Origin: Microthyrium microscopicum
Taxonomy: Eukaryota
Length of the DNA stretch: 64,000 nucleotides
Direction: 5' to 3'
Assembly: GCA_010405405.1 (NCBI GenBank)
Contig: MU004239.1
Location: forward strand, 62,001 to 126,000
This document shows positions 1 through 64,000 of the stretch, one piece after another (position 1 is the stretch's first letter; every line of letters begins with the position of its first letter). Both the position numbers and the translations under genes were made by a program. The notes beneath the pieces are model-generated. The model did no database searches. It saw only the letters and a list, made by a program, of their open reading frames with translations, and was not told the DNA's origin.

Positions 1-2997
1 GACGTTGCCGATGATAGGGGTAACCTGTCTGTATCTCTTGTCCTGGATCAAGACGCGCTGGAGCGTATGTACCGGGCTATGCAGGCAGAAGAGGATATGG
101 ATAAACACAAAAGCTTCGATGAATTCATAACTGCAATCAAAGAAGGCGATTCACGACATTTGCAGTGGGTCATAGTACATTGGCTTTCTAGACCTCGAAC
201 GGGGGACGCCGTATGGGCCCCAGGCTATGAGCACTGTGATCTCCGGGGCGAAAGCGTTCCGCGGGATGTTGCAGAGCGATACGTCGAATACGGCAAAAGG
301 CTCGGGCCCAAAGCAGAGGCTCGTTTACTTACTCTGGAAGACGTTGTGCGGATCTGGGCGCCTGCCGAACAAACAAGAATTGTCACTCGACACGGCTTTG
401 GGATCTATTTCCTAGAAGGTTATCCTCCTCATGAATTCCTGCAGCTTCTGAATACTCTCTCGCAGCGAGACGACAAGGAGACCAGTTCTCGTGCACGAGC
501 AATTCTCAACTCTCGTGAGGCCGAAGACCTCAGAACACAACTGCGTCAAAGCATGGAATCAGCCAAAAGCATGAGGAAACTGCTTCGTAAAGATGAAGGT
601 CTTCAAAAACTTCTGACACCGTTGAACCCGTACAATTTTGACAACAAGGAGTATGTCATTTACTTTGCTCGTGAACATCCATTTTACCGCAACGCAAGTA
701 CAGATCAATCTAGTCACGAATTGGAATGCTATCTAGATGACATTGCAGAGTTTGCACTGCAAATCGACGATCCTCTAGAGTTGGATCCAATTCCTATTGT
801 CATCGAGTGTCTGCGAGAGTACACTACCATCAAGCGGTGGCTAGAGAAGAGACCAGCCAACGTCGTCCTCACCGCTGCAACTCGCGAAAGTACTACTCAA
901 CCTTCATTGCCTAGTCAACTAGTCTACATACCGGACAATTCACTAAACAAGCGGAAACGAACCGAAGAGGAGGAAATCTTTACAGATGCTGCATCGGAGC
1001 TGCAAGTCCCAGGTGCCAAAAGGCAACGAGTGGAGCCTTTAGGCGACGCTCAGACTCCAGTTGTAGCCGGTCCAAGCGGTACCAACGCATTCACGGCCGT
1101 TTTTGATGCTAATTCACCTTCGGCTTCCACAAATGGCGCCCCTGGAAAGCAAAGATACGTCTCTGCTAGATCTACGCCTCGTTTTGAGTCATTAGATCTT
1201 CTCGACATGACACGGCAAGCTGAAAGTCAAACTGGAGTTGATGTACCCTCGAGTGCCACTGCTGGACAGATGCAATTAATTCCTGGGACTGAAACTGGTA
1301 TTGGCGCTGAAATAACACAGAAACCGGTGGAGTCCCAACAAGTGTCTGCAAAATTAGCAAGCTTAGATGCTCCGACCAAAGATTTCATCCATGCCAGGGG
1401 TAATAACCATGACCTCGAAGGAAACACCAAAACACTCAGCCATGTTTCTGAAGAGTCGGAGGAGGAATCAGAGGAGGATTCCGATAGTGAAGACGAATCC
1501 GGTGTACCTGAAGACGAAAAGGAGAGTGCGATGCCTGATGCTCCAAAAGAATATATTCCCAAGGCCACCCTTGAAACAGAAGCCTCGCCTCAGACAATTC
1601 TAGATGACTCTAGCTCTGAGGAAGACACTGAATCATCCGAAGATGAGGACGATGTCCCAATTTCCGACACGATACAGCCTCTTGTACAAAGTACTGAAAA
1701 CACAAGCGTCACTGGAGTAGACCAGGAAAAGTCCGAAGCAAGTCATAGCAGCAACAAGGCCGGGAAACAGCCTATGAAAACTTCAGAGTCAAATGTAGCC
1801 AATATTCTGCCTAATGAAGTTTCAACTTTGGCGAAAGCAACACCTGCTGCGACCTCCTACCCAAACCCAGACACTGCATCAACATCGGTGGATCTCCTCA
1901 AACAATCACTAAATCCTCAATCGACCCCTCCCAGTCCTCCTAAGCCACCCAGCGGCCAACTGGCCCAACATGCAAGCTTAGAGGTGCCCCATGTCCCTAC
2001 CATAGTCAAGACGAAATTCCGAAAACCGCCTCCGACCGCCGCTCAATGCATGGGTGGAGATCCCTACTGGGACGATTTTGAGTCTAGTAGCTCAGATAGC
2101 TCAAGTAGCGATGATGAAGCACCGCCAAGGGGAACCAAGTCGATAATTTATTCTTCGTTTGTTCCCTCCCCTGTACCTATTCCGCCAGAACTGCTTGCTC
2201 CATTCACAGCACCTGCGCCTGCGATCAAACCAATGGATCAGAAGACAGAAATTAAAGAAGGCTCTAGCAGCCATAAGGGCAGTGTGGACTCAGAGGACGA
2301 TGCTGACGATGAGTCTGGCTCAGAAAGCGACAGTTCTGTCCCAAGTTCACCAGTTTCTGAAGAAAGCTTTATTCATGGAGTAGAGGAGGTTCCGAAAGCA
2401 TTCAAGGCTCTCGTACCTTCAGTCGAAGAACTACATCCCGAAGCACAAAGCTCTTCGACCTTGCTCAATGAACCATCACCGCCTGTCACTGAAACCGTTC
2501 AATCATCCGCATTCGACGCACTCAATCCTGCCGCTGAAACTATCATTGAACCTGCCAGCCAGGCCACTCTCATCGGAACCCAGGAACCGCCATCAACTGC
2601 TGTCAACATATCACCTCCAAATCCATTTGCAAAAGCAATTGAAATTGCCAGCAGAGTAGCGCAAGAGTGGGCCCCGCGGAATGGAAGCCCTTCTGCTACA
2701 AATACTAGAGCCAAGAAAGAGCCAGCTAAGAAAACAGCTGCCAAGAAGGCAACACCAAAGGCCCCGATCAACTTGAAAAGTACACCCGTACCACTTCCGA
2801 AGTTTGACGGCATAGCATCAACCTTGACGGCTCCCAAGGTTTCCAAGGCAAAGTCTACAGGTAGTTCGAAAGCCAGCTCCTCCAAGGCTACTACTACTGC
2901 AGGTGCATCAAAAGCCAGTACGGCGGCGGGTTCTTCAAAGGCTAGTGCGAGCGCGCCAAAGAAAGCCGCCAAACCACGGAAGAATGCTGCGAAATAA
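1..2997 (+). CDS. Large hypothetical protein with an acidic/Ser-rich disordered C-terminal two-thirds and a Lys/Ala-rich basic tail; possibly 5'-partial
   Basis: 976-aa ORF 67..2997. The same frame is open back to base 1. Contains an NLS-like KRKR, acidic tracts and a KKTAAKKA/SSKA-repeat tail. No family recognised. Confidence 0.75.
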   Translation, partial: DVADDRGNLSVSLVLDQDALERMYRAMQAEEDMDKHKSFDEFITAIKEGDSRHLQWVIVHWLSRPRTGDAVWAPGYEHCDLRGESVPRDVAERYVEYGKRLGPKAEARLLTLEDVVRIWAPAEQTRIVTRHGFGIYFLEGYPPHEFLQLLNTLSQRDDKETSSRARAILNSREAEDLRTQLRQSMESAKSMRKLLRKDEGLQKLLTPLNPYNFDNKEYVIYFAREHPFYRNASTDQSSHELECYLDDIAEFALQIDDPLELDPIPIVIECLREYTTIKRWLEKRPANVVLTAATRESTTQPSLPSQLVYIPDNSLNKRKRTEEEEIFTDAASELQVPGAKRQRVEPLGDAQTPVVAGPSGTNAFTAVFDANSPSASTNGAPGKQRYVSARSTPRFESLDLLDMTRQAESQTGVDVPSSATAGQMQLIPGTETGIGAEITQKPVESQQVSAKLASLDAPTKDFIHARGNNHDLEGNTKTLSHVSEESEEESEEDSDSEDESGVPEDEKESAMPDAPKEYIPKATLETEASPQTILDDSSSEEDTESSEDEDDVPISDTIQPLVQSTENTSVTGVDQEKSEASHSSNKAGKQPMKTSESNVANILPNEVSTLAKATPAATSYPNPDTASTSVDLLKQSLNPQSTPPSPPKPPSGQLAQHASLEVPHVPTIVKTKFRKPPPTAAQCMGGDPYWDDFESSSSDSSSSDDEAPPRGTKSIIYSSFVPSPVPIPPELLAPFTAPAPAIKPMDQKTEIKEGSSSHKGSVDSEDDADDESGSESDSSVPSSPVSEESFIHGVEEVPKAFKALVPSVEELHPEAQSSSTLLNEPSPPVTETVQSSAFDALNPAAETIIEPASQATLIGTQEPPSTAVNISPPNPFAKAIEIASRVAQEWAPRNGSPSATNTRAKKEPAKKTAAKKATPKAPINLKSTPVPLPKFDGIASTLTAPKVSKAKSTGSSKASSSKATTTAGASKASTAAGSSKASASAPKKAAKPRKNAAK

Positions 2998-3645
2998 TAA
3001 TTTTTAAAACTTAGAAGCGGGTTTGAACTATTCGGTGGTTGCGCGGTTTTTCATATGTCATTTAGCAAAGTTTCATGTATTCTATCATATTTACTCTTTA
3101 ATATCAATCGTCATCTAGTCATAGAAACCAACACCTGTAGTGCTGTGATAACCGCATGCTGTTATAAATTGGAATAGAAGATCTGCGGATTGTATCGAAT
3201 TTAGAATGCTGCTCGGTTCGTTACTTTACAGATTACTGTGTACATGTCCCACAAGTCCTCAACCTCCACGACTTTAATTTTATAGCAACTGCCTAAAAGG
3301 GAACCCGTAACTAGCTTGTGTAGCCCGAGAAGTTCATACGACCTTTACGTGCGACTTGAAACGTTACAATTTTCTCACAAGGCTCAGAATGTCACTCTCT
3401 GATTGTACACAGGTATGCCCGAATGTAGGTGATTTGAGTTGGTCCAGTCGTCATATTCCTCGGTGGTACCATGATAGTACCTCCCAGACGAGTCTTAACG
3501 TCCTAAACTCAAGATTACAGTCATGCTGTACAATCTTTGGTATAAAGCAGGAGAAGCGTACACAAAAGCTCCAGTCAAGTCCAACGATAGCTCGAGCATA
3601 GAGTTCAGACAGTGATGACTTGTTCCTTATCTTTTGACAACCAAC

Positions 3646-4842
3646 ATGAAAGACTTTTGGACTATTTTAGTCACTTTGCAGTCCTTATTAAGCTTGGCGT
3701 TTACAGTACCAGTACCTGACAAGCTTAATGTAAGAGATGTGAGAGGTGAATATCATTTTGCTCGTCTTTGCTACATGCTGAGCGTACTACTTAGCAATAT
3801 CTCAAAGCGACTTCGACACCATCAGCCTCTACGAACAGTACGCAGCCGCGGCCTATTGCCCATCAAACTTTAATGGGTCTGTACCAGCGCTTGTCACTTG
3901 TCGTTCCAACAACTGTGATTTGGTGCAAAAGGCTAAGGCTGCAGCTATTTATAAAATTGCCCCGTAAGACCCCTTGAACACGTTTCTAATCTAGGCTGGA
4001 ATTACGAAGAGCTTAACGACGTTTAGTAATTCGCTTACGGATACCAGAGGCTATATTGCGGTTGATAACGTCAACAAACTAATTGTCGTGGCATTTCGAG
4101 GGTCCGAGACAGTCGCCAACTTCCTGGCAAATCTGTTGTCTATTTTTCTTACTAGAGTCGACCTTTGCACAGGATGTCAGGGTGGCAGTGGATTTTGGAT
4201 TTCCTGGACTAGGAATCGAGCACAAATTATACAACAAGTCAAGAATCTGCTCAATAATCCAGCCAGGCAGAACTATACAGTTTTAGTCACTGGACATTCT
4301 TTGGGAGGTGCCATTGGAAACTTTGCAGCATTTGAGCTTAGAATAGCTTTTCCCAAGACTACAGTTGATATGGTACGTCTCGCATCCTGTTCTGAATTCA
4401 TACCTTGCTATTCTATTTAGTACAACAAGCTCACAGCTTTGATATCTAGGCCACGTTTGGAGCCCCAGCAACCGGCAATCTCATATTTACAAGCCAACTC
4501 AGTAAACAAGATCGGATCCGTGGACGGAACTTTCGTGTTAATCATCTTGGAGATCCAGTACCAAATCTACCTCCTATTCGTGGCTTTACAAGCGTCACGC
4601 CAGCATTCACAATCAATACAGCAAACCAAATAGTTCCAGCCCCAAAGGATTTTACAATGTTAGAGGGAGCTTCGGCGTTGAATCCAGGTGTTACCAATCC
4701 TTTTGATTTTATGCCTCACGCTTTCTACATTAATGCCATTTCTGCATGTTTTGTTACTCCTGCGGCCTTCGTTGCTAATATCACTCTTCCTCTGAAGTTC
4801 ACTTATGGGTCGGAGTACCCACAAATGGAAGCTAGCCTCTAG
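3646..4842 (+). CDS. Secreted class 3 lipase (Lipase_3 family), 4 exons
   Basis: Signal peptide MKDFWTILVTLQSLLSLAF. Exons approx. 3646-3745, 3795-3963, 4027-4372 and 4450-4842, joined by GT-AG introns. Motifs YAAAAYC, VAFRGS, nucleophile GHSLGG, TFGAP, HLGDPVPNLP and a C-terminal His (PHAFY). Confidence 0.92.
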
Positions 4843-5650
4843 GCTTGATGTATCCTCTGATTAGCCTATACCGTTATGTATTTGGTCTATTCGAAGCAGT
4901 CGAAGCCATGCTAATTGAATCAGCTGAAAGGTACGAACTTTGCAAACAGCATTCTAGCCGCTTCGTGTTGTCTTTATCAAGGTCTCTCTTGAAAGTTTGC
5001 GTCTATTGTGAATTTGGACAGCCTGCTTAGTTAGCGACTGTGAAGTCTGGTAGTTATCGTTCAAATCACTTCAATGCGGCTCAGAACCAAATCAGAACTA
5101 GTTGATGTGTTGTTGGCGTCCCATAATGGTAGACTAGATCACACCCTTTTTCTCGATTTTGTTGCAAGTTATAGGAGGAACTCCCTTTCGTCGGTAAACA
5201 TGATCTTGCTGAGAAGAGTCGCTGCATAGCATCTGGATGATGCGTTCTCGTCGTTTATGCCAGAACCAGGACTCGGGATGCAAGCACTAGCAGATATTGA
5301 TTGTGCGATTCGATAGCAAGGTGATATTTGAGACAGAATACGTCACAAGATCTGTCCGTGTTTTAACACTGTTAACAGACGGAGTTGTTTCTAAGCTGTG
5401 AAAGTTCCAAAATCGATTTTCCATGGAAGATATATCCTTCTCCCGATTTCTTCTGGCTCCTGTATACTATACCCTTCCGTTCTCCAGAAAAATCACTCCT
5501 CATAATTACTGGTGTTACACAAGGTTAAAACAATTGTGCGCCAACGACCTTCGAACCATGAATAGTGCATTATTTTAACTGTACAGCTGGTGCATTACAT
5601 TGTAGGATATATACGAAAATGGAGCAATTTTGTCTCAAATCCAAGCTCCC

Positions 5651-5701
5651 GTACGTGATGATTCTATATCTTCTTATTAGTACCGTGCTAACCGCATGTA
5701 G
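5651..5701 (+). other. Putative spliceosomal intron 1 of tRNA-Tyr (51 nt, between tRNA nt 5 and 6)
   Basis: Donor GTACGT, branch site GCTAAC at 5687-5692, acceptor TAG at 5699-5701. Confidence 0.85.
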
Positions 5702-5735
5702 CTTGGTCTAGTTGGTTCATGACGTTCGGCTGTAA

Positions 5736-5746
5736 TTGATACTATT
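5736..5746 (+). other. Canonical tRNA intron (position 37/38), TTGATACTATT
   Basis: 11 nt inserted one base 3' of the GTA anticodon. Removal restores the 7-nt loop and the CCGAA 3' stem strand, as is typical for eukaryotic tRNA-Tyr. Confidence 0.9.
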
Positions 5747-5777
5747 ACCGAAAGGTCTCCGGCTCGATTCCGGAAGG

Positions 5778-5824
5778 GTAAAAACAATCAAGTCTACACC
5801 TTAGAACTTACTGACACTTTGTAG
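5778..5824 (+). other. Putative spliceosomal intron 2 of tRNA-Tyr (47 nt, between tRNA nt 68 and 69)
   Basis: Donor GTAAAA, branch site ACTGAC at 5810-5815, acceptor TAG at 5822-5824, followed by GGAGA, which completes the acceptor stem. Confidence 0.82.
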
Positions 5825-5854
5825 GGAGATCATGATGAGGATCTAGAAGATCAC

Positions 5855-5860
5855 TTTTTT
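5855..5860 (+). terminator. Putative RNA polymerase III terminator (T6) for the tRNA-Tyr gene
   Basis: First run of 5 or more T after the tRNA start, 25 nt downstream of A73, followed by a T5. Confidence 0.6.
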
Positions 5861-6373
5861 GCTATTTTTACTTGCGTGGTATAGCCTTATTAGGTGGGGT
5901 TCAATCACTAGTTCCATTTCTTTTGTTTTTGTATTGAAGCCCATTGCGAGGACTGAAATGCTGGAAGAAGCAGTGGACACGTTGATCTTATTCAGGCGCT
6001 AGGTATAATTGTGCGGCCCTAAGAATTCAAGTTGTGTATATACCGCAGAGAATTTTCAGGATGCAACATTAATTAAGCCTTTTTAGGACCCCAAAATAGG
6101 TGCTTACTACTCACTAATTTTAGGGGACCCTACATAGCGCTAACTAATTTTAGAGGGTGTAGCGTACTACAGGGTTACTAATTTTAGAGGCTCTAGCTTA
6201 CTATAAATTGTCCTCTTTGTCTTAGCGTTTATATTAAGCCTATTAAGCACTCAAATAGCTACAGTACTGCGAGCGAAGGGGACAATACTAATAAAGGGGA
6301 CAACGCTAATCGAAAGGAACAAACAGGCGCTAATTAAAGGAGATAATACATATAAAGATAACGCGTATTAAAT

Positions 6374-7460
6374 CCTAAGCTAGTTCGTAGTAGAATGTAT
6401 AGTAGTAAGAGCACATTTTAGTGTTTCGCTATAGCTAATCCCTAAGCTATAAGGGCTTTAAAAAATAGTATTTTTAGCTATTTAATAAAGAGGATTAGGA
6501 GCGCCTTCCTAATATTAGTTATAATATTAGCTATTAATAGCTAATATTAGCTATTAGTAGTTAAAATAGCTACTATCTAAAAATGCGTTATTTTTAGCTA
6601 CTATAAGATAATCTAGCTCTTTAAAAATATAAAGGGCTAGATTATATAATTTAGCACGTAACTATTACGTAACACGGCACGTAATTATAATATTAAGATC
6701 TAGTAATTCCTAGATCTTAATATTACGTGTTAAATACTATAGATTTAAATAGCTTAAGTAGCTACTATAGGATAATCTAGCCCTTTAGATATAAAGAGCT
6801 AGATTTAAAGCTAGTCCTAGATTGGTCTAGCTTTACAAACTTAAGGCTCTTAAGTCCTAAGCTACTTTATAGTAGAATATATAGTAGTAGGAACATATTT
6901 TAGTATTTTGCCGTAGCTAATCCCTAAGCTATAAGGGCTTTAGAAGATCGTATTTTTAGCTTTTTTAAAAAGGGGATTTTAGGCTAATAGTAGCTATAAT
7001 ATTAGTTACTAGTAGCTAATATTAGCTATTAGTAGCTAAAATAGCTACTATCTAAAAATACGTTATTTTTAGCTACTATAAGATAATCTAGCTCTTTAAA
7101 AATATAAAGGGTTAGATAATATAATCTAGTACGTAATTATTACGTAATAAGGTACGTAATAATACGTAATTATAATATTAAGATCTAGTAATTCCTAGAT
7201 CTTAATATTGCGTATTAAATACTATAGATTTAAATAGCTTAAGTAGCTACTATAAAATAATCTAGCTCTTTAGATATAAAGGGCTAGATTTAAAGCTAGT
7301 CTTAGATTAGTTTAGCTTTATAGACTTAAGGCTCTTAAGTTCTAAGCTACTTTATAGTAGAATATATAATAGTAGAGGTATATTTTAGTATTTTACTATA
7401 GCTAATCCCTAAGCTATAAAGGCTTTAGAGGGTTATATTTTTAGCTACTTTATAAAAAAG
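6374..7460. repeat. About 483-bp tandem repeat (approx. 2.2 copies) inside the pogo-like element
   Basis: Unit start (C/T)CTAAGCTA...GTAGAAT...GCTAATCCCTAAGCTATAA recurs at 6374, 6856 and 7341. Copies differ mostly by transitions. Confidence 0.85.
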
Positions 7461-8004
7461 ATAAGAATTTAGCTAAGATTTTATAAGATTAGTAATTATA
7501 CCTATTAATTCTTATAGTAATTCTAGTTAATTCTTAAGTAAATTCTATTCTTAGTTATAGTTTAGAGATATATTTACTAAGTCTTAAATTTTTAGAAATT
7601 AGATATATTTTTACTAGATTTAGCGTTAGCTAGACTAATTACTATAAACTAGACTTAAGTTTAGGATAGTTTATTATTAAGTTAGATTTTATATATAGTT
7701 TATAGTTAGTATAATTATAAAGCTTTATATAAGAAATAGATAAGAATCTACTATTTAGCTAGCTTAATAATATTAGCTACTAGATTACCTCTAAAACTCT
7801 TTTAGAGTCTTTAGTAAAGAATATAATATATTTCTTAGTTTACTCTTTTAGGGTAGCTTAGAAATAAATATTTATATATTTTTAAGAAAATACTTTTTAT
7901 ATTAAAAAGTTATTTTCTTTTTATTAAATTAATCTATCTTTATTTTATTTTTTTTATTATATTATTAGATAATATAATAAATATTAATTTATTCTATTAT
8001 CTAA

Positions 8005-8386
8005 GTAAGTAATAAAACTACTAGAAGGTTAAAGTAGTTTAGTTCTACTTAGATAGTTAGTCTACTTAAGTAAATAGTAAAACTACTAAAAGATTAAAGT
8101 AGTTTAGTTCTACTTAGATAGTTTAAAGTAGTTTAGTTCTACTTAGATAGTTAGTCTACTTAAGTAAGTAGTAAAACTACTAGAAGGTTAAAGTAGTTTA
8201 GTTCTACTTAGATAGTTTAAAGTAGTTTAGTTCTACTTAGATAGTTTAAAGTAGTTTAGTTCTACTTAGATAGTTTAAAGTANNNNNNNNNNTAGATAGT
8301 TTAAAGTAGTTTAGTTCTACTTAGATAGTTTAAAGTAGTTTAGTTCTACTTAGATAGTTTAAAGTAGTTTAGTTCTACTTAGATAG
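8005..8386. repeat. 29-bp minisatellite (AAAGTAGTTTAGTTCTACTTAGATAGTTT) spanning a 10-N assembly gap
   Basis: Direct tandem copies on both sides of the N run at 8283-8292, so the true copy number is unknown. Confidence 0.9.
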
Positions 8387-11300
8387 TAAATACTTTATTT
8401 TAGGTAAACTTTATATATTTTATAAAGTAGAACTTTAATAAATTATATTTTAGTCCTTTTTACTTATATTAGATAATGTTTATTTTATATTAAAATATAG
8501 GTAAATATTTCTAAATAAGAGAGACTAATAGAATATAACGCTAAAGTAAAATTAAATAAAAAGCGTTATTAGGGCGGCATAGTATATAGAGTAGTATATT
8601 AATCTAATTTATATATATTTACTATAAAAGATAGTAAATTAGAGCTAGAGTAATTACTAGATATTATTTATAGCTTCTATAAGAATATTTTACTTATTCT
8701 TACTAAAATAGTAATAAAGATTAGGGTAGCTTATTTTTTAAGAAATATAGTTTAATTATTTATTTCTATTTATCTTATTAGTTACTAGATATATACTTTT
8801 TATATTAAGTACTTTTTAATAAAAATATATAGATAATAAATATATATTATTATTATTAAGAAAACTAGTCTATATAGCTTTTAGCTTATTAGTAGATATA
8901 TTAATCTTTAGTATAAAAGCTTTTATAGATTAAGTAAGAGAGTAGTAAGCCTCTTATTAACTTATTTTTTATAGAGTAAAGCTAGTTTTAATATAAAGAT
9001 AAGCTACTTTCTAAAAAGAAAGTATTATACTTAGAGAAAGAGAATATCTAGTCTTTTAATAGTATATTTATTTAGTATTTATTACTACTACGTAGTACTT
9101 TATATTAGTAGTAATAAAGCTAATCTTAAGGTCTTATATATAAAAGTTAGTAATATAAAAGCCCTTCTTATTAAGCTTAGTAATAAATACTATATAATTA
9201 TTATTTTAGAAGCTATAAGTACCTTTGTCCTTTTTTACTCTTAAACTTTATTACTTTAAACTCTTCTATAAGTTAAGTATAAATTATTACTTTAATTTAT
9301 TTAGAATCTATAGCGTATATTAACTTAGAAGTATTATAATAGATAAGACTTATATATAAGAATATTAAGACGTTTACTAACTTTAGAATTAATTTAATAA
9401 GCTTTTCTTAAATAATAATTTATTTAATATAATAAGCTAAGGTATAAATCTTTATAGAAGAAGATAAAAGCTTAAGGTAGCCTAAGCTAACTTATATTTT
9501 TAAGGATAGTTATACTATACTTATTTTAAATTATTTTTACGTTCTTAGTAAGTTAGAGAGCTAATAAAATTAACTATATAACTAATCTTTATTATTAGTA
9601 ATAGTAAATAAAGTTAGATTCTAGTAGAATTTATTAACTTTAAAGATTTTCTAGACTACTAATTAGCTCTTTTAAAGTAACTAGCCTATCTAGGTTAGGC
9701 TTAGATTTCTAAATACTAGATTATTATATATGCTCTTTAACTTTTAAAGCTTTATACTTTAGACTAGATTTACTATTAACTTTTATCCTAGATAGCTTCT
9801 AGATATATTTCCTTTTTATAGATTTTCTATCTTTACTTTTCTCTTAGCTATTTCCTTCTAGCTTCTCTTTAGCTATTCCTCTTTAGCTAATTCCTTTTTA
9901 GCTATTCTCTTTAGCTTTACCTTATTCTTAGCTCTTCCTATAGTATTCTTCTTCTTTTCTAGCCTCTCTATTTTTTATTATTCTTTATAGATTTACTAAT
10001 AGTTAAACTATAAAATATAGACCTTAGGATCTTATAGTACTATTTATAGATATACTTAGCTATACTAAAAAATAATTTATTAATAGTATATATTAGATAT
10101 AACTTATAATTATATCTCTTTATATAATTTCTTAGTTAGAGAAGAGTATTACTTAGTTTTTAGAGCTACTACTAATAAAGGAAGTCTATTTTAAGATAGT
10201 ATATTACTTTCTATAACTCTTTCTATAAATAGAGATATAGTATACTATAGATAGGTTTACTAATATAATTAGTAACTAATTAAACTAGCTTTAAAAGTAA
10301 ATATATAAGTTATTTTATAGATAACTAAAAAAGATTCTTATACTTTATAAAGATAAGATAAAAGACTTAATATATAGAGAACTCTTACTTTTAGTAGTAG
10401 TTATTAGTATATAAAATCTATTTTTTTACTTTTATTAATTACTTCTTTAGAATAGGCTTCTTTATAATTAACTTCTTTATTATAGGCGTCTTTATAGCCT
10501 AAGAATCCTTCTTTTTATAAAGTCTCTTTAGTCCTTTTTTTTAAATAACTTTTATAATAGGCTAAAGATTTAGATTAAACTTTACTTAATTAGTAGGACT
10601 TACTAGTTAAGGATTTTATTACTAAGAAGGATTAAGTTTTTAAGACTAATTATCTTTCTTTTTATTATAGCTCTTCTTTAAGATCTAAATAGGAGGATAG
10701 TAATTTATAAGAGAAGAAAGTTTATTTTAATAGTTAAAGTTTACTTAACTCTAATATTAAGAAATAGGTTAGTACTACTCTTCTTAAGTTTAATTTATTA
10801 GTTAAGTTTTATACTAAGTTAGAAAAGTAAAAATAGATTAAGTATAAATAGTTTAATATTAATTCTAAGATAGAGAGTAAGACTAAGATAGAAGTAGAGA
10901 TTAAGAATAAGTAGTCTAAAATAGAGGCTAAAATAGAGGCTAAAATAGAGTTTAAACTAGAGTTATAACTATAGAAGGATCTATATATTATAAAGATTTT
11001 AATTCTATATACTTAGAGTTAGATTTAGAGCTAAAAGAAGGATTAGCTTCTTTTTCTTATTAATTTAAGTAATTATTAACTTCTTCTTTATTAGCCTAGT
11101 TAGCATAAAATAAAGGAATACTCTTTTCTTTTTTAATCTTTATCTTCTTAAAAGGATTTAAATTATTAGAATTATTCCTTAGTAGTAATATTAATCTCTA
11201 ATCTAATAAATTAATATTACTAGTAGCTATTCTTTTTATTAATATAAAATAATCTTTTAAGCTATTTAGAGTAATATTAATTCTAGTATAAGTAAAAGAA

Positions 11301-11459
11301 TACTTTATAATATTATATTTTTAGTAAGTTTACTAAGTATAAGCCTTTTCTTATATATAAGTAACTATTTTAGTTAAGATAATACGTTTTTTACTTATAA
11401 TAAGATTATAAAAATCCTTATTTAGATACGCTTTAAAAGTAATTTTATCTTAATATTCT

Positions 11460-11930
11460 TAAAAGTACTTCTTAATAACTTAGTTAATGCTAATATCTAA
11501 AGGTTAGATTTTAGCTATTAGTCTAGAAGTAATAACTATAAGAATAATGCTATATATATAATAGTAAGCCTTAACTTTTTTAGTAATATAAAACGCTATA
11601 GAGTTAATAATAACCTTTAATATTAGCTAAGGAGGTATAAGCTATATTAGTAAGTAAATTTAGCTAATAGGATTACTATTAAACTTTATAAGTTTAATAG
11701 TAGTAAAGATATAAGCTTTATTACTTTAAGAATTAAAGCTTATATTATATTTTAAAGGATAAGTTAGAATAAAAATAAATTTAAAGAAGAATATTCTTAC
11801 CTTAAGCTTATTAGTAATATTATTCTTACTTAAGTTAGTACTACTTAGAATCTATATAAGGAACCTATTAATCTTTAATTTATAAAATAATTAGGAATAA
11901 ATTTATCTAAGTAGTTTTATTAAACTTTAT
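11460..11930 (-). pseudogene. Relic catalytic region of a pogo/DDE_1 transposase
   Basis: Minus strand reads IINSIAFYITKKVK...VITSRLIAKI*PLDISIN. Reverting RIP transitions gives D-S-x-x-F-H ... Q-P-L-D-x-x-x-N with 35 residues between the aspartates. KFNKT near 11920 is a candidate for the first (D-E-T) motif. Confidence 0.75.
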
Positions 11931-14900
11931 AATAATATATTTATTATAAAGAAATCCCTTAGTAACTTTGTTTTAACTATAATGTTTAGTAGGTAATCTA
12001 TAGAATATAATTAATAGTTTTATAATTATTTTTCTATTAGTAGAGGTTTCTAAATATATTATTATTAATTATTTCTTTTATCTACTTTTAGAAATAGTAT
12101 AAGAGATATTATTTAATTCTACTAGGTAATAAGTATAGCTAGATATAGTTTTATATATATAAGGAGTTTTATTATTATTTATAATAAAATAAGTAAGAAT
12201 TTAGGTATATGCCTTTACTTTATAGCTTATAGAAATAACTAACCTAGTATAGTATTACTAATAAAAAGAAATAAAGTAATTAATAAATTATTTTTAATCT
12301 TAAGAAAGGTTTTAGCCTATATAGGTTATTTTTTAATAAAAAATCTAGTAGCGTTTTTAAAACCTTATAAGCTAGCTTCTTAAAAAGTAAGGTCTTTAAG
12401 GAATAGCTTATCTAGATACTATAAGGGAAGTATATACTAGAGGCTATTATTAAGTAGCTTCTCTAAAGAACTAGCTAGATAAAATTTCTTAGTTCTTTAT
12501 AAGCTAAATAATAAACTAGTAATAGATTATAGATTCTAAGTTTAGAAAGTATTCTTATTCTATATTAAGTTTTATTTTCTTTTAGTTACTAGTAATAAAT
12601 TTAGCCTTATTTTGCTTTTTTTACTAATAAGAAATTATAAATTTATTAACTAAAAAGTAGTTACTTGCTTCCTTAAACGTTATATATTACTATAATTACT
12701 TAGTTACTAGATCTTTAAAGTATCTAAGCTTTAGACGTAAATATAAAATTTATTTTTTATATAGCTAAAGAACGTAGTATTTATAAATTATTTATCTTAG
12801 GATTTTAGTCTATATAGTAATATTATATATTTTAAAAGCTCTTTTTTTTAGAGTAGAGTAGTTAATTTTACTATCCTAACTACTAAATTTTTTAGTAGTT
12901 TTTTTATATTTAATAAAGTAACTTTACTTTGCCTAAAGGTTAGCCTTTTTAGTATTTATTAATAGATTTTACCTTAGAATTAGTCCTTACTATATTATCT
13001 TTAGTTAATTAAGTTCTTTTGCTAGTAATTTATATATATTTTCTATATATATAGTTAAGTTTATAGTTTAATTAAGGCTATAAAGTCTTTAGTTTATTAG
13101 TAGCCTTTCTTATAGCTTTCTTCTCTATATTACTCTTTTACTAGTAATTTAGTATAGCTAAGTAAGTTACTAAATCTAGTATACTAGTTATAGGATATAA
13201 TTATTCTTTTTATAAAACTAATATATAATTATAAAGAGTAGTACTATAATTTATAATTAGTAAAAATTATTATTATACTAAACTAAAAGAGGCTAATTAA
13301 TGTTGCATCCTGAAAATTCTCTATGGTATACTAGTACCTAATACATATCGATAGGGTTTGGATGTATTATGGCAAGTAACATAAATAGTATACAACATTA
13401 TCCCTTTCTTCTAGAATGTTTTGAATATGTCCTGTTTACATGACTACAACTCAGCCAGATCTGTCTGGACGAGTGTATATCGAGCAAACACTGCAAGTCT
13501 CTTACTCTGGGAAATACAAAAAAAGTGATTTGAGAAACAATCGGTTGCGACTTGCTCGTCGACGAATACCAAGGAAGCAAGTGCATTGTCTACTTCACCA
13601 AATACTCGTTCATATGCTACAGGTATCATACGACATTTCACTAATCTGCCGGACCCCCGCGGGGAGACTGTTGATTTGGATAAGAGGTTAGCTTCTTGAC
13701 TAAGATAAAAAGAGGACATGCATCAGAGGCTTTAGAGCTAGCATTGAATTGCCATCAGCGACTGGGGAGTCATTTACTAACATACTTTAGTGAATGAATA
13801 GGTTAGGTAGGTACCTACCTACCTAAGTACTAGTTGGTACATGCTGATGTTCTCAACATTGCTACTATGGCTTGATATAAGCATACCATACTTCAATCCA
13901 GATTGATTGACTGCAAACACTTTCTTAGTGGCTCACATATTACAGGTACTAGTCGCCCAAATTTTGATGAAAATATCACCCGCAGGAGGATGCAATTTTG
14001 GAACACTTAGCTTCTCTTTCTCTATCGAGGGAAATCAGGTTTTATTTTCCATAAAGACAACCGAACTCTTTCCTTGCGTGAGATATCCAAGCACAGCAAT
14101 AGGGTTTCGTTGAGCTCGAAGCTGGCAAATGCTGCTCCTTGAACAGGACGACTTCGGAGTACATGCAAGCAGTACTAAAGAAATAGCTGCGTACACTAGA
14201 CAATCATAGCCCGCGGAGTTCTCCATGGTATCAAATGAGATTCCAAGCGGCTAGAGCGCATATAATGGAGCATTTTCATACGAGAAGAGGCTGAAAAAAT
14301 AAGAAATAAACCTTGATGGACCGCAGACTCTAGCCATCCGTATATGGCACCACTGCATCTCGATCCAATGAGGTCTACTTCCCCAGGTCTCAGTTGCACC
14401 TCATGCAGTTATTTTATGCACTGACGCACATTTTGCCTGTCAAATGTCCCTGTACATAATTTCTGCATGCAGCCAAGGCAGATTCCAAGAACTAGAACAA
14501 CCAGGAGTTGAACTTTTCACCCCCGCGACAAGGCCACTAATGACAACTCTGTGTCTATATGACGCTTGCCATAGATGTCAATCCTCCTCTTAGCCAATCT
14601 CTTAGCATTGCTATGATTAAAACTTCTAACAACGTAGCTTGGTGTGGGATTATGCGCCTCGGTTGCTTTCGGCAGGAAGAGAAGTTACAAATCAAGACTG
14701 CGGTGCCGGATATGCAACTCAGCTGAGAGGAATGAAAGCATCCTGGAAGACTAGTTGGTATAAAAATGGAACTGCTATAAATGTATCACAAGTTCCTGAA
14801 AGTAAGAAATGTTGAATCTGTTTACTCACAAGGATATCATACAAACTCGTTTGCCAGATTTAACCTCGACCTCCATTGTTCTCAAGCGACAGCATTTCGC

Positions 14901-15145
14901 TGGTCCATGGAGTTTATAGTCCAATTCTTTTCTTTACTTTTGAAAGCTATTCGATAAATAGTTTCATCAGTAACACAATCATACCAGACGACGATATGTG
15001 AGAAACGCAGACAACCACAAATGTCAACATTAATATCACCCAAAATGGATTCTAATCACGAAAGCAGAGAAAAAATTGAAAACACGACAGTCTAATTTGA
15101 CAACCCAGCACGATATTAGCACAAAAACACAGCCAGCTCTTTATA

Positions 15146-15836
15146 ATGCCGAACGATAGTATCACTAGCCACTCCAATGGCACTGCGGACACACTTGCCA
15201 ATGGACATACCAATGGACATACCAATGGACATACCAATGGAAATACCAATGGTCACTCGAACGGCTCTTCCAATGGCACGTCCCAGGTTGCCATTGACCT
15301 CGCAACTCGTCTCTCAGTGAACAGATCCTCGAAAGCTTTCAGCTCTTATGCTGTCTCTCTGGTCTCTCTTCCACGCGGAACAGTCTTTGCCCCGATTACA
15401 GGAACTACTGCTGGAACCAAGGCATACACAAGTGTACAAGTCGGACGTGACTCCCACATCGAACTCAATAGCGAACTAGTTTTCTGCAACCACAGCTGCT
15501 CGCCCAGTCTAGAGTTTGATATGGCTCGTATGGAGGTCAGAGTAGCTCGAGACCGGGACTTGGTCGAGGGTGAAGCTTTGACTTTCTGGTATCCAAGTAC
15601 TGAGTGGGAGGTAAGCTTTGATCCATCATGCGTTGATGGTTCAATGTAGCGGACGGATTCTGACTTTTCACTAGATGGCACAACCTTTCGAATGTGGATG
15701 TGGTACTGAGCGCTGCAAAGGATGGATTAGTGGCACTGGCCAGATGGATGAAAAAGTAGCGCGAGATTACTGGCTGAATGATCATATCGAGGAGTTGTTG
15801 AAAGAGAAAATCGCAGGGCAGACCACAGTAAACTAG
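15146..15836 (+). CDS. Small SET + post-SET domain protein, 2 exons
   Basis: NHSCSPS and GEALTFWYPSTEW motifs. Intron 15611-15674 (GTAAGC..CTGAC..TAG). Exon 2 MAQPFECGCGTERCKG supplies the post-SET CxCx4C. The N-terminus has NGHT repeats from a 12-bp tandem. Confidence 0.88.
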
Positions 15837-16312
15837 AGTCCAATGCTGAGCTGGCAAGTTTGATTTGAAATTGCAATGGTAAGCGCCTAGCATATAGAAG
15901 GAAACGTTTTCAGTTGTAGTAATGCTGACGATATGATAGTTGTGGCACGCAGTATCCTTTATGCTGGATATGGTGAATCTTTCAACAGATTGGACCGAAT
16001 GAGTTTGAGTTTTACGTATCGATAGAGTCGAAATCCCTGGTAATGGTTGTGCTTATAACTTTATAAGTAGCTCTGTCACAGGTTGAGGTCCTATATCAAT
16101 ATACATACATATTCTTGATATCTCGCATGTTCCGGGTGGTTGTTTGGATGTTTGCAAGTAATCAAGTTTGAGAATGATGATTTCGATAGACGGAAGGTGA
16201 TTGAAACCTTTTTAGCCAACAAGTAAGTTCTCAGTAAGAATAGCACAGATTCTGTGTTCACTTATCGAAACTGCAGAAAAAGTGTAGACTGCGTAAGTAT
16301 GCTAGTTCACAG

Positions 16313-17235
16313 TTACTGTCGATACTCTCTAGCAACGCCCCAATACTTCTGCAAGAAGTCTTTAATCGTCGTAGGCTTCACACTTGGGCATAATTTATTC
16401 AATATGGGCGTCGTTTCCCCATATCCCAAAGCCACGGCAAGACTTGCTTGACCAGTAAATCCCATTCGACCTGGTTGTTTGCTCATTTCTTCCCAACTTT
16501 TCATTCGGATGTATTTTTTATCAATGGACTTGCCAGTGACAGCTTCCACCTTTTCAACAAGTTGGTTCATTGTCAGCGTTCATCCCGACATTCCAGACTC
16601 GGGCACCCACCGCTCCAAGTCGAAGGCTGCAGCGATCAACATGCCCACATCGCAAATATCCGTTGTGGTGAACTTCGCTTCTCCGTCACCAGGTATTGTA
16701 GCTGTACCATTTGGGATGTCCAGAAGTGATGCCATGGGATACAGGCCACAAAGGCCCTCCGTCTGGTTGGTAGAACCAGTGCAAAAGTAGTTCATGAATA
16801 TTCCGTTGGAGAAAAGGGTAAATTTCATTCTCGACTCTTCCAGAGCTTCTACTATCGGCTGTTTGTTTCGCTGTCTTTGCACAATCTCGCCTCAATTCGG
16901 ACTGCTACCAACGTCGCTCGGAGCGAACCGCTTCACACCGACTTCTTGTGTATAAGGTAGCACGAAGCAGATTCAGCAGATTCATTCCTAGTGCTCCAAC
17001 TTCATCGTCCGAGTTAAATACAGTTGAAATGGCGGTATCGAATCCCTTCAGAGCGGATATTAGGCTTTCCTAACTCGCGTAGTCTATGGGTTTTACTGTT
17101 ACACTCGGTATTGCAGATAGTCGTTCGTTCTGGAATGTGGTCAATGCGATGATGGCTTTTTTCTTACGAAGAGATGGAATTGATGATGCTTTGAGCTACA
17201 GTGCCACTTGCACTTGCAATAGCTACTTTGCCCAT
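16313..17235 (-). pseudogene. NmrA-like / isoflavone reductase-like pseudogene
   Basis: MGKVAIASASG (degenerate GxxG), IDYAS*ESLISALKGFDTAIS, GVKRFAPS, FSNGIFMNYF, FTTTDICDVG and PTTIKDFL lie in different frames, with in-frame stops. Confidence 0.8.
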
Positions 17236-19307
17236 GCCTGCTTGTTGGCGAGATGACGAGATGGGGAAAGCGGTAGAAGTCCAGGCATTCAAAGAGGTAA
17301 AAGATGCAACGGAGATACTGAGATGAGTTACCAAAATGATTGCCGAATATCTTATACAAAAGATAGCATTCCAGGACTGATTCATGTACGGCGTTGCTGG
17401 AGTCCAGCAATCCGCCGAAAGCGACATCAAAGTAAGCACTGGAATGTGGCAGTGCGATCCGTTACTTGCATAGGTAATACACTTCGAATTCCAATGCGGG
17501 ATCTTGTGCTCGGAAAAGTATACCGAAAGAAAGATGCCATAGCAGAGCTGGGTCAGGTCTATACATGATGGCAGTAAGATTACTTTGGAGAGCATAGAGC
17601 AAGGTGCTTAATATCCATGAGATATTGATGTTGACACTGCTTGACTGCCTCGTAATTATTCGCCACGAAATTGAACTTTGGTAGAAACATTGATCCTGTA
17701 TCAGCATTTCTTCAATACCATGAAGTAGTGACGTAAGTTCTAGCACATTTTGAATTAAATAATATGAATTCTTGAAGACAGCCAGTGTGAGACATGTATG
17801 TCCGATATCTCGACGCAGAGTCTTGCAGCCGGCGCTTGCTCAGCAAGACAATTTTGACGAGACAGTTAGAAATACAATCTCAATCATATCGATCTGACAA
17901 CAAAGGGAGGACTCAAATCTGGCAACGGAGTAGCCAGATGAGATACTTGGCGTCTAAGCAACTTTTCTCATGAATAGGGGCTAAAGAAGCTATAACAATC
18001 AATTATGCTTGGCCTAACTCTTGGTAGTTGAACAAACTTCGGTGAGACATAATTCTAATAGACTCAACGCCCCAAAATAACAGCGAAGACTGTTTTGAAG
18101 ATCCCCATCTCGCCGACTTGATAATATCTCAGTGTTTTACAAAATGTAACCTTCCAAGCTCTTGTGATGTGTTGTTTGGAGAAGACGCGTAAGATAGTCT
18201 GCGATTCGATATCGTTTCAACTTGGCAGTCGAATACAGCCAAGCCGATAACGGTTGACGGCCCGCAGATCGATTTGGATATGATTCTCTTGGTTTTGATT
18301 GATCATCTTGAACCATTCCAATTTAGGTCTGCTAGAAACCTAAAAGACACAGGAGCAGAAGGGAGAGGGCTCGGCAGAAGTTCAATTGGCAGAAAGCATA
18401 GCGCATAGTTGCTTCCGTGCCTTCTTTTAAGATGATCATAGTCTTGCAGACCAGGGGTTATTGGCCTTGACAACGCTTGGTATCATAAACATGTGCGCCG
18501 CTTTCCCTTGAACAACTTATCATGTATACTTTTTGACTTACAGGTTACAACCGATCTGGTGGAACCTGCCAAGGTTGGTACTTGTACTCCGTAACGCACT
18601 GCATGCAACTGTCAGCAACAAGGCCCGTGGATCACCAAAAATGGCAACGAGCAACGCTCAACCCAACCATGTTCCCAATATCAAGCAAGATGCCAAGCGT
18701 TACAGAGGCGAAAGAGGCTCTACACAATGCAAGGCGACGATTCGCCCTGCATAGCGGATATATGCCGGTAATGGGGAGAAGATGAACAATTGGATTCACG
18801 GAATCCATCAGATGAAGTTGCAGTAGGATTGCAGCTTTAGTGTACAACCATGCCGCAAAGTACAACAACGACCCACATACCGTAGTGAACATCTTGAAGT
18901 TATTCCGCCTATCAAAATATCACCAGCCTGAGCAATGAAAAGCCGCTAGAATATGTAGCGGCTAAACATTTTTGTACAGCAGTTGATGTTGCTAGCCTTG
19001 TCCTACACAACTTTCAACATGTTACCCCGCGTTTAATTTTCTTCTCCACGATCTGATGACCTCTGTTGAACAGACGGAGTGCATAAAGCAGGATGCGCGA
19101 CCGGGTTGTCTAAATTGAATCTTGCTGCGCGGAGCACCAGACATGGTTGCTTTACACGGCAGAGCTTGATACAATCCAGCAAGACGGATGCCGCTTGGTT
19201 GGCTGTTCCGCGGCATTTATGTACAAGCTAATACACATTGGCACAGGGTGCATAAAGCTTCGCCGGGCTGGTCCGACGAGGGTGATGCTTAGGACTTTAG
19301 ATGCAGT

Positions 19308-19618
19308 GGGGAGGGTCAGCACCTCCAAATAATGAGAATTCTCTTGCAAATCCTACCCAAAATAGGTTAGAATAAGAATTCTATGTCGAGCCGCTAGACA
19401 TAATGTCTAGCGGCTCGACATAGATTTCTGCTTCTTAAAAAGGTATAGCGTCTAGATTCATAGCTTATGATTGGGCAAAGGCCCCTAAGCAGCTCAGTCT
19501 CAATATTTTGTGGAAATATTAAGGTTAAAGGCTAGAGCTACTAATAGCTAGCTTCAACTACTTTCGGCTAAACACCAAGAACAAGAATTCTCATTTTCGG
19601 GAGGTGCTGACCATCCCC
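19308..19618. mobile_element. 311-bp MITE, possibly PIF/Harbinger-type
   Basis: 35-bp TIRs at 19308-19342 and 19584-19618 (31/35) beginning GGGGA. 3-bp direct repeat AGT on both flanks (19305-19307, 19619-19621). Confidence 0.75.
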
Positions 19619-20384
19619 AGTTGTGGGCTTGGAAGCACTTTCAGCTGTCAGAAAGCTGAAGAAAGGGGGGTTGGTAGAATGCTGAGTAGGTGGTGACGAT
19701 AGCGTACAGTCAGATGATGTTTCTTTTGCTGTGCTGGAGGGTTGCTAGACAATCCTATATGAGCAGAACAAGGGCATGACTATGAAGCGGTGAAGAAGAT
19801 AAAGTGGTGTTCAGCTTTTTAGACCACTTTCAGAGTGTAGCAGCCATCATAGAAGTGGAGGTGGGCCCGTAAAAATGGCGCGACATGTCAAGGACGACAA
19901 CGGTTAACATCGTGGAAATGAAAGTATTTGTCCGGTGGGAGACTAAGATTCAAGCTAAAAAGAAGACGGTCTCGATATTAGCGTACAGTGACGTTTGGAT
20001 TGCTGGCAATTGCAGTCGGTATTGCAAAGTGGAATATAAATGTACATGTACAGGTAGCGGTACACGAGCACGAGAACGTAAGGTAAATGCGCTGGTGAGC
20101 CGGCATCTTTACCCCAGAATTGCGAAAATCCTGGTCATTTAGATTTGCGTGATTTATGGATGGCTCAAGCTGAGAAGTTGAACTTGAAACTTGCAGCATC
20201 CGACCCTTTAACGTGCTGTTTCGCTACAAGCCGACCTTCGGCCTGTCAAAGCGCGATCCAGACCGCTAAAGCCAGAACAGAGCAGCGTCTAAAGATTAAT
20301 TCAACCCCGTCGCCCTTGCTTCTATATAGCACCCCCAGTAGACCGTTACTGTACAAGCAATTCAAGTCGCGCAAAGGCTGACAT

Positions 20385-23274
20385 CCCTTTCCGTTCTGTA
20401 GTGTTTATGCACTGGTAGAGGCTTGATTTAGACTTAATAGACTAACTAAAATAGGTAATATTCTAAGCGATTAAAAGCTACAATTACTGTTAGGGCATTG
20501 GTCTTAGGGTCTTATAATTATTATAGCTAAAAACTAGTATCTAGATATAATTATTAGAGTAGAATTACTCGTGTTCTTCCCTTCCTGTCGTATAATAATA
20601 TTTTAGTATCTTATAGCCTAATCTTATGCCCTTCTAGAATGCTTGTCCCTAGTATTTAGTTAGTAAACGGTATCTTAAGATCGTATGCTTTAGGGACGTA
20701 CTATCTTTATGGTATTAAATAAAGTAAGGCTTATAAAGAGGCGAAATATTTTAACATTCTTTATAGTACTATGAAGTTATTCTTATCTTTATACGCGTAT
20801 TATCTAATTAATAATGTTTCTAGCGATAATAAGTATATTGCTTATAATTACTAGGAAGATGCGCTATTTTATAAAGCCCTAAGTGAAATCTTATAAGAGG
20901 GAGTTTAATACTACGAATGATATATTTTAAGCTATAACTATTACAAACTTTAGAGGTTTTATAATGTGATCCTGTTACCTATAGAAAGCACTACTTCTTA
21001 TATATTTTCTAATATGCTTTAAAGTATAAACTCTATGCTAGATATAATTGAAATCATTGTAAGGAAAGTACGTGATTTCTATTGTGCTTAGTCGCATTAG
21101 GGTACGCGCAAGTTTAGAGCTCTAGCGCTAAGAGGTACATATTAGTGATAGTAGCATTAATTAACTATAGAAAAAGTGGCATCTACGTTCTAATACCTAA
21201 AATTAATATTAGTAAAGAGCTAAGAATAAGACGAATTAAATAGTAGTACTTTTAAGTTAATTAGACTTAAAACTAAAAAGTTATACTATTAATCTAAAAA
21301 AGTAAGAAATTTCTTACCCCTATAGTAAACTATGTAGTAGGATCGCTATTAGTTAATGATATTAACACTACCTATAAACTAGTTATACTTAATAGCTACC
21401 TTAGGCTAGAGATATTAAATTACTACGTAATTACTCTAGATTTGATTTACCTAACGTCTATTATATGCTAATTATATATTTAGCCTCCTTCTAGAAGCAT
21501 AAAGCATCTTAGAAGATATATAATAGGTTATTAGGAATCTTATAAGAATACGATCGCGCTAGAAGATACTAAGTACTCTATAGACGCTTTTAGCATCTAT
21601 TCTACCCTATAGCTAATTATTAGATTCCTTTGATTCTAAGGTATATTAATAAGAATAATCTTTAGATCTTGCTTAAGTTATACTAGAGCATTTAAAGCTA
21701 TAATCCCTTAGGATCTAAAGAAGACGTATATTATTAAAGAAGTTATCTATGAAGATTAGGAAGCGTTTAAGCATAAATAGTAAAGTAAGCACTATTATAA
21801 GAACTGCCTAAGATATTGTATTTATATTACTCTAAAAGCTTAAAGTACCTAAAGGAGGACTCTAAGAATAGGCATAGGTAGGTATATCTTCATTACTATC
21901 TAATAATGTAAAACTACTAGGAATTGTATAAAGATAATCCTATAGGTAGCCTGAGAAGTAAGTAGCAAGCACTTTAAAGCCTTTAGGAATTAGTTTCTCT
22001 TTAATACGGATCTTAGCGTTAGTTCTACTAGTAAACTTTATTATTATCTTATTAATTAAGACGTAGTTCATAAAAATTATGGTATCTTTGAAGCGCTAAG
22101 CAAGTGTTAAAGATAAAGGATCTAGCTTCTTAAATAGTGCTTCTCTTCTTTATATGGAGGTCTCTAGCACTTTTGTCTTATTAAGAGCTTTTAAATAGAT
22201 ATTCTTTTTAATAATCTATTAGCGAGTACGCGTTATAAACGTTGAGATATTATTTAATGGTATAGTACTATTAGAGCTCTAGAGATCTACTACTTCTTAT
22301 ACTAAGTAGGCCCTAAGATAGATAAGGATACTAAGGAATATCTAGATTTCCTTAGCTAAAATAGGCTTGATTGAATCTAGATCTTTGCTTATAGCAAGAA
22401 AGTTGGATTATAGATATAGATTAGTATTAATAGCAATTAAATTAAAGTCTTAGTCTTTCTATAGTATATTAAAAAAGATTAGCGGTATATCATAGTAAGC
22501 ATAAAGGGCATCTAAATTTAGTATTTTATAGCCTTTAAGCAAGGGAGCTAGATCTACTAATCTTTAAGGTAATTGGTATAAAATTTAATATTATAATAAT
22601 AGTAGTTTACTATAGAAATTATCTAGTAGCTTCGTAATAAATTTGCAATATTCTAGACGTTGTAGAGCATTAAAATCTACCTCTAGTTAACCTTCTACAA
22701 CTATTCTATGCCTAGATCTAAAGATATAGATTATATCTCTGTCTATAGGATTAAGATATGAGCCTAAGTTAAAATTAGGTAGAGGAACTTTAGGGTATAA
22801 TAGTATTATTAATCCTATAAGATCTAGTAATAAAAGTATATTATAGTTAATACTAGAAGAAAGAGCTTTAAAAAGAACTTCTCTATTTTCTTCCTTAATA
22901 TTTATTCATAGAACTATAGATAGAAACGTATTAGTATAGTTTAGCATCTTAGTTAGTAGACTAACGCTAAAGGATAAGATTAAGCTAATTTTAAAGGGAT
23001 AGTAGGCATCTAGATTAGAAGATTAATAAAATTAGTTACTATAGCATTGTTTTACTAATTTTAGACTAATTAACTCTAAAATTTTATAAGTTATTCTATT
23101 AAATTATAGCTTACTAACGCATATATTTTTAATATAGGCGGACGTTAGATGAATATTGGGGGGGATAGAAGATTGGTGGTCTGTTCGTATATTTTGGGTT
23201 TAACGTTAGTCCTAAAAGGGTTATCACTCGTCGGTTGTGGCGGGTGTTGATAATTTAGCATAGAACGGAAAGGG
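20385..23274 (-). mobile_element. RIP-inactivated piggyBac-like DNA transposon, about 2.9 kb
   Basis: TIRs CCCTTTCCGTTCT(G/A)T. Minus-strand relic motifs INKIIIKFTSRTNAKIRIKEKLIPKGFKV (approx. 22055-21965; DEMM.KF.GR...KPIPEGFK after RIP reversal), FIDNFFN (approx. 21745) and YN*FIGSVNIIN (approx. 21365; YN..MGGVD..DQ) give the three piggyBac aspartate motifs. Confidence 0.88.
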
Positions 23275-24888
23275 ATGGAAAGCTGGAGTAGTAGTAATAA
23301 TAATGTACGGAATCGTCTCCGTAGCATGCGGCAGTTGACACGGAAGCAATATAAAATGCGAAGATCTCGCAGTGAAGATCACCGCAAAGAAGGGTCCAGC
23401 GGTACAGATGATTCCTGGTAATAATAGATGCAGAAATAGCAAGATTCAAGTCAATCAATTTCCATCATAAGTTCGGGCCTTGGCAGGATTATGGTAACAT
23501 CCAAGGCACAGGGAGATTATCGCGAAAAGTAGACGGGATGGGCCATGCTAGATCAGATCCAACAAGATGGGTCAGCCGTCACGGGCATGACAGGCCATGA
23601 CACAGCTCCCATGGAACAAAGAACAGAAAATGAGAGTTTACATCTCAGAGCAGACTAATGATTAGATAGTCAAATACCAAGAAGATCAAGAAGTATTATG
23701 TGATGAGGCTTTGTTATTTCAATATGTAAGCTAGGCTAGTAGGTAGAAGAGAGGCCAAGAATTGGCAGGGACGATCTGTATCAAGCATCCGCACGCGGCT
23801 GCGGTATACGGGCGATTGGCGGACAAGTTACAACAAGAATTACAATTTACCAGCGGGCACTGGGCACTGGGCACTGGGCAGGTACAAAGCACTGTATCAA
23901 GGACGGCAAGAACGGCGTTTCGCCCGCGCCTTCCTCTCCAAAACCAATGATGATTATGCATTAGCAATTCAGCATCAAGTCAAGCAAATCCATCAATGAT
24001 CAAGCAGGCGCTGCTTCCTCGGAACAAATTGTAAATTACTACTCATGGTAATAATAGTTCTTCAGCCCTCGTCATGTGTGTTCCTTCCAGCAAGACCAAA
24101 TTACCAATAGCACTTGCTTACTTTGCTCCCACGCCTGTTGGTCGCGCCTGTCAAATTTGATGCACGCAGCCACCTGCCACTGCCTACTTTCCATTGCCCC
24201 CACCACATCAAATGCCCGCAGGCCCGCTGCTCTCTCTCTGCACATGCATCAAAACCCGCCCACACCACACCATCAACTTGCTCTTGATTCCCAGTTTCCC
24301 ACACCATAACAACTTCCATCCTACTCCCATTCTGGTCCTCCTCACCCACTTCCCCCGACGCTTTTATCCCCCTTCGCGGGCGGCCACTGATCTATTCAAC
24401 CCAACCTTCGCAAACCTTCGCAACATAGCCACCGCTCTGTTGTGCTGAGTCTTACTCATTCACCACCCTACTGTACCCGGACCCAGCGCTCAATTCCGCT
24501 TTCCTCACCACCAGTTAGCCCACCGCTTTTTGTCACTGGCAAGCTCGTTTCACCAGCTTTTCTCCCGTACCAAACCTCGGAGACTCTTTCAAACGCCTTC
24601 ACAGTAACTGAAGCCATGGATTCATAACACAAATATTGTCGGCCTGCTCGAAGCCATCCATTCACAACAATTGTTGTTTGCAGAACGCAAATCTCACTGT
24701 TCATAATTACCTTACTTCTATCAAAATCTTATACATCTCTCGGTCTTCTACAATCTCGCCACCTTCGCATTACCAACTGCTTTGTGCGCCGGCACGCACA
24801 CATTACTCCTTCGATCAGCTCTTGGCTCAGATCTACATCCTCTTTCCCTACATAATCACTTACTCGAAGAACTTTACCTTATCTCACC

Positions 24889-27108
24889 ATGGTTCAGCAG
24901 AATGGGAGAATATCCTTCGTATCCCCGCCTGACACGCGGACGATACAAAATCAACCGACGTCTACAGCCGAATCGGAAGAAGCTGGAGAGGCCGACGAAC
25001 CACCAGACCCTCAAATCCATGGATCAGCATCCACCGATTCCATGGCATCAACAAAATCCGAATTTCAGAAATCAGTCTACTCTACTCGTAAACCAACGTC
25101 CCTTCTAAGCCGAATACTCCATACTTCGGAAAGCGATTCGCACGTAGACGAAGACGACTATGCTTTCTACGAGCCCAATCGGACTACTTCCAGTGCTTCT
25201 ACTTATAGTAGAAGTAGCGCAGTCTCGGTCAATGAGCTGACCAGTGATGCTGGACATACAAGCGCACATACAAGCAATCCGGGTTCACCCACCTCCGCCA
25301 AAATAACTGGTATTCCTCCAGTCTTCAAGCAAAATTCATTCTTCACTCCAGCCACCATTCGTGCCGCCCCAACTGAATCTATTGCACCAATTCAGGCAGC
25401 TCCTGTGGAAGATGTTGAGCGCAAAGTGGAAGCAGGTCTTGGACGAAAGCGGTGTATCATGTTCGCTTGTGGCGCGAAATCCACAACGGAAGACAAGAGC
25501 GCATCAGAAAAGATGGTTGCAGAGGTGCAAAAGGCAGTGCCGCCACCCGCTCAACGCAAGTGCAGCCTGAAATTTGTCTGCCCTTTACCAGCTAAAGTGC
25601 AAACCAACGACTCCAAAAAGGGTTCCGTGAGGCTATCCAGCCCACCACCTCCTGCTAGACGTATTCAAGCTGTAAAGGTTCATCGTGGATCAGATTCCAC
25701 TGTCCGCACTGTTTCACCAAAAACAGTTCGCAAAATTGCTTCAGCAACTTTACGACCCCGGCGTGATAGTCAAGCTTCTGACATGTCGCGCTCCGAGGCA
25801 ACTCGATTTCATGAGTTCGCTAGTTCCGAAGAAGAAATTGATGACTGGACCAAGGAAGTCTCTTGCTTTCAACGCCGCCTAACCATTGATGACACCCTAG
25901 CCATGGAGAACAAGCTACGAAAAATTGGTCGTGAGGTTGAGGAAGAAGAGGCCGAAGAAGACGAGGAAGATGCTGAAGCAGCTGCAGTTGAGGATGATGA
26001 CGATGAAGAAGAAGAAGAGGACGAGGAAGAAGATGAGGAGGATGAAGACGTTGACCAATCTGTTCATTCTGGCTACATCTCCGACGAAGGTTTCCAAACA
26101 GATGATGAGCATGGATTCGCGCATTCGGATGATAGTGATGGAGGGTCGGATTACGACTGGTGGGCTCCTGGACGGTCAGCAGCTCGTGGCACCATTGAAC
26201 ATATTCGCCCTCCTCGACCTCGTCGTGGCTCCGACTCTACCATTGAATCTGTTCAAGAAGATGGAGCCATTCCCATCTCCCCGCATGTCCGCCGAAAAGC
26301 GTGTCGGAAATCCAATCGCCCAACCAATCCTCTGGAGCTACCTGACAGCACCGATTTCGTTTGTGGAACCCTCGACGAAGACAAGCCTCTGGAGCAAGCC
26401 TACATGAACCACCTCGAGAAACGTCGTGCCGCCAAACATAGAGCTGTACCCCAGGACATTGACCCAACGTTTCCAGCATCAGATCCTGAAATTGATGAAG
26501 AAGAAGACGAAGTGTCTGATCATGCCCCAACTGAAAGCGATCACCCGATCTTTGCTCATGGCTCCATGGACCTTGGGCCATCGCACCTGGTTGACGCAGA
26601 GCCTCGATCTTCAATTCCAAGAAAGCGTTCTCCAATACCATCACCACGACGTCTTCGCTCGCCTCCCCCAGCAAAGCGTATCAACCTTCACCGCTCGCCT
26701 CCACCAGTTCGGCGAGCTCGCTCTCCCGCTCCACAGCAAATTTATGGTCGCCAACGTCTCTCTAGTTCTGTTCCCCGTCGCCGATCTCAAGTTGCTATCC
26801 GTCAGGAGCTTGAAGATCAGGCTAATGGCGATGATGACAGCGAGAACACTCCTCGATTCAGTCGTCGAGCTGTTGATATTGTTATGGGCCTCGAGAAGAA
26901 GCGCCAGAGGCGCCACGAGAAGAACTTTGAGCGCTACCATCGCAAGACAGGCAAAGCGACTAAAAGCAAAGATAAGAAACACATCGCTCCTGGTAAGGGT
27001 GCAGAACGTATGCGCGACTTGGGTATCGGACTAAACGAGTATCGTGGTCGCAAAACCTCGCTCAATCCACAACACCCTGAAGAAGAGGTGCACATGCTTT
27101 CTTATTGA
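24889..27108 (+). CDS. Conserved fungal protein, probably DUF2457 family (acidic tract, Pro/Arg-rich)
   Basis: Intronless 739-aa ORF with RFHEFASS..DDW, DFVCGTLDED.PLE.AY, PQDIDPTFP.SDPE and PGKGAERMR blocks. The family assignment is from recall. Confidence 0.8.
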   Translation: MVQQNGRISFVSPPDTRTIQNQPTSTAESEEAGEADEPPDPQIHGSASTDSMASTKSEFQKSVYSTRKPTSLLSRILHTSESDSHVDEDDYAFYEPNRTTSSASTYSRSSAVSVNELTSDAGHTSAHTSNPGSPTSAKITGIPPVFKQNSFFTPATIRAAPTESIAPIQAAPVEDVERKVEAGLGRKRCIMFACGAKSTTEDKSASEKMVAEVQKAVPPPAQRKCSLKFVCPLPAKVQTNDSKKGSVRLSSPPPPARRIQAVKVHRGSDSTVRTVSPKTVRKIASATLRPRRDSQASDMSRSEATRFHEFASSEEEIDDWTKEVSCFQRRLTIDDTLAMENKLRKIGREVEEEEAEEDEEDAEAAAVEDDDDEEEEEDEEEDEEDEDVDQSVHSGYISDEGFQTDDEHGFAHSDDSDGGSDYDWWAPGRSAARGTIEHIRPPRPRRGSDSTIESVQEDGAIPISPHVRRKACRKSNRPTNPLELPDSTDFVCGTLDEDKPLEQAYMNHLEKRRAAKHRAVPQDIDPTFPASDPEIDEEEDEVSDHAPTESDHPIFAHGSMDLGPSHLVDAEPRSSIPRKRSPIPSPRRLRSPPPAKRINLHRSPPPVRRARSPAPQQIYGRQRLSSSVPRRRSQVAIRQELEDQANGDDDSENTPRFSRRAVDIVMGLEKKRQRRHEKNFERYHRKTGKATKSKDKKHIAPGKGAERMRDLGIGLNEYRGRKTSLNPQHPEEEVHMLSY

Positions 27109-27873
27109 ACCTGGCACTTTCATTCCCGTCAGACCAAACACTTTAACATTGAGCATTTTCATTCCTGGTCAAATTTGTAAGACTCGGTATTCATACATCA
27201 GCGATGGCGTTCTGCATTATTGTTGCTTTCTTTCTTTTGTGTTCTGTACATAGAAATACCCCCTTGTGTTTTTTTCATGCTCTCGTTGCATATTTTCATG
27301 TGTTCTCTAGTATCTTGTGTATATTCACCTTCAATTTTCAATACATTATGATCATCAACACCTCCTCTTTGGCAATCAAAGTGACCATGCGCCGAGTGGA
27401 TTCAATATTCGGACGACAAAATTGTGCCAATTTCTCGAGCCGGCATCGCTTGTAGCTTCCTAATTTGAATAGACTCGGCTCGTGGGATTGCGGGCCAGGC
27501 AAGCGGCGGGCGGGCGGTAGTGGCGAACCACGTTTCTGACATTTCTAAGATGACGTCACTACAGCATTTTTACTTCTAAATGGGCGATTGAGTTTTTTAA
27601 AGGTGGAGTCGATGACTTGATTTGAAATTTTTGAACTTGAATGGGCAGTGGGGTAAATGATAACAAGGAATGGAATGGGAAAGGACAGCGAGGAATGATT
27701 TGTAACTTTCATGACAAAGATGATACCACCATATTCTGGAGGCTATTGTAAAGGAGTATCAACTTGACAAGAGAAACGGTACGGGAAAGTTCATGTTAGA
27801 AAAGCAGCCATCTTCATTAATATCCCAAACGCCAAATCTAGGGTATCTACTCTATTATTCAAGAAACGTATAT

Positions 27874-30478
27874 CTATGTTGTAGCTCCAAGTTCTTCCAA
27901 ATACGATTCTTTCCACTCTTCGAAAAGGAGAGCGCTTTTGACAGCCGCATCAACATCGAGATGGAAAAACGGCCTGTTCACCCCATAAAGATTGTTGCGA
28001 ACAGAAGTGTTCTTTCCCTGCACATGCTCAAGCTGCTCAACATTTGAGATTCCGTCCTTCTGTTCGTTAACTTGCATACTTTCAATCATTTCTATATCCG
28101 TCTTATCATTCGAATGTTTGACCGTATCGTTAACTTCACCGCCCAGTGCTGAGTCCGCTACACTGAAGACGGATTTCCACTCTTTCGGAAGTCTTTCGTC
28201 TCCATTAAATGTTGGGTAACCGAATTTGGCCGATATCAACGCTCGCTTGATCCAGCGACTTTGGATGCATGCGAAGTGCCACTGGACACTTGTTGGCGCT
28301 GCGTGTCGATCAAGCACTTGTCTTATATCGATGAGATTTTGTAATGATGTCAAATCGATTCGACTGACGCTCGAAAAGTCCAGAATGACAGCTTTTAGCG
28401 TAGGCTCAAATTCACGATCTGGCTCTTCCGTCATTTTATTCGATACCATATTCCATGGTATGTCGCCCTTTTTCTCGTACTTCTTTGACTGTGTTGTTCG
28501 AGTATATTCGGTTATCCCATTTGCCATATTTTCAAGTTGATTACCCGCGTTGGCGTAGTTAAAGCCATCAGTGAAGCGGTATATGAAGATGCCTGGGTAA
28601 GGCCTTTCTAGGTCAACTCTTGGATTGGAACCGTCGCGTCGATCGAGTGGTAGGTAGACTGTTTTGCCGCTTCCAGCGTCTGAGATTTTGCTGGAATCGA
28701 AGGTCTCAGGCTCTTTGCCATTACCACCTGGGACGTATTGGATTTTAATGCTTCCGAGAAATTTTCCGTGGGCGTTGAAGATTCCGGAGATGAGAACAAT
28801 GATGGAGAGGGCAATTGTGGCGAAGATACCTTCCTGGATTCCGACGAAGATGGTGACGAAAATACCGGTGAAGAAGACGAGGAAGTCTAGTGGGCTGATT
28901 CTCCAGAATTGATATACTTGAGATGGCGGTGTGATCACTGCAAATTGTCAGCTTCAATACACGGAGCTATTTGAAGTCTACTTACTGTCTCCAATGGCAT
29001 GGATAATAACCGACGATAGAACCGATTTTGGTACGAAGAAGAAGACTGGTGTTAAAGTGTAAATGGCCACCAATACAACGATAGCTGTGATTATTCCAGC
29101 TAGTGGCGTTCGAGCACCAGCCTTGGAATTGATAGCCGTAGAAGAAAACGATCCTGTTGCACCAAAGGCACCTACCATTGGACCTAGAATATTGGTCGCG
29201 CCGATAGCAGTCAGCTCGCTAGAAGGATTGATAGTATAGTTGTTGATTCTGCCAAACGATTTTGCAATCGAAATATGTTCAATCAGGAGCACGATGATTG
29301 CAGATGGAAGATTTCCAGCTACTGCACTCATTACCTTGCTGTTCAGTGGTGGGAGCGCCGGTTTATGAAGTCCTACTTCAGTCAATTTTGTTGCTCGTTT
29401 TTCACCTCGAGCACAAGGTTGGCTTACCTGCTGGTATAAAGCCAATTAGATGAAAACTAGGCTTATCTTTGTGCGTGCGATTGACCAGGAAAGATATGAG
29501 CGTGTAGAATAGGATGACAAAAACCGTCCTCAAGCTGGAAATGAAAAAGAAGACTTTTCCTTTCGACACAAAACGGGCTGATGCCCATCCACAGAACCAC
29601 TTGACAAGATAGAGCATGGCTAGAGCCGACACCCCAACAGCAGCGTCCATCTGCATATGCCCAAGGTTTTTGAAAATATCAATGACAATCTTGTAAGTGA
29701 CGTCTCTGGAGGAAACTTTGTCCAGTCCAAGCATGACGGGAATTTGACCAACTGACACTGCAATTGCTGAGCCTGTAATGAACGATGCCACTGCGGGCAT
29801 CGATATCAGGTCCACGAGCCAGCCTAATCGAAGCAAACCCATACCAATGATTATGATACCACAGATCAAGGTTAAGCTAGCAGCTATCTCAGCTGGGAGA
29901 AGATTTGGTAGTTTGGTTCCAGCATCTGCAACAATTGTTCCCATCACGGTTGATGCTACAGCAACTGGTCCTATATTGATATCCTTTGACGTTCCAAACA
30001 TCCAATAGATAAGTGAGCCAACGAAAGAACTGTAGAGGCCATATTCCACGGGAATTTGTGCTAATTTTGCATATGCCATTGACTTGAACCAATTAGCATA
30101 ATCTAGATAACTTGCAGTGACAGCTTACCTTTGGCACGAGCACAGCTCCTACAGTCACTCCTAAACGATCCGTTAACACATTCTATTCTAGAACTCTATT
30201 GGCCACATACCCGCGATCAAGTCGCCAATGAACCATGTTAGATTGTAGCTCAAAATCCACTGCGTAAATGGAAAGGTATCCGCCACATATTTTAAGACTC
30301 CTGGACCCGTTGGAGCTGTCGCTCGCAGCCATTCCCTGACTGTCGGCTCCTGATCCACGTACCCGTCGGGAAGGGCCGCAGTAAAAACAGCATCCTGTGC
30401 AGTGTTCTCTGCCTTTTGCTTCCGATGATGGCCAATGAAAGGCACCTTGTTTATGAAAGGAGGCCGTTCAGAGTCCAT
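27874..30478 (-). CDS. Sulfate permease (SulP/SLC26 family) with STAS domain, 5 exons
   Basis: GDLIAG/GVTVGAVLVP/SMAYAKLA, YGLYSSFVG, FGTSKDINIGP, EHISIAKSFGRINNY, GARTPLAG and STAS-type VILDFSSVSRID. GT-AG introns at approx. 30210-30161, 30128-30083, 29428-29373 and 28986-28938. Confidence 0.95.
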
Positions 30479-32373
30479 GGTGAGAGACACTGGAGGGTGA
30501 AGCCAAAAACTCGAGAGCTTCGAAAGACCAATGAGAGTCCAGGAACCGAGCACGTTGTTGGATTTGGAGACCAGATTGGCTTTGCTGATTGCTTTGGCAT
30601 TGATTTATGTATACTCTGTCGACTGGGGAGCCTACGTATGTACGGGTCTGTGCAAATAGAACGACGGGGTTCGACTAATGAATCTACCACGGAGCTCCAT
30701 GACTTTACTCATGGGACTTGATATTGGCTCTCTGTTTACCGTGGGACACTTCAAAGCCCAATAGCCATGGCTTGAGGATTCTGAAAATGATTGACTCTAC
30801 TAAATCGCTCTACGTGAGGTCAGCTTTGGAAGCATTAACATCAAGTCCTTTAGCGGATTCAAACTTGCTCTTAGCAAGGCTCTACACAAACACAAGAAGT
30901 GGAAACCTCCAATTGCTGATTTGATAGTGGGAGAAACGGGGGCTGAATGCTTATCAGAAACAAGCTTTGATACGAGATCTAACCGTCCGCAATTAATCAA
31001 TCTTGTTCCCATGAGGGCATATCACTTTATGCTTAAAATCTTTAACCTTGTACGGTCTAGTGCTCCATGGGCCCTGATTGATAATGATCTTAATCAAATC
31101 TAATAAAGCGCAGGAGCAGCAAAGCTGAGATTGCGTGATTGTGAACAGGAAGGTAAGAAGAAGGGTGAAAGATGAAATCTGGGATGAAGGACAAACCAAT
31201 CGAAATATAAGCTAAGAATTGTTATTCTGAGGATGTGCTGTGAGCGATGAATTACCTTGTGTCTGATCAAAGCCAAGGCGGCTAAATTATAGATAAGGTT
31301 TCCCTAACTTTCATCCTCAAAACCGTGGATATTCTTGGAAAGGGAATATGGGAATACAGAAGGGTCTTGATTCCGTTTATGAGCTTACTTACTGGTCACA
31401 GTTGTATGGAGGAGCCATTGAAATCACAGTGATCAATCCGCATAGGTACTAGCGACTACTTGCGCGATTTCATTGAATTACCAAACAAGTCATTCAGAGG
31501 AAGCTAATAGGTTACTGGGGGCACGTTTAATATGGTACCTAATGTTTCCTGGCGATAATATGAACTTGGCCCCTCGTAGAGTCGAATTCTATATTTACCC
31601 ACCCAAAATATTTGCTACAGTAAGTTATAGAGACGATACACGAGAGAGGAGAAACAAATACAATGGGTAAGAAAGTAGGAAGATCTCGAAACATCAACGA
31701 TTGCAGAGTTACAACAGAGTTTTACGATTGTTTCCAACACAACTATAAAAAAAATGAGAACATCATCTTGTGATTCCCAATTGTTCTCATATTTCGCTTG
31801 TGTCTTCACAAAAGAATGTACCGCTTTCATTCCCAGAAAACACCGCCTCATGATTTACAGTCACTGGACATTTGCATCGTTCTTAGTTCAAAAGGTGGGT
31901 TTGTATGAATGCTCATACCAAAGGTTTGATTAGCTCCGGTAAGAGAAAAGGAAACTTATGTACCTATGCGAAGGGAGCGATGCTTCATCAAAATCGCACA
32001 TAGCGGAAAGGTCGGTGCGTTCTTGCTCAGTTTCTATTCCAGTATTCGTTTCGAAGAAGATAATGTATATATCTCCAAATCGGCAAATTTTGAATATCAA
32101 CAGGATATCCTGCTGCGAAATAGTGGTATGCATGGAAAGTGACGAAGAGAATCCATCCGATCACGGCCAACGTCCGGCTTACTATGACGAGTGATATGGC
32201 TGGGAACCCTCACGACTTGAATTGCCATCTCCATGACCAGATCCAATTCTCATGTCTGTAGTTTGACATATCATTAAGAACCCAGAAGGCTTTCCAGAAG
32301 ACAATTAGGTATTGAGAAAATGCGCACAGTGTCATTAATTGAAAACGACCAAGTGCATAAAATCCACATTGAT

Positions 32374-34135
32374 ATGGCTCACAAGAACATCGTCGTTGTT
32401 GGGTAACTCGCTTCCCCTTCTTTAGCTACATTCGCTGATTCTACCAGAGCAGGAGTAGCAGGCCTCACCACGGCGCTGCTGTTGTCAAGAGATGAACGGT
32501 ATAGCATCACTGTGGCGGCCAAACATATGCCTGGCGACTACGATATTGAATACGCCTCTCCATGGGCGGGTGCGGACTATCTACCGTGAGAAATCCCTTC
32601 AACAGTACCGATTAGCATTTTGACAGATCATTGGAAGGGTCTCGGTCAGGGGGACAGATGCTGCGCAATGGGATAGAAGGACTTGGGAATACCTTCAAGA
32701 CTTGGCTGAAAATCATTTGGATGCTGGCGTACACTTTCAAAGTAAGAAAAGGGGATATTCTGGATTGTGTGAGAGAGCTGATTTTGTTATTAGCATGCAA
32801 GCAACAAATTCGCCAAAAGGATTGGGAGGCTAGGGAGAAGCCATCACTGCCTGATATCTGGTGGAAAGATATGTTACCCGATGTGAGAGCCATATACAAG
32901 AGATCATTAGCGGAACAATTCTCGTACTTACAACCATAGTTCAAAGACACCACTAACTCAGAGCTTGAACTTGGCTTTGCTTCTTGTAGTTTCACTTCAG
33001 TGTGCATCAACACAGCAATTTACCTTCCTTGGTTACTTTCGCAATGCCTAAAAGCAGGAGTACATCTCAAAAGAGCAGTGTTCACTCACATCTCCGATGC
33101 AGCTGCTCCATGTGTACACCACTCTGGACAACAAGCAGATCTGCTTATTCACTGCACTGGCCTATCTGCTCGAAATCTTGGTGGTATTGAGGATAATACA
33201 CTTTTTCCGATCAGGGGGCAATTAGTCATCGTACGAAATAGTCCTGGAGGTAATTACTCTATAGTCGATGGCCAGAGACAGTCAGATGAAGTTACATATA
33301 TGATGACTCGTGCTGCTGGTGGAGGGACAATATTGGGGGGTTGTACTCAAAAGAACAATTGGGACTCGCAGCCAGATCCTACTCGTCGGTTAAGAACACG
33401 ACCGCCGTAGGCGGTCAGGGACAGCTCAACGAGGAGTATAGCTCAACGAGGATTTAATTATAACTTTACCATAGTTAGATATTATCTTCTAAAAAGTTCA
33501 TAGTACTTACTTATAAAGTCAAAGTATCTATCTACTAAATCTTAAAGAATTTAAATAATAGGGAGCTTTATTTACAAGGGTATAAAGAAATAACCTTTAG
33601 AAAAAATTCTCTATAACTTTATAGCCTATGGCTAGATTTTTCTAAGAATAAGATATACTTTAGAATAGATACCCTTCTATCTATATATAAAGTTTTGTAT
33701 TCTTTTATTAAGAAATAATTAAATAATAATTTATTTTATATAAGGAATTGGCTAAATATAAGAAGAATGTTGGCCTGTGCGTTAGGAATTAAGCCAATCA
33801 AGATTAATTCCTCGTTGAGCTGTACTCCTCGTTGAGCTGTCCCCGATCGCCTACGGCGAGCGTGATCTTATCCGATGAGTAGTCTCGCCTTAAGAATCAT
33901 GAAAAGATGTATAGATGTCTGCCCTGATTTGACAGATGGAAAGGGCATTGAGAATCTCGATATCATTCGTCATGCTGTTGGTCTACGTCCAGCACGGGAG
34001 AACGGGGCGCGTGTTGAAAAGGAGAAGATTGGTGATATATGGGTTGTACACAATTATGGTCATGGTGGCGCTGGTTATCAGTCGTCGTACGGGTGTGCTG
34101 AAGCGGCAGTTGCGTTGGTGAATGAGGTGTTGTAG
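32374..34135 (+). pseudogene. D-amino acid oxidase gene interrupted by a MITE
   Basis: MAHKNIVVVG/AGVAGLTTA, YASPWAGA, PIRGQ, GGGTILGG, RHAVGLRPAR, HNYGHGGAGYQSSYG. The last exon is split by a 498-bp insert, and removing it restores QPDP-SLALRIMKRC in frame. Confidence 0.9.
33382..33879. mobile_element. 498-bp non-autonomous TIR element (Tc1/mariner-type MITE)
   Basis: 77-bp TIRs at 33382-33458 and 33803-33879 (68/77). TA duplicated at 33380-33381 and 33880-33881. AT-rich RIP-like core. Confidence 0.95.
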
Positions 34136-36271
34136 TTGAGAACGCGCTGAGCAAAACACGAGGTCGTTAATCGGCGTGGTGATATCATGAGAAACGCGCT
34201 GTATATCCCACATCGTGGTCTGGGGCTGGAAAGGTGTCGGAGGCATTGGGGCTGGGTCAAAGCAGCCTCCTTTCAGCCTTACGTTATCGTTTGCAGAAAG
34301 GCCCGCGAACATTCGAAGACGCCTCGATCTTTCTGCAGCCACCCACCACATGAGGCACTACTACGGTACTTTTCTAAAAAAAGGTATACGAAATGACAAA
34401 ATCAAGCCTCAGGAGGCAATATTCCGATGATACGAGTTTGTGTACAATAATTGAAGGCCCGAATGTTTAACTATGAATGTATGAGTGTGTTCCAAGGTTT
34501 CATACAAGTGATGGAATGCGGCTCAACTCGGGCAAATCTTAGGAAGATCGATGGCTCGGCTATGATTCATTTTTTGTATAAACTTTTGACTTAGCTTCCA
34601 ACAATGCTTGTTATAGTTACATTGATAGTTACATTTTGACAGCTCAATCATTGAACACAGCTACGCGATCTTCAATGAGAAGCAGGGGATCTCATGCGAA
34701 CGACTTTGGTATTGGCTACGCGTCTGACTTGCGTGTCCGCAAGCAACCATGGCAAGGCAATTAAGGATCCAATGATGAAGTCGGACAAGAGGCGTTGTTG
34801 TTTAGGCGAACGGAACAGAATGTGACCATTATTTTGAACCTTTTCGTACTGGACAGTGGACAGGACCAGACTGGCAGTACTGGGGGCTGATCCCAACAGA
34901 TGCAAGGGGGTGGACTGTTTCAGAGTGGTGCTTTCGTTTGACACTTGTAACCAGTAGACGATTTCTAACTGGTTCGTGGCAAAGTCTTCCTCCAACTGTC
35001 CTCCAACTGTCAAGAACAGGAGCAAGATGAGCAACCGCATTGTTTCTTTGCCTGCCAGACTGTGCCCAAACGTACCAGAGTGCCAGAGTGCTGCGAGAGC
35101 GCCCAGTGCGTATCGCGGCCAAGATCAGACTACTGCATCATCATCATGCAGTGCTGCATTAGCAACCATATCTCGGTGTTGTCTGCCTATGAGCTGTCTT
35201 GACTTCTACCAAACAGGCCACCCAAAATTATCTTCTCTTTCACTTCTCAAAGATCTTCTTTATGATCATTGTGTCCTTCTCCCTTGACCTCCTGATTCCT
35301 TGATTCCTGAAGCACGCACTCGGCCCTCCACTTCAATGTCCAGCCTACTGAGCACAAGAATATCATCCACCCCTTCATTCCTCCTACTTTCCATCTCGGG
35401 AACCCTATTGTACGCTCGAACCTGTGCTTCTCAAGCCCTGTCCAGCCTGATTAGACTGGAGACACCATTTGTTGCTCATTGCCCTTTTTGATAGCCAATG
35501 ACCTAAGCATTGTTGTTGGCCTCTGGTCAGATCACGGCTGTGCCGTGTCGATTTCTACTTCTTTTCTTCTGACGACTGTTGTCGCAGATTTTCACAGCTG
35601 GTCTGCCCTCAATCTCTAGTCCACGTTGACTTGGTATTTCTGTTGATCGGTACTTACGTTCCATTCTTCAGCTCGGTGATCATCTATCAATTCAGTCTGG
35701 CGCCTTCAAAGCCCCTGTTTCCACTCTTGCCTGGGATATCGTAGGGAGAGTTGAATTGAGTGCCTCGTTCCAGAGTCCCTACTTAATTTCTAAGGGACAG
35801 AGGCTGGTACATGTACCCTGACTTTACTTCCACATTCTCAAAACATATTCCGTTTGTTTCTCTTTTGGCGCGGGCGCTTTCTTTCCAGGAAACAATGTCC
35901 CTATAGCCTAGCCTGCTATAGCATCACACAACTCTTGTTCAACTCGTTCCCACGAACACCAAAACTACTGCTGTACAACGACTCTAACTTAAGGTCCGGA
36001 TATCTTAGCGTAGCAAGACAACTCGAAACGCTGAAAATACCCAAATACGAACCACTAGCCATAACTACGACTTCCACTTCAAAAACATTCTTTCCAAATC
36101 AGCACCCAAAGCACTGTCCATTGAGGACTATCTCAGCTTCACCAAAGCAGTCGATTGTGTTCCAACAAAACGGGTCTTTGCATACTCGACTCTATAATGC
36201 AGCGGTCCGTGTAGGACGAACCTTTTTCACTGTTTGCCTACCAGGACTGGACTTAAAATTTGAAGTCATAG

Positions 36272-38314
36272 ATGCAGCAAACAACCAATATGAGGTCGGC
36301 TTCATTGTCCATTTCGTCGACCTCATCAAAGTCTTCAATATCCTCAAGTCGCGATTTATCACCGCATGCCTCTCCGCGACGAGCTCTTCTCTCAACATCA
36401 CCACCACTATCACCAAGTCTTCCTTCATTAATACACCGACATGGCCGGGCATCATCCAAAACCAGAAGGAAACCGGTTCCATTATGCTCTACTCGAGTAG
36501 CTGTTTCGATTTTTGCGGTGGTAATTCTAACTCTGGTTTTAATTCGTGGCTTCATTTCAGAATACAACGATTCAAAAAAGGTCAATTACGATCTGGTCGA
36601 CCAAGGTCATTTGCCTGATGACGCAGCCGCTATAATCGTTGATGACAGTCACCAGAAATGGACCGTATGGATTCCTCCCAGATCAGATTTCCCATTACGA
36701 CCTTGGCAATATGCCGAGATATGTGCTCAAGCCGAACAAATCCAATTGGAGCTCAATGGAGGCTCTAGTCTGTTTGGGAAGAAGAAGCATCCATACTACG
36801 CTGAAGATCCATCATATCTAGAAGTGTCTGAAGCGGTCGAATCAGGAACGATTCATGGGGATCATCTTAACGATACCATAATTATTAACGACTTAATGCC
36901 AAAAGAGGTCTGTCAGAAGAGCATGACATATGTAATGGAAACAGAAGACGCAGGAATGGGTAATACTTTGCTTGCTCTATGGCTTGCATATGGTCTGGCG
37001 AAAAAAGAAGGGCGTGCTTTCTTCGTCGATGACTCGCGATGGTAAGTCCAGCCAAACCAATATCCGTTCAGAAATATCTGACTTTTTAGGCCATATGGAA
37101 AGTATTCCACATACTTCAGACCTCCTCCCTCTCCTGGTTGTCGATCGCCCCCAGATAATCACCGGGTTCCTTGCCCTCGACAGGCTGCACATCTCGTAGT
37201 ATCAGCTGCAACTTTTCCATGGGCTTTTGGCCCGTCTTTCAAGTCCGAATTTCTCGATATTTCACGACCGTCTCATGAACAACACCATAAAATATACGAC
37301 TTAATGCGAAGAGGTTACGAAGACCTGTTTCATCTCGCGGATGCCGGAGATGCTGCCTACGCGCAAGATCGCACAACTGGAAAGATATTCCAAGAAGCTC
37401 ACCATGGCGGAGGCATGACGATTGGTCTCCATGTCCGCCGTGGTGATGTCCACCCGTGGGAACGCGAGTTTGAGAGCGATTACTTGCCCATTATGCGCTA
37501 TATGGATGAAGTCCGCCAGATCCTGTTCGACACCTACGAGCATGAGGAAGAAGAGGATGAACAGCACTCTTCTGCATCCTCTTCAATTGCTGCCCAGCCT
37601 GCCTCATCTACCCATAAATCGAAAGCCACAAAACATTCGATGTTCACTCACCTTTCCCCATTCAGCACCTTCACCAAGACGCTCAACACAGACCTGCGTC
37701 GTCGCCATGGACCAGCCGGCCTCATGGCCTCCAGTCTCCTCCTTTCCAGCGACGACCCAGCAGTATACGCTGCCCCCGAAGTCTCTCGCGCCATTCGCGC
37801 CCAAGATCGCATTCTGCTCGCCACTAAGACTGACCTTGAGCACATGTCTGGCGCATCCTTACATCGTGGCCCAATTGACTCGCTGCATGGTTGGGAAGGC
37901 GGCTTTTATGCCAGCGCTTTCTGGGCACTTGGTGCGCCGGATCGGAGGACCGCAAGCCCACCCGCTAGACAGCATTTGCGTGGACGAGCAGTCGAGAGCG
38001 AAGTGCATGAGAAGTTTGCGGCTGCTTTGCAGGCGGCGAGTGCAAGTTTGCCGCCTCATGACCCGTGGCATGGCGGTGTGAAGCGCAGCGTTGTCCCAGC
38101 ATCCACACCAGAAGCACTCGCGATGCGGGCGGTCCTGGGCCGTGGGTATCTGCTAGACCTGGCGGTATTGGGCAAAACTGATGCGGTCGTCTGCGCAGTG
38201 AGCAGCGCGGCGTGTCGGGTGCTGGGTGTCATGATCGGATGGGATAAGGTAGCTGGCGGCAAGTGGGTCAATGTTGATGGCAAGTTTGGCTGGCGAGGCT
38301 TGGTCATTGAATGA
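36272..38314 (+). CDS. Type II membrane protein with a fucosyltransferase-like (GT-B) motif, 2 exons
   Basis: Single N-proximal TM helix (VAVSIFAVVILTLVLI), AGMGNTL, IGLHVRRGD, LSSDDP, DLAVLG..DAVVCAVSS. Intron 37042-37089. Confidence 0.8.
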
Positions 38315-38905
38315 GGATTGGTGGATAATACTGTCGGAAATGGGCTGTTGTGATTGGTTTCCTATGTCCCTTTTCATGTGCATAGCGACTTGTTTGATGG
38401 AGTTTAACGGATCTGCTCTTTTCTTGATATCCCCACACAGCACGACACAAGGTTGGCAATTTGCATGCATTTACAATAGAATTCACTTTAGGTAGTAATT
38501 CCACAAAGTTTATACTCATTTTCAATACTTTCCTTGGGACTTTATGCTTGGTGAACCACACTTGCAAGGCGGATGGATGTTGCAATCTCTTCCTACTAAC
38601 CTTCATAGGCGTAGTATGCAGCCCTGAATGTGTTCTATGGTACCGACAGGGACAATCCCGTAGACTAACAGAGAGTCAGCTATCTCCATATTCAACAATA
38701 GTATGAAGCTGGTCAACAATTACATACATAACTCCTGCCTGCAGATTAACTGAACTTCAGCTCTTTTCGGAGAATATTCCGAACAACCAGATGAAGCCGG
38801 TAAACTGTGACAAAAATGTATATACGGAATGATTTGCTCTTTGGTAATTGTTTCTTTCAACGCATCTTAGCGACTTGAGACAGCGTTCGCTTCTGCTTCT
38901 AAAAT

Positions 38906-39548
38906 ATGGCGCATTCGAATTTACATCTACTTTTTTACTTCTCGTTATGTCAGTTTCTGAAAGGTATTTTTAGCCAGTCTTCGCAGTCCCAAGTTCCTCC
39001 AGTTCCCGAACCTCGAATTCCAATATGGAACCAGACTGGTCATCACACCGGTCCCTATCTCACCAGACCCGTATTCAAGTTGCCACTATGGGAAATCGTT
39101 TTTTGCCCCGTAGCTGTTAACACGACTGGATTTCCACACAGATTCATGGAAGACCACTTTATCCCCGAAAAGGATTTTTATATTCCAATGATCTATAATC
39201 GGACGCAAATGAGTCATAGGGACTGGAAATGGAGACGTTACATTGCAGTAGCGCAGATGAGGACCTTCAAGGCGAGACAAATTGTTGGAGATCGGAGGGT
39301 ATGTGACTTGTCGTTTACAATGGGCGCAAGAGCTTATCTGAGAGGCTGATTTTGACGATGTATAGGTATTTGTTGTCGTCCCGTTTGGAGGCTCGGTGGA
39401 TCGATCGAATATAACGAGACCAATGAGGTGTAGTGGTGTAAAACCTTGGGAGCCGAATGCGCTGAACAGAGAAAGGAACGCTGAAATGGTTGCGCAAAAG
39501 AAGTTCAAAAGCGTTGGTGGAAGGCTATTGCCTGAGCAGCGTTGGTGA
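38906..39548 (+). CDS. Small hypothetical protein, possibly secreted, 2 exons
   Basis: Hydrophobic N-terminus. A GTATGT..CTGAT..TAG intron at 39299-39365 joins in frame to an open exon ending TGA at 39548. Confidence 0.55.
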
Positions 39549-40042
39549 TAAGCAGAGGTATCTAGCTAGCTTCCGACTGATTGATTCAGTGTGATAAAGC
39601 AGGGAGAATATAAGATATGGGTGTGGTAACAGTTGTTGATGAATCGAGCAAGCGGGCGGTATGGAACTGAGTTATTTCACTAGCTAGCTCTTGTCTTTTG
39701 CAAGCATCCTACATTGTCAAATTGAAAGCCCCTGGGCTTGTGTTTTTTTCTATCAAAGACTGCTGCGATGTTGTTGATCATTAGTGGCCAATTGAATCCA
39801 TTCATTCTCAGCCTGATAGCACAAGGCTGATGCAACATGAATTTCCACCTTCACTCATATCGATTGCCATGGAAGGTCGTATAGGCTCTCAATATTCAAG
39901 TACATTTTGGTAAGTTCAAGGACTTGTGCTCAAGATAAAACAAAGCGGTAAAGATAATCATTAACATTCAAGCTATCTCAATAATGCAACAGAACTCGGA
40001 CCCAAAACCCAAACGCCTTCAATGCAGCTATCAATTCTCTCG

Positions 40043-41346
40043 CTACACCTCCATCCGTAATTTACTCGCCACCGGTGGGCTGGATGGACTTAGTCTCCTT
40101 TCTTTGCCTCTTGCACTGCCCACCGTACTCGAGCTTTCTCCAGTGCCTTGCGGCCGCATAATCACCATGCTATCAGGCCGGGTTCCCATCTCCGCCACAC
40201 CCGCTGCAAATCCACCTGCCGGTGCAGGATAGTTTTGAGGACTTGTACTTAGTCCGTTTGGCCCAATCATTGTTTCGCCTGTGTACTGAGGTACTAGTGC
40301 ACCTGGGTGCACACTATACGCATGTGACTCCCATCCCCCTTGCGGGCTAATGGACTGATTATCCGCATCTATGGCACGTTGCATGGGTGTGTTGGTGAGT
40401 GTTTCGGGTGAGTTTAATGAGGATGGATATTTGAGCGGCGAGCTGGACGAGGAGGCGTGCAGTGTGTGTTCGTCTTCGCCGCCGTTGGGGCCGTTGGGCT
40501 TGAAATATGCATCAGCGGGTGTATGGGAGCGGGAAGAGGAGGCGTCGTTGGGATGTAGCATAGTCATGTCGCGGTCACTGTTCAAGGGCGCTTCTCCACC
40601 TGTTTCTGAGGATGAGGAGGAGGATGGTCCTTTCTTGGCGAGTGCTTTGGAGGCGATGATCAGGACGCAGAAGGTAAAGATTGCGACACCGATGGCGACG
40701 ATACCGATTACTATTCCGACGATCCCGGATTTTGTGATTTTTTCATGACCATCCACGATAGGTGAGTTTGTCGCTGCGAGGGCACCGAGCGTGGCTGACG
40801 CGCTAGATGATGAGGAGCTTTCTATGGAAGAAGTTTTTGTTGGCGTCGAAGTTGCTTCGGACTTGGTGGAAGTGGCCATTGTGGTGGAAGCAGCTGCGGC
40901 TTTGCCGCCTGATATTGCAAACTGTGGTGAAACGGAAAATTGTTGGTCTTGTGTGATCATGATTGCATAATTGTCCCCATTTGCAATGGACTTGTCTGGT
41001 TGCCACGCGTATGAGCTGTCCGTGATGTTTTCTGAGGTACCTATGTTAGATACTTTGGCATCCTGCGCTACCTCCAGCGTCCACTTACCAGCAATTGTTC
41101 CCACTTGAACCATATTATCAGCTGGTCCTTGCATCAATGATAACGAAACGACCTGAGAATGTATCAGCAGAGTCCCTCCATTGCTGGTAGAGAGTTTGTA
41201 CTTACAGCTTGATCTCCACCACTCCATGCTAAGGTATATGAAGTGCCAGCCGTAACGTTGGAAGGTATGTAATTCAGTTGGGGAGCACCTTGAGCCAAAA
41301 CACTGGTGCAATAGCTAGCAGCCAAAGCCAAAAGTGATAACCTCAT
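40043..41346 (-). CDS. Single-pass cell-surface protein (signal peptide, Kre9/KNH-like N-domain, Ser/Thr stalk, TM helix, cytoplasmic tail)
   Basis: MRLSLLALAASYCTSVLA signal, YTLAWSGG, YAWQP..YAIMI..SPQF, S/T-rich region, TM GIVGIVIGIVAIGVAIFTFCVLII. One intron at approx. 41205-41153. Confidence 0.85.
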
Positions 41347-42868
41347 GATGATGACTTCTCAGCTCTTTCTAAACCAAGGATCGTCGATAGAACTCCAGCT
41401 CCCTTCACTCAAGTGCAAATGTAAACTTTAGAAAGGAAGAAGAGGGATATGGAAAGTAATTAGAGAGTGGTTTGAGACGTTGTCGGTAGCTTATTGTCCG
41501 TTCCAGGCGAAAATTACCAGGCCAGTCGGTATAACGGGCTCCTGACAGACAGGTTACAAAAAATAAGATGGAGGCGTCAGGATGGGGAGCCGAATGGGCA
41601 GTGTTCAGAAAGTCGTGAGATTCTGTCACCCATAACAGAGAAGCAGTGCAGCGATTTGAAGTCTGTGAGCCCTACGGGCATGTGGCAGACTGGACATTCT
41701 TAAAGTAGTAGTTGTTGGTAGGAAACAATCCAGCAGGCAAGTATTCAAGATGTGGACTGGTATGAAGCTATTTGGATGTTTGGCGAACTTGAAGGTTGAA
41801 GGGTTGTCGGGGGTTTGAGCAGTGTGAGAGGCAGAGAAACAAGACAAAAAGGGCGCAGGGCTACCAATGCGGGAACCGTTGGACATAGGCCTGATTGCTT
41901 GCCTTTACTGGGGTAAATTCGTACAGGTTCTGATTTTAGCCTGCGCGATACCAAAGTGGAAAAGGTGAGACTGGGGCATTGCTTACATTGACTGGTTGAA
42001 TGCATGGACGAGGTACAGACAAGGCTGAGCTGCACTGTCGAAACCACAGCAGTAAGATCGCCAAAAACCACAAATACAAGTCGCTCAGAGATTTACCGAC
42101 TCTATAGTTACCAACTTAGGTATCGTCTGTCGCGAAACTAATCTCGACCACTCGGAACATTCCGTTCTGAATAGTTGGCATCGCCAAAGGTTCACCCGTC
42201 AGTGCCATCGCCTATTGTTTCATTTCAGGTCAAACATCCGGGACATGGCAACAAGTATGCTTAAAAGAAGAGTTCGATCAGTACGTATCTTTGCTCTGGT
42301 GCCGGAAACACAATTCTGTCTTGTTCTTCTCTTTTATTCTGATTTGGATAGAATAACCGCCGCCAACAGCTTTGTCTTCATCAGTGCAAATACATTTGCT
42401 CATTCAAATCCAGCTGAAACTCGCCAAGTATCGAAACCGCATATACGTCAGTAAATGTTCTATCAAACAAATAAATAATGTTCTTCAATAAAACTGTTAG
42501 TTTTGGTCTCCTATGGTTCATGATATAATGTATGATACGGATGCCTCCGTAGCTTGCCTCAATAACATCTCAAACCTGTAAGTTTATGCTGATGATCTAC
42601 TAGTACATTATGATACAGTGATTCGGAAAATGTATGAATAATTCTCCCAACAGTCTCAAGTTATCCATTCGGCACTAAGGGAAGTATTTAATGAAATGGC
42701 GTAGTGATTAGCAGACATCATAGCTCATGGCATCACAGCATCACTCCGGTCAAGTAGCTCACTCATCCGAAATCCAAATGTTAGGTATCACTCACAGGAT
42801 CCTAACCTGGCCCGAATGCGGTGATATATTTCAGAAAGCTTTAGTAATTGGCCAGTGTTTGCCAGTGT

Positions 42869-43549
42869 TCAGCCGTCTAATCCTCTCATGTCCTCAACAA
42901 TTTGTCCAGCTACAGGATCCAAAAATCCATTCTGCACATCATCCACCGTCACAACTCCGTCCACATTGACTTCGCACAGTCTCGATGTAATGCGGTCTCT
43001 AACACGCTCGACTAGCTCAGGCGGGCGTCCTACATGTGCCTTGCTATCCTCCTCCCATACAAAGTATACCAATGAGATTTTCTCCAAACGCTCAATCTCA
43101 TCTTTGAAATGTCCAAGCCGGCGCTCCGATATCTGCAAAGGGCCAAAGATCCTGTATATCCCTCTCCAGCTGCTCTCTACAATTTCTCCACTATCCGGAC
43201 TCCTCAGCTGTTCCTTGTAGGTCTGAATAAGCGATTTACAGCGTTGTATCTGCTTTGTCCCCTCGACCCCAAATAGGAGCTCATACTTTGCTACTCTGTT
43301 TCCCCAGAAGTTCAACCATGATTCGTAAGCTAAAATGCACTCGTTCAACGCTGCTTCGTGTCGTCTAATTGTCGTTGAATAGTCAAAGCACTGACACACC
43401 TTTGCGTATAGGTTCTCAGCTGCTGTAGTAATGAACGCAAGGATAGTGGAAAAGAAGCCTATGATTAAGGAGATGTGAGCGAAAACGTCCCATTCGGACT
43501 TTACCGGTATGAAAGTGGGAGAAGATGTTGATCGCTGTTGTGGGGCCAT
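42869..43549 (-). CDS. Hypothetical protein with an N-terminal hydrophobic helix; 3' end uncertain
   Basis: 226-aa ATG-initiated ORF; no family recognised. Confidence 0.5.
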   Translation of the reverse strand: MAPQQRSTSSPTFIPVKSEWDVFAHISLIIGFFSTILAFITTAAENLYAKVCQCFDYSTTIRRHEAALNECILAYESWLNFWGNRVAKYELLFGVEGTKQIQRCKSLIQTYKEQLRSPDSGEIVESSWRGIYRIFGPLQISERRLGHFKDEIERLEKISLVYFVWEEDSKAHVGRPPELVERVRDRITSRLCEVNVDGVVTVDDVQNGFLDPVAGQIVEDMRGLDG

Positions 43550-43986
43550 TCAAATCAACTCTGAAAGATATGTGAAAACTCAAATCGCGAATAACGACTA
43601 CTAGAGCGCCTAGATACAATTTGGGAAAGCCATGAGATTTGGTAATCTGAAGGTCTTTAATGACTTACGTCGATTTCTAGAGGCTACAAGATTGATATGC
43701 CAGACAATATAAGACACCAAACTTCTCCATCATGAATCAATTATACAACACTGAGAGCCATAGACTGTAGTGAGACAAGTTTCTTCTGCCTTCAAGCGTG
43801 TTGAAGTACACTTTTCCCACCATGAAGTTTTCTTTGTCCATCAACATGAAGCATATCACAAGTTCATCTTAGCAGTAAAGCATCAAATGTCTTTTTTTGG
43901 CCAAAGATATATATCAAGTACCCTAACAACCTATCCCAAAAGTTAAATTACTCTCCCTTCCAAGCATTACGCCAATATCCCAAGTC

Positions 43987-45033
43987 TCAATCACTAGCCA
44001 ATTCATGCTCAACAACCTCATAGCTCGCCTCCCTCCCCGGCCCAGCCACAGTCCTAACAACATCACAATTCCTAAACTCAAAAATCACCTTCTCACAAAC
44101 AAAATCTGTCAAATCCGAGCGATCCCACTCCTGCCCCCCAGCATCCAGCATCAAATACTGCGTAAACAACTCCCTCGCCCCTCCGACATACTCATAGTAC
44201 GGCACCCGCACAATTATATTCGCAAACCGATTGTCCTGTCTTAGAAATCTGTTATGCAGCAACGTAACCATGTCCAACACAGTCCTTAACATTAGTCCCT
44301 CCAGCTCCTCTGGGACTAATGATGCTGGCGTGCTTGCCGCAGCAGGCCAGGGCGGCGCAGGTGTGCGTGACGGCCGAAACCAGACATGGCGAGTAGTGGA
44401 GGGGAGAAGGACGCGTGGTTTTGGAAATGCGATGCGGCATTTTTCAGCGTAGCGGTTGGCGTAGTGGGACGTATTGGCCTGGTGTATGAGTTCAAAGTAT
44501 GCTTCTTGCGCTATATGGTCCCACAGTGGGACCTCGCAGGAGATAACGAGGTCATCGTGCTCTGTGCGTCGACTGTTGCGGACTAGAGTGCGTGGGAGGT
44601 GGGTGAAGGATAGATGGGCGAAGCGGCCTAGATCATATGACCATTTTGCGCGGTAGGTTAGCGGAGTTCTGTTGCGGGTTTTTGGGCTTTCGGTTATGTA
44701 GCGTTTGGTTAGGGATTGGAATTCTTTGGAGACGAGGGAAAGGATACGTTCGTTGGAAGTCGGTTCTTGGATGGTGCATTTGTGGTAGTTGTTACCGCCG
44801 ATGTGGTCTTGGAGGGTACGGGTTGGGTTGTTGGTTGGAAGACTTGGATTGTTTATTGCGTATTCGAGGATCAGGATCTTGATCTCTAGAGTGAGGTGTT
44901 TCCATTCTAGTGTTTGGGTGTGATCACGTTCTATGGGCTTTTTGCCTTTCTTGAGTAACTTGTTGAACCATGACTCTATGGCCGATGGTTTAGGGGCCTT
45001 TTGACTGCCGTGAGATTGTTTGCGATTAGCCAT
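43987..45033 (-). CDS. Hypothetical protein with an F-box-like motif
   Basis: 348-aa ORF containing WKHLTLEIKILILEY near the N-terminus. Confidence 0.65.
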   Translation of the reverse strand: MANRKQSHGSQKAPKPSAIESWFNKLLKKGKKPIERDHTQTLEWKHLTLEIKILILEYAINNPSLPTNNPTRTLQDHIGGNNYHKCTIQEPTSNERILSLVSKEFQSLTKRYITESPKTRNRTPLTYRAKWSYDLGRFAHLSFTHLPRTLVRNSRRTEHDDLVISCEVPLWDHIAQEAYFELIHQANTSHYANRYAEKCRIAFPKPRVLLPSTTRHVWFRPSRTPAPPWPAAASTPASLVPEELEGLMLRTVLDMVTLLHNRFLRQDNRFANIIVRVPYYEYVGGARELFTQYLMLDAGGQEWDRSDLTDFVCEKVIFEFRNCDVVRTVAGPGREASYEVVEHELASD

Positions 45034-46035
45034 TATATTTTTGTACGAAGATGGAACACAACATTGGTCATGGTCAAGTAAACCTCTAGATGATTTTTAG
45101 ATACTCACTGGCAAAAGGACGTGAAAGCAAATTTTGGCATTGCCGAAAACGGAAGGCGTTCTCTTTGATAGTAGACCTGTACAACATCTTTGAACAAGGG
45201 ACCTTGATTATACCATTGAACTCATGGGATTCGTTCGCAAGCTCTCGAGTCTTATGGCTTTGTCAGTTTCTCAGAGGCTCCTTTGTTTTCTCCTCGAGGT
45301 CACACTGGGCATCTCTCTCGGACCAACCGTGGCTACTGTTCAAGCTAAACCTGAATTGAACAATTTATGACTGACAGGTCCATGTTAGTGAAAGGCTCAG
45401 AAGAAAGCTATTGTATTTCTGGAGTACTGGACCAAAGAAACGTGTTAGTTGTCCAGTGACTGGAACACTTCCTAATGGGAAAGTGGGAACAGCTTCAGCC
45501 CCAACTATGGAAACAGCACACAGTTCATGATAGACTTGAATCGACAATTAGATAGCCAGGGAGTATCTGAACGTTATTGGGCGTCTATCATTGAACATTT
45601 CCTCGTAAGCCATGATGCTACCTTATACCAACTTCATTTTCTGTCACTGAACAAAGAACCTTACATCACCAACAAAGACATTTTTTGAAAAGGTTATGTT
45701 TTGACGGAAACTGGTCTGGCCAGTCTCTACGCCATCCACACTTGTTATATTATTGTTTTTCCTGCTAAAAGGTGTGTTGGGTATCAAAACCTGTCGTCAA
45801 CAACAAGCATGCAAGTAACTTCTAAAGCTTTCATCCTCGTCACTTTCGCCAGCAGATGCTGCGACTCGATCAATGCCTCCAATACAACCAATGCAGAACA
45901 CAGAAAGTATCAAAAATCGTCCTTCACAGTCTTCCGAGCCAGTCAGAATAACCTATTAAATCACACCACTACCCATTGCGCACAGCGTCAGGGTTTTGGC
46001 TGGGTACCAACCAACATATTAATGAGCTTGACAGC

Positions 46036-47919
46036 TCATGCTCGTCTTCGTCGACTATTCGGTGCCTCACGCCGACTAAACGGCTCATTTGGATATATCC
46101 AGCCCCTCAGCCGTTTCGCACTCCTCGTCTCTGACGCAACGACCTTGGGCATCCATCCATCTCGTGCGCGAAAATTCTGCCTCGTCAGCGCTGCTGGTCC
46201 ACCGACTTCCATCTTCCAGGGCGCATGGCCGGGTAGTGGTTCGTCCTTGGCCAGCATATGCAGGAACCAGAGGGCGAGGGTAGCCGTCATCTGCATGCGG
46301 CCAGTCGGCGGGTCCACGGCTGGCGTTTGCAGGGATATTGGAGCAGCAGTCTCTAGGAGCCCGAAAATTGGGCGTGGTCCCTCGTCAACTTGTGCACGTG
46401 GATTGGAAGCATAGGTGGTGTCGTCGCAGCCGGCGCGGACACAGAGAAGTTCGATTTCAGTGATGATGAATCCATAGCGGCAGCCATGTTCGCGCATTAC
46501 GCGGTGGAGCTGGGCGAGACCGCGGAGGTATTTCACCTGCTGAGGAGCAGATTCGGCGCGCATGCCGGTGTTCCATTCTTCGTAAGCTTTTACGATGCCG
46601 ACGAGATGGCCGCGTGCGTCACCTCTTAGGGTGCGGAGATAGTCGTTTTCGTGGGTTGCGATAAAGTCTGGCTTGGGATAGTGGTGAGTGGTGGCAGAGT
46701 TTGCGGCGCGGAGGGCGAGATGGCGGGCTCCTTGGGTGAGTGAGAGGGCGGCGTTGATACGGGTGCCAAAGTAGTCTTTGTAGATGTCGCGGAGGTGGAA
46801 CTCCGTTTCTGGGTTGGAGTTTGTGGCGGCGGGATGCGGCAGAGTGTCGTGGTCTAGAGGGACGTTGAGGAGGCTGTTGAATCCGGGGATGGCGAGGATG
46901 GAATCGATGCTAAAGTCGTTCCAGCTGCGGAGGTTGCGAACGTCCCACCAGCCGAAGTCCCAGTGACGCTGCATGTCGGTCATGGAACGGTTGATTAGGC
47001 TGGGTCGTGGACTGGGTTGGGTTAGGTAGGTCATTAACGAGGTTTGTTTGGCTGGTGCTTGTATCATGGAGTTCATGGACATGTCGGTGCTCATGTAGCT
47101 GCCATCGTCGTGGACGTAGACATCGAGTGGATCGCGTTGTGTTTGCATAAGAGGTTGAACTGAAAGTGCTTGTACAGGCGAAACTTGCTGGGGAGCGGTG
47201 ATATACTGTGGCATCTTTCGGTATTGAGTTGGATATCCATGCTTGAGAAGTGCAGCTTCGTCCAAACTTGACTGTGACCCTGAGCGAGAGTGGTTTGGTG
47301 CCTGAATGATAGGAGCAGACACGGTCCTGACCTGTGCCAATGATGATCTACGAGAGGAAGGGTGGGTAGCTATGGGCGAGTTGATGTTGGTGTTCAAGGG
47401 GGACGGACTTGAACCAATGTGCGGTGCGGCAGATAGAGGATGAGCCGAGGAGGGAGCTGGCGGATTCGCAGCTGTCAATGCCGAGTGATGAAGACCACCG
47501 GAAAAGACTGAAGCGGGAAGGGAAATTGCGGATGCTGGGGAATGGATATCAAATGCTTCTGGTGGTGTTGTTCCTCTTCGATAGAAATGAGGAGGATATG
47601 CAAATGCTGTATGAAGAGTTGGAGCTACTCCAAGTGAAACGGCCCGGCCGTTGACAGATCCAGCTGCTGATGATGGTTCGGTGGTTTGATCCTGGCAACG
47701 GATCTTGGGTAGAAGTGGAGGACCATTTCGAAAGTTTGTGCGAGGTGATCTTTGTGGACTTGTTGATGTTGTGAGCACAGAGTCTGGGCTGTTTTCATTT
47801 GAAGAGTAAAAAGCAGGATGTGAATAGTGAGTCTCCACAGTGTGACTTGGATGATAGTAGGCTTGATGTGGGTATGATGGAGGTGTTGAATGCCTGACGG
47901 GCATATTGCAGGAATACAT
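46036..47919 (-). CDS. Conserved Pezizomycotina protein with a Ser/Pro-rich N-terminus and a folded C-terminal domain
   Basis: 627-aa ORF with GPPLLPKIR.QDQ, WWDVRNLRSW, PDF..LVGIVK, HRVMREHGCRYGFIITEIEL and AKRLRGW blocks. Confidence 0.85.
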   Translation of the reverse strand: MYSCNMPVRHSTPPSYPHQAYYHPSHTVETHYSHPAFYSSNENSPDSVLTTSTSPQRSPRTNFRNGPPLLPKIRCQDQTTEPSSAAGSVNGRAVSLGVAPTLHTAFAYPPHFYRRGTTPPEAFDIHSPASAISLPASVFSGGLHHSALTAANPPAPSSAHPLSAAPHIGSSPSPLNTNINSPIATHPSSRRSSLAQVRTVSAPIIQAPNHSRSGSQSSLDEAALLKHGYPTQYRKMPQYITAPQQVSPVQALSVQPLMQTQRDPLDVYVHDDGSYMSTDMSMNSMIQAPAKQTSLMTYLTQPSPRPSLINRSMTDMQRHWDFGWWDVRNLRSWNDFSIDSILAIPGFNSLLNVPLDHDTLPHPAATNSNPETEFHLRDIYKDYFGTRINAALSLTQGARHLALRAANSATTHHYPKPDFIATHENDYLRTLRGDARGHLVGIVKAYEEWNTGMRAESAPQQVKYLRGLAQLHRVMREHGCRYGFIITEIELLCVRAGCDDTTYASNPRAQVDEGPRPIFGLLETAAPISLQTPAVDPPTGRMQMTATLALWFLHMLAKDEPLPGHAPWKMEVGGPAALTRQNFRARDGWMPKVVASETRSAKRLRGWIYPNEPFSRREAPNSRRRRA

Positions 47920-49888
47920 GATGATATAATGGATCTACAGTGACGTTAGAATCATACTATAGCTGATCAAAGTAGAAGAATCTGTACCGACGTAGATGGC
48001 TTGCCAAGTAGGGATTAGAATCAAAGATTAGGGAATGGAGACCGGCTCCTATGCTACAAGTCGTAGGCTTCGTACAGACAAATGAAAAGAATGGAGGAGA
48101 GTTGAGCGATTGGAGTGAGACTATGTCTCGTCACAGAGGTGGGAGAGGATGAGAAGAGGAGAGCAAGAAATCAAGCGGCCCAGAGGCGCTACTTATTCAC
48201 ATGGGAATAGAGAAGACGAGAGCCAAAGAAGTCTAGGCGACAGGGGCATTGTCGAAAATGTCTGGAGGAGAGTGCATGGCGACACTTGACCACGATGGTG
48301 GCTTGCAATGAACAAGATGGGCGCAACGGGACTTGTAGAGCGACCAACCTGAAACAGATTACTAGAAGAGGCTAGAAAGACAACAGCTAAAAATGGGAAT
48401 GGTTCAACGGTTGAGGCGTACTAGGATTGGGCCAACTACATGAGACCTACTTTACGGGCAGACTGAATGGGATGTCAGAGGTGGAGTAGAGAGGATCTAC
48501 CGAAAATGGACGCGATGCGCTGGGTAGGTTAGGTGAGTTGGGCGGAAAGCGGGCGCGAGTACAAGATGAAACACGCGAGGCAGAGCCAGGAAGAGCTTGA
48601 TGCCGAATGTGGGGGGGACAATGTTGTTTAGAGAAGAGTGTACCATCATGACGGTATTGTTAGAGTGTATGATGATTGCTATTATTGCGTAGAACAACAA
48701 GAGAGAGTTTGGGAGCAGGCCACACGGAGGTCAAGATGAGGTTGGAGAAGAGTGAAAGGCGCGTAGACGCCCATACGCGTTGGCTGCAGCGTAATGGCCC
48801 GGTCAATGGTGATTGGTAGAGGATTCGCTTTCTAATGCACTCTGATTTTCAGAACAGTCATACTTGCAGTAAATGCTTGTATTTCGTATACTCTACAGTA
48901 CTTATCGAGATAGTTCTACTCTATAAGTGACTCATAGACGCGAAACGCGGTTTATACATCAGACATAAAGACGCGTTCTGTCTCTTTCCCACCATCTTCA
49001 TACATCCCCTTTCGTGCAACAATTGTAAACATTCAATTCATTTTATTCCTCAACTTCCAATTTCTTAAATCCCTCCAACTCTTGGACCACCACGGCCGGC
49101 GCCTAATCTTGCCTTTGTGCAGCTCCCATGCTCAGGACTTTGCTCTCCCCTGCGCAAAGCATAAAGCATGCAATTTGGTAGGTCGTAAGCGCTCCTCCTC
49201 TCTAGCGGCTGCGGACCTATTTTAGAACATTCTCCAACGCCACACCCGCTCAAAATCCAGAGCCTCCCCGTTTCAGCGTCTCTCAGCCTCATGCTGAGAC
49301 CCATCTCTCGTTACAGCCTCGCGACTAGTAATTTCCCCAACCAATCTGCTTCATGTCCAGATGGACCAACAGTCTGCTCATCTGGCCTGCTGAGGTAACG
49401 TATATACCCGACCCGCTGAACATCTAGGCGACATTTACCTTGCCGCTCAATTTTTTCCTTCGAACCGCCCACCTCAGAATTTTGCCTAGACAGATTGATC
49501 TACGCGCCCTTCCTTCGTCGGCGCTTCGCCCAACATTAGGATTCAAATATGTAACCACCGAACGGCTGCTTGAGTCCCCGTTGAGGACGGTACTCCCGAT
49601 CTTGGGTTTATCGTGTCATGTAGCTGGTATTATCTGCGTGCACATGACGCCAGCATCAGATCTCGTGGACTTTGTGATTTCCAAAAATAATCTTGCGCTT
49701 TGGTATCTTGTCCACAACCAGAAGCTTCAAACAATTTACTCGTTTCAAAAGTAGGTAGCCGTTGTACCTCGCAAACACTAGACCGTCAAGTCGTAACATG
49801 GTCATTCCATCGTGAAGTCATATCATCAAAAATAGCAACCCACGTTCTTCATCAAGGAAAGAACCTCAACCTGTTCCCAGAAAGCAAG

Positions 49889-51620
49889 CTATATCGCAGT
49901 CTTCTTCTCTACCTCCCTCGCCCACCATTCGTCCCATTGCACAACCACCCCCTTCGTCCTCGCATCCTCAGCTGCAAATACAGCCGCATGACTTCTCACA
50001 ATCTCATCCAAATCCACACCCAGAAAAGCCCACTGCGCAGCATCAACATCCATCTCGCCCGCCTGTACTGCACTCACAGCCTTGACCATGTTCAGCGCCA
50101 GCGCATCGTCTCCGCCGCCATGCCCCGAGTCTTGCGGCGCAGGTACATGATGCACAGTCGTTTGACCGGTTGCGAAGCTGTAGACGGAAATGTCCTGCGA
50201 GTCGTAGCTAAGTTCGCCTTTAGTTCCGTAAATGCGGCCTCGGCGTGCACAGATTGCTTCGGTGAGGGCAACCATGTGGAAGAGAGCTGTTTTTGCGCCG
50301 CGGTGACCAAGTTCGGTGTTTGTGTTATTAGTGTTGGTGGTGGGTAAAGGATCGTCGGCCCATTCGATGGTGACGGTTTGGTCGTCACAGACATCGTTGT
50401 CGCTTTCGTAGACGCAGCGGCCATACCATTGGCGTGCTTCGATCTCGTCGGGTGAAGTGGTTGGACTGTAGTCTTCGCGAAGAATGTCTAGGAGCTGGTT
50501 GCGTGTCTTGGCCGCTCCTTGGGCCCGCAGCAGATCTTCCACGTCAGGTAGGACGATCTTGACAGGCCATTTGGTGTTGTTGACGTCGAGATGCTTCTTA
50601 ACGTAGATGTTGTTTGCGCTAAACTCGCATGATTCTTCAATTGGACAACTTAGGCAGTTGGTTGCATCACCCGCTGCTGCTGGTTTTCTTGCCTTGCGAA
50701 AGTATCGTAATGATCCCGTCGATGCAATCTGGCTCGGTAAATGTGGTTCCTCACTACTCCCGGGTGGCGGCGAACACAGCAACCACATGAGAAAGTCCAT
50801 ATCATGACAACTCTTCGTCAACAGCGATCCCGCACTAGTCTTCTCCTTCCGCCAATTACCCCTAATGCCCACAATTAGCTTATCCCCATCCATCATATGT
50901 AGTCTCGAGAATCAGTACTTACCGCACATAACTGTGACTAAAATGCCACCACCCAACCGGCTCCGTATGCTCCACACTCAACACATCACCCACCACGCCC
51001 CTCTCTCTCACCAACTCCCGTAGCAACACATTATGCGGCGCATACCTAAGCACATGCCCAACTCCAAACACCGTCTTCCGCCCTGTCCTTGCCCAGCCAG
51101 CCTTGAGCGCAGCACTCATCTCCAACACCTCATTCAGTCGCGTCGCCAACGGTTTCTCGCACAGTATATGTAGCCCTCCCAGCTCTGCGAGCGCACGAAC
51201 AACGGCCAAGTGCATGGCGTCCTGCACACACACGAAGACGAGATCTATTCCTGTGCCCGGGGGCTTATTTGCGGTTGTTGCATTTGTGTTGCGCGCCCAG
51301 TCGATCAGATCTTGCCAGCTTTCAAAAGACTGGCCGTCGCTGGAGCTGGGTGAGTCGCGCCAGATAAATGTGCGGCCGAACGTTTCTCGCACAGCAGTGC
51401 GCGGCTCGGCGACGGCTACGATGTGTGCTGCACCGGCATTGTAGAGGGCAGCGGCGTAGGCATTGCCTCGTGAGCCGGCGCCGATTATTGCGACGCGAGG
51501 AGCGTTCGGTGGAGGGGTGGGTGGGTTGTCGATGAGGCGGTTTACGGGGATGAGGGCGGGTTGGGAGTGGGTTATGGCGGTTGTGGTGGGAGGGGGGAGG
51601 TCTGGAATTGAGGGTGGCAT
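49889..51620 (-). CDS. Gfo/Idh/MocA family NAD(P)-dependent oxidoreductase, 2 exons
   Basis: IIGAGSRG, CEKPLA, GHVLRY, HFSHSYVR/GNW across intron 50922-50862, KSCHDMD, GRCVY, GHGGGD. Confidence 0.93.
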
Positions 51621-51913
51621 TCTGGTAGGTCGTGTATGAAGTCTTGGTATTAGGGAGATGCGAAAAATGGAAGTATGGTGATGTTAGGATTGGGAAGGCT
51701 GGGATTGGTTGTTGATGTTGGAGATGTGATGGGTGGGGGCTTTTGAGGCTCTGCTTGACTTATCGTCAATGACAACTTCATCCAAGTTCACTGCGTTGCT
51801 TTCTTGCGATTTATTACTTATTCGTTGTTTGCTCTGTATTACTATCTCGTATTACTTCTCGTGTAATACTGCAATGACAATCATCCTTCGAGCCGCCATT
51901 GAAGCTCCCGTTC

Positions 51914-53302
51914 TCAAACTACAGCAATCTTCTCCAAATTCTTCTTCTTCAGATTCAACCAACCCTCTCCTGTCGCTTTATCCTGTTTAAAGAACTCTGC
52001 GCTCTCCTTATCTCCCAACAGCACATACTTGAGCCAGTGCGATCCCAAGACCCCGTATGAGCCAGCATTGAGTTCATTGTATGTTCCTCCGTGTCCGCCG
52101 GTCTTGTAATCTGCGGCCCACGCTGGCACGCCTTCTGGCATAGCTTCGTAGTCCTTATGATTCTTTGCAGTCGCCACGTCCATCGCTCCACCTAGGAAGA
52201 AGAAAGTTGGGACATTGATCTTCGAACCATCTGGGACACTTCCATTGTTTGGAAGGGGAAGGAAAGCTGTGGATACACCGCCTGATGCGATTGCGGATCC
52301 AGAGTTGAAGATTCCTAGAGATTTTACGCGTTTGTCGGTGGCCATGACTAGAGTTTCCTGTGTGGCATTGTCAGTCACATTCGCTGCCAAGGGGATGATT
52401 TGCAGCTGAGGTCGTGATGGATTGCGTTAAAGACTTACCAGTCCACCACAGCTTTGTCCGGCGGCCGCGATTCTTGACGTATCTAGATGTGCCCACTTCT
52501 CAGTGCTCTTTTGCTTCTCGGCCCAGTCAATCGCTTGAGCCATCATGTTCTCTTTCAAGGTCTGGCCAGTAGATGTCATGGTTGCAAATGCTGGAGGCTG
52601 CTTGTCCGCCGGAAGCACGCCGTTGGCCAATATCGTGACACCTTTCACATAAAAATCAGCATTGAATCATAAGCATGAAAGATGACATTCTGGTATTTAC
52701 CTTGAGAAGCCAATTGAAGAAGAAGAGGCCCCTTTTCGAGCTATTGTGTTGGTTTGGTCAGTCTCCAGATGTGACATGTCTCAAGAGTCGCTATCGTCTT
52801 ACCCCATTGTTCATACATGCGCCTAATGAACTATTAGCCAAGTTCAGAAACGTCCCATATACCCTGAAAAGTACACGGAGAGGGTTTCCAGAAAACTGGT
52901 TACATCTCTATGTTCATACATCAACAGAAATCTAAGAGATCAACTTACCTTCTCCCCAAACCAGAATGGGAGTCTTGGTTCCAGCGGGTAAGTTCTTGGG
53001 AGCAAAAATGGTATGTTTGGGAAGCGTTGGCTCAGAATAAAAATGCTACAGATGATTCATCAGATATCGCTTGAGAAGAACATATTTGTATTTACCGCTG
53101 GAAACTTGCCAGTCCCTTCTGACTTGAGATACTCTGGAGGATATACAAATCCAGACATTTTAGGCAGACCTAGTCCTTCTAGGAAGCTGCTTAAGCCTCC
53201 ATCGCCTTTCTGTTTCCCATCGCCAACTGGAGCGGTCCCTTGAGGCGCGGCTGCGACATAGCTTGCGAGAAGGAACAAGATTTGTGAAATGAGTGAACGC
53301 AT
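51914..53302 (-). CDS. Secreted alpha/beta hydrolase, multi-exon
   Basis: Signal peptide MRSLISQILFLLASYVAA, spliced WGEG-ACMNNG, nucleophile elbow AGQSCGG, GIFNSG, LGGAMDVA (Asp) and GHGGTY (His). Confidence 0.85.
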
Positions 53303-53784
53303 CTTGCAGATTTCAGAGGTTGTGTTTTGACTGAAAAAATTACACTTTCTCAAGACTTCATGTGATATTTAAAACATTCGCTTTCTTTGTGCTAACTGGT
53401 ATAGTTAATATATCTGGACCTAGTTTTGTCCGCTGTCTAAATATCTTGGTGAGGCTCAACATTAGTACTGAAACAATAGAATGCGCTTGGACAGCTCGTC
53501 TAGAATTAATTACTATAACGATTTATAGCTTACAGCCTTACTCGCTGACTACCCCGGATTTGTACGGTATGCCATAGCTAGATCCTATCAAATAGGCAGC
53601 CTTCAAGCTAAATATCTGCGAAAAAATTACAGTCTGTCTCCTTTTCCTCCCATATATCCTAACGTATACCTGGTGTATTACCAACCAAGTCACTGCAACT
53701 TTCCACAACCATAAACATAATTTTTGTCAACAAGTCTTTGACAAGAAGATCATACTCATATTCTGCATCTATTCCGATACAAAC

Positions 53785-55040
53785 CTATCTTCTCGGCCTA
53801 TCCTCATTCCCATACAACTTTGGCGGCGGTTTCAATCCCTTCATCATCGACCCTGGCTTATCCGTATACATCGGCGTGCCCACTGGCTGTGCATAACCAA
53901 CATATCCAGGATTATTTGGATTGATTGTTGTACACTTCACGGTTGATGGATCCGCGTTCTCTTCCCAATGACATCCTCCGCCGCCGACTTTGCCTGTCTT
54001 CAGATCGTTGGCTACACTGGCGAGTAGACGCTGACCTTTTTCCATCTTGAGTTTGGCGTATCTTTCTGCTCGCTCGCCGGTCATAGCGCCGGTTTCGGTG
54101 ACGACGGGTACGGGTCCTTGTGGGGGATTGCGTTCGCCTTTGTAGACGAAGGGGCCTGGTGCGATCTGTTGGAGCAAGAGATTAGCTAGCTGCTTGGGTT
54201 GCTAATGGTATGGTGGATGATTGGACTTACGTATCGTTTGGGACCGTAGTGGATGTTGACTAGAAGGCCTGGATCCCGCCAGTTGTATGCGCCTGGAAAC
54301 TTCTCGCCTGGTGGAGAGGCCGTTCCAGTACCAGTAACTTTCACCTCTGCAAAACAGTCAGCTACAACCCTCAACGTCCATATTTTGCAAGACGCTTACT
54401 GATACAATTGGGATAAGGTTGTGCTCCACTGATCTTCTTCTCAGGATACTCAACCCAGGCATGATGCAACCCAATAATCTCATGTCGTACAATATATGTT
54501 CCCGGCTTAATATCGCTCGGAATAGTAACCGTCCAAGAATTGTTAGCGGCAATGAGCATATCAGAGCCAAACGCATCGGTCTTGGCATCATATGTCGCCT
54601 GATCGATCTTGAAGAAATCAACGTCGTTCACAGAGACATCGTCGCTGGGCATGTATGCCATGTATGTTAGCACGGGTCCTCGGTGGTTCTCAAACCAGGC
54701 TGTCCACTGGAACTTCATAGTTGAGCCAGCTCGTGTTTCGGCCGTGAGAGCTGGGGAAATGAGTGGTCCAAAGCGGCACGCGATGTCCGGAGAAGCGACA
54801 TTCTCTACGGGTGATGTGCCGTTGGTTTTGGCGTTCTGGTAGCCCCACATGATTCTCTTTACGCCACCTGGAAAGGTGTTGTCAACTCGAGTGTCGAAGG
54901 CAGGATATCTGCTGGAGTTTAGTCAAAGACTCAAGATATTTAGCAAGTTAGACATACGTCGTGCCATCGATGGTGATGGTATCCAGCATGCCATGGGAGG
55001 CAACCAGAGCCGCCGAGCCTAGAAACAAAAGTGACCGCAT
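53785..55040 (-). CDS. AA9 (GH61) lytic polysaccharide monooxygenase with a C-terminal extension
   Basis: Signal MRSLLFLGSAALVAS followed by His1 (HGMLD), HRGPVLTYMA, FFKID, GTYIVRHEIIGLHHA, AQPYPNC, FPGAY, PGPFVY. Four short introns. Confidence 0.93.
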
Positions 55041-55795
55041 ATTTACTCCTGATTTGTTTCGTTAAATAATCCGGGAAAGAAGGTGTCTTTTGAATATTTA
55101 GACATGACGGGATGTTAGATGCTACGGGCCGATGCACTTTATCGCCTATGTCAAGATATATGGACGTGCCACAACTATATTAACTTGAACGATCTGAACT
55201 ACTATAAGGTAACATTAGTGCCCGATCTCCGATGCTTCATATTAGATCATATCAAAGTTATATAGCTATTCTGGTTCATAGTATTTTTGACCAGTGTGTA
55301 TTGCTCTCCACTTCGTCTGCATGAAAATAGATCCCATGTTCAATAACACCCAAAGTCACCGAACAGGTGACGATATGCCATGAACTGCGTGGATAAGGCC
55401 GGCCTTCGATTCAGTATTTCAACATGGGAACCGAGGTTCACCCATTCTCAACAAGCTTGTGGTATGGATTTTTGAGAGATTCCTCGTTAGGCCATGCTTG
55501 ATCGATTTTATGGTTCGCACACATAAACCGTACCAGAGGTAGTAATTTTTCACGTTGTGAAAAGACAAGTATCCGCATTCGGCTTCTAGTTGTCTCCCGT
55601 TTCTTTTTTTTATCATTAATAAGGAGGCCAGTGATCAGCACTGCAAACAATCACCCAAACCATCACCCTGCAAGGCTGAGCTTCAGCCTTATTCAGTTCC
55701 TCACCAATTCTCAACCCACACCCGACAAATTCCACCAGCTTGCACCAGCACTTTCCCTCCTCGGCAAGCTCAGGCAGCTACTGCCACTCATCATC

Positions 55796-56197
55796 ATGGC
55801 ATGGGGAAGAGACGTCACGAATAAGCTCACTACCATCTCAAAAGATGTGCAAGAGCTGAAAAGTCAGCAAGCCGAAATTCTAGAAGCAAACAAGCTCACT
55901 GCTATCTTGAAAGAACTTCAAGACTTGAATCAGCAACAAGCCGAAATACATAAAGAAATCAAGCTGATTCACGAGACTGTTGACCTTCCGCGCAAGGATG
56001 CGCTGTGTCGTCTTCAAGGGACTCAGGAGTTTTATAGACCGTTCAATAAGGAGAAAGGTATTGAGAGGAAACAAGAAATCAAGAGAGAACGGCAAAAGGC
56101 GGAAGCTGGCCAACAATCGAACAATAGCGAGAACTCCATATCTAGCTTACTTCGTAGCATAGGAAGGCGTTTTCGGACCCGTGAAGAGAAGCCATAG
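55796..56197 (+). CDS. Small coiled-coil hypothetical protein with a 23-aa internal duplication
   Basis: ORF from ATG 55796; KLTTISKDVQELKSQQAEILEAN / KLTAILKELQDLNQQQAEIHKEI. Confidence 0.5.
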   Translation: MAWGRDVTNKLTTISKDVQELKSQQAEILEANKLTAILKELQDLNQQQAEIHKEIKLIHETVDLPRKDALCRLQGTQEFYRPFNKEKGIERKQEIKRERQKAEAGQQSNNSENSISSLLRSIGRRFRTREEKP

Positions 56198-56897
56198 TAC
56201 ATGACATCGGTAATACTGGAAAGACGAGCCAGAACTACCTACCTAGCTACGCGGGCATATATAGCAAGAAGTGGGAAGGGTTTGAAACCACCTGTATTTA
56301 TCATCCGCAGCGCCTGTATTGATGTCCGCCAGTACTGAAGTTAGATATACTCTCCAAAGATCCGACACTTACAATTGTGAGCAGTCTAAAATTAGATATA
56401 TAAGAGAAGAGCATGCAGAGATAGCTAGATTGGAAATGGTAAGGCTTTGGGTTAGTCTAAACGTAATTTTGATGTCAGTGAAGTCAATCATGAAGGACTT
56501 CGTTTTCCGTCCATGTTTACAACTCACCATGCGACAACAAATAGCTCACATTCATCGCCTGATTGACCGGCTAACGAGTAGGAAGTGAGTCTACAGCTGC
56601 CTTTATATGCACATTGGTTCCTGGTGGATAGACTACCCGGCATTTGGTGGAGATTTCCGGACTATATGTCAGCTGTCTGTAGGCTCAAAACCATGTGCAA
56701 GTATACAGATACTGTCGTTGAGAAGATGATCAGAATAACAAAATCAAGCTTCCGGGTAACCTTAATCTCAGACCTGGAAAATCATGGCATCCAATATCCT
56801 ACCCAGGCAATCTCTATATATTCTCCAGACATGCTTTACAGGGTGGTGACCCACGTTGCTAATCGACGCAACTCATAACTTCTACCTGCCAAAAAAG

Positions 56898-57731
56898 ATG
56901 GGATCCTACAACCCTATCACGATCTCCGACGACTTTACCTACAACCACGGAGTGAACCTGGGCAACATCACAACGACACTGGAGAATGGCATTTTTACCA
57001 TCGCCATAGGAAGACTAGATGGAGCAACCCATGCTGGCATGGCGCAAGTCTTCCGTATCGCCCATGAGTCTCCCGCGGACGTCGTCGTCGTCACTGGCCA
57101 AAATCGTTCTTTCCTCAATCCTACGAATTACGACTTTGACTTTGTCAAAAGCCAGACAGAATGGAAATCGTTCGTTCAGATCTTCAAAGAAGGCGAAGAG
57201 ATCCCACGCGACATTATGAACTGCGAGAAACCTACCATCGCAAAGGTCTTTGCACCTGGAGCACATAGCCTAGGCGCATCCATTGCGCTATGCTGTGATT
57301 TTGTTGTGGCCGCCGAGGACGCAACTTTCAGCGATCCTCATCTCTCTGGTTTCGGGGTGACTCCTGGCGATGGTGGCTCGCTAGTCTGGCCTACGAGAAT
57401 TGGTCTTGGTCGCGCGCGCGAGTTCTTAATGCTCGATCGTATTGCGACTGCAAAGGAAGCTCTTGACATGGGCTTGATCAACCGCTGTGTTCCTGTCGAT
57501 GAAGTCGACGCTGAGGTTGACAAGATTGCTAAGAAGCTACAGTCGTACAACCCGGTGGCTACCAAGTACACCAAGCGTTGGCTGAATCAGTACATGCGGC
57601 ATGCGCAGAATATTGCGGGTATGGGCAGTCTGTATGCAGAGGGAATGGTTTTGCAAAGGGCTGAATTCGCTTCAAATGCTGATGGGTACACCGACAAACT
57701 GACAAAGAACAAGGGCTTTACAGAGAGTTGA
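56898..57731 (+). CDS. Enoyl-CoA hydratase/isomerase (crotonase) family protein, intronless
   Basis: VVVVTG, CEKPTIAKV, LGASIALCCDFVVAAEDATFSDPH, PGDGG..WP..IG..RA, AKEALDMGLIN. Confidence 0.9.
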   Translation: MGSYNPITISDDFTYNHGVNLGNITTTLENGIFTIAIGRLDGATHAGMAQVFRIAHESPADVVVVTGQNRSFLNPTNYDFDFVKSQTEWKSFVQIFKEGEEIPRDIMNCEKPTIAKVFAPGAHSLGASIALCCDFVVAAEDATFSDPHLSGFGVTPGDGGSLVWPTRIGLGRAREFLMLDRIATAKEALDMGLINRCVPVDEVDAEVDKIAKKLQSYNPVATKYTKRWLNQYMRHAQNIAGMGSLYAEGMVLQRAEFASNADGYTDKLTKNKGFTES

Positions 57732-57883
57732 TCATACTTCAGAAGGTCCAGAATCCCGATAATTCGAGAAAGCGCGGTAGCAATACTAGTATCGACCAGA
57801 AACAAGAACAAAGACTAGAAGTGCTTGATGCTCGCTTGATATGTATAGAACTAAAAGCGGGACAGCAGTAGATATGTGGCTCC

Positions 57884-59956
57884 TCAATGCCCGCGCAGCT
57901 GCTTTGCCTGCCAATTATAGTGGTCGAAAATCCTGTCCAGGACATCACGGAGTTCGTGATAGCAAACATCCCAGGGCAGAGCTTCCCTTTTGTCGAACCG
58001 GAGGCCTTCCCAGCCATGTATGGTAGCTCTGTTGAGTGCTTCCAAGCATTCAAGATCGGAAACCTCGTCCCAGCCTAGGTAATTGCAGACTGTAAAGACC
58101 TGATCTAGCTCAGGTGTATCTCTAGCTACATTGGCCAAATGAAAGCATGTATTCCGGTATTCGTAATATGAAAGTTGTTTGAATTCCTCCGAAAACGAAG
58201 TATTCTCGACATTGTCTTCTTCCAATTCTGACGGATATGATGGATAGTCTGGCTCGGTGTGATAACCACAGTGTTTCCCGGCAAGGTAGCAGAGAGCACA
58301 AGCTGGCATGATGCTTCCTGTGGAGATGGGTGCGATAGGGAATGTATTGAAGCGTCCTAAGGCTTTGTGACGTGCCGGCTCCTCGAGATACGATCCATCT
58401 TCCATAGTCGCCAGGAGAAATAGCAGGAAATGATGGCGGAGAAAGTTGAAGAGGGGAATCACACTACGATAGCAACCTTTTATATCTTCCGAACCAGGAC
58501 TATCAAGGTTTGGCGTTATCTGACTTTCCGAAGCTGGACTGATTACCAATAATGATTGATCAGCTAGTGGATGTTCAACGCGCTCGAATGTATGCGCCGG
58601 ATCCAAAGGAACAACAGTTGAAGGATTTGGTAACATTGTAGGCGCTGCAGCAGCAGAATCAGGTCTCATAGATTTACAAATGCTTGGAAGCGCGCCGTAG
58701 CCTCTGTCGAATTCCCAGTAGTGTTCAGAAAATGCTGCCGCGAGGGTGAAATGCTGGGTTTTTATGCTTTTAAGGATAATATGCTCTGGCCAGTGCTTAT
58801 CAAGGTCCTCAATCCGGAGTTTTGGAACTACTGGTGGAGTAAGATCAGCATGAACCTCATTCCAGTCGTCGTCAGTAAACCATGAGCTCGTTCGCTGCTC
58901 CCAAGGCACGCCCACATCGTTGGGCCCAAAAGCTACCACGATACGTAAGTGCTGCAGGCATGGAAAATGCCAAATGCTTTTCAGTATGTCCCCGTATGTA
59001 TTATTATGACGGCCCTGTAAATCCAAGGCGTCCCATACGTCCAAGTAGCTTATCATGGCACAGCCCTCTTGTCCAAGGAATTCTTTGAACTTTGGTATAG
59101 CTGGGAGCCAATCTGTGGTGCAAACGCGAGACCTGAAAAGAATAGGCATTGCTTCATAGCGCATTTGTCGCGAGGTTCTCAGCACCGCTGAAGACAGGAA
59201 GTATTTGAGATCGTGGTTACTGCTGTCGAGTGTAATTCTTTTCAGTTCTATACCCCAGCGATCGAAAAATGGAGCGAAAGTTTCCTCAGGACCATCTATA
59301 TCCCCAGGGATGTCAATATCGAAGCAGTGCTCGTATATAAGGTTGCGTATCTCCAAAGGAAGGCGCAGGAGGTAATGGGTTAACGATGGATCGATGCATG
59401 GTGTCTCAACAATGCCCTGATGCGGCTCGACCATATATATATTGGGATACAAATCCTGTGAACTTCCAAACTCAGCCAGCCATTCGTCTGCTTCGTTGTT
59501 CTCTTCCCAATATTCATCATCGGCTAGCGAATCAACGTCATCAGTGTCGTTATTGTCCTTCACGGAATCCTCGGAGTTTTCGCTTTTGAATTCCCAGTCG
59601 TCGTAGGCTGGTACCTCGTGTGACATGTTTTCAGGTATGTCTTGGGGCAGGTTTCGTTGCATGATTTGGGATATGGCCTCCAGTACTTCCTGGAGTACGT
59701 TGCCTGGCAATATATTTAGTGTATCGCCTAAAATTTGAGCTGCTGTCCTATCCGCAGCGCGGTCTGTTGCCTGTTCTGCTGCCTCATCCGCAGCGCCGCC
59801 TGCTGCCTCGTCTGCTGCTTCATCTGAAGTCTCGTCGGAAAACTCGTTGAAGCCATTTACGGAACCATGTGATGGGCCATCCGTAGAGTTGGGGTTTTCG
59901 TCATGCGGGGCCGTTTCTGATGTCTCATCAGCGGATGATGATCTTGACAAGTCCAT
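57884..59956 (-). CDS. Hypothetical F-box-like protein, paralog A
   Basis: Long intronless ORF (start could be 59956 or 60103) with LLRLPLEIRNLIY, LRTSRQMRYEA and CALCYLAGKHCGYH. Confidence 0.8.
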   Translation of the reverse strand: MDLSRSSSADETSETAPHDENPNSTDGPSHGSVNGFNEFSDETSDEAADEAAGGAADEAAEQATDRAADRTAAQILGDTLNILPGNVLQEVLEAISQIMQRNLPQDIPENMSHEVPAYDDWEFKSENSEDSVKDNNDTDDVDSLADDEYWEENNEADEWLAEFGSSQDLYPNIYMVEPHQGIVETPCIDPSLTHYLLRLPLEIRNLIYEHCFDIDIPGDIDGPEETFAPFFDRWGIELKRITLDSSNHDLKYFLSSAVLRTSRQMRYEAMPILFRSRVCTTDWLPAIPKFKEFLGQEGCAMISYLDVWDALDLQGRHNNTYGDILKSIWHFPCLQHLRIVVAFGPNDVGVPWEQRTSSWFTDDDWNEVHADLTPPVVPKLRIEDLDKHWPEHIILKSIKTQHFTLAAAFSEHYWEFDRGYGALPSICKSMRPDSAAAAPTMLPNPSTVVPLDPAHTFERVEHPLADQSLLVISPASESQITPNLDSPGSEDIKGCYRSVIPLFNFLRHHFLLFLLATMEDGSYLEEPARHKALGRFNTFPIAPISTGSIMPACALCYLAGKHCGYHTEPDYPSYPSELEEDNVENTSFSEEFKQLSYYEYRNTCFHLANVARDTPELDQVFTVCNYLGWDEVSDLECLEALNRATIHGWEGLRFDKREALPWDVCYHELRDVLDRIFDHYNWQAKQLRGH

Positions 59957-60803
59957 GATTTGTGTTGCAAAGTGTCTGTTCCGAGTGAGGAGACTATCGA
60001 TGGCGCGCACATCGAAAACGAATCGGAAAATTGTTGATTGTCTCGTCTGGCTAATGGAACACAATAATGGCTTCGTACATAGTAGTTGGATATTTGAAGT
60101 CATGGGGTTGCAGTGATTGGATTATTCGGACCCCTGAAATTGAACCTTCCTTTTGCATGTGCGCCCCTTTCACGCGACGCGATCGACGCGTTAAGCTTCA
60201 AGAAGATACCTTATGACGCGTAATAGCGGCTAACCTGTTCACATCAGAGAACACCAAAACCCAAACCTAAAACTACTAAATTAGTTTGAGTCCTTCTTCA
60301 ACACAAATATTCGATCGATCCATTGAGTCCCTACGCCAGTTGGCAGACATCTCAGCCCTTTCGCCGTTATGTCTCGAGGTCTGTTAAGTTAAAAGTACCG
60401 CTTTTCACTGCAATATAGTCGCCTCAAAATTGGGACCGAAAGGCTAGAGATGTTCCCCGCGACCAAGGGGATGGCAGTGTTTCTTCCAGTAGAATATCGC
60501 CGCCACTGTAATCTGGCATAGACGAACCTACATTACTCGCTAAAGGCACGTACTGTGCAATTCCGCACACTAAAATTCAAGGCAACCTCTTGAAGGCAAC
60601 TAGTGTACATATGTAGAGAGACAAGTCTCAAGTTCTTCATGATACTTGTGCTTTATACTATCCTATTATACGATGAGATGTGACATTGAAGCCGTCTCTC
60701 TTGCAAGTCATCCTACAGCTTCAAGGACTTTCTGAGGAATAAACGATTGATAAGAGTGAATGATGTATGAAGACATGAACTTTTCCTTTGAGCTGACCAG
60801 CTT

Positions 60804-63173
60804 TCAGATGAATTGAGCAGTGCGATGACGGCGACGACGCCCACGACCATACTGTCCCGATGGGTTATCGAAGTGTTGCATGCTCTTATTCAATTTCATA
60901 GCAGAGACAACTTCGCGGTAAAACACTGCCCATACTGGCACATTCGTCTTATTGATTGCGTCACCTGTCCAACCATGATCCAACGCTTGATCAAGCCCTT
61001 CCAAAAGCTCTCGATGCGGCGGCTCGGCCCATTGCAGATAGTCGAGAGTCGTCCAGATCCTCGCAAAGTAAGAGAAGCCCTCGAATGCTTCGACGACTGC
61101 ACGAGAGGCCCTGCGCACGGCTCCATATGATAGATTGTCGAATTGTACAACCAGTTCTTCTTCAGACATTTTTACACCATTGATCTTCATGGCACATGGT
61201 AGTTGTTTAGGCACGCCGTGATATCCGCAATGTCGGTGAATTGCATAGCAAAGTGGGCAATCGCGCATAATGCTCCCAGTAGTACCAAGTGCGCGTGGAA
61301 AGGTAGCAAAGTCGCAAATTTGTTTCATACTTGTGCGAGCTCCCGGAGTGTCTCCCCGAATTTTGGATCTGGTTCTGTGGACAAAGAAATCGCGGAAAAA
61401 GTTGTAAATAGGAAGGACATTATGGGCCTGGTCATCGGTATCTTGCCAAGTTGGCTTGATGTCATCGCCTTCAGCACCAGTGCCAGCAGACAAAGCGGAG
61501 GGTTGGAGAGTCATATTCAAAGCTTCAGTAACTGCTACAGTCAAACCACTTACTGGTACTTCTGCTAGTGTCTCTGATGGTTTTGTATCGGTCGCAGTTG
61601 ATGGTACTGTTTTGACGTTTATAGACGTGTCCACTATAGTTGTGAAAGGTTCTTCTGCAACAGCAGTTGTCTCTATCAGGGTTGATGGTGCTTCCAAAGA
61701 ATCTGATGGCGTGTTCGCCGGAACTGTCAAAGATTCTTCTGCAACAGCAGTTGTCTCCAATAGGGTTGATGGTGCTTCCACAATATCTGACGGCGCTTCC
61801 ACGGGTATTGGCAGTTCAACTAGTGCCTTCAGGGATATTTCTGCCGGAACTAGTGCTATTTTGGATGGGCTTGATGTTGCTTCTGTCAAATTTGTTGGTG
61901 CTTCATCCATGACCAATGTCTCTGGAACATCAGGCACGACTACAGGCATTGAGAACAGCGGCGGCTCTTTGAGGCTAGAAATAGGCTGCATAGATCGCGC
62001 AAGTTGTGGAAAAGCTCCGTAGTCTCTATCAAACTCAAAATATTGCTTGCCTCTTGTCATTGCCAAGGTGAAGTGAGGAACTTTGAGCTTCTGAAGGGCA
62101 TCATACTCCGGCCAAAAATCCTCTAGGTGTTCCCTTCGCATCTTAGGAACTGCTTCTTCTTTGATCTCCCACTCGTCGCTGACAGGATCTACGAAGAAGT
62201 CACCGGGATCAAACCACGGGTGTGCTGGAAGCTCTGGTTCGTCCTCAGAGTCTTCATTGGTGTTCACCAGCTTAGGTAGTCTGAAGGAGAGGACGATACG
62301 AAGATGCTGCAGTGATGGGAACATGTCGAAATCTTTGATCTGGTATTTGAATTTTTGCTGACGACCAGGAGACAATTCCATATCTTTGAGATTCAGGCTG
62401 TCCCATATGTCCAGGTAGCTCACCATCTGACATCCTGAGGGTCCAAGAAAGTCCACGAAATATGGAAGAGCAGGAAGATAGTCTAGTGTAAAAGCACGCA
62501 TCCCGAATAGTACCGGTAAAGCTTCATAGCGAAATTGCCGCGAGGTTCGCAATAGAGGATCCGACAGGTAGAACGACAAATCTTGGCTGCCGTAGTTCAG
62601 TATGATCTTCGGAACGACTTTCTTCTCTCGGTCCTTAAATACGGTATGGGCCTCTTGAGGATGTCTTGGTCTGTCATCCAAGTAGCTATTGAAGTGGTAT
62701 TTGTATATTTGGATGCGTATTTCCAACGGAAGGCGTAAGAGATATTGCGTTATCGATGATTTACTACATGGGGTTTCGACGGCCCCACCATAAGATTCAA
62801 CAATAAAGAGTCGGTTATACAGTCTTCGAGACCCTTCCGGAAATTTTAGCAACCATTCATCGGCGGCATTGTTTTCTTCCCAATAGTCTGTATCGGCGCA
62901 CGATTCCATGTCATTGTAGCCATCATCGAAATCATCAACTTCGAGGGCTCGGCTTGCGCTTCTCCATGTGCCATTGGAGGCGGCGTCTTCGGATGAAGTG
63001 TCGTCGTCTGAGGAGTCTTCAGGTGGAGCATCATTTGGTAAGGCCGTTCCTGTCGCTTCCTCCAAAGAATCCTCATCGCTGGAGGACTCTTCTTCGCTGG
63101 AGGATTCTTCGTCTTCTTCGTCATTGTTGATGGATACCACGACTGCGGGTGGAACAGTTCTTCGGTGGCTCAT
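60804..63173 (-). CDS. Hypothetical F-box-like protein, paralog B
   Basis: 789-aa ORF with LLRLPLEIRIQIY, LRTSRQFRYEA and CPLCYAIHRHCGYH; collinear similarity to paralog A. Confidence 0.85.
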   Translation of the reverse strand: MSHRRTVPPAVVVSINNDEEDEESSSEEESSSDEDSLEEATGTALPNDAPPEDSSDDDTSSEDAASNGTWRSASRALEVDDFDDGYNDMESCADTDYWEENNAADEWLLKFPEGSRRLYNRLFIVESYGGAVETPCSKSSITQYLLRLPLEIRIQIYKYHFNSYLDDRPRHPQEAHTVFKDREKKVVPKIILNYGSQDLSFYLSDPLLRTSRQFRYEALPVLFGMRAFTLDYLPALPYFVDFLGPSGCQMVSYLDIWDSLNLKDMELSPGRQQKFKYQIKDFDMFPSLQHLRIVLSFRLPKLVNTNEDSEDEPELPAHPWFDPGDFFVDPVSDEWEIKEEAVPKMRREHLEDFWPEYDALQKLKVPHFTLAMTRGKQYFEFDRDYGAFPQLARSMQPISSLKEPPLFSMPVVVPDVPETLVMDEAPTNLTEATSSPSKIALVPAEISLKALVELPIPVEAPSDIVEAPSTLLETTAVAEESLTVPANTPSDSLEAPSTLIETTAVAEEPFTTIVDTSINVKTVPSTATDTKPSETLAEVPVSGLTVAVTEALNMTLQPSALSAGTGAEGDDIKPTWQDTDDQAHNVLPIYNFFRDFFVHRTRSKIRGDTPGARTSMKQICDFATFPRALGTTGSIMRDCPLCYAIHRHCGYHGVPKQLPCAMKINGVKMSEEELVVQFDNLSYGAVRRASRAVVEAFEGFSYFARIWTTLDYLQWAEPPHRELLEGLDQALDHGWTGDAINKTNVPVWAVFYREVVSAMKLNKSMQHFDNPSGQYGRGRRRRHRTAQFI

Positions 63174-63637
63174 ATCGGCACCGGAGCAAGCACGAAGCTA
63201 AAGAAACAAATATGGAGATAAAAACTTCTGGAGCTGTCTGGTTGAAGTCAATGTGTGGGAGAGTGTTAGGTGTGCTCCTGACAGGGATGCTATCGCGAAC
63301 TAGACGCGTTGGCTCCACAAAAAATTCGTACCTTGTTTCTATTAGGCTAGCCTGATTTCAACATCTACTTTTTCATCCTCACTCCAAGAGAAGCAGCCTA
63401 GGTCTCCAATTAGAAAGAAAGCAGCACAGGAAGACACTGCAGCATTAGTGAAAAGAGAAGCTCGTAAAGCAGTGCTACAAGAGCAATTCAATTCTAGTGA
63501 TTTGATGGCTGGCTGGCTTCTTTCCATCATCAATGAGATTGAGCAGAGGAAAAATTGAATCAATGAAGTTGCATAAAACCAAATCGAGGAAAGCAGTACA
63601 TTCTAAATTAGCCACTGGCAAAGCAGATACTTGAAAT

Positions 63638-63769
63638 TAAGTAAGTAAGTAAGTAAGTCAGTAAGTAAGTAAGTAGGTAGGTAGGTAGGTAGGTAGGTAG
63701 GTAGGTAGGTAGGTAGGTAGGTAGGTAGGTAGGTAGGTAGGTAGGTAGGTAGGTAGGTAGGTAGGTAGG
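63638..63769. repeat. Compound tetranucleotide microsatellite (TAAG)n-(TAGG)n
   Basis: Directly visible; the unit switches from TAAG to TAGG near 63674. Confidence 0.97.
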
Positions 63770-64000
63770 AAGAGAGGCATCCTCGTGATCTCCTTTGAGA
63801 TCATACTAGAGTATCATTGCCATAAGGACTGCTTGCATTTTCTATGTCAACTTTCCTACAACTTTTGCTCTTCAGCACACAGTACCAGACAAGAAGATGA
63901 TCCGAAACGACTGTCCAATTCCCAACGGGTCAAAGACACATTGATAACACCGAAACTATCGTCAGCAGCCCGGAAACATGGATCCATTGGTCTTCTCAGC

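Follow-up and report, generated by a model that had tools for sequence, protein, structure and literature searches.

Does a tyrosine tRNA body that has no acceptor stem in the contiguous DNA belong to a gene whose stem is supplied by two mini-exons lying beyond introns of the mRNA type? This possibility was put forward by a sequence-only reading of a 64,000-nt stretch of contig MU004239.1 of Microthyrium microscopicum (the whole stretch is hereafter called the window; all positions refer to it). The contiguous body (5702-5777) corresponds to tRNA-Tyr(GTA) without an acceptor stem, and 5702-5776 matched Rfam RF00005 locally (30.3 bits, model positions 6-65 of 71). No tRNA was called at the locus by default ARAGORN or by the whole-window Rfam search, nor by ARAGORN on the raw DNA with introns allowed. 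When both inserts were deleted in silico, ARAGORN called a 75-nt tRNA-Tyr(gta) with an 11-nt intron in the anticodon loop, and this call required the removal of 5651-5701 and of 5778-5824. The expectation of the earlier reading that standard finders would miss the gene was thereby borne out. No further tRNA, split or intact, was found by ARAGORN and the deletion-variant finder in the window and in loci L001-L006 (see below).

The coordinates of the mini-exons, of the two inserts with their GT, branch and TAG signals, and of the tRNA body were re-read and agree with the earlier description (Table 1). Cutting at the GT and AG borders gives a perfect 7-bp acceptor stem, as had been claimed, but the 3' mini-exon GGAGA, then presented as a block of missing 3' bases, consists of four stem bases (69-72) and A73. 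With the inserts removed, the pairing partners of mini-exon 1 are G68 of the body and 5825-5828, and the spliced cloverleaf has seven of seven Watson-Crick acceptor pairs, with C1:G72 and A73, the eukaryotic and archaeal tyrosine identity elements. The T arm is contiguous and B-box-like, though with C at position 54. The gene borders a repeat block of 20% GC, and its neighbour is a class 3 lipase gene. The Atlas neighbours of one protein place the DNA in the Ascomycota. A reading of the tRNA as the 5' UTR of a downstream protein gene was rejected: the ORFs downstream are all very short and give way to repeat relics.

Table 1. Features of the split tRNA-Tyr locus (window positions 5608-5869) and of the RNA-derived contig that covers it
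Feature	Position	Strand	Basis and remarks
TATATA element	5608..5613	+	Sequence; 33-38 nt before tRNA position 1; may select the start site
Mini-exon 1, CTCCC (tRNA positions 1-5, acceptor stem 5' strand)	5646..5650	+	Sequence, ARAGORN, cloverleaf table
Insert 1, 51 nt, GTACGT..GCTAAC..TAG, spliceosomal-type	5651..5701	+	Between tRNA positions 5 and 6; branch A 10 nt from 3' end
tRNA positions 6-37 (last bases of acceptor 5' strand, D arm, 5' side of anticodon stem, anticodon loop containing GTA)	5702..5735	+	Rfam RF00005 local match, cloverleaf table
Canonical 11-nt tRNA intron after position 37, endonuclease type	5736..5746	+	ARAGORN intron call, cloverleaf table
tRNA positions 38-68 (anticodon 3' strand, variable loop, T arm, acceptor 3' strand bases 1-3)	5747..5777	+	Rfam RF00005, cloverleaf table
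Insert 2, 47 nt, GTAAAA..ACTGAC..TAG, spliceosomal-type	5778..5824	+	Between tRNA positions 68 and 69; branch A 10 nt from 3' end
Mini-exon 3, GGAG (tRNA positions 69-72) and discriminator A73	5825..5829	+	Sequence, ARAGORN, cloverleaf table
T6 run (5855-5860) and T5 run (5865-5869), Pol III-terminator-like	5855..5869	+	Begins 26 nt after A73
RNA-derived contig over the locus, insert 2 removed	5645..6069	Unreadable from contigs	Ends at start of repeat-related sequence

Two controls addressed the likelihood that such an arrangement occurs by chance. In the deletion control, GT..CTRAY..AG segments were deleted on both strands of the 64-kb window, and the 31,238 resulting variants gave four tRNA calls, all at the tRNA-Tyr locus. 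In the pseudo-body control, 126,961 pseudo-bodies were tested for an AG-body-GT arrangement together with five Watson-Crick pairs between the flanks adjacent to the GT and AG; five combined both properties, and none of these five also had branch motifs. Chance is excluded as the source of the split-tRNA configuration.

Evidence at the RNA level was taken from the assembled contigs of one public run (X1, library type unrecorded). Both introns of the lipase gene (3964-4026 and 4373-4449) are missing from the X1 contigs, which therefore derive from RNA, and the joint at the second of these introns confirms that its GTACGT donor at 4373 is in use, as the earlier reading had supposed. The contigs leave 3134-3535, 4876-5644 and 6216-7000 uncovered (gaps used solely as an argument against X1 being genomic DNA). 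At the tRNA-Tyr locus, a contig of 378 nt (depth 28.4) joins 5777 to 5825, that is, the 47-nt insert has been taken out at its GT..AG borders, with no other difference from the genome. Of the two joints expected for mRNA-type introns in this gene, GAAGG/GGAGA is thus present in RNA, while CTCCC/CTTGG was not seen, the 51-nt insert 1 (5651-5701) being kept in this sole X1 contig over the locus. Contigs drop minor forms and so cannot prove the absence of a spliced insert 1, and a spliced 5' end of only 6-10 nt would probably be clipped as an assembly tip; the retention is accordingly weak evidence against excision of insert 1.

The two ends of this contig bear on the nature of the transcript. 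Its first base, 5645, directly precedes tRNA position 1, and 4876-5644 has no cover, which implies that the transcript contains the 5' mini-exon and has its start close before it. At the other end, the RNA passes the T6 and T5 runs and reaches at least 6069 (about 210 nt past T6 and about 240 nt past A73). Such an RNA does not represent a Pol III pre-tRNA that ended in the normal way, and its source could be Pol II or Pol III read-through.

In a first alternative, the locus would make a Pol II non-coding RNA, or be a decaying tRNA relic, in which only the 47-nt intron is spliced and the 51-nt segment is plain 5' sequence that stays in the RNA; this copy would yield no functional tRNA, and intact tRNA-Tyr genes elsewhere would supply the cell. 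Besides the kept segment 5651-5701 and the extension of the contig through both T runs into repeat-derived sequence, it draws on the TATA element, which is compatible with Pol II, on a T.T mismatch in the D stem, on the adjoining repeat block, and on the C that opens the T loop at position 54, a position occupied by T in nearly all tRNAs. It is nonetheless held to be unlikely, in view of mini-exons that are perfectly complementary and yield C1:G72 and A73, of a 51-nt segment with full splice signals spaced as in verified introns, of a configuration seen in none of the 126,961 pseudo-bodies, and of an RNA that begins within a base of tRNA position 1.

The related genes recovered by a metagenome scan count against it as well. 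The query was the anticodon arm only. The scan gave four loci, one of them a chance match (L001) and three of them fungal tRNA-Tyr genes (L002, L003 and L004); one match each to the same pattern in genome_contigs (L005) and viral_contigs (L006) was rejected as a chance match in coding-like DNA with no tRNA. None of the three genes is uninterrupted, all carrying GT..branch..AG inserts of 50-55 nt, which lie at 16/17 in one gene, at 52/53 in another, and at 21/22 plus 53/54 in the third; in order of tRNA position, these sites fall in the D loop, at the junction of D loop and stem, in the T stem, and at the junction of T stem and loop. Six insert positions have thus been found so far across four genes, and the insert of L002 splits the A-box region. 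On the unspliced sequences of L002-L004, ARAGORN and Rfam missed the genes, and in each of the three complete genes (window, L002 and L004) ARAGORN called tRNA-Tyr(gta) only after removal of the inserts. The canonical introns of these complete genes measure 11, 28 and 12 nt, respectively. Spliced L002 and L004 have, like the window gene, seven of seven Watson-Crick acceptor pairs with C1:G72 and A73, and the 3' half available for L003 has G72 and A73.

Acceptor pairs 2, 4, 5 and 7 vary among the genes, with both sides changed and pairing always kept, and this covariation points to selection on the spliced product. A run of five or six Ts stands 13-26 nt after A73 in all four genes (against 1-5% of random 30-nt windows), and both L002 and L004 are preceded, at about 25-42 nt, by TATA-like AT-rich stretches. 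This shared architecture of three other genes, whose acceptor stems covary and whose T-run terminators are conserved, speaks against a relic or non-coding RNA. L002 and L003 have a nearly identical 28-nt canonical intron and GT-AG inserts at different sites. No synteny was detected among the window gene and L002-L004, alignment being limited to the tRNA exons. L002 adjoins a homocitrate-synthase-like ORF.

The class of the inserts can be read from the six examples together. All six are 47-55 nt long, start with GT, end with AG, and contain an NCTNAY branch-like motif whose A lies 10, 10, 10, 10, 12 and 12 nt from the 3' end; the motif of the L003 insert (CTCAC) is weaker, as is the GTAAAA donor of insert 2 in the window gene. 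Fungal branch points follow a CTRAY-like consensus and precede the 3' splice site by a short, fixed interval, and in the RNA-verified lipase intron 3964-4026 the branch A is likewise 10 nt from the 3' end. The claim that the inserts are mRNA-type introns inside a tRNA-Tyr gene holds.

Another way to interrupt a tRNA gene outside the anticodon loop is known from archaea and Cyanidioschyzon, where non-canonical BHB introns and multiple-intron, split and permuted tRNA genes have been described (PMC4090602, PMC3978253). Such genes resemble those reported here in that the interruptions lie outside the anticodon loop, that one gene may hold several of them, and that standard finders overlook the genes; introns in the acceptor stem, D loop and T arm are on record among them (PMC4090602). 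The inserts might then be BHB introns cut by the tRNA endonuclease, with GT..AG a coincidence. This is highly improbable: the six inserts uniformly carry GT..AG ends with a branch-like motif at 10-12 nt, their sizes (47-55 nt) are near those of the host mRNA introns (63 and 77 nt), and one of them is removed at GT/AG. Using our own simple test for a symmetric 4-bp central helix, a weak BHB was possible in one of the six inserts, by means of G.U pairs, and the BHB reading was rejected for want of a consistent motif across the six. The eukaryotic endonuclease, moreover, measures from the mature body, which could not form before the inserts are removed.

A family of introners was also considered. 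The Dothideomycetes are reported to contain introner-like elements that represent recent intron gains (PMC5647799), and the difference between L002 and L003 likewise suggests that filamentous ascomycetes have recently gained or lost short spliceosomal introns. Unlike introners, however, the six inserts have no sequence in common beyond chance 9-13-mers (blastn-short of the six against the 64-kb window, the 64 kb of genome compared here, and all loci), and are therefore not copies of one element.

Taken with the RNA data, the explanation considered probable is that of a tRNA-Tyr(GUA) gene of a filamentous ascomycete in four exons, with two spliceosomal introns and one canonical 11-nt intron, in which the spliceosome acts before the tRNA enzymes. 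The inserts separate five nucleotides at either end of the tRNA from its body, and the acceptor stem therefore cannot form in the primary transcript. Transcription would start within a few nucleotides of 5646 on its upstream side, with TATATA lying about 30-37 nt before the start, most likely by Pol III as at other tRNA genes, because the T-run terminator is kept in all four genes. The spliceosome would take out both GT-AG introns, and the RNA could adopt its L shape, with the 7-bp acceptor stem (C1:G72, A73), only after this step; the fold would then be open to RNase P and RNase Z, to the splicing endonuclease and ligase that deal with the 11-nt intron, and to CCA addition. Maturation would, as the sequence-only reading proposed, need both the spliceosome and the tRNA endonuclease. 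Excision of insert 1, the order of the steps, the polymerase, and the charging and use of the product are presumed parts of this scheme. The very short 5' exon (5 nt plus a short leader) counts against it, as do the kept insert 1 and the read-through in the single RNA run, the long distance from position 1 to the A box, the C at position 54 and the weak donor of insert 2.

A variant of this scheme, differing solely in the polymerase, would have the same functional split tRNA made from a longer Pol II precursor, with release by RNase P and RNase Z after spliceosomal splicing. The spliceosome normally works in concert with Pol II. About 58 nt separate position 1 from the A box downstream, more than is usual for start-site choice by Pol III, for which initiation about 64 nt ahead of the A box would be unusual. 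An RNA that reads through T6 and T5 (at least 378 nt after splicing), with a TATA element about 35 nt upstream of its 5' end, also fits a Pol II precursor. Pol II genes, however, would have no reason to keep the T5-6 runs present in four of four genes against a chance level of 1-5%, and no run of five or more Ts occurs within any of the six inserts. Ordinary RNA-seq would in addition be expected to lose short terminated Pol III precursors and to retain long read-through, and U6 of fission yeast is described as a spliced Pol III transcript (PMC5855946). The Pol II variant is thus regarded as possible but doubtful.

U6 is also the closest known system. In fission yeast and other fungi, the U6 snRNA gene contains an mRNA-type intron (Tani and Ohshima 1989, 1991, cited in PMC5855946), and species-specific insertions at varied positions are mentioned in the same review (PMC5855946). 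In both cases a spliceosomal GT-AG intron interrupts the gene of a small structural RNA of the Pol III class, and splicing would have to precede function. The host RNA is here a tRNA and no component of the spliceosome, so that reverse splicing into an RNA of the catalytic centre does not explain the tRNA case; up to two such introns stand in one 75-nt gene beside a canonical intron, which assigns two splicing systems to one RNA; and Pol III transcription at the window locus is presumed. As for ribosomal genes, Bhattacharya et al. (2000) reportedly described spliceosomal introns in ascomycete nuclear rDNA, at many positions and with a presence that varies among relatives. The inserts share with these a short spliceosomal type, many positions and a structural RNA gene of ascomycetes of a type not normally transcribed by Pol II, but the rDNA introns sit in Pol I rRNA genes.

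In the literature search (performed outside subscription journals and supplements), no report of spliceosomal introns in tRNA genes was found. Recent papers keep the intron classes of eukaryotic nuclei apart and place tRNA introns after position 37, where they are cut by TSEN, and spliceosomal introns in Pol II transcripts (PMC12530127, PMC13149111, PMC10946435), and the non-coding genes named with spliceosomal introns in the 2018 U6 review are those of the U6, U2, U5 and U1 snRNAs and rDNA (PMC5855946). If the tRNA-Tyr gene needs the spliceosome, tRNAs would join this list. It would then yield a natural small RNA that is handled by both splicing systems in a forced order, and offer a second, independent test of the spliceosome on likely Pol III transcripts. 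Standard finders miss these genes, and tRNA-Tyr counts for such fungi may therefore be wrong. Six insertion sites in a 75-nt gene also provide a compact system for studying the origin of spliceosomal introns.

A wider proposal, made tentatively and with somewhat less than even confidence, is that most or all nuclear tRNA-Tyr genes in a lineage of filamentous ascomycetes carry spliceosomal introns, at varied positions and often two per gene, with gain still going on. If this is true, annotations of these fungi would systematically lack tRNA-Tyr, and the presence/absence difference between the near-identical L002 and L003, together with the scattered sites, would mean that tRNAs are still gaining introns, the probable route being reverse splicing into pre-tRNA and then reverse transcription and gene conversion. 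The decoding of a whole amino acid would, in these fungi, depend on the spliceosome acting on Pol III transcripts ahead of recognition by any of the classical tRNA-processing enzymes.

The mini-exons, inserts and tRNA body at 5646-5829 were confirmed in the sequence at the same bases as given by the sequence-only reading. Its 3' mini-exon bases GGAGA stand, with the correction that they represent four stem bases plus A73. After removal of both inserts, the cloverleaf has 7/7 Watson-Crick acceptor pairs, of which pairs 1-5 are present only in this form, together with C1:G72 and A73, which are tyrosine identity elements. The T loop (5757-5763) reads CTCGATT and thus has C at position 54, where to our knowledge nearly all elongator tRNAs have T; the related genes L002-L004, recovered from a metagenome scan, have the usual TTCGA. 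C54 could mean that this copy is degenerating, or could be peculiar to the lineage.

Features of the window tRNA-Tyr and lipase genes (window positions) and of the related tRNA-Tyr loci L002-L004
Locus	Feature	Coordinates	Length	Remarks	Basis
Window tRNA-Tyr	TATATA element	5608-5613			Sequence
Window tRNA-Tyr	5' mini-exon	5646-5650		CTCCC	Sequence
Window tRNA-Tyr	Insert 1	5651-5701	51 nt	GTACGT start, GCTAAC inside, TAG end; between tRNA positions 5/6	Sequence
Window tRNA-Tyr	tRNA body	5702-5777	76 nt		Sequence
Window tRNA-Tyr	Insert 2	5778-5824	47 nt	GTAAAA start, ACTGAC inside, TAG end; between tRNA positions 68/69	Sequence
Window tRNA-Tyr	3' mini-exon	5825-5829		GGAGA	Sequence
Window tRNA-Tyr	T6 run	5855-5860		Downstream	
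Window tRNA-Tyr	T5 run	5865-5869		Downstream	
Lipase	Class 3 lipase gene	3995-4842		PF01764	Pfam
Lipase	Intron, RNA-verified	3964-4026	63 nt		X1 contigs
Lipase	Intron, RNA-verified	4373-4449	77 nt	GTACGT donor	X1 contigs
L002	Insert	1942-1991	50 nt	Between tRNA positions 16/17	
L002	Canonical intron	2013-2040	28 nt		
L003	Insert	64-114	51 nt	Between tRNA positions 52/53; 5' half of gene beyond contig end	
L003	Canonical intron	21-48	28 nt		
L004	Insert a	299-353	55 nt	Between tRNA positions 21/22	
L004	Insert b	398-447	50 nt	Between tRNA positions 53/54	

Default ARAGORN called no tRNA over the 64-kb window, and Rfam gave no match over the whole window, whether gathering scores or an E-value limit of 1 were applied. 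In a 701-nt Rfam search, RF00005 matched 5702-5776 with 30.3 bits at model positions 6-65 of 71, i.e. a tRNA without the outer five acceptor-stem pairs. ARAGORN with introns allowed found no tRNA in the raw DNA of the locus; when both inserts were cut by coordinates, it recognised a tRNA-Tyr(gta) of 75 nt in which an 11-nt intron follows position 37.

The split configuration at this locus is not a chance product. For a deletion control, all GT..CTRAY..AG segments of 35-95 nt on both window strands were removed, singly and as neighbouring pairs, and the resulting 31,238 variants (17,363 + 13,875) were submitted to ARAGORN; all 4 junction-spanning tRNA calls were at this locus. Among 126,961 positions scored as pseudo-bodies, 5 had AG and GT on either side of the body with five Watson-Crick pairs between the adjacent flanks, and none of these 5 had the branch motifs as well.

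RNA evidence was taken from the only public run found to contain the stretch (X1, dated 2014, library type unrecorded) in the form of contigs, which reveal the presence of a form and never its absence, and which were compared with window positions 3000-7000. Five of seven X1 pieces were at least 99% alike to the window. Two segments of the class 3 lipase gene, both with GT..AG ends, are skipped by the contigs, and intergenic stretches have no cover; the contigs were therefore taken as RNA of the same organism; the two lipase introns served as host reference introns, and the one removed from 4373 onwards bears the GTACGT donor to which the first insert had been likened. A 378-nt contig (depth 28.4) joins 5645-5776 to 5824-6069 and is otherwise identical to the window. 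Its joint skips 47 nt which, after a shift over an ambiguous G, have GT..AG ends and correspond exactly to insert 2. The 3' acceptor-stem insert has thus been spliced out of the RNA at the bases predicted for it, which supplies the junction sought for this intron and supports the core proposal of a split tRNA-Tyr gene. Insert 1 is kept in the same contig, which, like the reliance on a single run, tells against this reading or complicates it; a spliced 5' end of only 6-10 nt would presumably form a very short graph tip, clipped by assemblers, so that the retention does not refute the excision proposed for insert 1. The contig starts at 5645, one base ahead of tRNA position 1, and no X1 contig covers 4876-5644, which places the start of the transcript immediately ahead of the 5' mini-exon, where a split gene requires it.

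The metagenome scan used a pattern limited to the anticodon arm and variable loop, and hence without bias toward split genes. Four loci were obtained, of which L001 was discarded as a chance match within coding-like DNA, as was one match each in the bacterial/archaeal and viral collections. The other three are tRNA-Tyr genes, and all carry GT..AG inserts beyond the canonical intron; judging from these sequences, the pattern extends to three further genes. ARAGORN called L002 and L004 only with these inserts deleted and made no call on the partial L003 (3' part only). With E-values up to 1 allowed, Rfam matched none of the three loci, and local searches gave 17.3 bits (sub-threshold) for L002 and no match for L004. 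L002 adjoins a homocitrate-synthase-like ORF, which fits a fungal origin. The canonical introns of L002 and L003 are near-identical, the flanks are not alignable and the GT-AG inserts lie at different tRNA positions; the two are probably close paralogues or sister-species copies with unlike intron sets, which points to recent gain or loss of the inserts. At L003 1-8, the first five bases are unlike the matching L002 exon bases and are followed by AG at 6-7; the D stem there may hold the end of another GT-AG insert, on a contig too short to decide.

All six inserts of the four genes are 47-55 nt long, start with GT, end with AG and contain an NCTNAY motif with its A placed 10-12 nt before the 3' end, a range that includes the spacing in the shorter lipase intron (10 nt). 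Endonuclease-type inserts were considered using a simple check for the 4-bp central helix of the bulge-helix-bulge motif, and rejected: a symmetric helix is possible in only 1/6, and there needs G.U pairs. No sequence similarity was found among the six inserts or between them and the rest of the window, which rules out copies of a single introner family. Among the three complete genes (window, L002, L004), acceptor stems differ at pairs 2, 4, 5 and 7 with both strands changed, while perfect pairing, C1:G72 and A73 are kept in 3/3; this pattern suggests selection on the spliced product.

Pol III tRNA genes follow A/B-box and terminator rules, and those of fission yeast are TATA-dependent. A T5-6 run begins 13-26 nt past A73 in 4/4 genes (1-5% of random 30-nt windows of the same sequences contain one), and each of the three genes having upstream sequence is preceded by a TATA-like stretch at 25-42 nt; these elements favour Pol III-type genes. 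The absence of T runs of at least 5 from all six inserts is compatible with Pol III transcription and not significant by itself. The 378-nt contig passes the T6 and T5 runs, extends another 200 nt and stops where repeat-derived sequence starts; this read-through RNA favours Pol II, or else enrichment of read-through molecules by a standard library. On balance, Pol III is the probable polymerase of the window gene.

The gene lies at the edge of the first of two low-GC blocks (6100-13600 and 20500-23200; about 19-29% GC, with 42-53% in the genic DNA around), filled with degenerate repeats that look like relics of repeat-induced point mutation. The X1 contigs whose loose ends fall at 6039 and 6132 are similar to the local repeat without matching it, which suggests that other copies are transcribed. 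No Pfam family was assigned to an open frame of 998 aa (window 1-2997) that is rich in Ser, Pro, Ala and acidic stretches. A 3179-nt X1 contig with a depth of about 250 carries the 3' end of this frame, which is thus highly expressed in this sample.

In the pathway judged most likely, transcription would start near 5640 and the spliceosome would take out both GT-AG introns. The acceptor stem and L-shaped body could form only once this removal is done, and RNase P, RNase Z, the CCA enzyme and, for the 11-nt intron, endonuclease and ligase would act last; the tRNA endonuclease works by a ruler mechanism. The anatomy of the gene, splicing of insert 2 and recurrence in related genes are demonstrated; we infer the excision of insert 1, this order of steps, the polymerase and the function of the product.

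Passages in papers from 2024-2026 assign the removal of tRNA introns to the endonuclease rather than to the spliceosome (PMC10946435; PMC12530127; PMC13149111). Searches of full-text papers, for the most part from outside subscription journals, returned none that describes tRNA genes with spliceosomal introns, and the passage of a 2018 U6 review that lists RNA genes with such introns names no tRNA (PMC5855946). According to the same passage, mRNA-type introns are carried by fungal genes for U6 (a Pol III gene), U1, U2 and U5 snRNA, and spliceosomal introns by ascomycete rDNA (PMC5855946). These are the closest precedents, and we group the finding with the spliceosomal introns of structural RNA genes that are not of the Pol II type.

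Follow-up and report, generated by a model that had tools for sequence, protein, structure and literature searches.

Fungal U6 genes carry mRNA-type introns, up to four per gene and at varied positions, and the accessible portion of the same account also lists U2, U5, U1 and ascomycete rDNA as hosts (PMC5855946). Reverse splicing is the proposed origin of the mRNA-type introns in snRNA genes, and tRNA is missing from the hosts of mRNA-type introns listed in the available text of the two sources that treat this question (PMC5855946; PMC2586383). The accessible text of PMC10275265 describes only endonuclease-type tRNA introns, and that of PMC12530127 presents tRNA introns and spliceosomal introns as two types without relation to each other. 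The non-canonical tRNA introns of archaea and of Cyanidioschyzon merolae are recognised via a bulge-helix-bulge and cut by the tRNA endonuclease, according to excerpts of the relevant papers (PMC3978253, PMC4090602). A literature search, with most subscription journals outside its scope, turned up no paper describing spliceosomal introns in tRNA genes.

Here we describe a locus in the window (the whole stretch of DNA that was analysed, 64,000 nucleotides) that is probably a real nuclear gene for tRNA-Tyr(GUA) in a filamentous ascomycete, with the acceptor stem cut on both strands by two short spliceosomal GT-AG introns and with a tRNA-type intron after position 37. We regard this gene as a case of a wider pattern. 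A protein encoded in the window falls in Ascomycota clusters.

Gene structure

The gene covers positions 5646-5829 and consists of 5 nt, a 51-nt intron, 76 nt, a 47-nt intron and a final 5 nt. Exon 2 (5702-5777, 76 nt) corresponds to tRNA positions 6-68 and includes the 11-nt canonical intron. The features of the gene and of its immediate surroundings are as follows:

5607..5614, + strand: TATA-like ATATATAC, putative promoter element; the contig from sequencing run X5 has its left end (5645) 31-38 nt further downstream
5646..5650, + strand: exon 1, tRNA-Tyr positions 1-5 (CTCCC), which completes the 7/7 acceptor stem once both introns are cut out
5651..5701, + strand: intron 1, 51 nt, at tRNA 5/6, GTACGT...CTAAC...TAG; kept in the X5 contig
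5702..5735, + strand: first part of exon 2, tRNA 6-37, with the D arm and anticodon GTA (ARAGORN cloverleaf)
5704..5715, + strand: A-box region, within the first part of exon 2
5736..5746, + strand: canonical tRNA-type intron, 11 nt, after position 37 (ARAGORN -i; boundaries ambiguous by ~1 nt)
5747..5777, + strand: second part of exon 2, tRNA 38-68 (ARAGORN after intron removal)
5761..5771, + strand: B-box-like GGCTCGATTCC, with C54 instead of T54 (B-box scan and stem check)
5778..5824, + strand: intron 2, 47 nt, at tRNA 68/69, GTAAAA...CTGAC...TAG; skipped in the X5 contig
5782..5844, + strand: stretch of ~63 nt, comprising the greater part of intron 2, all of exon 3 and the first 15 nt of trailer, that recurs elsewhere in the organism's DNA with other flanks
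5825..5829, + strand: exon 3, tRNA 69-73 (GGAGA), including G72 and discriminator A73 (sequence and ARAGORN after removal)
5855..5860, + strand: T6 run resembling a Pol III terminator, 26 nt beyond the tRNA end
5865..5869, + strand: T5 run, Pol III terminator-like, the second T run after the gene

The gene is invisible to standard searches of the raw window: ARAGORN finds no tRNA with or without its intron option, and Rfam finds none at the gathering threshold or at E <= 10. Removal of both introns in silico by their coordinates (5651-5701 and 5778-5824) leads ARAGORN to report a tRNA-Tyr(gta) of 75 nt with 7/7 acceptor pairs and the 11-nt canonical intron. When intron 1 alone is removed, ARAGORN reports a tRNA with two mismatched acceptor pairs, and when intron 2 alone is removed it finds nothing. 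Stem pairing after both removals is 7/7, 3/4, 5/5 and 5/5, and the cloverleaf then presents anticodon GTA, C1-G72 and A73. We take C1-G72 together with A73 to be the identity set of eukaryotic TyrRS. The canonical 11-nt intron at 37/38 is an expected feature of a functional tRNA-Tyr gene, and a T-run terminator is present after the 3' end, with T6 at +26, although the X5 contig reads through it. The T-loop T54-T55-C56 and the corresponding B box GGTTCGANTCC are replaced by GGCTCGATTCC, with C54. A B-box scan of the window revealed no second tRNA remnant.

ARAGORN and the stem pairing agree with the first-pass annotation that the insertions lie at 5/6 and 68/69, directly 3' of the paired nucleotides C5 and G68, with an exon of 5 nt at each end. 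The exon contexts read in the sequence are also those it gave, CCC/C for intron 1 and AGG/G for intron 2. The post-hoc chance that a second intron adjoins the partner of the nucleotide marked by the first is ~1-3% (1 or 2 of 71 bonds, n=1). The paired placement around C5:G68 is a single case and most likely no general rule of tolerance; the arrangement could be fortuitous or reflect the way in which the second intron came about.

Splice signals and intron structure

Both introns start with GT, end with TAG and have a branch A 10 nt from the 3' end, at 5691 within CTAAC in intron 1 and at 5814 within CTGAC in intron 2. The U2-type 5' and 3' borders (GTRNGT-like, YAG) are represented by GTACGT..TAG and GTAAAA..TAG, of which the intron 2 donor GTAAAA is weak, and the fungal branch motif CTRAC occurs in both. 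Judged by these signals, both are good spliceosomal candidates. A class-3 lipase gene (Pfam PF01764) lies next door, with two inferred introns at 3965-3994 and 4374-4449; the latter starts with GTACGT, like intron 1 of the tRNA gene. The two tRNA introns have no obvious similarity to each other, as had been noted before: their global alignment scores 2 against -7.6 +/- 3.5 for shuffles, and they are alike only in the splice signals.

The arrangement is improbable by chance. With random flanks drawn from the window, the chance of obtaining GT..branch..AG introns that abut the core together with outer 5-mers that complete the stem is ~1.3e-5, and it falls to 5e-7 when C1-G72 and A73 are also demanded. 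The MFE and centroid folds of the precursor contain no bulge-helix-bulge at the exon-intron junctions, the folds show no pairing between intron 1 and intron 2, and a small hairpin around the intron 1 branch site is not significant. Neither the precursor (z -0.91) nor either intron (z -1.25 and +0.88) folds with unusual stability.

We propose that the precursor starts near 5645, downstream of the TATA-like element, and that the spliceosome removes introns 1 and 2. The 7-bp acceptor stem with C1-G72/A73 would form only after both splices, whereupon RNase P and RNase Z would trim the ends; the tRNA endonuclease and ligase would take out the 11-nt intron, and CCA would be added. Five of the seven acceptor pairs, along with C1, G72 and A73, exist only after both splices, which makes splicing ahead of RNase P/Z cleavage reasonable. 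The earlier suggestion that splicing acts as a checkpoint on tRNA ends by preceding end-trimming is therefore plausible as a model. The gene anatomy, the splice signals and a joined form lacking intron 2 are observed; removal of intron 1, dependence on the spliceosome, the polymerase, the order of the steps and the production of a working tRNA are inferred parts of the scheme.

Public sequencing runs

The locus is present in five public runs. Three DNA-type runs of one sample (X1, X3 and X4) contain it exactly as in the window, with intron 2 kept. Run X5 comes from a different study and is labelled RNA only by a guess. Its contig of 378 nt (depth 28.4, 0 mismatches) has 5645-5776 joined to ~5825-6069, and what it omits is exactly the 47 nt with GT..AG ends that constitute intron 2, in a run that is RNA only by that guess. 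A joined form without intron 2 exists. The contig keeps intron 1 and the canonical intron, begins 1 nt before tRNA position 1, and crosses the T6 and T5 runs to 6069, >240 nt past the tRNA end; X5 coverage of 5000-5644 is nil.

Contigs reveal neither RNA ends nor strand; in our reading the X5 contig represents a transcript of the + strand, starting near 5645 downstream of ATATATAC, in which intron 2 is out before intron 1, the tRNA-type intron and 3' trimming. The checkpoint model fits this contig, where intron 2 is gone while intron 1 and a long trailer persist. Since the contig reads through T6 and T5, this RNA would not be a normal, simple Pol III product. Intron 1 is retained in X5, the only informative contig; a form spliced at intron 1 leaves too few 5' letters for 31-mer assembly, so its absence is neutral and not negative evidence. 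The clues to the polymerase diverge: A- and B-box-like strings, T runs after the gene and the lack of T5+ in the introns stand against the read-through of T6 and T5 in X5. Should X5 be DNA, its contig would represent a precise intron-2-less allele, and the 47 nt would still be a discrete GT..AG unit.

Neighbourhood of the locus

DNA contigs break at 5792-5811, with loose ends at 5782 and 5844, and the summed contig depth reaches ~4.7-fold in 5792-5835. The stretch 5782-5844 has ~3-4 further copies in the DNA of the same organism, and no second copy was found within the window. One upstream flank of the recurring stretch reads like a coding exon ending at GT. A DNA contig runs unbroken through exon 2, the 31-mers of which are found at no other locus of the organism; since exon 2 is single-copy in the DNA contigs, the window gene may be a diverged minor copy.

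A high-copy repeat begins at ~6040, ~210 nt past the tRNA gene, with a summed contig depth of up to ~100-fold, and gives way to a block of 20-26% GC; the region as a whole spans ~6040-14000. Transitions (A>G, T>C, C>T) account for most of the differences between copies, the pattern that repeat-induced point mutation would leave. The window also has AT-rich blocks of the sort usual in fungal DNA with many repeats.

Interrupted tRNA-Tyr genes in metagenomes

An exact 26-base pattern gave no matches in metagenomes and thus no close relative of the window tRNA sequence. We also searched with a looser pattern covering the ascomycete tRNA-Tyr segment from the D loop to the anticodon, which demands that positions 14-37 be unbroken and is confined to tRNA-Tyr. 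It produced 70 matches in 69 loci, of which 8 are not tRNA and 62 are tRNA-type. Thirty of the 62 are budding-yeast-type genes with the canonical intron only, two are the cut-off locus L020 and the truncated copy L017+, and the remaining 30 represent a second type, close to that of the window gene. The second-type loci are presumed to be filamentous-fungal, judging from their splice signals and tRNA type.

Each of the 30 second-type loci was aligned to an uninterrupted reference gene with a custom spliced aligner; the aligner is biased toward GT-AG borders, and the intron borders are robust because the exon matches are perfect. Seven loci carry the canonical intron only. In the other 23, of which 18 are non-identical, there are between one and three additional GT/GC-AG introns per gene, each 51-92 nt long. 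The 18 non-identical genes contain 23 such introns, at 8/9, 13/14, 45/46, 46/47, 52/53, 58/59 and 60/61. The intron at 46/47 occurs alone in 7 of the 18 genes, the intron at 52/53 is found in 6 and the intron at 60/61 in 1; combinations comprise 8/9 with 46/47 (2/18), 13/14 with 46/47 (1/18) and 13/14 with 45/46 and 58/59 (1/18). A YTRAY motif is present in every one of the 23 non-identical introns and puts the branch A 10-14 nt before the intron end. Their removal in silico yields an ARAGORN tRNA-Tyr(gta) with the canonical intron in each of the 18 non-identical genes, and this canonical intron is carried by all 58 complete tRNA-Tyr relatives. Ten non-identical interrupted loci show 0 exon mismatches to the uninterrupted reference gene; the identity of their exons while the introns differ points to selection on the spliced product.

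The first-pass annotation had proposed that the acceptor stem may be the main place where a tRNA gene tolerates such introns, with the A and B boxes kept intact in the central part. None of the 23 non-identical introns of the relatives lies in the acceptor stem, and the census of intron positions in metagenomic tRNA-Tyr genes shows no clustering there, but seven other positions. In 11 of the 18 non-identical genes an intron interrupts a box, at 8/9 or 13/14 in the A box and at 52/53, 58/59 or 60/61 in the B box, with the box ranges set as in textbooks. For tRNA-Tyr, as sampled with positions 14-37 unbroken, these observations contradict both parts of the proposal: the acceptor stem is not the main place, and box integrity is not the constraint. 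The intron at 52/53 restores the GGTTCGA string with its terminal G.

A T run of at least 5 is found 5-48 nt past the gene in 24/24 non-identical trailers. T5+ runs occur inside none of 25 introns, window introns included; against shuffles this avoidance does not reach significance for T5+ (P = 0.28) and is weak for T4+ (P = 0.03), which leaves it a weak sign of Pol III transcription. The T loop of the window gene, CTCGATT with C54, stands apart from the 58 complete tRNA-Tyr relatives, none of which lacks T54 and all of which have GTTCGA. With C54 unmatched among these relatives, the window tRNA or its B box may be impaired.

Several loci show further peculiarities. L017 holds an intact interrupted tRNA-Tyr gene, inverted, beside a truncated copy whose 5' acceptor strand is mutated and whose 3' part is missing. 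The leaders of L009, L012 and L034, genes with differing intron positions, have a common string of ~25 nt (ending ...GGCTCATTCCA) directly before tRNA-Tyr, which could be a promoter element or reflect shared synteny. L039 is an uninterrupted tRNA-Tyr gene; in its trailer the sequence of the 3' acceptor strand recurs and is followed by its complement, so that a hairpin forms ahead of the T run.

Related introns at different positions

Introns located at 46/47, 52/53 and 60/61 can be aligned from end to end (L043:225-279, L027:355-408 and L009:361-415, in different contigs) and have a common 5' end and a common 3' block. The block is made up of CTCAG, which can pair with the CTGAG of the 3' acceptor strand, and then a hairpin of 7 bp; the branch site sits in its CUAA loop. 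In 17 distinct rows, 95.8% of the hairpin cells are paired and 6 of the 7 pairs are changed on both sides in a compensatory manner, a result reached by 0/500 shuffles. The rows were selected for six pairs, which makes the percentage circular; the same does not apply to the double changes. The block is located in the intron or the 3' trailer of L001, L009-L012, L015, L017, L018, L021-L023, L027, L036, L043, L049, L053 and L054, with a single copy in each gene that has it. In four uninterrupted genes (L001, L011, L049 and L054) it lies in the 3' trailer and its splice signals are decayed.

The presence of related introns at several positions and of one block per gene suggests a single intron lineage that has changed position. 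Alignment gives the window introns no clear membership in this lineage. We tentatively propose, as a possibility on the doubtful side, that spliceosomal introns are a regular and selected feature of tRNA-Tyr in a filamentous-fungal clade, in transcripts that look like those of Pol III, that an ancestral intron was relocated within the gene, and that intron pairs occupy contact sites of the tRNA fold. Relocation could proceed, for example, by reverse splicing into the spliced tRNA and subsequent gene conversion, and intron pairs, including the window pair at 5/6 and 68/69, would arise at sites that touch in the folded tRNA. If this holds, the blocks in trailers and the shifted introns are a natural record of intron relocation. 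Related genes with one recognisable intron at several positions make a compact, testable case of intron movement, which is an old open question.

Alternative explanations

Several features of the locus would also suit an expressed relic, that is, a diverged tRNA-Tyr copy within a Pol II non-coding transcript at a repeat-rich edge, with introns that are spliced and no working tRNA as a result. C54 is unique among the 58 relatives, the X5 contig passes T6/T5 and retains intron 1, a TATA-like element lies upstream, and the DNA contigs show one copy of exon 2; from ~6040 the locus borders a high-copy AT-rich repeat block, and part of intron 2 and exon 3 are common to other loci. Against a relic, all four stems are intact, and both introns sit exactly where their removal restores a perfect acceptor stem with C1-G72/A73, an arrangement that is hard to keep without selection. 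The relatives have the same gene design, with exons identical to those of uninterrupted copies. We consider a relic rather unlikely. The joined form in X5 raises a separate question, since the kind of run is only guessed and contigs totalling 28 Mb could suit a fragmented fungal genome: the contig could be DNA of another strain that lacks intron 2, hence an intron presence/absence polymorphism and not spliced RNA. A DNA library of depth 28 should nevertheless cover the unique 5000-5644, where X5 has nothing, and the coverage starts 1 nt before the tRNA start, with flanks 100% identical over 378 nt. This origin of the contig is unlikely, and under both readings the 47 nt act as one separate unit bounded by GT and AG.

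A privileged status of the acceptor stem, with the internal promoter boxes spared, fits the window gene itself, whose introns leave 5704-5715 and 5761-5771 untouched. It accords poorly with the relatives, in which the seven other positions, the absence of acceptor-stem introns (0/23 non-identical), the 11 of 18 non-identical genes with an intron in a box and the restoration of GGTTCGA by the terminal G of the 52/53 intron make such a status very improbable. Multiple introns at unusual tRNA positions are, on the other hand, a hallmark of systems in which the tRNA splicing endonuclease cuts non-canonical introns at a bulge-helix-bulge, as in archaea and Cyanidioschyzon, going by the excerpted text of PMC3978253 and PMC4090602. 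Yet all 25 introns start with GT (one with GC), end with AG and have YTRAY 10-14 nt before the end, their lengths of 47-92 nt match those of fungal mRNA introns, and the precursor fold has no bulge-helix-bulge at the junctions. Cleavage by the endonuclease at these sites is accordingly a barely credible account of introns 1 and 2, and we retain the reading of a tRNA-Tyr gene interrupted by spliceosomal introns.

If the tRNA needs both the spliceosome and the tRNA endonuclease, two splicing systems are linked on one small RNA. The same reading, if true, explains why standard finders miss such genes, ARAGORN and Rfam having found none in the window, and raises the question of how the spliceosome handles Pol III-looking transcripts with end exons of 5 nt.

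Comparison with known systems

The tRNA genes of archaea and Cyanidioschyzon merolae, split and permuted genes included, resemble the window gene in having breaks beyond 37/38, sometimes several, that hide them from standard finders. They differ in the signals, which in the window gene are GT-AG borders and a branch site, with no bulge-helix-bulge predicted. The canonical tRNA-Tyr intron at 37/38 is found in the window gene and in all complete relatives, and is of a different kind from introns 1 and 2. A likeness to introner-like elements is seen in the recurrence of part of intron 2 elsewhere in the same genome, but the repeated stretch of the window extends into exon 3 and the trailer, and its copy number is low (~3-4). 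The metagenomic genes, with one recognisable intron sequence at three positions, are reminiscent of intron transposition.

By analogy, the mRNA-type introns of U6 in Schizosaccharomyces pombe and many other fungi are the closest precedent for the window gene. Both cases feature canonical 5', branch and 3' sites in a short structured non-coding RNA gene, and U6, as far as the accessible literature goes, is a Pol III gene with introns at varied and often lineage-specific positions. The window case would thus belong with spliceosomal introns in non-coding RNA genes, with tRNA as a new class of host, earlier description being possible given the scope of the literature search. Unlike U6, tRNA is not part of the spliceosome, and proximity to the catalytic centre therefore fails to explain the insertion. 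The window gene differs from U6 further in keeping an endonuclease-type intron, which would place two splicing systems on one transcript.
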